In this document: in pieces, positions 1 to 64,000 of the stretch
How positions within the stretch are numbered: position 1 is the first letter of the stretch
Layout: each line of letters begins with the position of its first letter
Assembly (NCBI GenBank): GCA_002269645.1
Contig: NIVC01000654.1
Location: 65,009 to 129,008 of the forward strand
Length of the DNA: 64,000 nucleotides
Reading direction: 5' to 3'
Source: Macrostomum lignano
Lineage: Eukaryota
The notes under the pieces: generated by a model
Database searches by the model: none
Told to the model about the DNA's origin: nothing
The model's input: only the letters and a program-made list of their open reading frames with translations
Program-made: the position numbers and the translations under genes

Positions 1-44
1 TTTGAAACAAGCTATTGTTTGTTTCAATCCACTCGAATGCTTAC

Positions 45-885
45 CTTGATTCCGCCCGATTTTACTTCACGTCCTCCAATTCTCGAGAGCTGATGTCCAC
101 TTTAGGAGCGCGAACGATTGGTATGCCGCAAATGTGGTCACAATAATGCTCTAAAATTGATTGTTACATGCTTCATTTGTACTGGGATACTTTCAGCTAG
201 AAGAATCTGCTTGACTTCTTTTTAAACGTATATTTGAACAGGAACACTTGCCTCCAATGTGTCCAGCGATCTTGAATCAACAGCCACTATACCAGGCAGA
301 TTGCCGGAGTAGTATCGTTCGTGAAATTCAATCAGTCGTTTTCTAAGCTCACTGATCTCCAATGATTCAACAGTTCGCTCGGCTGACGTCAGTTGAGCAA
401 GCCGATAGAATGGGTGAGCTGAAGGAGCTGTTCCCGCGAGCAGCGCTGCAGAAACTCCAAGCTGGCCAGCTTTGTTTGTATCGGCCAGACTGAAGCAGAC
501 TTTTTATGTTGGCCTCTTCAAATCGGGGTTTCGAATTCCAGCGCACAAGCCTCTAAGAAGCTTTCGAGATGAAACGATTCCAAATGAATTATGTAAGAAG
601 TCAAATCGTCGAGAAATGCTTTGACAAAGAAAGTTTTGGTTAAGCTCGAGCACCGTCAGTTCGGCGCAGAGCTGGCGGCCAGCCACGACAGTCTGGCGAT
701 CTTGCTGACGACGACGCCAAGGCTGACAATCAAATTTGACTGCGACGGACGTCCGTAAGGGTCGGCGTCTTCAGCTTCTTGAATTAGACAGGCGGTGGCA
801 ACCGGTTGTCAGCTCGATGGCTCTGTAGGTGCACTTCTTCGGCCAGGCAGGTTGTCGACTCTCTGAGACACACTGGCTGCTGCAT
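45..885 (-). pseudogene. Frameshifted M16/insulin-degrading-enzyme-like paralog (exon 1 about 885-252, exon 2 150-45); continues off the left edge
   Basis: Hand translation across several frames gives KKCTYRAIELTTG, LASLEFLQRCS and HPFYRLAQLTSAERTVESLEISELRKRLIEFHERYYSGN. These parallel the + strand gene (LSSLNWLQRCSGNSNHPYNRMVQPSQRTVELFQIEELCDRLAEFHKRHFNSN). Its exon 2 has the same boundaries (ag|AGC ... AAG|gt). Several frameshifts are needed, so it is a pseudogene or an assembly error. Confidence 0.7.
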
Positions 886-1614
886 CAGTCTAGTAGTGGT
901 ATAAAATATTTTTTTATGAACAACTACTATTAATTTTCTTCTGAGAAACTGACATCCTCGATAAAATGCAATTGTGGACATTCGTAAAAATTACGTTCTT
1001 AAGGTCTATATAAACTTACCGCATTCCCTGATTGAGCATTCTTCATGCAATTTGGATCTTCTTTCTTTTGTCCTTTAAACCACCAGTTGCTTGACCGAAC
1101 TACCGAAGATTAAAAAGTATTTCATGATGATTTAAATTTGATCTCAAATCTGTGTCATAGACTAAATTTTGCAGAAAATTGATTACCGCTAAAAGATATT
1201 TGAGGGGCGATTTTTGTTATGAAAGAAGATTTTCCAATTTAATTAGTTGAACAAACGCACCACTCTATGTCTAAAAAGTCCGACAAGTAAATGTATGAAG
1301 AACAAAGTAAAGAAACGGACCATCAATGATTGAGCCAAAATGGAATTTCGATAATTTTTCAAGACCCCAAGAGTATATAAAACTGTACTTAAAATCATTT
1401 TTCCCGTGAATCTGACTGAACTGCTCTAACATAAAAAAATATTGCGGCCAATCTGCTTTCTTTGAGCTGGATCAGAAACGTAAGTTGAGCTGTGGCATTT
1501 GCCATATGTTTTTTCTCTAATAGATACATTTGCTACATTTTAGCAGAAGCAGTTAGCAGAAGTTTATTTGAGTCTTTTACCGTAATACCACAATAACTTA
1601 ACCAGAATGCTTGT

Positions 1615-1720
1615 GGCCAGAGTACCTGTGATCAGAGTACCTGCGACCAGAGTACCTGCGACCAGAGTACCTGCGACCAGAGTACCTGCGACTAGATTAC
1701 CTGTGACTAGAGTACCTGGT
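1615..1720. repeat. 15-bp tandem repeat (GACCAGAGTACCTGC), about 6 copies
   Basis: Seen directly; it produces the VPATR pseudo-ORF at 1607-1804. Confidence 0.9.
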
Positions 1721-1825
1721 CTCGATTCTGTGTGCTATCAGAAACTAATAAGCAATCTAATCTTACGCATCTTCATATCTACTCTTAAAATTCTAGACAC
1801 CTAGCTCGTTCAACTGAAAGTGGCG

Positions 1826-4800
1826 ATGGAAATCGGCAAAATATTAAAAGATGTTCCGGCACCATTGCAGTCGAAGTGCGTTGCCATAGAAACAGCGTCT
1901 AATTACTCGGCCTGTCTAGTCAGCCAAACTGAGGACACGCTCGATCGAAAATCGCTGCTCTGCCTCACCATCGGTGTTGGTCGCTTGCACGATCCGCCAG
2001 ACTGTCTGGGACTGGCTGAACTGCTGGCAGGCATGGTTGCCATGCAAACGGATTCTACAATCGGCTTGACTGGCAGTGTGAGAGTTGCCGATGACCGAAC
2101 TGAGTTCAGCTACAAAATAACCTCCTCAGACAACGTATCAAAGGTGCTCAAACAGTTGATCAAAAGCATTACAACACCGGAATTTTCTGCGAACAGAATC
2201 AAGCATTTAATCAAAAAGGAAAAGTACAAGCAACAACTATCCTCTTTGAATTGGCTGCAGCGTTGTTCGGGAAATTCGAATCACCCCTACAATCGGATGG
2301 TTCAACCGAGCCAGCGCACAGTCGAGTTGTTTCAGATCGAGGAACTGTGCGATAGGTTAGCTGAATTCCACAAGCGGCATTTCAACTCAAACTGCCGGAG
2401 GCGAATGGCTTTGGAAGATGGTCGCTCAACTGACGAGCTTGTGGTATGTACGGGATGACATTCGATGAACAAATAGCATGCCACAGTGAAGTATTAAAAC
2501 TAGAAATAAAAAATACTCAACTCCAATTTAAACTGCGATAAACTACAGGCGTCTAATCCCTAAATGAGAACTCCGAACTCTTTATTTCAGAGCCTGACTG
2601 CCGCCACAAAATTTGATTTTTCAACCCCGACTGACTCTCGAGTACGCTCGAAGGATCAACATCCGTTGGAGGGATCATACACTGCGTTAGGGGGAACCAA
2701 GGTAATTGGGAAATAGACTTGATCAGTGACGTACTCCTTCTTTGTGACTACTATTTAAACTTACAATGCCTATACTTACGAGTTAGTACTGATTGCTTAC
2801 ACAGACAAATATAGGCTGTTTGCGTCACGTCAACGCAGCCACCGAAAAAGAGTGCTCCTAAATTAACAGAAAGAATACCAATTGGCCATTTTCCGGACCG
2901 TCGAGATATTCAACAATTCTACCAGAATTTTTCCCTTGTAAACCTTAGTGCATTTCAATACACCCCTATGCGTCAATCAGCACTGCGTCTCAGTGCGGCC
3001 TTGTCAACTCTCCAAATTTTATCAGCACGTCGACGACATGTGTCTGCGTCAGCTCTGGCCTCGTTCGTCACTGGCCTTTTACTCTGGCTAATTTTCAGGG
3101 TGTTCTTCCTCTGGTAGTTTACAGTGAAAAACAGTGGATTTGAGGCGAAGAATACAAACATAGAAATTGTGTCTAGCAGTGCGGATTACTGCATCCACTG
3201 CATCCACTCACCCCTGCTACTTATGCACAGATTCGCGGCAAGCGCATGAACTTGGGCGGCATATTCATTGTGTTCCCGCTGCCAGATCAGACCGATCTGC
3301 ACAAAAAATCGCCCGATCTATTAGTGAAGTATCTGTTTGGCAGGGATGGACCGGGCAGTCTGAAGGAGTATTTGCGTACTAAGCTCGGAGTTCAGCTTGA
3401 TAGCGCTTCCCTGATGGACACAGGCTGCATCGATTTTGATACGTTCTGCATTGCTCTTCACTGCGATGAAACAACGAAATGTACAGTCAAAACAGAAGAC
3501 TCGGTACGTCATGTTGAATGTGTCAAGTACGAGTATGTCAAATTGTGATGAATATTTTGACTTTGAGCTTCCAACTGTGTGCTTAATAGTAAGATTCGAC
3601 GTACGTATCAGTATCTCACATCAGAATGTGAATCGCACCTCACTATCATCAACTCGCAGGTAATTAGTGCAGTCTTCCGCTACCTGGCAATGATCCGCAG
3701 TCAATCGCAGCATTTCGAACAGCTGCACAATGAGGTCAGGTTAGATAGACGGGCGCATTTCCTACCTGAAGTTGACGATTGGTCTGCTTTTCTGAAGCTC
3801 AAACGCCTGCCATTGGTGAATGACGAGTTCAACATCGCGACTCGATTGCACCGGTACGAGATCGCGGATGTGCTCTCAGCCAGGCACTTGCTTTCGAGCT
3901 ATTCTGCCGAGGAAATGAACGGGTTTCTGGCTTGGCTGACTGTGGACCAGTGCAGAGTGTTCGTTTCCGACTTGGACTGGCATACGGAGCACGTGTGCTT
4001 ATTCAGCTGTGAGACTTGGGTTATAAAAAGTATAAACCTTCGCAGGAGCGATGTAGGTAGGGACGGCGCAACGCCTTCGGCGACATCGTTCCACAACCAG
4101 CGCTGCAATTCTGGCCATTCCGCTGACTCCTGAGGACGTGCATACGAGAGCGTCAATACTGTACACAGACACACGCTCACGCAGAGTGTACAGCGGCCCT
4201 GACTTACTAATCGTCAGGCATGTACACTCTCTGTGCCTCTGGCTCTCGAAGGCGTAAATCGTGTACGCATAGCAACCCCCTTCTCGCTAATTTTATGCAC
4301 AAGCCGGTGGTGTTGCGCAAGAGTCAGATGCATTTCGAACGTATGAATTTCGAACAGAGAGTCTAAAAACTGTTGAGAATTGCTGTCTTTACTTTGTTAA
4401 GGCAGGCCAGCTCAGCGGAAGCGTGTCTGACTCTTGCACAACACAAACCATGCTTCGATTGTGTTAGTCTACATAATTTGGGCTTGTTCCAGGAATCTTT
4501 CTAGGGGCTGTCCTACCAATTTAACCCCAAGGCACACAGAGTGTGTACATGGATTTATTAGAACTTGGCCATCACAAGTTTCGCTTGATCATGCGGACTT
4601 AAATTTGCAAGAATTTCAACAACAAAAAAGCGCTAAAATCTCTTTATTGTTTCTTGCGGGACCAAAGGGTTTTGTAGTCGAAGAATAGTAAATCATGTAT
4701 TTTGTAGTTAAGAAGCAACAATCGCAACTTCAACACATCAACTTCAGCTCCCGACGGAAGGCTGTGCTGCCAGCCCGACGGCATAGCTCCTTACAATTTG

Positions 4801-7800
4801 GAGAAGCTGTCTGAAAACTTATTGGCTCTGTGCAGAGCCGAATGGCCAACTGCAAGCTGTCAGATTGACACTGTGTTCACCTGGCCAAGACCGAGGCCGT
4901 TTGTGTGCAAAAATTTTAGTTTAAAGCCCCGAGACTCAACTAATCAGGTCAGTAAATAAATAAATTTTTGACTGCGGTCATATTTTTGGTCATACTGACA
5001 TTCACCGCATTTGCTATAATCTATAGATCACGGACTACTAGACATGCCAGCTTAGTTCCTTAAATTTCAGTCAGGAAGTAGCAAGCAAGAATGTGATAGC
5101 TATTTTATGTAAAGAACCGTAGTTGAAGTGACTTGTAGACGTCTACAGCTTGCTAATTGGTGCAGACGTAATGTGCACTAAACAGCGTCATTGAGAATAT
5201 GCATTGCATGAAAGCGTTAGGCTGAAGAGGTCTAGAGAGGAGTTAAAAGGACTATTTGTGAAAAGACGTGTTCAAGAAAAATTTTAAGCTACGGTTAAAG
5301 TGAGCTGGACCAATAAACGAGTCTTATCCAATGAAGCTTTCTACTCAACTTCTTTCTACTCTATGGGCCAATGAGCTATGAGCAATGAGTTCACCGTATT
5401 CATCATGTTGTAGTATCTGCGGTATAAACCGATAATTAAAACCCACAGCCGAACGGGCCTCGTAAAATCAAACGCCAAAGTACACTAGACGGCAGCTCAT
5501 CCAGCACTAATCTCTGGTTCCGACAAGATGACCGGTTCCAAACCGAACTTGCCTACATATCCGTCGACCTGCTGCCTCCAGTTGACGTTGTGAGGCTCGC
5601 CCTGGCCTCGTCTCTGCAGATCAGCATTCTGGCCAATCTATTTTCTGAAGAGCTGGCCGATCTGAAAATGCAAGCGGTTGAAGCCGACCTTGAGCTGAGC
5701 GTCTCTCGAAGCTGCAGCGGCATCCAGGTTTGCTGCAGCGGTCACAGCGAGCCTCTACCGGCCCTTTTGTTGGCCGCATTGGGTCGCATTGCAGAGCTGC
5801 GAGTTCCCTTAAACTACTTCAACCAGGTGTGTCTTCCCTTGGCAGACTGCCTTAAAACACTGTGGGCAGAAAAGTTCAGTTATAATGCGTCTGAATCTCG
5901 CGCAACACGACCCCTGGTTCGATTCCGCGGAAGGTCGGAAGATTGACCGGGAGGTTGTGGTGCCATGAGGGCCAACCCCCAAGGCAAAGAGAGTGTACAT
6001 GCCCAGGGGCGTTGCCATGGATTTTATGGTGGGGGACAAAGCCAAGAATTGTACATGTACATGTACATGACTAAATTACTATATGTACATTATTTTCAGA
6101 ATCGGTGTCGTCAGAGACCATTTTAGCACCGCAGGCACCCATTTTAGCGCCGCAGGCACTCAATTGGTTCACAGGCACTCATTTTAGCGCCGCATGCACT
6201 CATTTTACCGCCGCAGGCACTCATTTTAGCGCCGCAGGCACTCATTTCAGCATCGCAGGCACCCATTTTACCGCCGCAGGCACCATTTTACCGCCGCAGG
6301 CACCATTTTACCGCCGCAGGCACTCATTTTACCGCCGCAGGCACCATTTTACCGCCGCAGGCACCATTTTAGCGCCGCAGGCACCATTTTAGCGCCACAG
6401 GCACTCATTTTAGCACCGCAGGCACCCATTTTAGCACCGCAGGCACTCATTTTAGCGCCGCAGGCACTCATTTTAGCACCGCAGGCACTCATTTTAGCGC
6501 CGCAGGCACTCATTTTAGCGCAGTAGGCACTCATTTTAGCACCGCAGGCACCCATTTTAGCGCCGCAGGCACTCATTTTAGCACCGCAGGCACTCATTTT
6601 AGCACCGCAGGCACTCATTTTAGCACCGCAGGCACTCATTTTAGCGCCGCAGGCACTCATTTTAGCGCAGTAGGCACTCATTTTAGCGCCGCAGGCACTC
6701 ATTTTAGCGCAGTAGGCACTCATTTTAGCACCGCAGGCACTCATTTTAGCACCGCAGGCACTCATTTTAGCACCGCAGGCACTCATTTTAGCACCGCAGG
6801 CACCCATTTTAGCGCCGCAGGCACTCATTTTAGCGCAGTAGGCACTCATTTTAGCACCGCAGGCACTCATTTTAGCACCGCAGGCACTCATTTTAGCGCC
6901 GCAGGCACTCATTTTAGCGCAGTAGGCACTCATTTTAGCGCCGCAGGCACTGATTTTAGCGCAGTAGGCACTCATTTTAGCACCGCAGGCACTCATTTTA
7001 GCACCGCAGGCACTCATTTTAGCACCGCAGGCACTCATTTTAGCACCGCAGGCACTCATTTTAGCGCCGCAGGCACTCATTTTAGCGCCGCAGGCACTCA
7101 TTTTAGCACCGCAGGCACTCATTTTAGCACCGCAGGCACTCATTTTAGCACCGCAGGCACTCATTTTAGCGCCGCAGGCACTCATTTTAGCGCCGCAGGC
7201 ACTCATTTCAGCGCCGCAGGCACTCATTTTAGCGCCGCAGGCACTCATTTTAGCGCAGTAGGCACTCATTTTAGCGCAGTAGGCACTCATTTTAGCACCG
7301 CAGGCACTCATTTTAGCGCAGTAGGCACTCATTTTAGCGCCGCAGGCACTCATTTTAGCGCCGCAGGCACTCATTTTAGCGCAGCAGGCACTCATTTTAG
7401 CGCAGTAGGCACTCATTTTAGCACCGCAGGCACTCATTTTAGCGCCGCAGGCACTCATTTTAGCGCAGTAGGCACTCATTTTAGCGCAGTAGGCACTCAT
7501 TTTAGCACCGCAGGCACTCATTTTAGCGCAGTAGGCACTCATTTTAGCGCCGCAGGCACTCATTTTAGCGCCGCAGGCACTCATTTTAGCGCAGCAGGCA
7601 CTCATTTTAGCGCAGTAGGCACTCATTTTAGCACCGCAGGCACTCATTTTAGCGCAGTAGGCACTCATTTTAGCGCAGTAGGCACTCATTTTAGCACCGC
7701 AGGCACTCATTTTAGCGCAGCAGGCACTCATTTTAGCGCAGTAGGCACTCATTTTAGCACCGCAGGCACCCATTTTAGCGCCGGCAGGTACTCAATTTGG

Positions 7801-10411
7801 TTCACAGGCACTCATTTTAGCGCCGCAGGCACCATTTTTGTCCGCAGGCGCTATGTTTTGTCGCTCTGAAGCGATTTTTTAATTTCCATTACAGGTCAAC
7901 GAAGATGGGGTGGGGGGGGACAAAGCATTAGCATGTCCTCCCCCCCCCTGTCCCCCCGGTGGCGACGCCCCTGTACGTACCTGACGATTAGAAAGTCAGG
8001 GCCGCTGTAAACCTTGTGTGAGCGGTTGTTATGACTGCGTGCCTGTGTACAGTATGTGCTTAGGGTCCAGCGGCTCAGGATATAAGATGTAGCCCATCAA
8101 AGTTATTTTTTGAATTTAAAATTACATTCATTGCATTCAAATTAATTTTGAACATTTCGTTCACCTTTGCACAGGAGCGCATTGGAAATCTTAGAGCGCA
8201 GAAGTTTTCATTACAGCCCTGTTCAGACTTATCCCAGATTGCAAATCGCTTGGATCTGGCTGGATTTTTACACATCCAGCGAGACTATCAGTCCTTGGAT
8301 ACGCAAACGCTGGGTGAGTGAGGTACCATTGATTGTAAACTGTCGCACTGACTTGTAGCTCAACCATAATTACACAATGTTTTCCTCTCATAACACAAAA
8401 GCCAGACCGAGAAGTGGAAATCAATCCGTCAAGTTTCATAGCGCATCACTTTTCCAATCCCGCTCATGCCACTCCGCTGGAACGCGAGAACTGGCCCAGC
8501 CGGCCAGAACTGTATGCTGAGATTCTGGCGCTGGGCAATCTCACTGCTGAGCAAGTCATCTCACTGGTTGACTCAATTACAGCTGTTCTTCCACCACTTT
8601 CGCGGCGTCCAGCGGACACGTTTCGATTGGATCCATTTTTTATGCGCTGTTCTGAGCGACTCCTACCAAGGGGCAGTCACCATTTCATCCGGTTGAACTT
8701 TGCTACTAACAGAAGCATCGAACTTACCAGCCGGACTACGAGGTTGAAGAAAGGTGACGCTGCATTGACCAAGTCGGTTTGCGGCCTGCTGCTTCAGATG
8801 CCGACTGCGATATCGGGAGGGTTAAAAAAGCAAGCGTCAAAATATGACGACTTCTTCTTCCGTCGGTTCTGGCATAAGTGCTGCTTGTGGCTACTGAAAG
8901 AAGCTCTGACACTCTGTACAAAACTGCCCGATTGTACAAAACGCGATTTAAGGTGGGACACGATGATTGGCTGCAACGCCAATTGCATCGTCATTGAGCT
9001 AGTCTCCGAGTCGCATCCCGTTGCGGTAAGTCTCTTGGTTTGAACTTCTCATTAGAAGAGCCGTCGTGCTATCCACAGCCATGAGGACCAACTCCCAAGG
9101 CGCAGAGAGTGTACATGCCTGACGATTAGAAGGTCAAGCTGTGCACTCTGTGTGAGCGTGTGTATAATGAGTGCATGGGTGCCTGCGTACAGTATTGGCG
9201 CGCTCGGAATTGCCTCGGAGCATTGGCCGTGGAACCATGTCGTCGAAAGCGTTGTGCCTGCGCGCTCACAACCTGCCTTCTGCATGCAATTATTCTAGGT
9301 ATTAGATGCAGTAGATATATGCATTCACAGCAAGGACACGGCATTCTCAGTCGGCGTTTCTTTAACTGCCGGTGGACGATTCAGAGACACGCCCTTTGAC
9401 GCTGTGCCCCAGTTTCTTGAGACCTTGGCTGACAGAATATTTTGCTACTGTATTTTCTTGCGGATTTACATTCAGAATGACATGTAGCAAGCTGTTTTAC
9501 TGCATGAATATTGACCTGTTGCTAAACATCTGCACGCAGATTGAAACAACAATCGAGTTGGTAATCGCATGCGTCGGTAAAACAGTGGATTCCATAACCA
9601 AGGAGCAGCTGGCGGGTATGAAGAGTCGAGTGCAGCAGCTTGCGACACGTCTGTTTACTGCGCCAAATTTAAACAGGCAGCATGAGCTGTACTGGCGACA
9701 CATCACCTGCGGCGACTACGATTTCAGCTGGGATACCAATAGTTTGGACACCAATGTCAAAGCTATTCTGGATAGAATTAGCAAAAAGGATCTTTACAAT
9801 TATTGGAAGGTGAGCTGTCTAGTTGTTTACCCACTAGTAAGCGTTCGATAATCCGAAGTGAACGTTTAAAGTTTCAAGACTTTGACGCATTGGCACAAAT
9901 TTTCCCAGCAATATACATACCAACGTCGTTATAGCTCGTACTGTGTGGCTATTGTACATGTCCCAGTCCTTCCACTTCTACCCAAATGTAGATGTGCCCA
10001 GTCCTTCCACTCCTGCCCCGATGTACATGTGCTTAATTCCAAGACTTTCCACTCCTTACCCCAATGCACATATTGTTGCTCAGTCCTTCGACTCCTTTCC
10101 TTTCTGCCCCAATGTACATTTACCCAGCCCTTCCACTACTGCCCCAATGTACGACGTACAATATCTATGTCAAAGCTATTCATCAGCTAGTGCTCGTACC
10201 AATCGAATGATTTGATTATTTGATTTTTCCAATCAAAAACTTCCCACTTACATTGTAGTACATATCTGTATTACATGTAATCACTGTAAACTATATATTT
10301 TAGAAATGGCTGAAACAGGGTTCGCAAGACAGGCGTGTGCTGAGTGTTCACAAAATCAATAGGCAGCAGTTCACCTTTAATGCTCAGGACGATTATTATG
10401 CTACCTATCAG
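1826..10411 (+). CDS. Insulin-degrading enzyme/nardilysin-like M16 family protein, probably catalytically dead. Exons 1826-2445, 2591-2701, 3231-3503, 3661-4008, 4748-4947, 5449-5826, 8175-8313, 8442-9025, 9540-9809, 10304-10411; last exon unresolved (possibly 10900-10926)
   Basis: The exons join in frame at GT-AG sites. Collinear IDE-like motifs: GRLHDPPDCLGL, VFPLPD...YLFGRDGPGSL, LWFRQDDRF, AEILALGNLT, YWRHITCGDYDF, RRVLSVH. LGLAELLAGM occupies the position of the GLSHFCEHM zinc motif. Confidence 0.8.
4040..4280 (-). mobile_element. SINE-like family copy A (hairpin core 4183-4230)
   Basis: The reverse complement contains AGAGTGTACATGCCTGACGA...GTCAGGGCCGCTGTACACTCT, shared with five other dispersed copies. 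Confidence 0.75.
6004..7973. mobile_element. hAT-like non-autonomous element carrying a 21-bp minisatellite
   Basis: TIRs CAGGGGCGTTGCCA and TGGCGACGCCCCTG. Imperfect 8-bp flanking duplication TACATGCC (5996-6003) and TACGTACC (7974-7981). Confidence 0.7.
6115..7840. repeat. 21-bp minisatellite (TTTTAGCACCGCAGGCACTCA), about 80 copies
   Basis: Seen directly; it produces the MSACGAK pseudo-ORF at 6349-7773. Confidence 0.95.
9060..9270 (+). mobile_element. SINE-like family copy C
   Basis: AGAGTGTACATGCCTGACGATTAGAAGGTCAAGCTGTGCACTCT at about 9106-9151, followed by the shared 3' part. Confidence 0.7.
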
Positions 10412-10896
10412 GTGAGCCAGCAGCATTGTACGAGTGTAAATGCGCTTTTCTGTTTTTTTTTAAACTGGAAATGTTGCCTTCAGCGTGTAGTTATGAATAA
10501 TTACAGGTATACAGTACCTTTAGGCTCTCAGGCAAATTAAAAAATCTGAGTGTCTCGTCATCTAAGTAAAAATAGCGTAAAGCTTTAACAGGATAAACTA
10601 GCAGTAAGTGCTTATCAATATTTCAACCATTGCCCTAATTGTACAATGCAGGGCATTACATGCAGGGCATTGAAGTGCGCAGTCTTGACGACTTCAAACA
10701 AAATCTGCAAGACTGCATTCCAATGCAAACTGCCAGTCTGAAAGACACTTTCAACAGCTAATAATGTGCCATTAGTAACTGCAACTTTAATTGCGATTCG
10801 CCTTTAAGCAAACGCTAAATAGGTATTACTTGTAGTAGTGCATCACTTTGTTTTGTCACTTAAAATGTAGACATTAAAATAAAGTTTATGTATTCA

Positions 10897-11200
10897 CAGG
10901 TGTCGCCAGGACTTTTTATTAGATAGAGCACGTCTTCTGAAGGCGCCAGCGCGAGGGGGTCAACTTGAGGTGCCATTCCTCGGAGGGCGTCATCGTGCAG
11001 GGGCCCCCGACCCGGGCTTTAGTGCCAGGGGCTTTAGCTAATACCAGGGGCTTAACACCAGGGGCTTAACACCAGGGGCTTAACACCAAGGGCACCAACA
11101 TCAGAAGGGCGCCAATACCGGGCCGCCGCAGCTACTACAGAGGTACCCAAGGGAGGCCACGGCCACCCCCACCTCCCCCACCCCCTGCATATAGCCAATG
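10897..11200. mobile_element. Degenerate GC-rich MITE-like insert with a 14-bp repeat (AACACCAGGGGCTT)
   Basis: CAGGTGTCGCCAGG-type left end and a C-rich right end; termini are degraded and no TSD was confirmed. Confidence 0.35.
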
Positions 11201-12266
11201 ATTTTTCAGCCAGTATTCAATACCCTACATGAACGTATACTGCTGTATATTTTAGCAAACTTTTCCGAGAAGCAGTCTTCAAAAACCAAGCTGTCAAAGT
11301 TCACTGCTTTAAATATACAATATATTGTTGTATCATCTGTATCTATGCTTGAGAACTTTGGTTTAACATGACACTGCGGGAACCGATTTTCGTTTGGTTT
11401 TGCAGAATATTCTATGCGCATTGATAACGCGCTGGTACACGTAATTTTACCAAGAAATTGCTTCATTTTTTATAGGATTAAAAATAAAAAACTCTAAGAA
11501 AGAAAGTATTTTTGATCGGGTGTACTTCAAGGTAAAACATTTTGCTCTGACTGAAAAGCTGGAAGAAATTTTTGAAATGCTGTGTCTCACAGGTAGAATC
11601 GCTGAGCTGTCCGGCTATTAAGGCTCATGGGGTATGGCTGAGATGTCAAGGCTGATTAGGGAGTTGCTGAGATGAAAAGGCTCTCGCAGGGATGAGATGA
11701 TGATATTGCTGTCAAAATTAAGCTACGAGTACATGTACGAGCTAGTTTATTCAAGGATAAATCCCTTTGGATGTATACAGCAAGGAACAGCGGCCTATCT
11801 GCTGGCGTCATCAACAACCTCATCAACCTGGGCACCTGCGACTACAACGACATCGACCTCGCCTGGGTCCCTGCCCACTGTGGCATACCCGCTAATGAAG
11901 CCGCGGACCGAACCGCAAATCACGCAGCCCGCCTGCCGCAAACCTCGGCTGCCATTTCGCTCAGTAGTACCGCCAAGGCCGCTATTCGCCTTGATGACAG
12001 CGTCATGCCACCGGCCTACCTAGCCGACTTTTCACACCAACAACAACAACAAACAACAAAGTATATGCGACCCCGCATGCACAGTCACAGTTAGAGCAGG
12101 GCGCGTCAGATGGCGCGCCGCAGAGCCTGGGAGCGAACAAGTTCCAAGTTGGGCCGAGCACACAGCTGCCTGCCAACTCCGAGCCTGTGCTTCCATGCTG
12201 GGCGCCGAGGTCCGACATCGTTTCGGCCTGACGGACTCCTGCTCTGCCAGGATTGCGGGGCACCGG

Positions 12267-12421
12267 AGTAGTAGAGGATAACACAACTCTGCCGCAGGGA
12301 AAGCCACGGAAATTCCGTGGGCCCGGATCAGAAGGGCGCCTATGTGTTTGCATAGCTCAACTCTGCCGCAGGCAAAGCCATGGGAATTCCGTAGACTCCT
12401 AATGAGAGTTCATAGGCACCT
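12267..12421. repeat. Left terminal inverted repeat (155 bp)
   Basis: Reverse complement of 14532-14686 except at position 12410. Contains two copies of AACTCTGCCGCAGGsAAAGCCAyGGrAATTCCGT. Confidence 0.95.
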
Positions 12422-13033
12422 CATGGGGGAATCCGCAAGTATGCACAGAGGCGAGCTAGGGGAATCTCTAGAAATTGTGTTGAACGATTGGCAAATATCA
12501 GCGGTATTTTATTGTATTCAGTATTATACTAATACTTTATTATATAATTTTATCGGTAATAACAAACTTCTGTAAACAAACATAGTGGTAGCCAAGCCTC
12601 TCTCTCTCCCGCTGTCTGGGAGCTGGCGGCGGCGGCGGCTTTGTTGCTGAAAGGAGAGAGTGCTCAGTTATCAGTAGTTTTATTGCCACCCTCGACTGGG
12701 TGGGGTAAAGTTGGCGGCGTATTCAAAAGAATTTAGCGGGGCGTGCGGGAATTTAACAAGGGCTCAATACCTGGATGCGCTGATGAAATCATTGGACATT
12801 GGGTGGCTGACTGTAAACATAGCAAAGCTGAAAACATAGCGGCTATGTTTTTATTAACACAGATTTGGTTGAAGTGGGTATATAAGAGGCTAAATATGTG
12901 CATATGAGAAGTTTAAATTTAAATTTTATTTTAAACTAAATTTCTCATAGATTTTTAAATAATGAATAAATCTCGGTGTCCATCCTACGTGCACGAGGTG
13001 TGCATCAGCTGCAATTCATGTGAGCTCGGTGGG

Positions 13034-13171
13034 TTAAAGCTCCATAACAAAAAAGACAGCTGCATTATAAGTCGCTGGTTGCTTTGCCACGAGTGCCAGA
13101 CAACTGAGCTGGCACTCGAGCCTGAGCCTGAAACTGGCAGGCTGAGCAGGGTTGTAGTAGATCTTTTCCAT
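13034..13171 (-). pseudogene. Short remnant resembling the N-terminus of a Polinton integrase
   Basis: Translates MEKIYYNPAQPASF..., which resembles the remembered (L/M)xxIYYxPxxPxSF start of Polinton integrases. It degenerates afterwards and there is no DDE core. Not database-verified. Confidence 0.45.
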
Positions 13172-13638
13172 TATCAAAATCAAGCTGAATGAAAGCCTGC
13201 CAGTTTCATTCCTGCCAGAAAGAATGAAATTTTTTTAAGTTCTTTTCGCGGTTTGCTCATTGAGCCACTGTTCAATGCTCTTTCAATTTTTATGCCCACC
13301 CTCTTCTCTAACTTGATGCAGCAGCTTTGAGCAAATTGAAAAACTAGCTGGTTGGCCAGGAGCAAATAATTTTTTTCCATTTTCTCAAGAAACAAAAGTC
13401 AACAGTCTAATTTTTTTCTTAAGCACAAGAACAAAGGAAAACAATTTTTTTATGAAAAGAAGCTTTTATATTTTTTAGCGGATAAGAAACAATAAGTTGC
13501 ATGATTTTCTTACATGGAGAGACTTAATTAAGTTTTCTGGATAAATGAGCAATGTTAATTATAGAAATTGTTAAATGAGCCAATTTAAGTATGTCACCAG
13601 TCACCAAAGTTCTTCAAAGCACTTCTTATTCTTCTTCT

Positions 13639-14382
13639 TCACTCCTCATCCTCATTGAGGCGCAGTCTCATGGCGTTCTGCCTGCGCAGCGGATATGGTT
13701 GCTTGCGCTTCCTGACGTTCTCGACCGCAGCTGCTTCAGCCCGGAAGCGATACCAGACTGGGTCCTGCAGCAAATCCGAATCCTGCTTTGGGATAAAGCC
13801 AGCTGCAGCTCTTGTCACCGGTAGAGGCGTTGATGTGACCACTTCATCGTCGATGCGTAGAGTGCTTGATTGGACGCCCTCATCCTCAGTCTTCGCAAGC
13901 CGCATGGTGTCGTCCTTGTTGCTGTTGTCATCATCATCACCGTTTCTCTCGCTCGAAGATCCCGACTCCAGCTCATACACATCAGAAATTTGGCGTGGGG
14001 CAGACAGCTGCTCGTCGATCCATGCAGCCTGCTCCCACAGTTTTCGCCACAGAGCTGGTGCCAAGGCCACAGTGTTTCGCTTCAAAAATTCTTCGCAGCA
14101 ATCTTCTGGAAGCCGTCTTAGCCAGATGATGCCGTTCTTAACCTCAACAAACTTATCAAAACCGAGTTTGATGATCCTCTGTTGCCCGCCTAGGGCCGCC
14201 TTCACGAGAGTTCGCTTCGGTTCTTTCAACTTCTCCCATTGTCGGATGTTGAGGTTAAATCCGGGAACGCCGGGTTTTAAACTTGCTGTGCTGCCATGTC
14301 GATAAAATTTCCGAATCGCAATAAACTGTACTCCTTCATACTCTTGTACTTGAAGTTTGTAGCCTTCTCCAATATCGACCAT
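13639..14382 (-). CDS. PC4/SUB1-like ssDNA-binding protein with two tandem PC4-like domains and an acidic/basic tail, encoded by the element
   Basis: Intact, intronless 247-aa ORF. Domain 1: IGEGYKLQVQEYEGVQFIAIRKFY...PGVPGFNLNIRQWEKLKE. Degenerate domain 2: IKLGFDKFVEVKNGIIWLRR...VALAPALWRKLWEQAAWIDEQL. Confidence 0.8.
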   Translation of the reverse strand: MVDIGEGYKLQVQEYEGVQFIAIRKFYRHGSTASLKPGVPGFNLNIRQWEKLKEPKRTLVKAALGGQQRIIKLGFDKFVEVKNGIIWLRRLPEDCCEEFLKRNTVALAPALWRKLWEQAAWIDEQLSAPRQISDVYELESGSSSERNGDDDDNSNKDDTMRLAKTEDEGVQSSTLRIDDEVVTSTPLPVTRAAAGFIPKQDSDLLQDPVWYRFRAEAAAVENVRKRKQPYPLRRQNAMRLRLNEDEE

Positions 14383-14456
14383 TATTAATTAGTTATTACG
14401 ATGTAACGGAGCGAGAATTTCAAAAATTTTATTATTTGTGAAAACAAATTTTCTGG

Positions 14457-14464
14457 TTTATATA
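14457..14464 (-). promoter_or_regulatory. Candidate TATA box for the PC4-like ORF
   Basis: TATATAAA on the - strand about 75 nt upstream of the ATG at 14382, inside the element. Confidence 0.35.
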
Positions 14465-14531
14465 CAAATATCTCCTATGTAAACACATGCAGCTATGTAT
14501 TCACATTAGGGGGCCTACCCCTATGGAACAC

Positions 14532-14686
14532 AGGTGCCTATGTACTCTCATTAGGAGTCTACGGAATTCCCATGGCTTTGCCTGCGGCAGAGTTGAGCTA
14601 TGCAAACACATAGGCGCCCTTCTGATCCGGGCCCACGGAATTTCCGTGGCTTTCCCTGCGGCAGAGTTGTGTTATCCTCTACTACT
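14532..14686. repeat. Right terminal inverted repeat (155 bp)
   Basis: Reverse complement of 12267-12421. Confidence 0.95.
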
Positions 14687-15267
14687 CACCGGATTCGAGC
14701 CTACACGCGATTTTCAACTGCCCGAGGGGGGACGCGCACCGCATACGCCTGGTCGGCACTGAAGTGGAGCACCTCATCGCCGAGCCGGGCTTCGCTCTTT
14801 CGCTCCTACGGAGCATGGGGCGCTGGCCCTCGTGCGTTTCGGAGCGCTGAAGAAGAAGAATGTGACAGCTAATGTGACAGCTGGAAATCATGCTAAGAAG
14901 ATTTAATACAGTTAAAGAATATGCGCGTGAAAAACCAGCCTTTTTTATGACTAGAAGTGAATATTTTCGAAAATATTATAAACACTCCTCATAGCTATAG
15001 CTGGCAGGACATAAATTAATGGTTAAAATTTAGCCTCTATCCGGTGTGACGTGTTTGCGTTAAATAATTTTGGCTTACCTAAAAATTAAATGTTTTTTAA
15101 TTAACTTTTAATAACATTTTTTGTAAAATGAGCGTTTAAACTTCTAAAAATAACTTTATTGTTGTTTTACTGCTTGTTGTCAATCAACACAAACCGTACA
15201 TTCCAGCATTTTTTCAAGGAAAGAGTGTAATCTAAAAGTTTTCTTCTCTAAGGTAGAGGGAGAAATC

Positions 15268-15491
15268 ATAGGCCCTAGGGTTGTCTAAAGAGTCTCTGCG
15301 CATGTGCTGTAATGTACTTTTTCTAAATATAATTAAATTCGAAGTAAGAAATCCTGGCTATACAAAGTGTATTTTTTAGTATATCAAAATATTTTTTGAA
15401 TTGTAATTATATCAATCAATAGGACTCAAGACCTTATTAATATTAGCTAATAGTTAGTTTCAGTGTCACTCTGTACGTCCCTAGGGCCTAT
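15268..15491. mobile_element. Small AT-rich MITE-like element
   Basis: 13-bp inverted repeat ATAGGCCCTAGGG and CCCTAGGGCCTAT; no TSD confirmed. Confidence 0.35.
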
Positions 15492-17039
15492 CATTTTCGG
15501 AAAAAAATCTCTGATTTTTGTGTACTAAGGGAAGAATAGACGATATGACAAAGGCCTAGAAATATATAATATTTTTCAAAAGTACTTTTTAATTGGTCCT
15601 TTAAGTCTACAATTGCATTTTTCATTTGACCATTTTGGGCTATTAGTGCTGTTAGGTATACATAGTAACCATTCCCTAAGGCAGGGGAAATGAAGTTATT
15701 TATCCTTGATCTATCTAAAAATCCTATCTATATATGCAACACTGACAAATATTGAACTTTTTAATTTTATTTCAATTAGGGCCTAATACTTTTTTAACTT
15801 TTAACTATTCTAGTTAATAGTTCTTTAATCCTTAGTTAAGCTTAGCCTTAGCCTATAACAGATCTAGACTTTCATTTTGGGGGATCAAAGTTTTGGGAAC
15901 CAATATAAATATGAGAGGCACCAATTTTTAAGCTAGGAAATGTTAAAAATTCATGTAGGAAACAAAAAATCAAGCTTAAAGGTGTAAAAATATAAAGAAG
16001 ACAAAAAATCAAGGCTCTTAAAGGCACAAACTTAGGTTTGTTTTTGGGGGAACAATATGTTCTATCAAGATATTTTGGAAAAGGGTGGCCTACTGTGGTC
16101 ATCCCAAGTGGCAGCGTAAGAATGGCAAGGAGGGGGCAGCTGCCCTTGGGTGACCACAGGTCACTGCCTCATGGGGGTATCTATCCCACTATCCCCATGG
16201 CCCTCAAAAAGACCTTAAGAAGGTCTCCCCTTGTTATGCAACTTGCATCAATGATTAAAAATGCATTTTTATAGGAAACTTTATGTTGAACATTCATTTT
16301 AAAAGAAGTGTATCAAAATTTGTTCATAATTCTTTACTTTCTTAAAAGGGGGGATGACCACCTAAGGGGAAATGTGACCACCTAACTATTGCCCCCCCCC
16401 CCTAACAAGAGATACTGCACTGCCATTGGTTACACCTAGTGTCTCCCTCAAAACCTATCCCCTGGCTTAGCTTAGGCCCTCTATCATTGTTAAAATCAAT
16501 TATCTTTCTTTACCAATTCCACCAATAGGTTGCATCTTTTATACAACTAGCTGAGTAAGTATTAATATTAAATAGCATACTATTATTTATATTTTGTCAA
16601 CCCTATAATTAAACCTTAGAATAATCTTTGCATACATAAAACATCAATGCCATCATGAGAACAATGGATTATATATTTATATCAAGGGCAAATTGTAAGA
16701 ATGCATAGTATGTTGGACATTTGTTTGACATATATCTTGAGATTTCATTGAAAGTAATTAGGCCCTATCATTTTGAGTTAACTTAATCTGCTAAGTTTTG
16801 GCTAGTGATGGACTAAATGTGGATTTTTGTGAGTTTCCCAAAACCAAATCCAAATGTACAAAAAATGCTGAATCCAAATAATCTAAATATCTAAATGTGT
16901 TTCCAAATATAAGCAAAAATTAAAGGTAAGGCAAATGGTAAGAATAACTATGACAATTTGAAGTTACAAAAATGCCTAATTATCTAATTAGTAATTTAAG
17001 TAAGCAAATTTTTTTTATTAGAGGCAGGGGGGTTGTGTG

Positions 17040-17372
17040 CACCCTGGCGCACTTTAAGCGACATAGGCACACAACTGGCGAGAGGCATTACTGCCCATTC
17101 CGCCGACTCCCCTGAGCAGGCATACAAGCGCGCAGATACGTACGCAGGCACACACTCATACAGGAGTGTACAGCGGCCCTAACTTTATTTTATCGTTAGG
17201 CATGTACACTTCACTGCGCCTTGGGGGGTTTGGCTCTCAAGGCCATTAATTGCACGAGCAGAGCCAAGCCAAGATTCCAATTCAGCCCCAAATTAATGTG
17301 ACTGCACTTGGAATCGAGTCTGGGTCGCTGGCACACCAGAGCCTGTGCTAGACCGCTGGGCTACGGCCCCCC
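17040..17372 (-). mobile_element. SINE-like family copy D with tRNA-like head
   Basis: The - strand begins GGGGGCCGTAGCCCAGCGGTCTAGCAC (A-box-like) ... CTCGATTCC (B-box-like), followed by the shared hairpin core at about 17163-17212. Confidence 0.8.
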
Positions 17373-18798
17373 TAAGTAAGCAAATAGTATAGTATAAAAA
17401 TAATGGAGTTTTGAATTTTTATATTTCTAAGAGAGTTAGTCTACTAAAAATGAAGCCTATTATATAAGTATCTAGATTTCTATTTTTTGATTGATGCTAG
17501 CTAGTACCTTGGTTTTTTATATGACATTAAATTTAGACATGTGGGATATAGAAATGAATAGTGTCCAATATAGATAATTAAATCAATTAGTATGCTTATA
17601 TGCTTAAACATATTTAATATCCTATTTAGAGAAATCATTAGATTCAAATTGAATAAAAGTCTATTTCTATTGCCTAAAAAATAATGTTTCTATAATTCTG
17701 TGTAGTCATGTTCCTAGTATCAAATTTTGCTTGTAGTGTACTTTTACATTTAATAAAAGATATTTAAATGTCTTTCTCAAAGCCAATAATAAACTTTTCT
17801 TAGATTTTAGCCCCAAATCAGTCTAATTCTTATCATCCCCACAGTTCTTACCATAACTAAAGGAGATGCAATTTGTAACATAAGGACCTTAGTTTAGGTT
17901 GGTATTGGTAAGGGTAGAGTGAAGAGTTATGGCTAGATTTGGATTAAGGCTGCCACTTGATGACCATTGGTTTTAGGGTAAAGACTAGCGATAGAGAGAC
18001 TAGCCCTATGGGATATACAAAAGCAATGAATAAAAATTATTTGAGAATCCTTTAAAATGTAAGCATATTTCTTTAGTAGCATTCCTTTTTCAGTTAAATA
18101 AATCATATTATTTAATTAAAATCATTCAAAGAATGGAGTAATTTTCTAATTAAACAATGTATAGTTTTTGACCTCTCCACCTTGGTATCTTAGCAATTTT
18201 CCCTAGTCATCCTTGATATCTCAGCAATAATTAGATAAGAAAGTTGTGCATAAATTTTTATATATTTACTTACTATTAAATTTTTATCTATAAATTATTT
18301 TTTATGAATAATTTCCTAAATATATCCTAATGTGTCTTAGACTAATAGGCTTTGAAATATTATGATAATGTATTAATTGTAAACATGCAAATGCTTGATA
18401 GCAAACTTTTAATGGATTTTGGTGACTTATTTGATTGCTTATTTGATAACAGCTTAAATGAACCTGGAAATATAAAAACTAGAATTGTTTTTTGTTTTAT
18501 AATGAAAAGTAATACATTCAAAAGAAAGCGAGTTTCATTTTTTGCAGCTTAGTTGATAGGTGCTATTTTATTATTGCATTTCTACTTTTATTCTTTTCGA
18601 TTTTATTACTGATAGTAGGCTTTTTTGCACATATGAACGAGTATAGTTGTTTCAATGCTAAAATGACTCATACTTTGCCAGGGATATTTAAGCTTACTCT
18701 ACAAAGTTTGAGATAAAAGTTGAATATTTTTTATAACAATTAAAACAGAAGCAGCTGTTATGTGATGCAGGCAGACTGCTGAGGATCCAGCTTAGGCC

Positions 18799-20393
18799 TT
18801 AACTGCGCCTCCTGTACCGCAGGTAAATCATCATCTTTCGTCGGAATGTCCTGCTCTGCGCCAGATAGACAATCCACTTGGTGCTTTGCTCTAGAAACAC
18901 AAGGAATAAGCTGATATCTAGCCAGTTCCACATTAACTGCAGCTGGCCATTGCTTGCATTGTGGCTGATGTACACAGTGATGTAGTTGATTAGGCCCAGG
19001 CTGGCAGCTGGTACTGCACAGATTAAAACCAACACAGATAGCAGTACTATCATTATTGTGGCTTTCATTTCTTCCGTCTCCAGTTGTTTCGGCATGATGT
19101 TGCTCTGATTAGCTCCGCCATTTACTAGGCGATTGTGCTGGCGGGTTACCTGCGCCATTTTGATTAGCAGAGCCAGGTTGATGAGGAATATCAGCAGCAT
19201 CTGGGCGATGCCTAGAGGATGTTTTTGATTGAGAACAATTTCTTGCGAAAAAAATAATAAACTGACATTGCTTTTTCTTCTAAACTAAATGTCCCTGCTT
19301 AAAAAACTTTTTTCCTGATTAATTCTACTTTCATCTTTGTTTTCGCCTGCCCCAATCTCCAATTTTGAGTCGTTTCCTTCCCTAATCTTAGAGCTGCTTC
19401 CCCCCTGATCCTCAGGCTTGTTTTCCAATATCCTCAGATCCTCAGTTGCTGGGCCAGCCTCCCAGATCCTCAGTTGCTGGGCCAGCCTCTCAGATTCTCA
19501 GTTGCTGAGCCAGCCTCTCAGATCCCCAGTTGCTGGGCCAGTCTCCCGGATCCTCAGTTGCTGGGCTACCACCAGAGCCACTGTGGCTCTATCTCAGCTA
19601 AAGCCACTGAGCTAGAGCCACTTTTAATAGGTAAAAAAACAGAAAAAGTGTAAACTTTCAATAACTAACCTTTGACATAGAGAGCGTCGTATAGTTGAAA
19701 AGCGCCGCTATTGACGGTGAGCCAGCAGAAGACGAGTTTCTGCTCCGGCACGGTGACATATCCCATCATAACAACAAACGGTAGAGCGCTAAGCAGGCTA
19801 ACAAGCAGAGTAGCCAGACTCAGTCTAATTGCCGTCTTGTTGCTAACGTTAATAAATTTGAATGGAAAGTACACAGCTAGGCATCGATCGGCTGCCACGA
19901 GTAGAAACGAATTATAGGCGTGTATGCTGGCCAGACCGGCCAAGAATCTGTACAGTCGACACGGCCAAACTCCGAAGTTCATCAAATAAACGTAGCTGCT
20001 GCCCCCCGTTGCCCACGGCAAGCCTTTAGCTAAGAATAGCCATCCTAATCCGACGAATAGCAGGTGAAGCGTGTCAGCAAATGCTACACCGCATAGGTAG
20101 ACGCTGTGCCTATTTACTTGGATGCTTTTGAAGCCGAGTACAACTATAGTCAGTATGTTGCCAATGACGCCGATAGCTAGCACCGCTGGAAACGGATAAG
20201 CGTACAAGGCGCCAAGCAGAGTAGCCGTGGTGCATAGCAGGTTGCGTTGTTCAGCAGATTCATTATTACCATGCTGCGAAGTGCATTGTTCTAGTAATTC
20301 GGTAGGTCTATCTGGAAACTGATAAGTAACGTTGTCTATCGTAATTGAATCCAGTTTGTACAAGGCGTGTATTAAAAAAAACCTTAATTTCAC
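18799..20393 (-). CDS. Rhodopsin-class orphan (peptide-receptor-like) GPCR; exons about 20393-19670 and 19211-18799; true start codon unresolved
   Basis: TM1 GVIGNILTIVVL, TM2 LCGVAFADTL, TM3 ...AADRCLAVYFP, TM4 SALPF, TM6 VLICAVP, TM7 EQSTKWIVYL. The phase-1 intron (AAAG|gttagt ... ctctag|GC) joins in frame. The listed start is a GTG. Confidence 0.85.
19430..19570. repeat. Short intronic tandem repeat (CCTCAGTTGCTGGGCCAGCCTC motif)
   Basis: About 5 imperfect copies, seen directly. Confidence 0.8.
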
Positions 20394-21354
20394 TATGCAG
20401 CTAAGTGCAGAGCGATGCTTCCTGGTTTGGTTTTATGCGATAATAACTGTCTCATAGTAAGTATATGTTGGTGGAATCGAGGCGTTTCTATTGGCAACTC
20501 GCTCAGAAGTATTCTCATTGGTTGGTAGTATTTGAGCAATATAGAGAGGCACATGAGTCTTTGCACCGTGCCTTTTTGTCAATCAACTTCACTTTATAGC
20601 TGGCTCTACTATTAATTAAGGCATCACTTGAACGTGCAATTGCATATGTACATCGGAGTAGCTAATGAGAGGTGAATAAATTAAGGAGTGTTTGAATCAC
20701 TTTAGGCACGTTGGGACACTGTTGTGCACTCGCATAAACTCCTAAAACGATTTTTTCTATCATTCATTTTGACCAAGCCACGTGTTTAATTTTAATGTGT
20801 AGATAAGCGCCTGCGCTCAATTAACAAGCATGGCCCAGTTGAATAATCAAATTATATTGCACTCAGTCTAAATATAGGCTTGTGTTTATAAATTGCGGTC
20901 GAGTCATTTGCATCGCAGCTGTGGGATGGGGAAGTGCTGAGATACCAAGGCTCATGGGAGGGGGGAACTGCTGAAATACAGACTAGCTATAGTATGTGGT
21001 GGGTAGTGAGCGACTTGAACACTTTTAGAACTTATTACATTACATTTCTGGTGTTGACATAAATATCCATACTCCCAATGACTTCTTCCTTCGTCAATCT
21101 AAAGGATATTCTTCCCAATTCCGCTCCTCGCATTTATCTTGCGCATTTGCCGCGTTTCTCCTTCCCAGAGTGATTGACTGCTCGTGTCAATATGAAAGCC
21201 ATTATCCGAATGCCTAAATTATTAAACACTATAATCGATATATAGTAAAGTTGCGATTGACTTGTCAATTAGTTACTCGTAGTGGTTCCAGGATAATGTT
21301 TGGATAAATGGATTTTTCCGGAGCTATTTTTATTTATTGCTTACATCTACACAT

Positions 21355-22755
<1,401 letters not shown>

Positions 22756-23149
22756 TATTCAGTGAGCAAAGTGTGCTATCGGTTAATTTAAAATCAAGCA
22801 GTAGGTTAGGCAAAACAGGTTTAATTACGAACTGTTACACAGTTTTCCACCCATTTTGGTCTATTTTTGTAAGCTAAAGGCTTTAGACGACTGCTTAAAA
22901 TTAAGCTTAGGTCATTAGTTTCCAACAATGTGTTTATAAAGATTAGGTAATGACGTTCTGGTTTTTGCACTAGCTAAACTGAATAAGCCAATTTTTTATT
23001 TTTTCGATATTCGCAAAAACTCATTTTTCAGATCATTATCTGTGTTTCATTCGCTGACTTGGCTTTCAAAAAATTTGATTTTTTTATCAGGATTTCTGCT
23101 TTCTTCTTATCCTACTTATATCTCACTATCATATTTCCTATTCGTTCTG

Positions 23150-23865
23150 TCTTCCTCCCTATCTCACTTGTCCCTCTCCCTCTCACCTGTCCCTCTCCCT
23201 CTCACCTGTCTCTCCTCCCTATCTCACCTGTCTCTCCTCCCTATCTCACCTGTCCCTTTCCCTCTCACCTGTCTCTCCTCCCTATCTCACCTGTCTCTTC
23301 TCCCTCTCACCTGTCCCTCTCCCTCTCACCTGTCCCTCTCCCTCTCACCTGTCTCTTCTCCCTATCTCACCTGTCCCTCCTCCCTCTCACCTGTCCCTCT
23401 CCCTCTCACCTGTCTCTCCTCCCTATATCACCTGTCCCTCCTCCCTATCTCACCTGTCCCTCTCCCTCTCACCTGTCTCTCCTCCCTATCTCACCTGTCT
23501 CTTCTCACTCTCACCTGTCCCTCTCCCTCTCACCTGTCCCTCTCCCTCTCACCTGTCTCTTCTCCCTATCTCACCTGTCCCTCCTCCCTCTCACCTGTCC
23601 CTCTCCCTCTCACCTGTCTCTCCTCCCTATCTCACCTGTCCCTCCTCCCTATCTCACCTGTCCCTCTCCCTCTCACCTGTCTCTCCTCCCTATCTCACCT
23701 GTCTCTTCTCACTCTCACCTGTCCCTCTCCCTCTCACCTGTCCCTCTCCCTCTCACCTGTCTCTTCTCCCTATCTCACCTGTCCCTCCTCCCTATCTCAC
23801 CTGTCCCTCTCCCTCTCACCTGTCTCTCCTCCCTATCTCACCTGTCCCTCCTCCCTATCTCACCT
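23150..23865. repeat. Pyrimidine-rich minisatellite (TCTCACCTGTCCCTCTCCC variants, about 19-22 bp)
   Basis: Seen directly; it ends just before the acceptor TTCCCTTCAG at 23902. Confidence 0.95.
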
Positions 23866-23940
23866 GTTCATTTTCTCTCGTCTCTTCGCAACTTCCCTTC
23901 AGCTAAGCCAGTGATTATCCACTGCTTATCCGCCCTGCTC

Positions 23941-25459
23941 ATGTTACCGCAATTTCCACGCCAACATTGCCTTTTCCAGTCCGACCCAATCAACTCCGCA
24001 TTGGATTCTGTAGCAGCGGTGCCAGCAGCAGCAGGTGGCGACACGCTTGTTGCAGAAGTTGCAGCAAAAGACACCAAACAAGCGGAATTAGAGAAAGAGG
24101 AAGAAGAAGAGGACGACAGCATGAGAATACTGTGCCTGCACGGCTATCGTCAGACTGGCAGTTCGTTTCGCCAAAAGACTGGCGCATTCCGCAAACTAGT
24201 TAAGAAGACTACGAATACTTTTCGAACTATTCGCTACGATTTTATCGACGCGCCGCATTTGGTTGATTCGCCGTCGGCTGCCGATGTCGATTTGAGCGGC
24301 GTCAGCAACAATAGCGGCCTGTTGTGCCTGACTGGCGGCTCCGCTGGCACCGAGCGGGCCTGGTGGTTCTCCAAACCTACTGGCGGATTCAATGCCTCAG
24401 AGCAAAGTGACTGGGAGCACGGATTGGAGGAGTCTTTGAAGCTGGTTGTGGCCCAGTTGAGGAAGCACGCCTACGACGGCCTGATGGGCTTCAGCCAGGG
24501 CGCCGCTATGGCCTATATTGTACTGCGACACTTAGAGAACGAGGAGCCGTCGCTTCTGCCCAAATTTGCTATCCTGTTCGCGCCATTCAAAAGTCCCTGC
24601 AGCGGGCACAATAAGTATTACGATAAAAGAGTCGATACGCCCTGTATGGTCGTTAGCGGGGAGGTTGACAAGGTGAGTTGGTTGCGAACCGCTAGATTAA
24701 TAGAATAAGACTGGGAAGCACGAGGAAGAGACAGGGAAGCGGGAGGGAAGAGACAGGGAAGCGGGAGGGAAGAGACAGGGAAGCGGGAGGGAAGAGACAG
24801 GGAAGCGGGAGGGAAGAGACAGGGAAGCGGGAGGGAAGAGACAGGGAAGCGGGAGGGAAGAGACAGGGAAGCACGAGGAAAGAGACAGGGAACCGGGAGG
24901 GAAGAGGCAGTGAAGCGGGAGGGAAGAGACAGGGAAGGGGAGGGAAGAGACAGGGAAGCGGGAGGGAAGAGACAGGGAAGCACGAGGAAAGAGACAGGGA
25001 AGCGGGAGGGAAGAGGCAGGGAAGCGGGAGGGAAGAGGCAGGGAAGCGGGAGGGAAGAGACAGGGAAGCGGGAGGGAAGAGACAGGGAAGCGGGAGGGAA
25101 GAGACAGGGAAGCGGGAGGGAAGAGACAGGGAAGCGGGAGGGAAGAGAATGGGAAGCAGGAGGGAAGAGACAGGGAACATACACTGTAAGCTTACTAGTA
25201 GAAGAGGTTGATAGTGCTAAAATGCTATAAAAATGCTCAATCAGTTCAACAGATAGTATAATTGTTACAATTTTGTTTGTTGTTGCCCCTTATATGAAAT
25301 CAGGTGATACCCAGGGAGATGACGGAAGCCCTGCTGCCAACGTTTGGCCAATTGTCGTTCTTCGGTCACCCGGCTGGTCACATTGTGCCGGCTAAGGCGG
25401 AGCACCGAACTAAATACCTGTCATTCATTAACCTGTTCGACAAACGGCCGCCTCGATAA
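23941..25459 (+). CDS. OVCA2: OVCA2/FSH1-family serine hydrolase; exons 23941 (or 24121)-24672 and 25304-25459
   Basis: RILCLHGYRQ, RAWWF, nucleophile motif GFSQGAA, Asp in GEVDK|VIP across a phase-0 intron, His in HPAGHIVP. Confidence 0.9.
24715..25180. repeat. 22-bp purine-rich intronic minisatellite (GAAGAGACAGGGAAGCGGGAGG)
   Basis: Seen directly in the OVCA2 intron. Confidence 0.95.
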
Positions 25460-25554
25460 AGCTTAGCGGTTAACAATATAGATATTCATTTTTGCTGTTC
25501 TTTTGCGCTTCTTTGCGCATTTTAGTGAAGATTTTTTGTATGGGGGATTCTTGG

Positions 25555-26232
25555 GTGGTCAACTGACCCCCTTTGATGGCCTAAATCTAATATCATGTAG
25601 AGAATGCGGGTGGAGTGAGGACATAAGGAGGTCAACTGACCCTCTTTGATGGCCTAAATCTAATATCATGTAGAGAATGCCAGGTGAGTGAGGACATAAG
25701 GAGGTCAACTGACCCCTTTGATGGTTTAAATCTAATATCATGTAGAGAATGCCAGGTGAGTGAGGACATAAGGAGGTCAACTGACCCCCTTTGATGGTTT
25801 AAATCTAATATCAGGTAGAGAATGCCAGGTGAGTGAGGACATAAGGAGGTCAACTGACCCCCTTTGATGGTTTAAATCTAATATCAGGTAGAGAATGCCA
25901 GGTGAGTGAGGACATAAGGAGGTCAACTGACCCCCTTTGATGGTTTAAATCTAATATCAGGTAGAGAATGCCAGGTGAGTGAGGACATAGGGAGGTCAAC
26001 TGACCCCCTTTGATGGTTTAAATCTAATATCAGGTAGAGAATGCCAGGTGAGTGAGGACATAAGGAGGTCAACTGACCCCCTTTGATGGTTTAAATCTAA
26101 TATCAGGTAGAGAATGCCAGGTGAGTGAGGACATAGGGAGGTCAACTGACCCCCTTTGATGGTTTAAATCTAATATCAGGTAGAGAATGCCAGGTGAGTG
26201 AGGACATAAGGAGGTCAACTGACCCCCTTTGA
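25555..26232. repeat. 73-bp tandem repeat, about 9 copies
   Basis: Unit GGTCAACTGACCCCCTTTGATGGTTTAAATCTAATATCAGGTAGAGAATGCCAGGTGAGTGAGGACATAAGGA. Confidence 0.95.
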
Positions 26233-26699
26233 TATTTTAGATCGCTACCAAATATCTATCGGAGAATTTCGATTTCATCGAAAAATGCTTCTCGTTCATT
26301 TTCTGGGGTATAATCATTTTTCAGTGCTCCATCAAGATAATAAATTTGCTTTGACTCATTTTGCTAAACGGATCATTTATGATATGATCATTTTGAGTGC
26401 TAGATTATGCCGTCAATTATAAATATTGACTGTTCGCATTTTAATTTTCATCTAAACCGATCATAAAAAAGTATAAACTTTCTCAGCATGCACTGAGCTT
26501 TTATTTTATGTTTGGATTTGCTTGTATTTTGTTGATTTTATGCGTTATAGGAAGCCTGAGTTTAGGGTCATTCTCTGAAGGATACCTGAAGGTAAGGCCC
26601 CACTCTCTAAAGTACATCTGAAGGTAGGGCTCCACTCTCTGAAGGTAGGGCTCCACTCTCTGAAGGACACCTGAAGGTAGGGCCACTCTGAAAGACACC

Positions 26700-27138
26700 T
26701 GAAGAGGGTAGTTTAACTCCCCGAATGACCAGTCTGAAGGTAGTTTCACTTCCCGAATGACCAGTCTGAAGGTAGTTTCACTCCCTGAATGACCAGTCTG
26801 AAGGTAGTTTCACTCCCTGAATGACCAGTCTGAAGGTAGTTTCACTCCCTGAATGACCAGTCTGAAGGCAGTTTCATTCCCTGAATGACCAGTCTGAAGG
26901 CAGTTTCACTCCCTGAATGACCAGTCTGAAGGTAGTTTCACTCCCCGAATGACCAGTCTGAAGGCAGTTTCACTCCCCGAATGACCAGTCTGAAGGTAGT
27001 TTGACTCCCCGAATGACCAGTCTGAAGGCAGTTTCACTCCCCGAATGACCAGTCTGAAGGCAGTTTCACTCCCCGAATGACCAGTCTGAAGGCAGTTTCA
27101 CTCCCCGAATGACCAGTCTGAAGGCAGTTTCACTCCCT
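26700..27138. repeat. 32-bp minisatellite (CCAGTCTGAAGGTAGTTTCACTCCCCGAATGA)
   Basis: About 13 copies ending about 65 bp before the IFT52 start codon. Confidence 0.95.
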
Positions 27139-27203
27139 TATAAACCCAAGGTGTCCAAGACAAGTCAATTTCAATTCACTGTTGCAGCAATTTGGTCGCA
27201 GCC

Positions 27204-29653
27204 ATGCCAGCCCCGGCGCCCACGGAGCCATCGGCGGTGATGAACGGAGGCCGCGACCATCCAGACGCTTCAGCTGGAATCGCTGGCAGCAATGTCCTGC
27301 TAATTAACGCCTCCAAACACGATGCTTTCGGTCCCAACTATGGTTTCAAAACTTTGACTAGGAAATTGAAATCCAGCTGGAAAATTGTCAGCCTAAAAGA
27401 CGAAGTGACCGAGTCGCGACTGTCCGAGGCTAGAATATTTCTAGTCGCTTTGCCTAATGAGAAGTTCTCTGTGTCCGAGTTCGACGCGATGAAGGCCTAC
27501 TTGGCCAAGGGCGGCAGCATCCTGGTGCTCATGGGCGAAGGCGGCGAGTCGCGATTCGATACTAACGTGAATTTCTTTCTAGAAGAGTTGGGCATCTCAG
27601 TAAATAGCGATTGCGTTGTTCGCACAGCCTACTATAAGTACTTTCACCCCAAGGAATGCTACGTGCCCAACGGTGTGCTGAATAGGGCGATTAGCGAGGC
27701 CGCTGGCAAAGCTCTCCCGCCGATGATTGCCGGTATCGGCGGCGGCGGTGACTCATCGTCGGTGCACAAGTCTTCGCTGCACTTTGTCTATCCGTACGGC
27801 GCCACGCTTAATGTCGCTAAGCCGGCCGTGGCTGTTCTCAGCACTGGGAGCGTAGCGTTTCCGCTTAATAGGCCTGTCTGCGCCTTTGCCAATGCTGCTG
27901 CCGCTGCTGCTTCTGCTGCTCCCGCGTCTAGTAGCCGCGCTGCTGGCAGCGGCGGGGGCGGCAAAGTGGCCGTGTTCGGTGCTGCCGCCGCCTTCTCGGA
28001 CGAGTATATCGACAAGGAGGACAATTTCAAGGTAAGTGAATTAACAGTTTGTGATCGGACTCTAGTATTGATCTCGGACACTAATATTGATCTCGGACAC
28101 TAATATTGATCTCGGACACTAATATTGATCTCGGACACTAATATTGATCTCGGACACTAATATTGATCTCGGACACTAATATTGATCTCGGTCACTAATA
28201 TTGTTTTCGGACAGAAATATTTATCTTGGACACTAATATCAATCTCGGACACTAATATTGATCTCGGACACTATTATTTAATAGTGTCGGACACTAATAA
28301 TAATCTCAGAAACTAATATTAATCTCAGACACTAATAATAATCTCAGAAACTAATATTGATCTCAGATATTAATATTGATCTCGGAAACTAATATTGATC
28401 TCAGACACTAATATTAATCTCGGACACTAATAATTGATCTTGGAAACTAATATTAATCTCGGGCACTAGTATCAATCTCGGACACTCGATCTAAACCTTG
28501 GACACACTACATCTTGTAGACTCCGTCTAAGACACACATCTTTAACGCATAAATTCCTATATTAAAATTTGACATCCATTGGACATCCAAACTTAAACAC
28601 CCTTGGTGTTGGACACCTTGGAAACTCAGTTCAAATTCGGACACAAAAATCCAGCACCTAGACTCGGGCACTAAACTCGTACTCGTACACAAAAATTCGG
28701 ACATACTAAACTCGGACACAAAAATCCAATACCCAAACTCGGACACTAAACTTCAATACCCAAACTCGGACACTAAACTCCAATACCCAAACTCGGACAC
28801 TAAACTCCAATACCTAAACTCGGACACTAAACTCCAATACCCAAACTCGGACACTAAACTTCAATACCCAAACTCGGACACTAAACTTCAATACCTAAAC
28901 TCGGACACTAAACTCCAATACCCAAACTCGGACACTAAACTCCAATACCCAAACTCGGACACTAAACTCCAATACCCAAACTCGGACACTAAACTCCAAT
29001 ACCCAAACTCGGACACTAAACTCCAATCCCTAAACTCGAACACTAAACTTCCATCCAACCCGCCCCTGTCCCAGCTGCTGGAAGTGCTACTTCAGTACCT
29101 GTCCTCGGATAGTTTGCAACTGAACGCCATCGATGCTGAAGAGCCGGAAGTGGCCGACTATCAGCACGCGCCGGACATTGAAGCCCTGTCCGAAGAGCTC
29201 AAGGCCTGCCTACAAGAGAGCGACGATGTACCAAAAGATGTGTTGAGCCTGTACGACTCGTCTCTATACGTGATGGACACCAGCCTGGTGCCCAAGGCCA
29301 TCGCTGCCTACGACAAGCTGCGCGTCAAGCACGAGCAATTGTCGCTGATTCAGCCGCAATTTGAGACACCGCTACCGCCTCTACAACCGGCCGTGTTTCC
29401 GCCCAGCTTTCGCGAGTTGCCAGCCCCGGCACTGGAACTGTTCGATCTAGACGAACAGTTTAGCACGGAGAAAGTTCGCCTAGCTCAGATTACTAACAAG
29501 TGCACAGACGAAGACTTGGAATACTATGTTAGGCAGTGCGGAGAGATTCTGGGCGTTACTAACAAACTGCCAGCAGATAAACGAGACGCCAAGGCTATAC
29601 TAGCTCACGTGCTGGCTCAGGTGGCCGAGTTTAAGAAGATCAACCAGGATTAA
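27204..29653 (+). CDS. IFT52: Intraflagellar transport protein 52; exons 27204-28031 and 29075-29653
   Basis: GEGGESRFDTNVNFFLEE, YYKYFHPKE, GVLNRAIS, FVYPYGATLNVAKPAVAVLSTGSVAFPLNRP, KHEQLSLIQPQFETPLPPLQPAVFPPSFRELP; phase-0 intron. Confidence 0.97.
28065..28495. repeat. 19-bp minisatellite (CTAATATTGATCTCGGACA)
   Basis: Seen directly, 5' part of the IFT52 intron. Confidence 0.9.
28735..29050. repeat. 27-bp minisatellite (CCCAAACTCGGACACTAAACTCCAATA)
   Basis: Seen directly, 3' part of the IFT52 intron; shares the core CTCGGACACTAA with the 19-bp array. Confidence 0.9.
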
Positions 29654-29999
29654 CAGACTCGTGTGTCTTTTATCTACACATATAACCACTGTTGTCTTTT
29701 TTTGCTACTCTGGTTTCTTTTGCAACTTAACTATCATATGCGTATATTGTACATGCATTGAAGGGGATCCCAGACAATAATAGTGCATGTATAATAACTA
29801 GATTAGGCGCAATCAGCGCATTTGCGTGCAAGCAAGCTACTTTCAGTTCTTTAGCTGTAGGGCAGTCTCGGGAGGGACGCAGCGGGAAAGGCGCGCGATC
29901 GGGCTGTTCCTCTTAAATTCAGTGAAGTAAAAAGTTTAATAAGCATGAACATTTTATTATATTTTATAACAGAACTCGTTTATTAGCCTGGACCTCTTA

Positions 30000-30320
30000 C
30001 CTCCCCCTCCCCCTACTGAACCCTACTGCGCCGTTCAAGACAAAATCTCTACCCCCGCCCCGCCACCCCCAGTTTTTTTTCTTACCATCCTCCCCCAACT
30101 GAACCCCCTACTGCGCCGTTCAAGACAAAATCTCTACCCCGCCCCGCCACCCCCAGTTTTTTTCTTACCATCCTCCCCCAACTGAACCCCCTACTGCGCC
30201 GTTCAAGACAAAATCTCTACCCCGCCCCGCCACCCCAGTTTTTTTCTTACCATCCTCCCCCAACTGAACCCCCTACTGCGCCGTTCAAGACAAAATCTCT
30301 ACCCCCGCCCCGCCACCCAA
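30000..30320. repeat. About 83-bp tandem repeat, 3-4 copies
   Basis: ACTGAACCCC starts at 30098, 30181 and 30263; contains CCCCGCCCC. Confidence 0.9.
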
Positions 30321-31129
30321 TTTTTATTGCCTTCCCCAGTGTACCAGGCTGGGCTAATGCACTGTTTACATCAAGTCTGCAAGCTCCGCAGTCGTTTTAA
30401 CAGCCTTATTTTTACAAAATAGCTTACGTATGCTTCCCTGCTACTAAACTGAAAGTAGGAACTTGTTATACTTCTTTAGCAATGGAAAAGATAGTGAATT
30501 AAGTTTGAAGGAAACGATTGCAGTAATGTTTTCAAACAACTCTAAATACTTGTTAATAATTGACTAGTAAATCTTCTTTACTAGCATCTAAAGAGTTCTG
30601 TTATTATTTAATAGCTTTGTCTAATAATTTGTTATTTAAACTATACGGATACCAACTAAAGATTATGAGTAATGAAAACAGCGAAGCGGAGCTTCTAATT
30701 ACATTACATAATTACCTTAAAATTTAGATTTCCTTTCCGTCCACAATTTTACTTAAAGTTTACGCTGTGTACCATTTTTGATCTGTGATTTGTCTAACTT
30801 TAATAACTTTAAAAAAATAAATTGTAATAGTGTTACTCAAATCTCTTTTAGACTCCTTAAGCACTTGGACGAATTTATTATAAAAATAAACTTATTATTC
30901 AAGTATTTCTTACTCGAGTTTTGTGCAAACTAATTTTCTCTCTTTTTTGGTTGAGCACAATTATGTTATAATGAAGTTTTGTTATTTTTTGTTTTTGCGA
31001 TGGGCTATAATAGGCGTTTCTTAGAATATTCTACTAGTTGTAAGGGTAGGCTTACCTGCATAGAGGGTAAAACTTCTAATTTATTTTGCTATTTTTCGTA
31101 TTCGTTTTTTTGTTTTGTTTGTAGCTCAG

Positions 31130-31350
31130 CTCAGCTCAGCAGTAGACGCAATTTTTTACTCTCGCCCCGTGGCCCCTGGTTCGATTCCGTGCGCGGCCGC
31201 ATTCATTTGGGGTTTTTAGTACACGAAAATTGGCCGAAGAGGGTTATAGCGCGATGCACATCCACGAGAAACAACCCCCAATGCACTGAGAGTGTACATG
31301 CCTGACGACTGGAAAGTCAAAGTGCCGCTGTACACCCTATGTGAGCGTGA
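31130..31350 (+). mobile_element. SINE-like family copy E with tRNA-like head
   Basis: B-box-like GGTTCGATTCC near 31176, then AGAGTGTACATGCCTGACGACTGGAAAGTCAAAGTGCCGCTGTACACCCT. Confidence 0.7.
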
Positions 31351-31424
31351 ATTTTGGATTGATCCGATATGTATCGAAAGTAAACTTTGCAAAGCAGTTT
31401 TATTTATATATTGCGTAATTGCAG

Positions 31425-34400
31425 TCGCAGCAGCAGGAGGTGCCCCTATCCAATCGGCAACTATTAGCCGTGGAATTTCCCGGCATAGTTCGCAATGAAG
31501 ATCGAGCGATCCGGATGCTTGGCGGGCTGGACAAACTCGCAGAGTCTTTTGCTGCTCAATTGCAGCAGCCACAGCGGCTTCAGCAGCAGCAGCAGCACCA
31601 GCTGAGACTGCAGCTGCAATTCAATCCAGAGGATGCTCTGCCTAGAGTGGCTGTCGCAGATCCCGTAACTAGCCGAGCTGCTTTTGTACTGAGAGTAGTC
31701 AGGTGCGGTTATATATATATTTTAATGTGTAGCTCGAGTGCTTTTTTAAATGGTGCGCATGGCATGCTTTATCTCGATATTTTTCAAAGTTTTTTGCATT
31801 TTTCTGCTTTAATATTTTAGCAACAGATTTATTAAATTGTGCTAAAAATAGGGGAGGGGACAGAGGAGAAGGGACAGAGAAGAGAACTAGGAAAAATGAG
31901 AGGTGAGGGAATAAAGGAAGAGAGTTGACGAAAGGAGAGGAAAGGGGAGATGAAATAGGAGAAGTGAGAGGAGTAAAGAGAAGACGAGTGAAGAGGAGCG
32001 AAGAAAAGAGAAGAGAAGAGGGAGAGGAGAGAAGAGGAGTGGAGGAGAGGAGAAGAGAGAGGAGAAGAAGAGAAAGGTGAGAGAAGAAAGCTAAGAAGAG
32101 ACACAAGCTTTGAGCGGGAGAGATTGTGAAGTTTTAAAGAACCCGAGGGGCGGATATAGAGGCTTTGCGGGCCGGATGTGGGCCGCGGGCCCGAGTTGCC
32201 GACGCATGTTTTATGTAGTCGTTTTGTTATAACGTTTTCTTAGCTATGTTGTACACTATAGTAAGCGAAATTGGTCTCACAACTGGTGGCCAGACTAAAT
32301 ATATGAATGTATCCTTGCACAAAGCTTAATAGAACCCAGGGAACTCTGCGTGCGAAACAGTCAAACAAACGGCTTAACCGCTGAGCTATTTAGCCCTTCT
32401 GATATTCTGCATAATTATTATACTTTTAAATTGGTTTGTAAGCCCTCCTTGATAAAGAGTGCATAAACCGTTCCCTGCAGACAGCGGCACAAAGTCACAG
32501 GCGATGAACGCTTTCAAATCGAATGCCTTGGTCAAAGCGGTTGCACCTACGAATTCAATGGTCTGGCAGATTTGCAATATCTGACATTTATTCGGTCCGG
32601 GCCAAATCTCGAACAGTATCGCGACCTGTACGACGATTTGGTACCTTCGAGACCGTTTGATCAGGTGCGCTGTGTGCTCATGTGACAAGATTTATTGTTG
32701 TTTTCACTTTCGGTTTAAAAATGGCACATTTGGATTTAAAAATGGCACATCGTGTTTAAAAATGGCACATTTGGATTTCAAAATGGCACACTCTGATGAA
32801 AAAAATGGCACATTTGGATTTCAAAATGGCGCAATCGTGTTTCAAAATGGCACATTTATATTTAAAAAAGCGCAATCGTGTTTCAAAATAGCACATTTTG
32901 ATTTAAAAATGGCACATCGTGTTTCAAAATGATACATGTGGATTTAACAATGGCACACTCTGATGGAAAAAATGGCACATTTGGATTTCAAAATGGCGCA
33001 ATCGTGTTTCAAAATGGCACATTTATATTTAAAAAAGCGCAATCGTGTTTCAAAATAGCACATTTTGATTTAAAAATGGCACATCGTGTTTCAAAATGAT
33101 ACATGTGGATTTAACAATGGCACACTCTGATGGAAAAATAGCACATTCGGATAAAAAATGGTACATTTGGATAAAAGTGGCACATTTGGATTTAACAATG
33201 GCGCAATCGTGTTTCAAAGCGGTACATTTGGATTTAAATATGGCACACCCTGATGAAAAAATGGCACATTTGTATTTAAAAAGGGCACACCTTGATGGAA
33301 AAGTGGCACATTTGGATATAAAAGTGGCACACCCTGACGGAAAAATAGCACATTTGGATTAAAAAATGGCACATTTGAATTTTAAAATGGCACATTTGGA
33401 TTTAACAATGGCGCAATCGTGTTTCAAAATGGCACATTTGGATTTAACAATGGCGCAATCGTGTTTCAAAATGGCACATTTGGATTTAACAATGGCGCAT
33501 TTGAATTTTAAAATGGCACATTTGGATTTAACAATGGCGCAATCGTGTTTCAAAATAGCACATTTGGATTAAAAAATGGCACATTTGAATTTTAAAATGG
33601 CACATTTGGATTTAACAATGGCGCAATCGTGTTTCAAAATGGCACATTTGGATTTAACAATGGCGCAATCGTGTTTCAAAATGGCACATTTGGATTTAAC
33701 AATGGCGCAATCGTGTTTCAAAATGGCACATTTGGATTTAACAATGGCGCAATCGTGTTTCAAAATGGCACATTTGGATTTCCGTAGTGGAGCCGATCAG
33801 CTCAAAAATAATTTAATCCCTCATCCCCAAAAACCACCAGGTAGAAGACTGGTTCTGTCGCGATGATGTACCGCTGCACCTCGTCACTATGCCGTTATCG
33901 CGGCCGGACGCGCAAAGCGACTATCGACTCTGGGAGCCGATGCGCTTCGATCCCGAGGATTCTGGACCTCAAGCGGCCGCCGCCGCCGCCGCCTCCGTTG
34001 CCGATCCTGACGTCGCTGGACCGCGCATGTTCACTAGAAAGAGTCGCTGCGGTCTGACAGTGTCGACCACTCTGGCGGATCTGCGCAAGTCGGGCGCACC
34101 CACCGGCCCCACGCCTGAGATTGAAGCCCAAGTGACCAGGCTGAGAGACCTTCGATCGCAGCGCGTGCTGGAACGTCTAGACCAGCTGTTAGCTGAAACT
34201 CCCATTATATCGATTGCCTACGTGTCTCATTGCCTACGCGATATTGCTAATAGGAGCCAGGCTAAACTGCTGATCAAGGCTAAGGCCTATCACATGTACA
34301 GAGGGCCTTGGCATCATCTGTGGCTGCGCTTTGGGTATAATCCCATTGTTGAGTCAGGTGGGCTTCTCATTGTTTTCTTGGGGTGGGATCTGGTGACTAA

Positions 34401-36882
34401 ACAGCGTCCATTATAGGACCTGATGGTAGCGGGGACCATTGAAAGGATTTGAGAAGTAGCTTCTAACAGTAAGATGGGAAACGATCTGAAAGGATTAATT
34501 GAGGACCCCCTGAAGCATTTAGGAAAGCTAGTAAGGACCCTGTAAGGGGTCGCCATCATAAACCCGAAAAATCACACCTCCGAAAGCACTTTCCATCATA
34601 AACCCGAAATATCATAAACCCAAAATATCACAAACCCGAAATATCATAACTCCGAAAACCAAACTAGTGTTGAACATTGCTACTGGTAGAAATTTCGGAG
34701 TTATGATATTTCGGGTTTGTGATATTTCGGGTTTGTGATGTGTGTTGCTATCAATTTCGGGTTTGTGATGTGCGTTGCTATCAATTTCGGAGTTGTGATC
34801 TTTCGGGTTTGTGATGTGCGTTGCTATCAATTTCGGAGTTGTGATCTTTCGGGTTTGTGATGTGCGTTGCTATCAATTTCGGAGTTGTGATTTTTCGGGT
34901 TTATGATGTGTGTTGCTATCAATTTCGGAGTTGTGATTTTTCGGGTTTATGATGTGTGTTGCTATCGATTTCGGAGTTGTGATTTTTCGGGTTTATGATG
35001 TGTGTTGCTATCGATTTCGGAGTTGTGATTTTTCGGGTTTATGATGTGTGTTGCTATCAATTTCGGAGTTGTGATTTTTCGGGTTTATGATGTGTGTTGC
35101 TATCGATTTCGGAGTTGTGATTTTTCGGGTTTATGATGTGTGTTGCTATCGATTTCGGAGTTGTGATTTTTCGGGTTTATGATGTGTGTTGCTATCGATT
35201 TCGGAGTTGTGATTTTTCGGGTTTGTGATGCCCCCCCCCCCCCCTGTAAGTCATGGGTCGGCAACTCAGGCCCGCGGCCTGCAGTCATGCGCTAGGTTCT
35301 CTATGCGGCCCTGGAGGGAAAAAGTTTGCCGACCCCTGCTGTAAGTGAAGGATCTGAACAGATTTCTACTGTCAACTTTTGAGCAGTTTCAATTCAACTT
35401 GAAGTCTCAACTCATCACCCGTCTGAAGGTGCTGCGATCTACCAGTGCCTGGACGTCCGCGTACGTCAAATTCGTCGTCACGGCCGCTCGGTGTCGGCCG
35501 GTTCGGAGTTCTCACTAGAGCCGGATCGGCTGCCCCGGGTTGGCCAGCTGTGCCTGCAGCTCTGCCACATTCACGTGCCGTCCATTGCCGAACGCGTCGC
35601 AGCTGCACCAATTCAACCGGTTTGTCACGACACCTTCGGTTGGTACTCGGAGTCAGATATGGCGGAATTTCGACAGCTGACCAGGTGATACGATGTTAAT
35701 ACGATGTAAACTTATCAGTCTTTGAATAACGTTGTGTAGCATATTTATTTATATATTATTCTTCGTTGGATTGTCTTTTTGCGTCTTTACGTGTACCTTG
35801 CAGATAAAATGTCAAGGTCAGAATCCAGACATTCGGTTTGATGTCTGGGTCAAAATCCACCCTGCAGAGTTCCATGTAAGAATCCAGAAAAGGAAGATTA
35901 CTAGAAACAATTCAATTATCCTGAAAAGTAAGCCAAATCCAGTCTCGAGTTGATACCCTTGCTGACGCTCAGAATTGCACGTCATCAAAGACGTCTTACA
36001 GGTCACTTGCAAAATTTCGAGTCTGTAAAAGCGGATGTCAATTTAAGCGTTGGAATGAAGTTCAAAATACTTTAGGAACCCAAGGAAAGTACTCAAGAAG
36101 GGATTCAATGTTTAACTCGGGACTCATGGAAGGGAAGCTCCTTCAAGGCAACGACTAGATACTAAGGCCTTACTAAGGAAAGGGACCGGGTCTCGTCGTT
36201 TCTAGTCAACTGGGTCCAGAAAGTTATCGATTGTGCAGTCACTCGGGTCCTTAGCTGTAGTGTACGCCCCCTCTATGCCTTCACGCTTTTCTCTGACTAG
36301 CTTTCGCCCTCTTGTCCAACGTGCACTAGCACTGGCCCCGTCAACCATTGCGTAACACTGTAGCCGCACGTCGGCAGTGAGTTGATATAATAGCTCAAAT
36401 ATACGGTCCACGAGACCAGGTTTTTTGCCACACACAAGCGCACTACATTAGCTTAAGTAGACATTCACACAAGCTGATCCGCATAATCTGAGCATGATCT
36501 CATCTATTTTGCACTGAGTATAGCTATAGCGGATTGACGCTAGACATTAAACGCGACGCTTTTCAGAGAGCACGTGAGGCGCCTGCTGCCGCGTGCGGTC
36601 CTGGCCGCCTCCGCTGACAGCGCCGCCTCCGCGTCTTCGACTGGCACCACCGCTGCTGATTCTGCTGCTGCAGCCACAGCCAACGAAACCGCCATTGACG
36701 ATGCCGAACTAGATGAAGAGGGCGACGATGACGATTTGGATGAGGAAGACGACGAAGATGTTGATGATGAAGAATTGGCTTCGAATTTAATACCAACCCA
36801 GCAGCAGCAACAGCAGCCTCTGTTGCCGCCTCTGCCAGATGATGCTGAAGATCTGCTGGTAACTCTTACCTCTGGGCAGTGA
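31425..36882 (+). CDS. GTF3C5: TFIIIC subunit 5 (Tau95/Sfc1); exons 31425-31702, 32481-32664, 33841-34357, 35429-35684, 36567-36882; no ATG in exon 1
   Basis: LLAVEFPGIVRNEDRAIRMLGG, YEFNGLADLQYL, AYHMYRGPWHHLWLRFGYNP, IYQCLDVRV, acidic C-terminus. Intron phases 2, 0, 1, 2 all join in frame. Confidence 0.9.
31850..32105. repeat. GA-rich low-complexity tract
   Basis: Seen directly in GTF3C5 intron 1. Confidence 0.8.
32330..32390 (-). mobile_element. tRNA-like SINE head fragment
   Basis: The - strand reads TAGCTCAGCGGTTAAGC (A-box-like) ... GGGTTCTA; not a complete cloverleaf. Confidence 0.4.
32715..33782. repeat. About 21-bp minisatellite (AAAATGGCACATTTGGATTT family) with 42-bp dimers
   Basis: Seen directly; source of the MAHLDLTMAQSCFK pseudo-ORFs. 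Confidence 0.93.
34545..35240. mobile_element. Foldback-like element with modular inverted arms; right arm expanded into a 46-bp array
   Basis: Left arm CATCATAAACCCGAAAAATCAC modules are the reverse complement of right arm GTGATTTTTCGGGTTTATGATG modules, with a short spacer at about 34655-34690. Confidence 0.7.
35252..35338. mobile_element. 87-bp hAT-type MITE
   Basis: TIRs CATGGGTCGGCAAC and TTTGCCGACCCCTG. Exact 8-bp TSD CTGTAAGT at 35244-35251 and 35339-35346. A related terminus lies at about 32182-32208. Confidence 0.85.
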
Positions 36883-38859
36883 TGGTTGCTATTAATTTTA
36901 ACTTAGCGGTTTGTTTGTTGCTTTTTATTTATTTTAATGTTGTTAAACATCAGGTTCATGTAATGCGTCTGTGTGGTAGCTATGTATAACGTTATTTATA
37001 AGTTTCAATGATGAAGCTAAATACACTGGTTAGGCATTTACATTATCAGCATTTTTACTAACGTTAAGTTCCTTACTTGCCAGTATTGTGTCACTTGATT
37101 GGCTGGTTGCGAAATCAAAAAATGTAATGCATAGCTACTTCAATACGACTTACAGTGTACGCTCGTTCAAGGGCCTATCTTAAATAAGATTAAAAATCTT
37201 AATTTACATGTACTCGTACTGTATTATCCAGGTTCTAAAAGCACTATTTCTACATCATTCGGTTCGAGCGTAAAGTTACTATATGTAGCTACTCGTACAT
37301 GTATGTTTTCTTTTGGTCTGTGCTTTGAAGTTCATACATGTCAGGTTTATCAGAACATGTAAGCACTCAATCAAAAAACTAAAACTTTAATCAACAATTA
37401 ACTGACATTCGTATGTATCCATATCCTTTACTTGTTTCAAAATGTACAGCTGTCAGAATAGTCTATATAAAGACAAAAAAGTTGCAGAGTTACACAGTAA
37501 TATACTTGCATGTACATACATGTATATCAACTAAACAGGCAATACATATTCGGCTCCATGCCTTCCTTCAGATAAACAATTAGTTGAACAACTGATTAGT
37601 TGACTGGATCATGTTCCTCGTAGTTCACAACATTCGTGATTTATTTCCTAAATTACTACTGACCAAACTGCTCACGGTGAACTAGCTTGCACATGAAGTC
37701 TGCGGCAGTTAGAGTGGAAAACACAATTTAAATATTTATAATTTAAGCACACTTTAACAAAACCTATTTAAGTACCTGGTATTTAACAAAAATCAAGGTA
37801 CCAGCAAAGGAATAAATCAAAAATGGAAACATGTTCTACTTTAAAAAAAATACTAAACAAAAAAATTGAGCAGCACACAATAAAAAATGTACTTATTATT
37901 TTTATTATATGAACTTGGCTTAGCTTGAACTTGTGATTTTTTTAGTTTACACGGTTTACCACTTTGATTTCAAGAATGCAACTCATAGAATCAGTCCTTG
38001 GCTATAGATGTCTTTGTGACTTTGTGTAATGGCCATGTGATTCATTTAAAACAATTGTTTGACACGTTTGAACGCGCTTATTAGCGACCATGATGACCGT
38101 GTACGCTGTAGCCTTGAATTTTTGCCCTCGGCCTTGGTCCTATTTATTTTAATTTAACTATATCGAACATTTAAAGTGTGCTTACCGGATTAAAGTACAT
38201 CAAGTCTTATTCTTAACACCTTTTGAATTTTCTGATTTTAGCCCACTAGTTCTTGGGCTAATTTTATTTTTAATTTTATAAAAATTTATTTTTAGATTTA
38301 GGTGTAAAAGTTTTTTGCAAGTTTAGAACTTTAGAAGATATTAGGTTAGGCTTAGTGGTATTTAATTTTAAGGGTTTTCTAGCAATGTCTTTGGCTGCAC
38401 AAGTTTGAAGTTAATTAGAGAAATGTTAGGCCTATAGGCAAGGCCTAAAGAAGTAGGGCCTAGCACGGTAGCACCTGTTGAGGCCAAAGAGGGCCAGGGT
38501 CCCCCTTAGCCATGGCCAGAAAATTTGAGTCATGCTTTTTGACCTATTAGTGTTATTATAGCCATAGGCCTACCAATACCATATATGTGCAACCCCCTGA
38601 TTTACACAGGCCATGCAACTTTGTTTTGATTGACCAAAAATGTGACTTACCCATGAAAGAAACCTTAGGTCCCTACCATCCCTACTAAAGCAAAAATTCT
38701 AAGCCTAAAGCAAAACTCCTGACTAGGCTTCTAGGCTAGGCTAGACTTAGCCACCTAACTTATACCCCCTTACACATATATACTAGGGGTTAATTTTTAA
38801 GCATAAATTTCAAGCTTTCTTTCCTTTCTTCCTTCATTTTTCTTCTTTCATTGTTACAA

Positions 38860-39260
38860 AATTGACTAGATTGTCAATAAAGGACCCATCAACTTAGGCT
38901 CATAAAGTGGAGCCCAAGTAACCTGTGCATACAAGTGATACATCATTTAGCTCATAATGACACTAAGAAGCAGGCTTTGACAAAAAGCAACAAAAATTGG
39001 ACTTGGGATAGAGGAGAACAAACAAAAGGATAATTAGGGACTTTACTTTATACGCTTAAGTTGACATAATAATTGCTAATTATCCCCTTTCTTGTTGTCC
39101 TAAGTCCAATATTTGTTGCTTTTTTGCCAAAAGCTGCTTTTTAGTGTTATTGTAATTATCCCAAGAATGACATAATCATTTGTATACATGTTATTTAGGC
39201 TCCACTCTATAAGCTTAAGTTGATAGGCCCTTTGTCTATTATAAATCTGTCAAATCAAAT
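38860..39260. repeat. Imperfect long inverted repeat (about 150-bp arms), old foldback/MITE
   Basis: AAAGGACCCATCAACTTAGGCTCATAAAGTGGAGCC at about 38878 pairs with GGCTCCACTCTATAAGCTTAAGTTGATAGGCCCTTT at about 39200. Confidence 0.65.
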
Positions 39261-39716
39261 TTATTTTTCATTGAATTGATTAGGGCCTAGCACCCTATAT
39301 AGTAAAGAAGATGGTCTTCGCTATAATCACAGAAAATTCTTGAATATATTCTAGTCTACAAGGCTGACAAGGCTAAGTCATGGGGTCTCTAGAAGACATG
39401 TCACACAAATATAGGGCCTAGTATATATATTGTTATAGTGACAAGTTGTTTTTATGATAAATGTACCACACTTTGCTTTGGCTTTACTAAAAAATAAAAG
39501 ATTCTACAAGTGTTCATTTTAGTAATAGGAGCCATTTAAAAATATTCAATTTATAATTATTTTGTTTATTGTAGTTTAGTTTTATTTGTAATATTGTTTA
39601 TACAGAAAATATCCTTAAAACATGCAGTATACAATTTTTTAGCATAATTCCAAGATATAAATTTAAATTTTGTTAAAAATTTTTTAACTCATTTGTCTAG
39701 ATTAAAAGATGCTTTT

Positions 39717-40508
39717 GGCCCATTCCATATAAGATGGACATATTTGGAAAATAGAAAAAAAGTCAATATTTTTGTTTGTCATTGCCTTATCAGCCAATTT
39801 TTTTTACAAAATCTTTATTTGTATGTAATGTATACAATCTAAGAATAAATAAATGATAAAATGTTGTATTAGTATGTTATCAATTGGCAAAAAGTTATTT
39901 TTGTAAAAAAAATGGACATTTTCTAAGCAAAAGACATCATTAAGTTTATGTACCTTTTAAAAACAAATAGAAAGCTTTAGAAGGTTAAAACAAACTAATA
40001 TTTAAAATTATAGTACTTGCATCATCAGATAAAAACATTAGCAACCATATAATCTATTATATATTTAATATATTACTACTTCAAAGTTACTGAATTGACA
40101 GAAAAAAATATGTTACGACCATAATGTTACAACCATAAGGCTGCCTTTTCTTTTGTATCTTTGTTGCCTTTTTGAGTTTATATATTCTAATAAAAGAGTA
40201 TGACTTCTAAAGATGTTCTTAGTCAAATTTAAAAAAAATTATTGCAAAATATCAAAAATGAAAAATGTTATAAGACTTTTACCTTTTAGTTTCTATGTGT
40301 CAAAAATCCTGTTGTTACGACCATAAGTGCCATTCAAGGTTTAATAGCATCTATAATAATGATGATATCTATATGAAACTTTATAAACATATTCTTGACA
40401 AAATAATCTTTCATTCAAAATATTGGTTTAGTATATTCTATTATTAGATTTCATTTTATAAGTAAAAATAGTCTGTCATGTTACAACCATAATTATATGG
40501 AATGGCCC
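39717..40508. mobile_element. AT-rich non-autonomous DNA transposon, about 790 bp
   Basis: 16-bp TIRs (15/16 match) GGCCCATTCCATATAA and TTATATGGAATGGCCC, TTTT on both flanks, and repeated internal TGTTACrACCATAA motifs. Confidence 0.6.
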
Positions 40509-40678
40509 TTTTACTATAATAAATTGAAACAATAAACAATAAATAATTGTATAAACTATCTAACTTAATTGATAAATGTTATTTTGTCTTAGTTTTTATA
40601 ATTTGTATATTTTTCATTCTCTTGCATGCTTGACTACAAAACTGCCAGTTGGAATTTCATGCCTAAAACAGTGATACA

Positions 40679-43600
40679 ATGGTTTCAGCGCTGCAGCATG
40701 TATCAGACTTTGCCAACTTATTCAAGGCATTTATTGGCTCCAACTATTTGTCGATGCCATTTGCCTTTAGTCAGTCTGGTCTTGCTGTAAGTATTATTAA
40801 GACTTTTTTGTTATTGTTATTAGTATTAATGGTTAATAAAAGGACTGAAATGTAGTAACCATGGCTCATAGAATAAAAGGACCCAGGTGGTAACAATGGC
40901 CCATCATAGAGGAACCAGGTGAGGTAACAATGGCCCATCATAGAGGAACCAGGTGATGGTAACAATGGCCCTTCATAGAGGAACTAGGTGGGGTACAATG
41001 ACCCATCATAGAGGAACCAGGTGAGGGTAACAATGGCCCATCATAGAGGAACCAGGTGATAGTAACAATGGCCCTTCATAGAGGAACCAGGTGATGGTAA
41101 CAATGGCCCTTCATAGAGGAACTAGGTGAGGTAACAATGGCCCATCATAGAGGAACCAGGTGATAGTAACAATGGCCCTTCATAGAGGAACCAGGTGAGG
41201 GTAACAATGGCCCATCATAGAGGAACCAGGTGAGGGTAACAATGGCCCTTCATAGAGGAACCAGGTGAGGGTAACAATGGCCCATCATAGAGGAACCAGG
41301 TGATAGTAACAATGGCCCTTCATAGAGGAACTAGGTGGGGTACAATGACCCATCATAGAGGAACCAGGTGAGGGTAACAATGGCCCATCATAGAGGAACC
41401 AGGTGAGGGTAACATTGGCCCATCATAGAGGAACCAGGTGAGGGTAACAATGGCCCATCATAGAGGAACCAGGTGAGGGTAACATTGGCCCATCATAGAG
41501 GAACCAGGTGAGGTAACAATGGCCCATCATAGAGGAACCAGGTGATAGTAACAATGGCCCTTCATAGAGGAACCAGGTGAGGGTAACAATGGCCCATCAT
41601 AGAGGAACCAGGTGAGGGTAACAATGGCCCTTCATAGAGGAACTAGGTGGGGTACAATGACCCATCATAGAGGAACCAGGTGAGGTAACAATGGCCCATC
41701 ATAGAGGAACCAGGTGATAGTAACAATGGCCCTTCATAGAGGAACCAGGTGAGGGTAACAATGGCCCATCATAGAGGAACCAGGTGAGGGTAACAATGGC
41801 CCTTCATAGAGGAACTAGGTGGGGTACAATGACCCATCATAGAGGAACCAGGTGAGGGTAACAATGGCCCATCATAGAGGAACCAGGTGAGGTAACAATG
41901 GCCCATCATAGAGGAACCAGGTGATAGTAACAATGGCCCTTCATAGAGGAACTAGGTGGGGTACAATGACCCATCATAGAGGAACCAGGTGAGGGTAACA
42001 ATGGCCCATCATAGAGGAACCAGGTGAGGGTAACAATGGCCCTTCATAGAGGAACTAGGTGGGGTACAATGACCCATCATAGAGGAACCAGGTGAGGGTA
42101 ACAATGGCCCATCATAGAGGAACCAGGTGAGGGTAACATTGGCCCATCATAGAGGAACCAGGTGAGGGTAACAATGGCCCATCATAGAGGAACCAGGTGA
42201 GGGTAACAATGGCCCATCATAGAGGAACCAGGTGAGGGTAACAATGGCCCATCATAGAGGAACCAGGTGATGGTAACAATGGCCCATCATAGAGGAACCA
42301 GGTGATGGTAACAATGGCCCTTGATAGAGGAACTAGGTGGGGTACAATGACCCATCATAGAGGAACCAGGTGAGGGTAACAATGGCCCATCATAGAGGAA
42401 CCAGGTGAGGGTAACATTGGCCCATCATAGAGGAACCAGGTGAGGGTAACAATGGCCCATCATAGAGGAACCAGGTGATGGTAACAATGGTCCATCATAG
42501 AGGAACCAGATGATGGTAACAATGGCCCTTCATAGAGGAACCAGGTGAGGGTAACAATGGCCCATCATAGAGGAACCAGGTGAGGGTAACAATGGCCTGG
42601 CCCATCATAGAGGAACCAGGGTAGGTAGCAAGGGGTAACAATGGCTCATAGGACACAATAAACTTAATAAAAGTTCTGTCAGTCAGTAGCAACACAAACA
42701 AACCCGTCAACTTCTTTATTAACTCTGACAGCTCGGCTTCGCTCTACTAATGATCATAGCCGTACTAACTGATCACTGCTGCTACCTGATAGTTACTTGC
42801 AAACAGCTGATGGTTGAATCGTTAGTTAATGATGAAGATTCCGGATCTGAGGCGTCTCTGGATGGCAATGGCACTATTGGCCAAAATAGTAGCAGTAATA
42901 ATAATAATTCTAGTCCGTATTACTATAACGACGGCTTTTGTCCTGATGCATTGGGACCAGGGGCCTCTCCGTCTGCTACTAACACCAATAATAGTAATAG
43001 TAATAACAACAATAATAATAATTCGAGTAATAATGGTTCAGACGGAGCAGCAGACGATGCTAGTCACCAGCGCAGACAGACGGACGCTCTGCATCGGATT
43101 GTCACGCTAGGGGACATTGCCAAGTTCACGTACGGTCGGCCCGGCCTGTGGCTAGTCAATGCGTCTCTGTTTATTACTCAATTCGGCTTCTGCATTAATT
43201 ATTTTATATTTATTGGCAATACTCTGCATCAGGTGCTGTCTTTGGGTAGAAATGACACCGATACGGTCGCGTTTCAGGTGAGAGTCTTTTGGCGTCCTTG
43301 TTGTATAATGCAGCTGGGTATTTTAATCAGAATCACATTTATTCCTAGAAGGGCAAAGGCGAGGGCTACGTCTGACCTCGTCCCACAACATACATGCCCA
43401 ACTTCGAAAGTTCACCCAGCCGTGCGACTTTCTTTTTGACCAAAAATGCGATTTACCCATTAAAGAAACTAAAGCAAATTAACGTAATTTGGGTTAACGG
43501 CTGGAGTAACTATAACTGTATTTCTAGAGCTAAATGCCTTGTCATCTAATTAGTACTAGTCTTTTTCGGGTCAGCATTTTTGCGACTTACCTTGGCCAGA

Positions 43601-46600
43601 CCTCTCGCCACCCGGCCGAATCAGCTGGGTCGGTCAAGTGTTGGGCATTTATGTCCCGTCCCACAAGCGGCGATGAAGCAACTCTGCCCATTCTCCCGAC
43701 TCCTGACATACCGAATGTGTACAGCGGCCCTCCTTGACTTTCTTATCGTCAGGCATGTACTCTCTCTGTGCCTTAGGCTTGGCCCTCATGCCTGTGATTC
43801 GTACGAAAACCCTTCAGGCATAAGGCATAAGTTACTGTTGCACTCTAACCCCCCAAAAATGATATTCCCAATCTCCCAACAAATCCCGCAGGCTTACGAT
43901 TATCACACTCAGGCGGAGCAGCAAAACAGCGATTTGGATGGATTTACGGAGACTCCAACTTGGTCTGTGCCGCCTCTATGGCTTCTAGTTTGCGCGCCGT
44001 TGCCTCTGTTTCTTGGCTTCGCTTTGATTCGCAATATTCGCAGTATGGGCAGCGTTAGTGTTGTAGCTAATATCAGCATCTGTGCCGGAGTTGTAGCTGT
44101 CCTAGCCGTTATGCTGCATCAGTTCTCTGTTAGCGACACTGTTCAACAGGCTACAGGTGCCACTCTGCCAGTGTATATTGGGATGGTGGCCGTGTCCTAC
44201 GAAGGAATTGGAACGGTAAGCAACAGCTCTATCCTCTTTTATAGCTTGTACTTTAGTGCATTAGTACTTTAGTACTTAAGTACTTCAGTAGTACTTTAGT
44301 GCATTAGTACTTTAGTACTTCAGTGGTACTTTAGTGCATTAGTACTTTAGTACTTGAGTACTTCAGTAGTACTTTAGTGCATAAGTACTTTAGTGCTTAA
44401 GTACTTCAGTAGTACTTTAGTACTTTAGTGCTTTAGTACTTTAGTACTTTAAATCGAAACCCCAGTATCAACAATGTGCACTTTTAGCATGCATGCATCG
44501 GCAAAAAGGAAGTGCATTGTGATTGAAGGACACTGCTCCCTGGCAAAAAATATTCTCCATTCTTGTAGGTTAAAATTCAAGTATTTCTCATTTCGACATC
44601 CCAAGGTTTGGAGCTTAGGATGCCGAATGGCCCCGTGATGATGAGGGAGTAAAGAAGCTATTTTGTTATAGAAAAAGAATGAGAATAGGAGAGACTTGTG
44701 GGCAAGCGTAATGCTATTCATTTTTTGAAAGTCGAAAGTCCAGAAAGTAATGTTGTAGAATATATAGTGTTAGCGTGCAGCGTTCTACTATAACTGTGAA
44801 TGCTTGCCATGTCTGTGAACCAAATGCTTGTTGAGGAAAGATTCGAAAGAGGTCAGATCTGCTTTAAATCTAATCTATAAAGTTTGTGTAAGTAAGAGAG
44901 TTTGAAACCTACTTTTCTTAGCAGGGGTCGAATTTTATTTTATCTGTTTCACGAGCCAGAACGGCCCTGCAGAATTAGTTCTTGGAGACCTTTACTTGAG
45001 GTTTATTAACGGAGTCAGTGGCTGTGTGATTAAATATTTACTGCATAATACGAGTACTGTGACCTATAGAAAACCATTTGGTTTAACAGAAAATATTAAA
45101 CGAAAATTAGCGCTAATTTCTCAGTTGTGGCGCCAAATTGGCGCTAAATTCTCAGTTGTTGTGGCATTTATTGGCGCTAAAATATCAGTTCTGGCGCTTA
45201 ATTGGCACTAAAGTCTCAGTTGTGGTGCTAAAATCACACTGAAGTCTCAGTTGTGGCGCTAAATTGGCGCTAAATACAAATTGGCCTGTCGAATTGCACC
45301 ATGATTCCAACTTAAAAAATGTCAAATTTCAACATCCCAACAGGTAATCCCAATTGAATCCAGCATGGAAGACAACCGACATAATTTTCGCTCGTTCCTA
45401 CGCGGCTCCCTAGTGGTTGTGACAGCTATACTTGGCGGTGTTGGCACTATTGGTTACCTGCGTTATGGCCAGGACACCAGACAGATTGTGGTGCAAAATC
45501 TGCCTACCCAATCTCTGTTCGTTGTCATACTGGATGCTACACTCATCCTGGGAGTGATCTTCACTTTCCCACTGCAGATTTATCCGGTTATTCAGATGAC
45601 TGAGAAACTCTTCTTGGCTAGATGTGAGTTTATTTCTGTGTTCAAATATTGACTGTTTTTGGTAAATGGTTGATGCTTTTTCAAATTATAAATACGGTGG
45701 ACTTTTGATGTCATGTTAATTCAATCAGAGGGATGCTCAAGCAGTGGGAGAAGTGAGTTGCTACAGGTGGAGAGGATGCTCAAGCCGTGGGAGAAGTGAG
45801 TTGCTACAGGTGGAGAGGATGCTCAAGCCGTGGAAGAAGTGAGTTGCTACAGGTGGAGAGGATGCTCAAGCCGTGGGAGAAGTGAGTTGCTACAGGTGGA
45901 GAGGATGCTCAAGCCGTGGGAGAAGTGAGTTGCTACAGGTGGAGAGGATGCTCAAGCCGTGGGAGAAGTGAGTTGCTACAGGTGGAGAGGATGCTCAAGC
46001 AGTGGGAGAAGTGAGTTGCTACAGGTGGAGAGGATGCTCAAGCCGTGGGAGAAGTGAGTTGCTACAGGTGGAGAGGATGCTCAAGCAGTGGGAGAAGTGA
46101 CTTGCTACAGGTGGAGAGGATGCTCAAGCCGTGGGAGAAGTGAGTTGCTACAGGTGGAGAGGATGCTCAAGCCGTGGGAGAAGTGAGTTGCTACAGGTGG
46201 AGAGGATGCTCAAGCCGTGGGAGAAGTGAGTTGCTACAGGTGGAGAGGATGCTCAAGCAGTGGGAGAAGTGACTTGCTACAGGTGGAGAGGATGCTCAAG
46301 CCGTGGGAGAAGTGAGTTGCTACAGGTGGAGAGGATGCTCAAGCAGTGGGAGAAGTGAGTTGCTACAGGTGGAGAGGATGCTCAAGCCGTGAGTTGCTAC
46401 AGGTGGAGAGGATGCTCAAGCCGTGGGAGAAGTGAGTTGCTATAGGTGGAGAGGATGCTCAAGCCGTGGGAGAAGTGAGTTGCTACAGGTGGAGAGGATG
46501 CTCAAGCAGTGGGAGAAGTGACTTGCTACAGGTGGAGAGGATGCTCAAGCCGTGGGAGAAGTGAGTTGCTACAGGTGGAGAGGATGCTCAAGCCGTGGGA

Positions 46601-49600
46601 GAAGTGAGTTGCTACAGGTGGAGAGGATGCTCAAGCCGTGGGAGAAGTGACTTGCTACAGGTGGAGAGGATGCTCAAGCCGTGGGAGAAGTGACTTGCTA
46701 CAGGTGGAGAGGATGCTCAAGCCGTGGGAGAAGTGACTTGCTACAGGTGGAGAGGATGCTCAAGCCGTGGGAGAAGTGAGTTGCTACAGGTGGAGAGGAT
46801 GCTCAAGCCGTGGGAGAAGTGAGTTGCTACAGGTGGAGAGGATGCTCAAGCCGTGGGAGAAGTGAGTTGCTACAGGTGGAGAGGATGCTCAAGCCGTGGG
46901 AGAAGTGAGTTGCTACAGGTGGAGAGGATGCTCAAGCAGTGGGAGAAGTGACTTGCTACAGGTGGAGAGGATGCTCAAGCCGTGGGAGAAGTGAGTTGCT
47001 ACAGGTGGAGAGGATGCTCAAGCAGTGGGAGAAGTGAGTTGCTACAGGTGGAGAGGATGCTCAAGCCGTGGAAGAAGTGTGTTGCTACAGGTGGAGAGGA
47101 TGCTCAAGCCGTGAGTTGCTACAGGTGGAGAGGATGCTCAAGCCGTGGGAGAAGTGAGTTGCTACAGGTGGAGAGGATGCTCAAGCCGTGGGAGAAGTGA
47201 GTTGCTACAGGTGGAGAGGATGCTCAAGCCGTGGGAGAAGTGAGTTGCTACAGGTGGATAGGATGCTCAAGCCGTGAGTTGCTACAGGTGGAGACTTGTG
47301 TTGAGAAGACTGTCTTAATGGGCGATTATGTAATTCAACCTAACAGTTTATTTCTACCAATGGTAGAAGTAAATGACCAAAAAATGGGAGAAAAATTAGC
47401 AAGGAAGGAATGTGCTGAATTGCTTCAACGCTGGTTGCGGGACAATGTCGCCGAAGGCTTCTTGTTAATGCCTATTATTTTTATTAGTCATGGATTTTAC
47501 CAATAGTCCAAATTTTGGTGTATTTCTGTTAATTTGGTAGTTTTTCATATAGCCTTTTTATCGTCAGAATATATTTATGAATATTAATTCTCTGCCGCTG
47601 CATAATTATATCACACCCACCAGATCGAACATCGGCAAGCGTCAATGGTTCCTCAGTTAATTATGATGAGCCCGGTATATGTGTGCATATATCTTCTATT
47701 TTTTATCTTTTTTCTATTAATTCAGTCTTCTGTAGCTAATTCTTTTAAAAATTAACTTCCTTCCAGTACGCAGTTTTCTAATAATAGGTGATGCGAATGC
47801 AGAACCAAGCGTTGCTTTTTAGAATTTTTTAAGGGTTGTCAATGCTTCCTTTTTATAACAAATGCATAGTTAATAATATAGGCTGTTTTTAATCCTTTTT
47901 TAATTGATACTCTCTAATACTATTTACCTACACAACTGGAGTACATCGTTATTATCAGCGGATCTATCGGCCTTCTAACAGAACAGAGTTTTGCATCTCT
48001 ATTTTTGCTTCAATTCTTAAATATTTTTTCTTTGTGTGATTGTGTGTAAAGTTTAGCTAATTAAATGCTTTTTTAACCTCTAAACTAAAATCTGCAGCTG
48101 ATCTTTTTGATGTCTGCGATGTTTTAACAGCTTCTGACTGGCATAGCCTGTTTCATGTGCACTTTAAAATCAGACTGGCACTAGGACACACAGACGGGAT
48201 TATTGAGACAGGCACTAGGACACAGACCTAGACAGACAGCTAGATGATCTAAGACAGACAGCTAGATGATCTGGACAGACAGCTAGATGATCTGGACAGA
48301 CGGCTAGATGATCTAGACAGACAGCTAGATGATCTGGACAGACGGCTAGATGATCTGGAAAGACGGCTAGATGATCTGGACAGACAGGTAGATGATCTGG
48401 AAAGACGGCTAGATGATCTGGACAGACAGGTAGATGATCTAGACAGACAGCTAGATGATCTGGACAGACAGCTAGATGATCTGGACAGACAGCTAGATGA
48501 TCTGGACAGACGGCTAGATGATCTAGACAGACAGCTAGATGATCTGGACAGACGGCTAGATGATCTGGACAGACGGCTAGATGATCTGGACAGACGGCTA
48601 GATGATCTGGACAGACGGCTAGATGATCTGGACAGACGGCTAGATGATCTGGACAGACAGGTAGATCTAGACAGCTAGATGATCTGGACAGACAGGTAGA
48701 TCTAGACAGCTAGATGATCTGGACAGACAGGTAGATCTAGACAGCTAGATGATCTGGACAGACAGGTAGATCTAGACGGCTAGATGATCTGGACAGACAG
48801 GTAGATCTAGACAGCTAGATGATCTGGACAGACAGGTAGATCTAGACAGCTAGATGATCTGGACAGACAGGTAGATCTAGACAGACGTCTAAAACAGGTC
48901 AGTAGTTAGGCAAAGGCACGTAAAAGCAAACACCCTTCGCTTTGAATCATAAATTTCCTGCTCAATATTAGTATTGATTGTTGCAAGCGATCAATGCAAA
49001 TAAGCAGATTGCTAAAAATTAGCTAAACAAAATTGAAGCAGTTAATTTAAGTCAAGCGCGGAGTTTATATAATTTGAATTCGATTAATCATTTCTAGGTT
49101 TTTTATTAAGTTGAGTTTACAATACAACACTGTTTACAAAAATTTATTAGCGTTGTCACTTAAGGATGTATTTAACATGTTGTGCAGTGTTCATCGTTAT
49201 TAAGTACATATCTGTGTCATCAGATTGTATCTGCACTATAGAAGCAGCAATATTAGGTATTACAGAATTAATTTTTCCAACCTGGCCCAGGCCTAGGCAA
49301 TATGTGGGCGTGTAGTAGCCTTGAAATATTTTCCAATCTATTTAATAAATTTTTCGAGTCGTGCAAATGTACGTGTCTGTGTGTGCAGCTATGCAGAGGT
49401 GTATAGAGCCAATTCAAACGAATTCTTAATAATCTCCAGTAAGCAATGGAATTTTTACCCACTGGGGCAGGTTATAGAGGTAAATTCCATTCTGTCTACC
49501 ATGCTTATTAATAGAAACAAATTGTCAAACACCAAAATCTAAAGCAATTTTTTCCTGTCACACTTGTGTGTTAACACTTGTTTCTGGGAAAATTCCGACA

Positions 49601-50321
49601 AAATCTAACAAGCACTACTCATATCGGGACAGATATTAGTAGCTTTGTCGAGTTTCTTTTCAATTTTCCTTAGCATAAAATGAGCCATTCACAAATTTGA
49701 AAAACTCCTGACTTCACTGCACTACTTGTTATGATATTAATAAACAAGTAGAATACACGGAAATTAACGGTAATTTTAAAAAATCCTAACTGCACTACTT
49801 TTAAACCCTGTGATAAGTAGCACAGTGAAGACAATTTTTTGTATGGAAAATAAGCCAAACAAACGCACAAATAACCCAACTCTACAGACTCTGTCTCTCC
49901 CGAAGAGCAAGAAGCCCTGATCGCGTCTGCTTCTGTTCAGCTGGATTCCGACTCACCCAATAACAATGCCGCCAATGATGCTCACGCTCTGCTGTCCACT
50001 TCAACTCCCGATGGCGCCCCAACTTGGATGAGAAACTGTCTCAGATTTGGCATTGTAATGTGCCAGTTAGCCATGGCTATACTATTGCGCAAACTGTACG
50101 CTTACGTCAGCTCGTTTATTGGCGCTGTCGGGTCAATCTTCTTGGCTTTTGTGCTGCCCTGCGCCGCTCATCTGCGGCTTGTTTGGCATCGGCCGGCCAG
50201 CACCCAGCAGCGCTTAGTGCTGATTAAAGATGCCACTATCTGCGGCTTCGGCTGCTTGGCATCTATCACGTCACTGTTTGTCACTTTGGCTAAGATTTTT
50301 GAGCCACACTTTTTCGGCTAG
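40679..50321 (+). CDS. SLC36-like (Aa_trans/AAAP family) amino-acid transporter; exons 40679-40786, 42732-43277, 43892-44215, 45344-45623, 49888-50321; N-terminus may be incomplete
   Basis: ANLFKAFIGSNYLSMPFAF, TQFGFCINYFIFIGNTL, VAVSYEGIG|TVIPIESSM, GTIGYLRYG, FTFPLQIYP, FIGAVGSIFLAFVLP. Intron phases 0, 0, 0, 1 are consistent. Confidence 0.88.
40880..42650. repeat. 35-bp minisatellite (AACAATGGCCCATCATAGAGGAACCAGGTGAGGGT), about 50 copies with recurring variants
   Basis: Seen directly; fills transporter intron 1. Confidence 0.96.
43570..43815 (-). mobile_element. SINE-like family copy F
   Basis: The reverse complement reads GAGAGTACATGCCTGACGATAAGAAAGTCAAGGAGGGCCGCTGTACAC. Confidence 0.7.
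44255..44450. repeat. AT-rich short-unit repeat (TACTTTAG/TACTTCAG)
   Basis: Seen directly. Confidence 0.85.
45730..47292. repeat. 43-bp minisatellite (GTGGGAGAAGTGAGTTGCTACAGGTGGAGAGGATGCTCAAGCC), about 36 copies
   Basis: Seen directly; transporter intron 4. Confidence 0.96.
48235..48885. repeat. 21-bp minisatellite (GACAGACAGCTAGATGATCTG)
   Basis: Seen directly. Confidence 0.93.
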
Positions 50322-50397
50322 CGAACTGGCTAGATTGTAAGATGTGCACTTTTTCTGTAGATGCTTGCGACTAAACTATATTGAGTTAGTTTTTTGT

Positions 50398-50838
50398 GGC
50401 GCCAATCTCTATTAGATCAGTGAGATTTTATAGTGTCAATCTCTATTAGATCAGTGAGATTTTATAGCGCCAATCTCTATTAGATCAGTGAGATTTTGTG
50501 GCGCCAATCTCTATTAGATCAGTGAGATTTTATAGCGCCAATCTCTATTAGATCAGTGAGATTTTGTGGCGCCAATCTCTATTAGATCAGTGAGATTTTA
50601 TAGCGCCAATCTCTATTAGATCAGTGAGATTTTATAGCGCCAATCTCTATTAGATCAGTGAGATTTTGTGGCGCCAATCTCTATTAGATCAGTGAGATTT
50701 TGTGGCGCCATCTCTATTAGATCAGTGAGATTTTATAGCGCCAATCTCTATTAGATCAGTGAGATTTTGTGGCGCCAATCTCTATTAGATCAGTGAGATT
50801 TTGTGGCGCCATCTCTATTAGATCAGTGAGATTTTGCA
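50398..50838. repeat. 34-bp minisatellite with an internal hairpin (AATCTC...GAGATT)
   Basis: About 13 copies starting about 80 bp after the transporter stop; no spacers. Confidence 0.93.
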
Positions 50839-52314
50839 GCGCTAATGTTCCGAAGTGATAAAAATTATATTTGATTACTACTTTGTCTTATTAATAATTT
50901 TAGTCAACCAAATGCAAGATTCTCTCTCTATGCCTCTCAGTAGTAGTAAATGGTTTTTGCTGTGTAATTTTGCAGCTCAAAATTTCTGGCTTCGGGTATA
51001 TTCTAAACCAGACTTCTGTCTCTTCTGTAATGTATTTTTAAGTATCTTGTACTTCATTTAAATTGAATGCTTGTTTTTGTTGTACAATTTCTTTTTCCCT
51101 GCTGCCGGGCTCTCCAGATATATCTTGAGCTGCCCGAACATTATATATGTTTCTTGGAAATCTATTTATTGATTCGACTGTTCTTGCCGCTGTGTTAGCT
51201 AACGTACGCTTATAGAAGCCGGCTGTGACTCATTATATGGATTCTATTTTTAGACTTGTAAGCAAAATTAGGCCGTTGCTTAGCGTTGCCGTCTGTTGCG
51301 TGAAAGGTACCGGGTTCGAATCGTGCACGGGGCCGAATTTTTTTCCATTAAATTTAAAGTTAATTGACCAAGTAGAATTTTTGCTTTAAAAGTCTATAGA
51401 AAGTTCCAAATTATATTCTTTATTTTCCTCGGTATTTTTTAAGTCAATTAAAATAATTGTGCCTTAATAACACCTCACTGTGTTTGCCTCTCTGCCCTTG
51501 TTGTCGCTTTTTGTGTAACAACCGTTGTTTTATTGGTCAGTAGTAAGTAAAGCTTATTAGTTTAAAGTTCGACAATTCACAATAGCTCTTTTTGGTTGGT
51601 GTCACAAGTTATATGATGTTAAGCAATGTTAAATAAAAGTTTGGCCACACTAACCTTGTCTTCCATCTGTCTGAATGGTGTTTGCCAAGATTAATTTATA
51701 TGTTTTGCTAACTTCTTTCCCTCTGAATTATGTTGCAAAAAACCTGTTAACGGCATAATCTGTAATTAATAATTTTTCTCATAATACAAAAAATGTCTCG
51801 TTACAATTATCAGATTCTTTTATCTTGACCAAGATCAGTTTAGCAAATCCATATTATACTACTGTTGAATGCTATAGTAGTATATATTATTTGGAACTGA
51901 ATATAATCATGACAAGCGAGTGAAATTTGCCCATCACAACTACAGATTTTAGTTTATTGCCGCTCTGGTGCAAGCCTTTAGATGTTTGAAATCTGGTTAT
52001 TTAATTGTACCATATACACTACTCTATATGTCGGTTATTTTTGTATATAAAATAAAGTATATAAATTATTAAAATGTTATATAAAATAACACTCTTACGT
52101 GGAATTTACGGCTTAAATGTAAAATGGGTTAACTGCGGTGTATTGGCGTCTATTCAATAAATTTTTCAACGCTCGATGTGGGGCGTCAACTTTATTTGGT
52201 ATTTTGTTGTGTATTCTTGTGTCCGACTCCAATTCTTTATTTTATCGGTTTTTATGTCTGGTTTTTTGTTGTTTAATTAGGTTTGTTTAGCCTCGTATTT
52301 GCATTCCGTTTCTT

Positions 52315-52915
52315 CGCAAAATCACACCAAAAATCCTCTAAATCACACTTTAATTCCTCAAAATCACACTTTAATTCCTCGAAATCACACTTCAATTCCT
52401 CGAAATCACACTTTAATTCCTCAAAATCACAACAAAAATCCTCTAAATCACACTTCAATTCCTCAAAATCACACTACAAATCCTCAAAATCACAATTTAA
52501 TTCCTCAAAATCACACTTCAATTCCTCCCTCGAAATCACACTTCAATTCCTCAAAATCACACTACAAATCCTCGAAATCACAATTTAATTCCTCAAAATC
52601 ACACTTCAATTCCTCGAAATCACACTTTAATTCCTCGAAATCACACTTTAATTCCTCAAAATCACACTACCAATCCTCAACACTACAAATCATCAAAATC
52701 ACACTTCAAATTCTCAAAATCCCATTACAAATCCTCAATATGACACGTCAAATCCTCAAATCTTCGAAATCACAATTTAATTCCTCAAAATCACATGACA
52801 AATCCTCAGAATCACACTTTAATTCCTCAAAATCACACTTAAATTTCTCAAAATCCCATTACAAATCCTCAGCATGACACGTCAAATCCTCAAATCTTCG
52901 AAATCACACTTTAAA
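52315..52915. repeat. 21-bp minisatellite (AAATCACACTTTAATTCCTCA)
   Basis: Seen directly; source of the SKSHFNS pseudo-ORFs. Confidence 0.9.
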
Positions 52916-53055
52916 CCCTCAAAATTATTCTTCGGGCCAATCAAAGCCGTTTCAAATGCTAAGTTACCCTTTAAAGAAATTATAAATCGGCCTTCATTCC
53001 TTTTGTAGCCAAAAAAGTTTTATAATAATCAAGCATATTACTTACAGTAGGTTAC

Positions 53056-53559
53056 ATGCACTTTAAACAACAAAACTCGTTTCAGAACCGACTATTTAGC
53101 TCACCTGTTCGTGTTCATCTAAAAGGGCTCGGCTTATTCAAATCTCCAATGCCCATTACTAGCAGCTCCAAGCAGAAATCAACAACTTCTAAGAAGCAAC
53201 AAAATGAGCAACAGCAAAAGCAGCAGACAACAGTAGATTGCGCCTCAGCAATTCGTCTGTGCCCGAAATCTAGCGATTTGTTAATCTCTGTGCACGTTCG
53301 ACCCGGGGCTAAAATCAGTCAGCTGACTGAACTTGACAGTGATAGCATCGGATTAAGCATTACCGCTCCGCCAGTTGATGGACAGGCCAATGCGGCTGTT
53401 GTTGAACATCTGGCCAAGATGCTCGGCTGCCGTCGGTCAGATGTTGATTTGCAGTCGGGCGCCAAGTCAAAAGATAAACTATTGAGGGTGGCCGCTTCAG
53501 CTGGACTGACTGTGGAATCTGCCAGACAGGCGTTACAGCTGGCTTTGACCAAGTCGTAA
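53056..53559 (+). CDS. DUF167/UPF0235 (YggU/C15orf40-like) protein, intronless; likely start 53149 (MPITS)
   Basis: ISVHVRPGAK, ITAPPVDGQANAAVVEHLAKMLG, SDVDLQSGAKSKDKLLRV. Confidence 0.9.
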   Translation: MHFKQQNSFQNRLFSSPVRVHLKGLGLFKSPMPITSSSKQKSTTSKKQQNEQQQKQQTTVDCASAIRLCPKSSDLLISVHVRPGAKISQLTELDSDSIGLSITAPPVDGQANAAVVEHLAKMLGCRRSDVDLQSGAKSKDKLLRVAASAGLTVESARQALQLALTKS

Positions 53560-53989
53560 TTGGTTTTTTTCCTATTCAGTATCGCTTTCATTAGCTCGAA
53601 AAGTTCAGTTTGTTTAACTCTTATGAAACGGTAAATGCCCCTTTGCCAGACAGAGTAGACTTGAACTAATTTTGCATTTGATACTTTTTTAGCTTGTAAA
53701 TATATGTTTGATCCTATGTTTGGTTTTGTAAAAATTCATTTAGCGACTTGTTTTGTTATTTAAAACAGTTTGGGTAGATTTCTATCAACACTTTGTTTTA
53801 GTGCTACAATAATTGTTTGAATAAACTTTATTGATTATTGATTTATTGATTATTGTCTAGCCATTCAGTTGCTAATGGTTCCTAAATTAAAACGAGTAAA
53901 ATTCTTATCCTCCAATGGTAATCATATTATCTTCACATTGGTAACTATCATTAGAAACATCAAGTTAGTAATCGTTTAATTTCATGGCA

Positions 53990-55215
53990 ATCATCTGGTC
54001 GTAATCTGGTGATCGCCCAGTCCTCCATTTGGTGATCGCCCAGTCCTCCATTTGATGATCGCCCAGTCCTCCATTTGATGATCGCCCAGTCCTCCATTTG
54101 ATGATCGCCCAGTCCTCCATTTGATGATCGCCCAGTCCTCCATTTGATGATCGCCCAGTCCTCCATTTGATGATCGCCCAGTCCTCCATTTGATGATCGC
54201 CCAGTCCTCCATTTGATGATCGCCCAGTCCTCAATCTGTGATCGCCCAGTCCTCCATTTGGTGATCGCCCAGTCCTCCATTTGATGATCGCCCAGTCCTC
54301 CATTTGATGATCGCCCAGTCCTCCATTTGATGATCGCCCAGTCCTCCATTTGATGATCGCCCAGTCCTCAATCTGTGATCGCCCAGTACTCCATTTGGTG
54401 ATCGCCCAGTCCTCCATTTGATGATCGCCCAGTCCTCCATTTGATGATCGCCCAGTCCTCCATTTGATGATCGCCCAGTCCTCCATTTGATGATCGCCCA
54501 GTCCTCCATTTGATGATCGCCCAGTCCTCCATTTGATGATCGCCCAGTCCTCAATCTGTGATCGCCCAGTCCTCCATTTGATGATCGCCCAGTCCTCCAT
54601 TTGATGATCGCCCAGTCCTCCATTTGATGATCGCCCAGTCCTCCATTTGATGATCGCCCAGTCCTCCATTTGGTGATCGCCCAGTCCTCCATTTGATGAT
54701 CGCCCAGTCCTCCATTTGATGATCGCCCAGTCCTCCATTTGGTGATCACCCAGTCCTCCATTTGATGATCGCCCAGTCCTCCATTTGATGATCGCCCAGT
54801 CCTCCATTTGATGATCGCCCAGTCCTCCATTTGGTGATCGCCCAGTCCTCCATTTGATGATCGCCCAGTCCTCCATTTGATGATCGCCCAGTCCTCCATT
54901 TGATGATCGCCCAGTCCTCCATTTGGTGATCGCCCAGTCCTCCATTTGATGATCGCCCAGTCCTCCATTTGGTGATCGCCCAGTCCTCCATTTGATGATC
55001 GCCTAGTCCTCAATCTGTGATCGCCCAGTCCTCCATTTGGTGATCGCCCAGTCCTCAATCTGTGATCGCCCAGTCCTCCATTTGGTGATCGCCCAGTCCT
55101 CAATCTGTGATCGCCCAGTCCTCCATTTGATGATCGCCCAGTCCTCCATTTGATGATCGCCCAGTCCTCCATTTGGTGATCACCCAGTCCTCCATTTGGT
55201 GATCGTCCAGTCCTC
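53990..55215. repeat. 23-bp minisatellite (TGATGATCGCCCAGTCCTCCATT), about 53 copies
   Basis: Seen directly; source of the MEDWAIIKWRTG pseudo-ORFs. Confidence 0.96.
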
Positions 55216-55431
55216 AAATTTGTAACAACCAGGTAATGAATGTCATCAAAGTGTTTATCAGGTGGTCTTCACACTCTTCATGCTCTCAATTATCTAGTCT
55301 TCGAGTTGAAGTTAATATGGTCTTACTGTGTTTTAATTCCAGAAGACTCACCTGTAAAGTTGTAGCACTGAAGACTGTAAATATATTAAGATTATATTTA
55401 GAGGACATATAAAATTTAAAAATAATCAATA

Positions 55432-56148
55432 ATGTCTAGCAAAGCATTGGAGATGCTGGCTAATGAGATTGTTGAGGACAGCGATGACGATGATGTGCCG
55501 CAGTTATCCGCTCACGCACTGGCCGCACTTGAAGAGTTTTACACTGACCAGCACCAGCAAGAGAAGTCTGAGAGCGTTCAACCAGCTGAAGACTGGAATC
55601 TGTCCCAGTTCTGGTACAATGAAGCCACTTGCGAAACTCTTGCAACCGAAGTAGAAGCTTGCTGTCGGGAACAAAGTCCCAATTCTCCTAGCGAAGTAAT
55701 CGTTGCTTTCGTCTCCTGTCCGACGTTGTATTTGCACGTGCGAAAATTGCGACTAAATAAACAACAGTCGGTTGATAATTTGCACCTGCTCGAGTTTGAT
55801 ACTAGATTTGCTAGCTGGGATGACAGCTATCAGTCTAGATTGAATTTTCATCGCTACGATTATCGAGAGCCGGAAAAATTGCCAGCTAATCTGTTGGGCA
55901 AGTGTAGCTTAGTGATTGCCGATCCGCCGTTTCTATCAGAAGAATGTCTTCGTTTCACTGCTTTCTCTATACAGCGATTGATTTGCAGTAATAGCGGCAG
56001 ATTAATCCTCTGCACTGGGGCCGTGCAAGAGGATCTGGCTGCCAAATATTTGAATGCAAGCAGGAGGCAATTCAAGCCAGGTCACGCTAATCGGCTTAGC
56101 AACGAGTTTGCTTGCTTTACTAATTACTCCACTTTTACCTTTGAGTGA
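55432..56148 (+). CDS. EEF1AKMT1: EEF1A lysine methyltransferase 1 (N6AMT2/Efm5 family), intronless
   Basis: PQLSAHALAALEEFY, EDWNLSQFWY, VSCPTLY, LLEFDTRF, LVIADPPFLSEECL, ILCTGAV, LSNEFACFTNY. Confidence 0.93.
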   Translation: MSSKALEMLANEIVEDSDDDDVPQLSAHALAALEEFYTDQHQQEKSESVQPAEDWNLSQFWYNEATCETLATEVEACCREQSPNSPSEVIVAFVSCPTLYLHVRKLRLNKQQSVDNLHLLEFDTRFASWDDSYQSRLNFHRYDYREPEKLPANLLGKCSLVIADPPFLSEECLRFTAFSIQRLICSNSGRLILCTGAVQEDLAAKYLNASRRQFKPGHANRLSNEFACFTNYSTFTFE

Positions 56149-56204
56149 GATTGGCATCTGGAATCCGATCATTTCATCTTCTGCCTCCGCTGAAAAAACT
56201 ATGA

Positions 56205-58070
56205 CTACTAGCCACCCTCCCTGATCTTCAACTATGACTGCCAACCAGCCTCCCTGATCCTCATCTATGACTGCCAACCAGCCTCCCTGATCCTCAACTA
56301 TGACTGCCAACCAGCCTCCCTGACCCTCATCTATGAGTACCAACCAGCCTCCCTGATCCTCATCTATGAGTGCCAACCAGCCTCCCTGATCCTCATCTAT
56401 GACTACCAACCAGCCTCCCTGACCCTCATCTATGACTACCAACCAGCCTCCCTGACCCTCATCTATGACTACCAACCAGCCTCCCTGATCCTCAACTATG
56501 ACTGCCAATCAGCCTCCCTGATCCTCATCTATGACTGCCAACCAGCCTCCTGATCCTTATCTATGACTGCCAACCAGCCTCCCTGACCCTCATCTATGAC
56601 TACCAACCAGCCTCCCTGACCCTCATCTATGACTGCCAACCAGCCTCCCTGATCCTCAACTATGACTGCCAACCAGCCTCCCTGATCCTCATCTATGACT
56701 GCCAACCAGCCTCCCTGATCCTCATCTATGACTGCCAACCAGCCTCCCTGATCCTCATCTATGACTGCCAACCAGCCTCCCTGATCCTCATCTATGACTG
56801 CCAACCAGCCTCCCTGATCCTCATCTATGACTGCCAACCAGCCTCCCTGATCCTCATCTATGACTGCCAACCAGCCTCCCTGATCCTCATCTATGACTGC
56901 CAACCAGCCTCCCTGATCCTCATCTATGACTGCCAACCAGCCTCCCTGATCCTCATCTATGACTGCCAACCAGCCTCCCTGATCCTCATCTATGACTACC
57001 AACCAGCCTCCTTGACCCTCATCTATGACTACCAACCAGCCTCCTTGACCCTCATCTATGACTACCAACCAGCCTCCCTGATCCTCAACTATGACTGCCA
57101 ACCAGCCTCCCTGACCCTCATCTATGACTGCCAACCAGCCTCCCTGATCCTCATCTATGACTGCCAACCAGCCTCCCTGACCCTCATCTATGACTGCCAA
57201 CCAGCCTCCCTGATCCTCATCTATGACTGCCAACCAGCCTCCCTGATCCTCATCTATGACTGCCAACCAGCCTCCCTGATCCTCATCTATGACTGCCAAC
57301 CAGCCTCCCTGATCCTCATCTATGACTGCCAACCAGCCTCCCTGATCTTCAACTATGACTACTAGCCACCCTCCCTGATCTTCAACTATGACTACTAGCC
57401 ACCCTCCCTGATCTTCAACTATGACTACTAGCCACCCTCCCTGATCTTCAACTATGACTGCCAACCAGCCTCCCTGATCCTCAACTATGACTGCCAACCA
57501 GCCACCCTGATCTTCAACTATGACTGCCAACCAGCCTCCCTGATCCTCATCTATGACTGCCAACCAGCCTCCCTGATCCTCAACTATGACTGCCAACCAG
57601 CCTCCCTGATCCTCATCTATGACTGCCAACCAGCCTCCCTGACCCTCATCTATGACTGCCAACAAGCCTCCCTGATCCTCATCTATGACTGCCAACCAGC
57701 CTCCCTGACCCTCATCTATGATTACCAACCAGCCTCCCTGATCCTCATCTATGACTGCCAACAAGCCTCCCTGATCCTCATCTATGACTGCCAACCAGCC
57801 TCCCTGATCCTCATCTATGACTGCCAACCAGCCTCCCTGATCCTCATCTATGACTGCCAACAAGCCTCCCTGATCCTCATCTATGACTACCAACCAGCCT
57901 CCCTGATCCTCATCTATGACTGCCAACCAGCCTCCCTGATCCTCATCTATGACTGCCAACCAGCCTCCCTGATCCTCATCTATGACTGCCAACCAGCCTC
58001 CCTGATCCTCATCTATGACTGCCAACCAGCCTCCCTGATCCTCATCTATGAGTGCCAACCAGCCTCACTG
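56205..58070. repeat. 33-bp minisatellite (CTATGACTGCCAACCAGCCTCCCTGATCCTCAT), about 56 copies
   Basis: Starts about 60 bp after the EEF1AKMT1 stop; source of the AVIDEDQGGWL pseudo-ORFs. Confidence 0.96.
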
Positions 58071-58698
58071 ATCATTAGCGTCAAACCACCATTTAATAAG
58101 TAATCTGTGTACTGTAATTTTTATGTATCTCTATTGCTAAGAGTACTTTTTATGTATTTGCGCTTTAAAAAGCCTGGTTCGCTGTTTGGTTTGAGATAAT
58201 CTCGTTATAGATAAATTTGTTAGTAGCTACTTGAAATCTTCAATTTATTCGAACACCTCTATTCTTACCCGTATTGATACTGTATGAATACTGGTATTGC
58301 GTTTCTAGTTTCTCTTTCGTAGCCTTAGTTTTTTTCGTACCCAGTAGTAAATTCTTTTTTCACTTGCTTTACGCATTTTTCTTCTTTTATCGTTTTTGAT
58401 ATACGTAGAAAAAACTTTTAGTCGTACTTGTTCTATTTATGATTATTGTAAGTTACTGTATGCGTTTTTTTTTCAACCTATAAATACACATTACAAATTC
58501 GCCCTTCTTGCTCCGAGTTGTTTTTAAACTTTTCTAATATTATTATTATTTATTATTGTAGAATGTTGAGTAACATTAGTTTGGGTCACATGTACGAGCG
58601 TACAAAAGTTCTACCTTTAGGCTTGTCATAAGACTTCACCCATGACGTGTAACTTTTAGAAGTATGTTGTTGCACTGCTCGTGAAATCTGATGGATGC

Positions 58699-59050
58699 TA
58701 GGCATGGCCATAGACACGATTACACTGGTTAGAAATCAATTTAGGCATGGCCATAGACACGATTACACTGGTTAGAAATCAATTTAGGCATGGCCATAGA
58801 CACGATTACACTGGTTAGAAATCAATTTAGGCATGGCCATAGACACGATTACCCTGGTTAGAAATCAATTTAGGCATGGCCATAGACAAGATTACACTGG
58901 TTAGAAATCAAGTCAGGCATGGCCATAGACAAAATTACACTGGTTAGAAATCAAGTTAGGCATGGCCATAGACAAAATTACACTGGTTAGAAATCAAGTT
59001 AGGCATGGCCATAGACAAAATACACTGATTGGAAATCAAGTTAGGCATGT
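58699..59050. repeat. 43-bp tandem repeat (TAGGCATGGCCATAGACACGATTACACTGGTTAGAAATCAATT), about 8 copies
   Basis: Seen directly. Confidence 0.93.
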
Positions 59051-59460
59051 GACAGTCCATTCTGACAATTTTCTTGCTGTTGATGAAACAATTATTCGCT
59101 AACAGGTAAGAGAAACTTCAAAGGACAAGCCAAGATGATCAGCTCTCTTTTTTCACTGGTAGTCCTTGGGTACTGGCGAATCCGGTTGTCCATGGCCCTT
59201 TCTGTGATATGCCGCACACACACAGACACTTAATAAGGATAGTAGAAGGCCATAAAAGGCATGAGTTTAGACACTGATGTCCAATTCGACTGCCCAATGT
59301 CTAACTTGATTTTTAGTCAGTGTTATACTGTCCATCGTCATACACTGCTTTAATTGCATTTCAACTAATTTACACTAGTATGCTATATTTACTAAGAGTT
59401 AATAGTAGAAACACATGCTCATTTTCGAATTCACCCGCAGCCTAGCAACCCAAACCGGAC

Positions 59461-62314
59461 ATGGCAACTAGAAAAGACGCGATGCGCATCATGCGCGAAT
59501 GCCTAGACTTTCTCTTTGGAGTAGACCGATCGGAAAAGGTATTACAATCTACTATGCGCAATGCTGCATTTCTCAATCGCCTAGAGAAGAATTGCCGGCC
59601 TCAGCTGGACATATTTGCCGATATCGTGTCGGCCTATAGAGACAATCACATCCTGCTGTCTATTGGCGAATTAACCAGACGGTTAGTTAACGAATTGCGC
59701 TCCCTGCCTCTACCGGAGGGTGACGATTCTGCCGATAGTTCGCAGTACATTTTCCACTCGCAGCAGGCTATTATCGAACGCGTACCAGCTCCAATTGGCA
59801 AATGCTCAGTATCTAACGATTTCATTCGCATTGTTCAGGCTAAACCGCCGGTTGATTATATTGATCCACCAAGCCTTGGGGATGGCAATGATAATGCTGA
59901 TCAACCGGAGGAGCCAGATCCTGAAGAGTTTATTGAAACCATGGCCGGAGAAGAAGAAGAAGAGGTGATTCAAGAGCACAATTCAATACTCTTTGACGAT
60001 AATGATAAAGGCGAAGCTAACGATCTAGACGATGCTGATATTGAAAGTCTTGCCGAGTCTGACGATGCAACTAGAAAGAGATCCGTGTCCACCGAAGCGA
60101 TTCGAATCGCACTAAAAACTGAACGGCTTCGCAGGCGCAGCACGCCGTCATCAACTGGCGCCTCCTCCGCTGTATCTTCGCGTAGTGGCCAGTCGCCTGC
60201 TGATGTGCAGCAGCCGCGTAGGGCACAGTTAAATTTACCGGTTCCAGTCGATCTTAACGATGCCGAAATAGCTGTCAGTTTGCCTGCTGAGCAGCAGCAT
60301 CAGAATCAGCTGCGAGACTCCGAAGCTGGTATTCGGCTATCAAAATCGTTCAGCTTAAGTCCGGCTTTTGGCAACGTTTTCTCTGACAACGATTTCGACG
60401 ATTTGGATTTCGGTTCGCCTCAGTTTGAACCGGGCGCTCCGTTGGCGGCTACGGCTGCTGCCAGCGGCTCGAAATTGTCGCGTCTGCGTTTGCAGCAGCA
60501 AGAAGAGCAGCATCAGCAGCAGCAAGAGGCCGAGATTCGAAGGCGGGAAGCTGAGCAGGAGAGAGTTAAGGCTGAAAAAGACGCCGAACGTACTAGACTG
60601 GAGGCTGAGCTTGAAGAAAAGCGAAAGAAGGAAGCTGCTGAGTTTGAAGCTAGACAACAGAAAGCAAACGATCGAGAGAAACGAAAAGCCGAGAAAGAGG
60701 CTGAGCGCAAGAAAAAGGAAGCTAAGCTGGAGGCTAAGCAGAAACAAAAAGAAGCCGAGTTGGAGGCTGAGCGAGAAAGGAAGGAAGCTGAACGCAGACA
60801 AAAGGAGGCCGAGTTGGAAGCTGAACGAGAAAGGAAGGAAGCTGAACGCAGGCAAAAGGAGGCCGAGTTGGAAGCTGAACGAGAAAGGAAGGAAGCTGAA
60901 CGCAGGCAAAAGGAGGCCGAGTTGGAAGCTGAACGAGAAAGGCAGGAGGCTGAGCGTAAACAGAAAGAAGAGTTAGAAGCCGAGCGAGAAAGGCAGGAAG
61001 CTGAAATGAGGAAGGAAAAGGAGTTGGAAGCCGAGCAAGAAAGGCGGGAGGCTGAGCGTAAACAGAAAGAAGACGAGTTGGAAGCTAAGCGCAGACAAAA
61101 GGAAGTCGAGTTGGAAGCTAAGCGCAGACAAAAGGAAGTCGAGTTGGAAGCTAAGCGCAGACAAAAGGAAGTCGAGTTAGAAGCTAAGCGCAGACAAAAG
61201 GAAGTCGAGTTGGAAGCTAAGCGGGAGAAGAAGGAAGCTAAACTTGGACGACAGAAGGCTGAGTTGGAAGCTGAGCAAGAAAGGCAGGAGACTGAGCGCA
61301 AAGAGAAAGAAAACAAGTTAAAAGCTGATCGCAAGAACAATAAAGCCGAGTTAGAAGCTGAACAAGAAAGCAAATATGCTAAGAAGCAACGTGTCGTCAG
61401 AAATTCTAGGCGTAACCGGGTTGACGATGATGAATTGGAAGCTGAGCAAAAAGAGACCAGCTCAAAGCCAATACCTGGTCGCAAAGGCCGGCAGCTTCGA
61501 AGCAAACCGGAACGCAAAAATGATGCAAAAGCCGCTAATGCCGAGACGAAGTCCTGCGCTAGAAAGCGCAGAGCCCCGGACGAGTCTGGTTTTTTAGGAT
61601 CGCTGCGTCGAAAGCACAAAGTAGATTTGGACGCCGAAACTAGCAATGCGTCATCGGAAGAAGGCGACGAAAGCAACTCGGAACAGTTGGATGATAGCGC
61701 AGTTTCCGAGCCGGATTCAGACAGGCAGCGGCCTCCAACACCGCAGCCTGGCGCTAGCAAGAGTCAAAGGTGCAGCTCCCGACAGGGCCGCTTAAGTAGT
61801 CCGCCGCAATCGCCAACTTTCTTTACGGCCGATGCCGCCGCTACAGCGGCTGCTCCGGACGAGTTTGCTGAACTCGATCGTCTAGTTCGCGAGCGCGGCC
61901 GTTGTCTGTTTGATGAAGAAGTTCATGACGATAATGAAGTACCCGAGGCTGTCGTTGAAGATAAAGCATCGGCTCCTGAACTTGTTATAGAGCAACAGCA
62001 GCAGCCTGACGAGGCTAAAGAGGCTTTGGTTCCGCCAGTTTCCAACAATAAATCGAAGAAGCAGCCGGAAAAGAAGCCCAAAACTGAGGATAACAACAAT
62101 CGGCCGGCCCGACGCGCCGCTGCTCAGCGAGCCAATGTCTCCCTGTCGGCCACGTCGATGTCGCAGGCTATCGACCAGTTTAATGCCGGCCTTGGTTTAG
62201 GCGTTGCTGGCGACGAGCACAATGAGAAACGTCGACGTCCCGCTCCGACAATGCTTTCTAAGAAATCGAAGATTACAAAAACGACTCGCCAGCCGGAACC
62301 GCAAGAGGATAAAG

Positions 62315-62351
<37 letters not shown>

Positions 62352-63081
62352 ACCGCAAGAGTCGGCGTTAGATGTAGATGAATCTGCATCGCCTGTGTGG
62401 CGTTTCAACGACGCTCAATCGTCTACTTCGCCGCGCAAGTTTTTCTCAACAACATTCGCCGACCGGCGTCGCTCGGAAGCGAAGCGTCTGCTCACTGCCA
62501 AAGAGCAGTTCGGCTACAAGCTCTATCATCTTAATCGGCCAGCTAATCCGTCCTTTAATGCCGTGCTAAAACCGACTCACAATCTAACCGATCCAGTCAT
62601 GTCTAAGGTTGCCGGTCAGAAGAGTCGAAAGAGGAAACCGCAGCACAAAAATAGCGTCACTTTCTGTGCCGAAGAGGACGAGGAGGAGGCCGATCTGTTC
62701 GCCGAGGTTAGGCCTCGTAAAACGGCCCGCCAGACTCCGCAGCGGCAACAACAGACACCAAAGATGCGTAAACAGCTGGACTATCTGACAATGATGCAGG
62801 AGGACAATGATGCTGACGCAGACGAGGATCGCCGAATGCTGATGAACATCGAAGACGATGACGACGAAGTCGACAATGTCGATCGTGGGCGTCGACCGCG
62901 GCAAAGTCGATTTGCCGGCCTGCCGAAACCGGACGCTGGCACCCTGTTTCGTATGGTTCGATTCCGTCGGAAATTAGTTAACCTGTTGGACCAGCTGGCG
63001 GCCGAGTATCCGCAGGTGGCCGAGGCGATCGGCCAGATTGAGAAGGGCGAAGTTCGCAGCGTTGACGAAGTTGTGCTTTAA
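59461..63081 (+). CDS. Uncharacterised 1206-aa protein: helical N-terminal domain, acidic disordered regions, central E/R/K-rich repeat helix, basic patches, short helical C-terminus
   Basis: A single 3.6-kb open frame with ATG 20 nt after the acceptor CCCGCAG (59440). Internal 18-aa and 11-aa repeats. Family not recognised with confidence. Confidence 0.8.
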
Positions 63082-63504
63082 ACCAGCTGACTGTGGCATG
63101 GTTTTTTAAACATGAAACTTTTTTTTCTTCTGCTCGGCAGTTTATTATTCTTTTTTGTCTTCTAAAAGTGTCATTAAACATTGTCGCCATTTTGTTATTT
63201 TCACTGTCAATTGAGTAGTGTGTTCTGTAAATTGAATTTCAGTTTTTTTCTTTGTTGTCAGTTTTTTTGAAATTTTTATTTAGCTTTCTTTTGTTTTTTT
63301 TAGTTTTCTTCCTTCAAAAAATTTTTTGAAGGTGTGTGTTCCGTTTTCTTATACGTATTTTGTTCTTTGCAAAATACATTTTGCCCTCTATAGCTATTTC
63401 CATAAAGACCGATATGTAGCGAAAAAAACTTTCTAGCTAACTGTATGATCTAGGTCGAAATTACGAGCTCGTAATACCGCTGTCAAAATTTTCACCCTTA
63501 GTTC

Positions 63505-63960
63505 TATTTGAGCCGATATGTATCGAAAACAGTTATAACTTTAAATAGCTATCGGTTTGGATCAATGAGCCGATATGTATCAAAAACAGTTATAACTTTA
63601 AATAGCTATCAGTTTGGATCAATGAGCCGATATGTATCGAAAACAGTTATAACTTTAAATAGCTATCGGTTTAGATCAATGAGCCGATATGTATCGAAAA
63701 CATGCATAACTGCAAATAGCTATCGTTTTAGATCAATGAGCCGATATGTATCGAAAACATGCATAACTGCAAATAGCTACCAGTTTAGATCAATGAACCG
63801 ATGTGTATCGAAAGCATGCTTAACTGCAAATAGCTATCGGTTTAGATCAATGAGCCGATATGTATCGAAAACATGCATAACTGCAAATAGCTATCGGTTT
63901 AGATCAATGAGCCGATATGTATCGAAAACATGCTTAACTGCAAATAGCTATCAGTTTAGG
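63505..63960. repeat. 57-bp tandem repeat (GAGCCGATATGTATCGAAAACATGCATAACTGCAAATAGCTATCGGTTTAGATCAAT), about 8 copies
   Basis: Seen directly. Confidence 0.93.
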
Positions 63961-64000
63961 TTTAGCTTTGATTTAGATTTGGTCAATATAGCTCCTATCT

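Follow-up and report, generated by a model that had tools for sequence, protein, structure and literature searches.

The 2,420-bp element at positions 12267-14686 of the window (the whole 64,000-nucleotide stretch of Macrostomum lignano DNA analyzed here) is probably derived by internal deletion from a 16-kb Polinton/Maverick family resident in this genome, and is found at one site, where a full copy would have integrated and a later break would have been repaired by templated end joining. This reading builds on direct observation of the parent family, the deletion end points, the single site, the empty homologous site, the templated fillers and the private substitutions. The earlier note was right that the element is real, while the span it gave, 12261-14692, takes in both copies of the target-site duplication (TSD). 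The AGTAGT...ACTACT ends, the 155-bp terminal inverted repeats (TIRs) with a single mismatch (TIR position 144, window 12410) and the CACCGG duplication (12261..12266 and 14687..14692) were all confirmed. The left TIR (12267..12421, forward strand), which has the AGTAGT end, contains a 41-bp repeat spaced at 74 bp, and the right TIR lies at 14532..14686 on the reverse strand. The terminal 26-mer has 44 genome matches versus none for its reversed control, so that these ends are not a product of chance.

The element consists of the first 845 and the last ~1,535 bases of the parent, joined by an 18-nt templated filler (13112..13129) that stands in place of 13,587 parent bases. The left arm (12267..13111, forward strand) corresponds to parent bases 1-845, with two substitutions relative to the closest copies, and ends in a 50-codon stub, the start of the parent's 338-aa left-end open reading frame (ORF), whose function is unassigned (12962..13111, forward strand). 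The right arm (13130..14686, forward strand) corresponds to the parent copy on contig C4371 from base 14433 to base 15967; it opens with a 14-codon stub of the start of the parent integrase (13130..13171, reverse strand), followed by a second private scar, 27 nt in place of 5 nt (13201..13227), and by a 247-aa PC4-like ORF with the private changes L55P and S191R (13639..14382, reverse strand). Both stubs had gone unstated in the earlier note. Its description of one intact 247-aa ORF with polymerase, capsid and complete integrase all absent holds, as does its view of the element as non-autonomous: polymerase and integrase coding went with the middle of the parent, 13,587 of 15,967 bases (~85%).

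Eight paired-TIR elements of 15.5-17.1 kb, within the 15-25 kb expected of Polintons, carry in the same genome the TIR of the mini-element, again 155 bp long with an AGTAGT start, and the mini-element aligns to parent bases 1-845 and 14433-15967 at 97.8-99.8% identity. The genome holds an autonomous partner with the ends of the mini-element. Exact 6-bp TSDs flank the mini-element and the copies on C4371, C1297, C3389, C10 and C210; the duplication is imperfect or unclear at C1113, C671, C5229 and C211, and the copy on C529 stops at the contig end. Gene annotation of the family rests on one long copy, that on C671, in which polymerase, integrase, capsid-like, ATPase and protease genes were found, the last three assignments being weak by Pfam. 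Its integrase is matched by rve (E 2e-12) together with a chromodomain, and its polymerase by phrog_1907 DNA polymerase (E 2e-11), with weak DNA_pol_B matches on pieces; the context suggests a protein-primed family B enzyme. The 427-aa capsid-like ORF reaches an Atlas score of 0.98 to animal clusters in which 24% of members carry PF21738, has no Pfam match of its own, and gave an unusable single-sequence structure model (pLDDT 30). The ATPase candidate has weak P-loop matches (E 0.01-0.3; Pox_A32 0.06), the protease candidate a Peptidase_C5 match (E 0.0027) below the family cut-off, and a 167-aa ORF between the integrase and capsid-like genes, without a family match, is a minor capsid candidate by position only. 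The parent also carries a TBP-like gene. Published descriptions list the end motif, TIRs, 6-bp TSD and polymerase, integrase, ATPase, protease and capsid genes as Polinton traits (PMC8097293, PMC6431247). That the long copies share its TIR, have 6-bp TSDs and carry the set of Polinton genes bears out the proposal that the mini-element derives from a full Polinton.

We then considered the insertion site. The host target is a dispersed ~280-bp repeat, without an Rfam match, which the insertion splits into 12151-12266 and 14687-14845 (overall 12151..14845). The hexamer CACCGG occurs once at the empty homologous site on C657 and in 12 further target-repeat copies at the matching position, i.e., at all 13 loci reaching the site, and is therefore a true target-site duplication. 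Searches for further copies and junctions covered one assembly, in which the junction 32-mer has three matches; since all three share the same flanks (>10 kb) and the same TSD, there is one insertion site. Copies on C2162 and C4151 were considered as second insertions and rejected, as their flanks are those of the window. More ~2.4-kb copies with other TSDs, which the earlier note anticipated, are absent from the assembly, where the internal structure of the mini-element is confined to this one insertion and its one TSD. With a single insertion site, the mini-element is probably a relic of the ordinary kind and not a mobile satellite. Hence, the claim of recent mobility stands as to youth but is not supported as to movement of the 2.4-kb form itself, and the proposed satellite-like system mobilized in trans finds no support in a junction present at one site only.

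The mini-element carries seven private substitutions in ~2,380 bases; the copies on C4371, C671, C1113 and C10 differ from its left arm solely at its two private sites (C211 was left out of the copy-to-copy counts). The single TIR mismatch was rejected as a clock, because long copies at different sites have inherited the same left/right TIR differences, at position 88 in C4371, C1297 and C10 and at position 125 in C671 and C1113. The scars themselves are readable. The filler starts with 13090-13099 in inverted form, with three shared bases as the primer, and its templated match was equalled by 17 of 2,000 shuffled fillers. The second scar, 71 bases from the filler, holds a 15-nt inverted copy of 13129-13143, matched by none of 1,000 shuffles, and this copy includes the last filler base. 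In the scar of a derivative on C10, the templated match was equalled in 16 of 2,000 shuffles. A 15-nt inverted repeat at the integrase start was tried as a parental hairpin setting the break and rejected, being private to the mini-element. Both scars are of the snap-back, end-joining type; PMC2943611 describes inverted-repeat and multi-round insertions of this kind as left by snap-back synthesis-dependent microhomology end joining (SD-MMEJ).

The preferred course of events would then begin with a full-length Polinton copy integrating at CACCGG, the parent integrase presumably making the 6-bp duplication. A chromosome break inside the integrated copy would have followed, so that deletion came after integration, and polymerase-theta-type synthesis-dependent microhomology end joining may have repaired it, removing 13.6 kb; the PC4-like gene would have stayed, being nearest the right TIR. 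If the deletion took place before integration, while an excised copy was being replicated, the same TSD and a single site would result. It is possible, but unlikely, that the deletion arose in this way off the chromosome, and that the short genome integrated once, with integrase supplied in trans, as a one-off defective genome. Both TIRs and the subterminal regions are whole and the TSD is exact, and template switching by the polymerase of the element itself might yield fillers like these. In addition, a sister family includes a 13.7-kb capsid-deleted element whose single junction recurs at two insertions that differ in TSD, which indicates that derivatives can integrate after deletion; this mover retains its integrase, however, and so is no proof of help in trans. 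Moreover, the assembly contains no second site of the mini-element, and the second scar, of the same kind and taking in the last filler base, fits repeated host repair, although one base is a weak argument.

We next focused on the one gene retained. The ORF is PC4-like, as proposed earlier (Pfam PC4, E 8e-7, residues 4-54). Its predicted layout is a tandem PC4-like domain (residues 1-129), an acidic disordered linker and a basic C-terminal helix; the model shows bbbba-linker-bbbba in one chain, with most 10-residue blocks over 1-129 at pLDDT 73-91. The best structural match of the model is Pur-alpha 3k44 (Z 11.1, rmsd 3.5, 118 aligned), repeat 1 matches 4usg (E 1e-4) and repeat 2 matches 6ycs (27% identity, Z 6.1, rmsd 2.0, 56 aligned), while a Foldseek search with the PC4 model gave nothing at E 0.001 or below. 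The protein is thus predicted to adopt a single-chain tandem PC4/Pur-alpha-type ssDNA-binding fold, and may bind ssDNA or RNA. Adenoviruses and phi29 each have an ssDNA-binding protein of their own for strand displacement, and in the parent Polinton the PC4-like protein likely serves as the single-stranded DNA-binding protein (SSB) for strand-displacement replication. The literature searched, supplements and Repbase entries lying outside it, nowhere assigns a PC4-like ssDNA-binding protein to Polintons, and PC4 does not occur in the main text of PMC8502044 or PMC11071308; the protein is therefore a testable SSB candidate for these elements. Relatives of the gene were found in none of 591 metagenome and none of 169 viral candidate stretches, and a protein search gave five homologues, without genomic context, among 987 candidates.

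In this genome, the PC4-like gene is a conserved terminal gene of four or more Polinton families: every related family has it next to the right TIR, and the integrase lies directly behind it in 99 of the 110 loci examined. The gene survived because it is nearest the right TIR, where central deletions spare it; gene order accordingly explains why, as the earlier note had it, the element has kept only PC4. The mini-element allele has three changes (L55P and S191R, plus one silent), too few for a selection test. Residue 55 is Leu in 64 of 110 loci, Val in 42, Ser in 2 and Pro in 2, both prolines being those of the mini-element; the replacement falls in the first PC4 helix, at a site that is aliphatic in 106 loci, and the gene is probably decaying here.

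The parent family has left deletion products of many sizes with differing end points, including one on C414 whose deletion cuts into the PC4 gene. A 335-bp unit on C12 was rejected as a multi-copy MITE, with one full-length match at 100% and the next at 68%. A second PC4-only mini-element, of 1,334 bp and located on C356, belongs to a sister family, is of independent origin, has a whole ORF and is likewise single-copy. It is conceivable, though improbable, that host Polintons shed such minimal TIR-plus-PC4 genomes (2,420 and 1,334 bp), which would act as satellites or defective-interfering genomes that a helper's polymerase copies and its integrase inserts, with PC4 acting on the displaced strands in protein-primed replication. 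Slightly more doubtful still is a satellite-like lineage repeatedly mobilized in trans with PC4 under selection, e.g., for aiding or disturbing helper replication. Two independent minis with whole ORFs would suit such a lineage, as would the published non-autonomous-style family name Polinton-1N1_DR, given in PMC9341505. Nevertheless, the junction of either mini maps to a single site, the terminal position of PC4 spares it from central deletions, the C414 derivative cuts into it, and the mini-element allele has proline in a helix position that is otherwise almost always aliphatic. Finally, collapse of a full-length copy during assembly is very improbable: the window contig does change haplotype near 11,900, a sign that the assembly is imperfect at this place, and contigs of four sequencing runs, which drop rare variants and hence carry no information on presence or expression, show the long-copy letters with breaks at 13111 and 13130 and none across the junction, but three assembly contigs have the identical junction, which contains 18 non-parental templated bases, lacks a repeat at which a collapse could occur, and is linked with the second scar and the seven substitutions, absent from the other copies compared.

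Overall, the internal-deletion derivative is of little importance as a system, as deleted Polintons are common. The locus is a clean snapshot of Polinton decay, in which the filled allele has an empty counterpart, the parents are nearly identical and the templated scars can still be read, and the mini-element would mark what a helper must recognize, if mobilization in trans exists. The PC4-like gene is a more interesting by-product than the mini-element itself.

The N suffix in Polinton-1N1_DR denotes a non-autonomous element, and internally deleted P/Ds/MITE-type elements likewise have their autonomous partner's ends and no enzymes. The mini-element resembles the Polinton-1N1_DR type in having both ends of its autonomous partner and no enzymes, but all these are multi-site families, whereas its structure is at one site. 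As for Polintons/Mavericks proper (polintoviruses, adintoviruses), the parent is alike in (AGT)2 ends, TIRs, 6-bp TSD, ~16-kb size and gene set, with the capsid-like, ATPase and protease calls weak, and differs by its terminal tandem-PC4 gene and TBP-like gene; the window element differs in having lost all core genes. Non-autonomous and deleted Polintons are already known: 96% of vertebrate Mavericks are given as defective in PMC8097293, C. elegans has Polinton remnants of four sizes (10.1101/2024.01.15.575659), and 10.1101/2025.02.07.637071 reports mobile polintons without polB. The mini-element is like such copies in being gutted beside whole relatives in one genome, and differs in its very clean ends, its youth, its whole accessory ORF and its readable repair scar. 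Moreover, the predicted bbbba-linker-bbbba topology of its protein is that of Type I single-chain PC4-like domains, for which PMC7549692 names Pur-alpha repeats I-II, Whirly and MRP1/2. The Polinton protein differs from these in being encoded by a mobile element and in that, by sequence, either repeat resembles dimeric PC4 itself more closely, which points to an apparently separate tandem duplication of PC4.

Re-examination of the sequence bore out throughout what the earlier note had described for the mini-element, namely a 2,420-bp insertion (window 12267-14686) with ends AGTAGT and ACTACT, 155-bp terminal inverted repeats (TIRs) that differ from each other at 1 base, and the target site duplication (TSD) CACCGG on either flank. 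Its single long ORF (13639-14382, minus strand) encodes 247 aa and matches Pfam PC4 at residues 4-54 (E 8e-7). Used as query against the genome, the TIR gave 40 scored matches among 156 candidates, and its first 26 bases had 44 genome matches as compared to 0 for the control. As the same note had anticipated, long paired-TIR elements were found (n = 8, 15.5-17.1 kb), together with shorter ones of 7,848, 3,036, 8,724 and 9,661 bp. On other contigs of the genome (C-numbers), 6-bp TSDs are exact at C4371, C1297, C3389, C10 and C210, and imperfect or unclear at C1113, C671, C5229 and C211. Left/right TIR mismatches at positions 88 and 125 are common to copies at different sites (C4371, C1297, C10, C671, C1113), and thus the TIRs of this family are not always equalised during replication.

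The gene content of this parent family was read from one long copy, C671, which carries Polinton genes. From its right end, the PC4-like gene of the mini-element is followed by an integrase (rve, E 2e-12) that also has a chromodomain, a 167-aa ORF with no matches, a 427-aa ORF whose score is 0.98 against animal clusters with members in part labelled double-jelly-roll, weak matches to an adenovirus-type protease (E 0.0027) and to a P-loop ATPase, and a 106-aa TBP-like ORF (extracted stretch L033:8308-8628; Pfam TBP, E 2e-11), while a 338-aa ORF and a fragmented DNA polymerase (phrog_1907, E 2e-11) lie on the opposite strand. The putative capsid, ATPase and protease calls are individually weak and mutually consistent in order and company.

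Other derivatives were also observed. The 3,036-bp element on C210 (L054:342-3377, TSD CAAGTC) has the left end of the parent family, a right part 76-82% alike, the PC4 gene and a split integrase, and appears to be a recombination product of two families. Elements of 8.7-9.7 kb on C1450, C2895 and C3956 (L055-L057, L229) hold the left half only; a second TIR closes the end, its flank is an inverted copy of the first flank and there is no TSD, as in fold-back-like products. Moreover, a 335-bp unit on C12 (L139:5050-5384; ends AGTAGTAG...CTACTACT, TSD GAAATT), lying within another Polinton's TIR, resembles the ends of ~17.7-25-kb elements (L246/L247, L254/L255), whose TIRs are 265-300-bp units with inverted ends and 6-bp TSDs.

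Overall, the mini-element is an internally deleted transposon copy derived from a true Polinton family. Aligned to the natural copy on C4371, it consists of bases 1-845, 18 foreign bases and bases 14433-15967, so that 13,587 bases (85%) are absent and gene stubs of 50 codons (left ORF) and 14 codons (integrase) are left. The first 10 nt of the 18-nt filler repeat 13090-13099 in inverted orientation, with three shared bases as the primer; 17 of 2,000 shuffled fillers reach an equally good templated match. A second private scar 71 bases off, with 27 nt in place of 5 nt, contains 15 nt that repeat the right side of the junction in inverted orientation (0/1,000 shuffles), and the 7.8-kb derivative on C10 has a filler of the same kind (16/2,000 shuffles). 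According to PMC2943611, inverted-repeat and multi-round templated insertions result from the snap-back form of synthesis-dependent microhomology end joining, a pathway linked to polymerase theta. We infer that this pathway gave rise to the scars, while template switching by the element's own polymerase may also have been the source of the fillers. The most likely history, which we consider probable, is that a full-length Polinton would have inserted at this site and then been deleted in place through templated end joining.

A search of the whole assembly for the junction (32-base pattern, ≤2 mismatches) gave three matches, the window, C2162 and C4151, which have TSD and flanks in common across >10 kb; C2162 and C4151 are 99.97% alike across 6 kb. 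The homologous region on C657 is without the insertion, with CACCGG present once. The insertion is therefore real and belongs to one haplotype, the three matches being duplicates of a single event, rather than the further ~2.4-kb copies with other TSDs that had been looked for; in this assembly, the mini-element does not qualify as a non-autonomous mobile family. Near 11,900, the window contig switches from the empty C657 type (leftward) to the C2162/C4151 type (rightward), either an assembly chimera or a crossover. A dispersed repeat of ~280 bp served as the target (window 12151-14845 including the insertion); it has no Rfam match, and an RNase H fragment lies directly to its left (11696-12094; Pfam E 1.6e-5).

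Deletion first, followed by a single integration in trans, is rather unlikely. Deleted Polintons can move: in a sister family, a 13.7-kb element with a 2.36-kb capsid-gene deletion has an identical junction at two sites that differ in TSD (C3033, L135, AGCGCT; C201/C2466, L134 and L203, CACTCT) and seems to have moved after deletion, although gene conversion could also spread the junction; it retains its integrase. This speaks for the proposed trans-mobilised satellite, but the mini-element is at a single site only, with no sign of trans-mobilisation at its locus or among the genome's junction matches.

That it represents a satellite lineage under selection is quite improbable. The PC4 domain had 150 scored matches among 277 genome candidates; in the 110 loci inspected (the other 40 being lower-scoring or partial rows), integrase lies behind the PC4 gene in 99, with AGTAGT termini upstream in most, and identity classes near 99, 84, 72 and 57% correspond to at least four families sharing this order. 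As the PC4 gene is nearest the right TIR, a central deletion ending between it and the integrase spares it, which accounts for its retention; on C414, a deletion runs into the gene. Among the 11 integrase-less loci, a closing TIR lies within the flanking DNA examined for the mini-element (two rows) and for one more, on C356. The latter is a second, independent TIR and PC4-only element, of a sister family (L138:3753-5086; 1,334 bp, 126-bp TIRs, TSD GTTAGC/ATTAGC, whole 254-aa ORF), with a single-copy junction (1 full-length match; 40 scored, 89 candidates). Compared with seven copies for the left arm and eight for the right (C211 left out), 7 substitutions in ~2,380 bases and a 1-base insertion are private to the mini-element; C2162 has 7/7 and C4151 six, with a 1-base gap masking the remaining one. 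Three fall within the ORF (L55P, S191R and one silent), and at position 55, part of the first PC4 helix, 108/110 loci have Leu, Val or Ser and the mini-element alone has Pro. This fits decay of the gene, the changes being too few to test selection. Judged by divergence, the mini-element is young (~0.3% from its closest relatives) but older than the newest long copies. An artefact is scarcely credible, the junction recurring on three contigs.

The predicted PC4-like protein, modelled from 8 aligned sequences (mean pLDDT 61), has two ββββα repeats that span residues 1-129, followed by an acidic, disordered linker and a helix at the C terminus. Foldseek gave no match at E 0.001 or better; in structure the model comes closest to Pur-alpha (Z 11.1, rmsd 3.5, 118 aligned), followed by MRP1/2, Whirly and PC4. 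The model suggests a putative ssDNA-binding role in strand-displacement replication. In Polinton family names, N stands for non-autonomous. The name Polinton-1N1_DR is in print (PMC9341505) and insect polintons without PolB are described as still mobile (10.1101/2025.02.07.637071), so that trans-mobilisation of Polinton derivatives is in principle plausible and has precedent; PMC3014272, 10.1101/2024.01.15.575659, PMC4028283 and PMC5499653 were also consulted. Among the papers searched, there was no report of PC4 in Polintons, with 0 mentions in the main text of PMC8502044 and PMC11071308, while a figure legend in PMC8502044 names TBP-like genes for MELD viruses. The parent family fits the Polinton/Maverick definition as given in PMC8097293 and PMC6431247, and the predicted protein would be of the single-chain type I PC4-like kind outlined in PMC7549692. 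Altogether, the interest of the locus rests mostly on the tandem PC4 gene, the mini-element itself being a derivative of a known element type.
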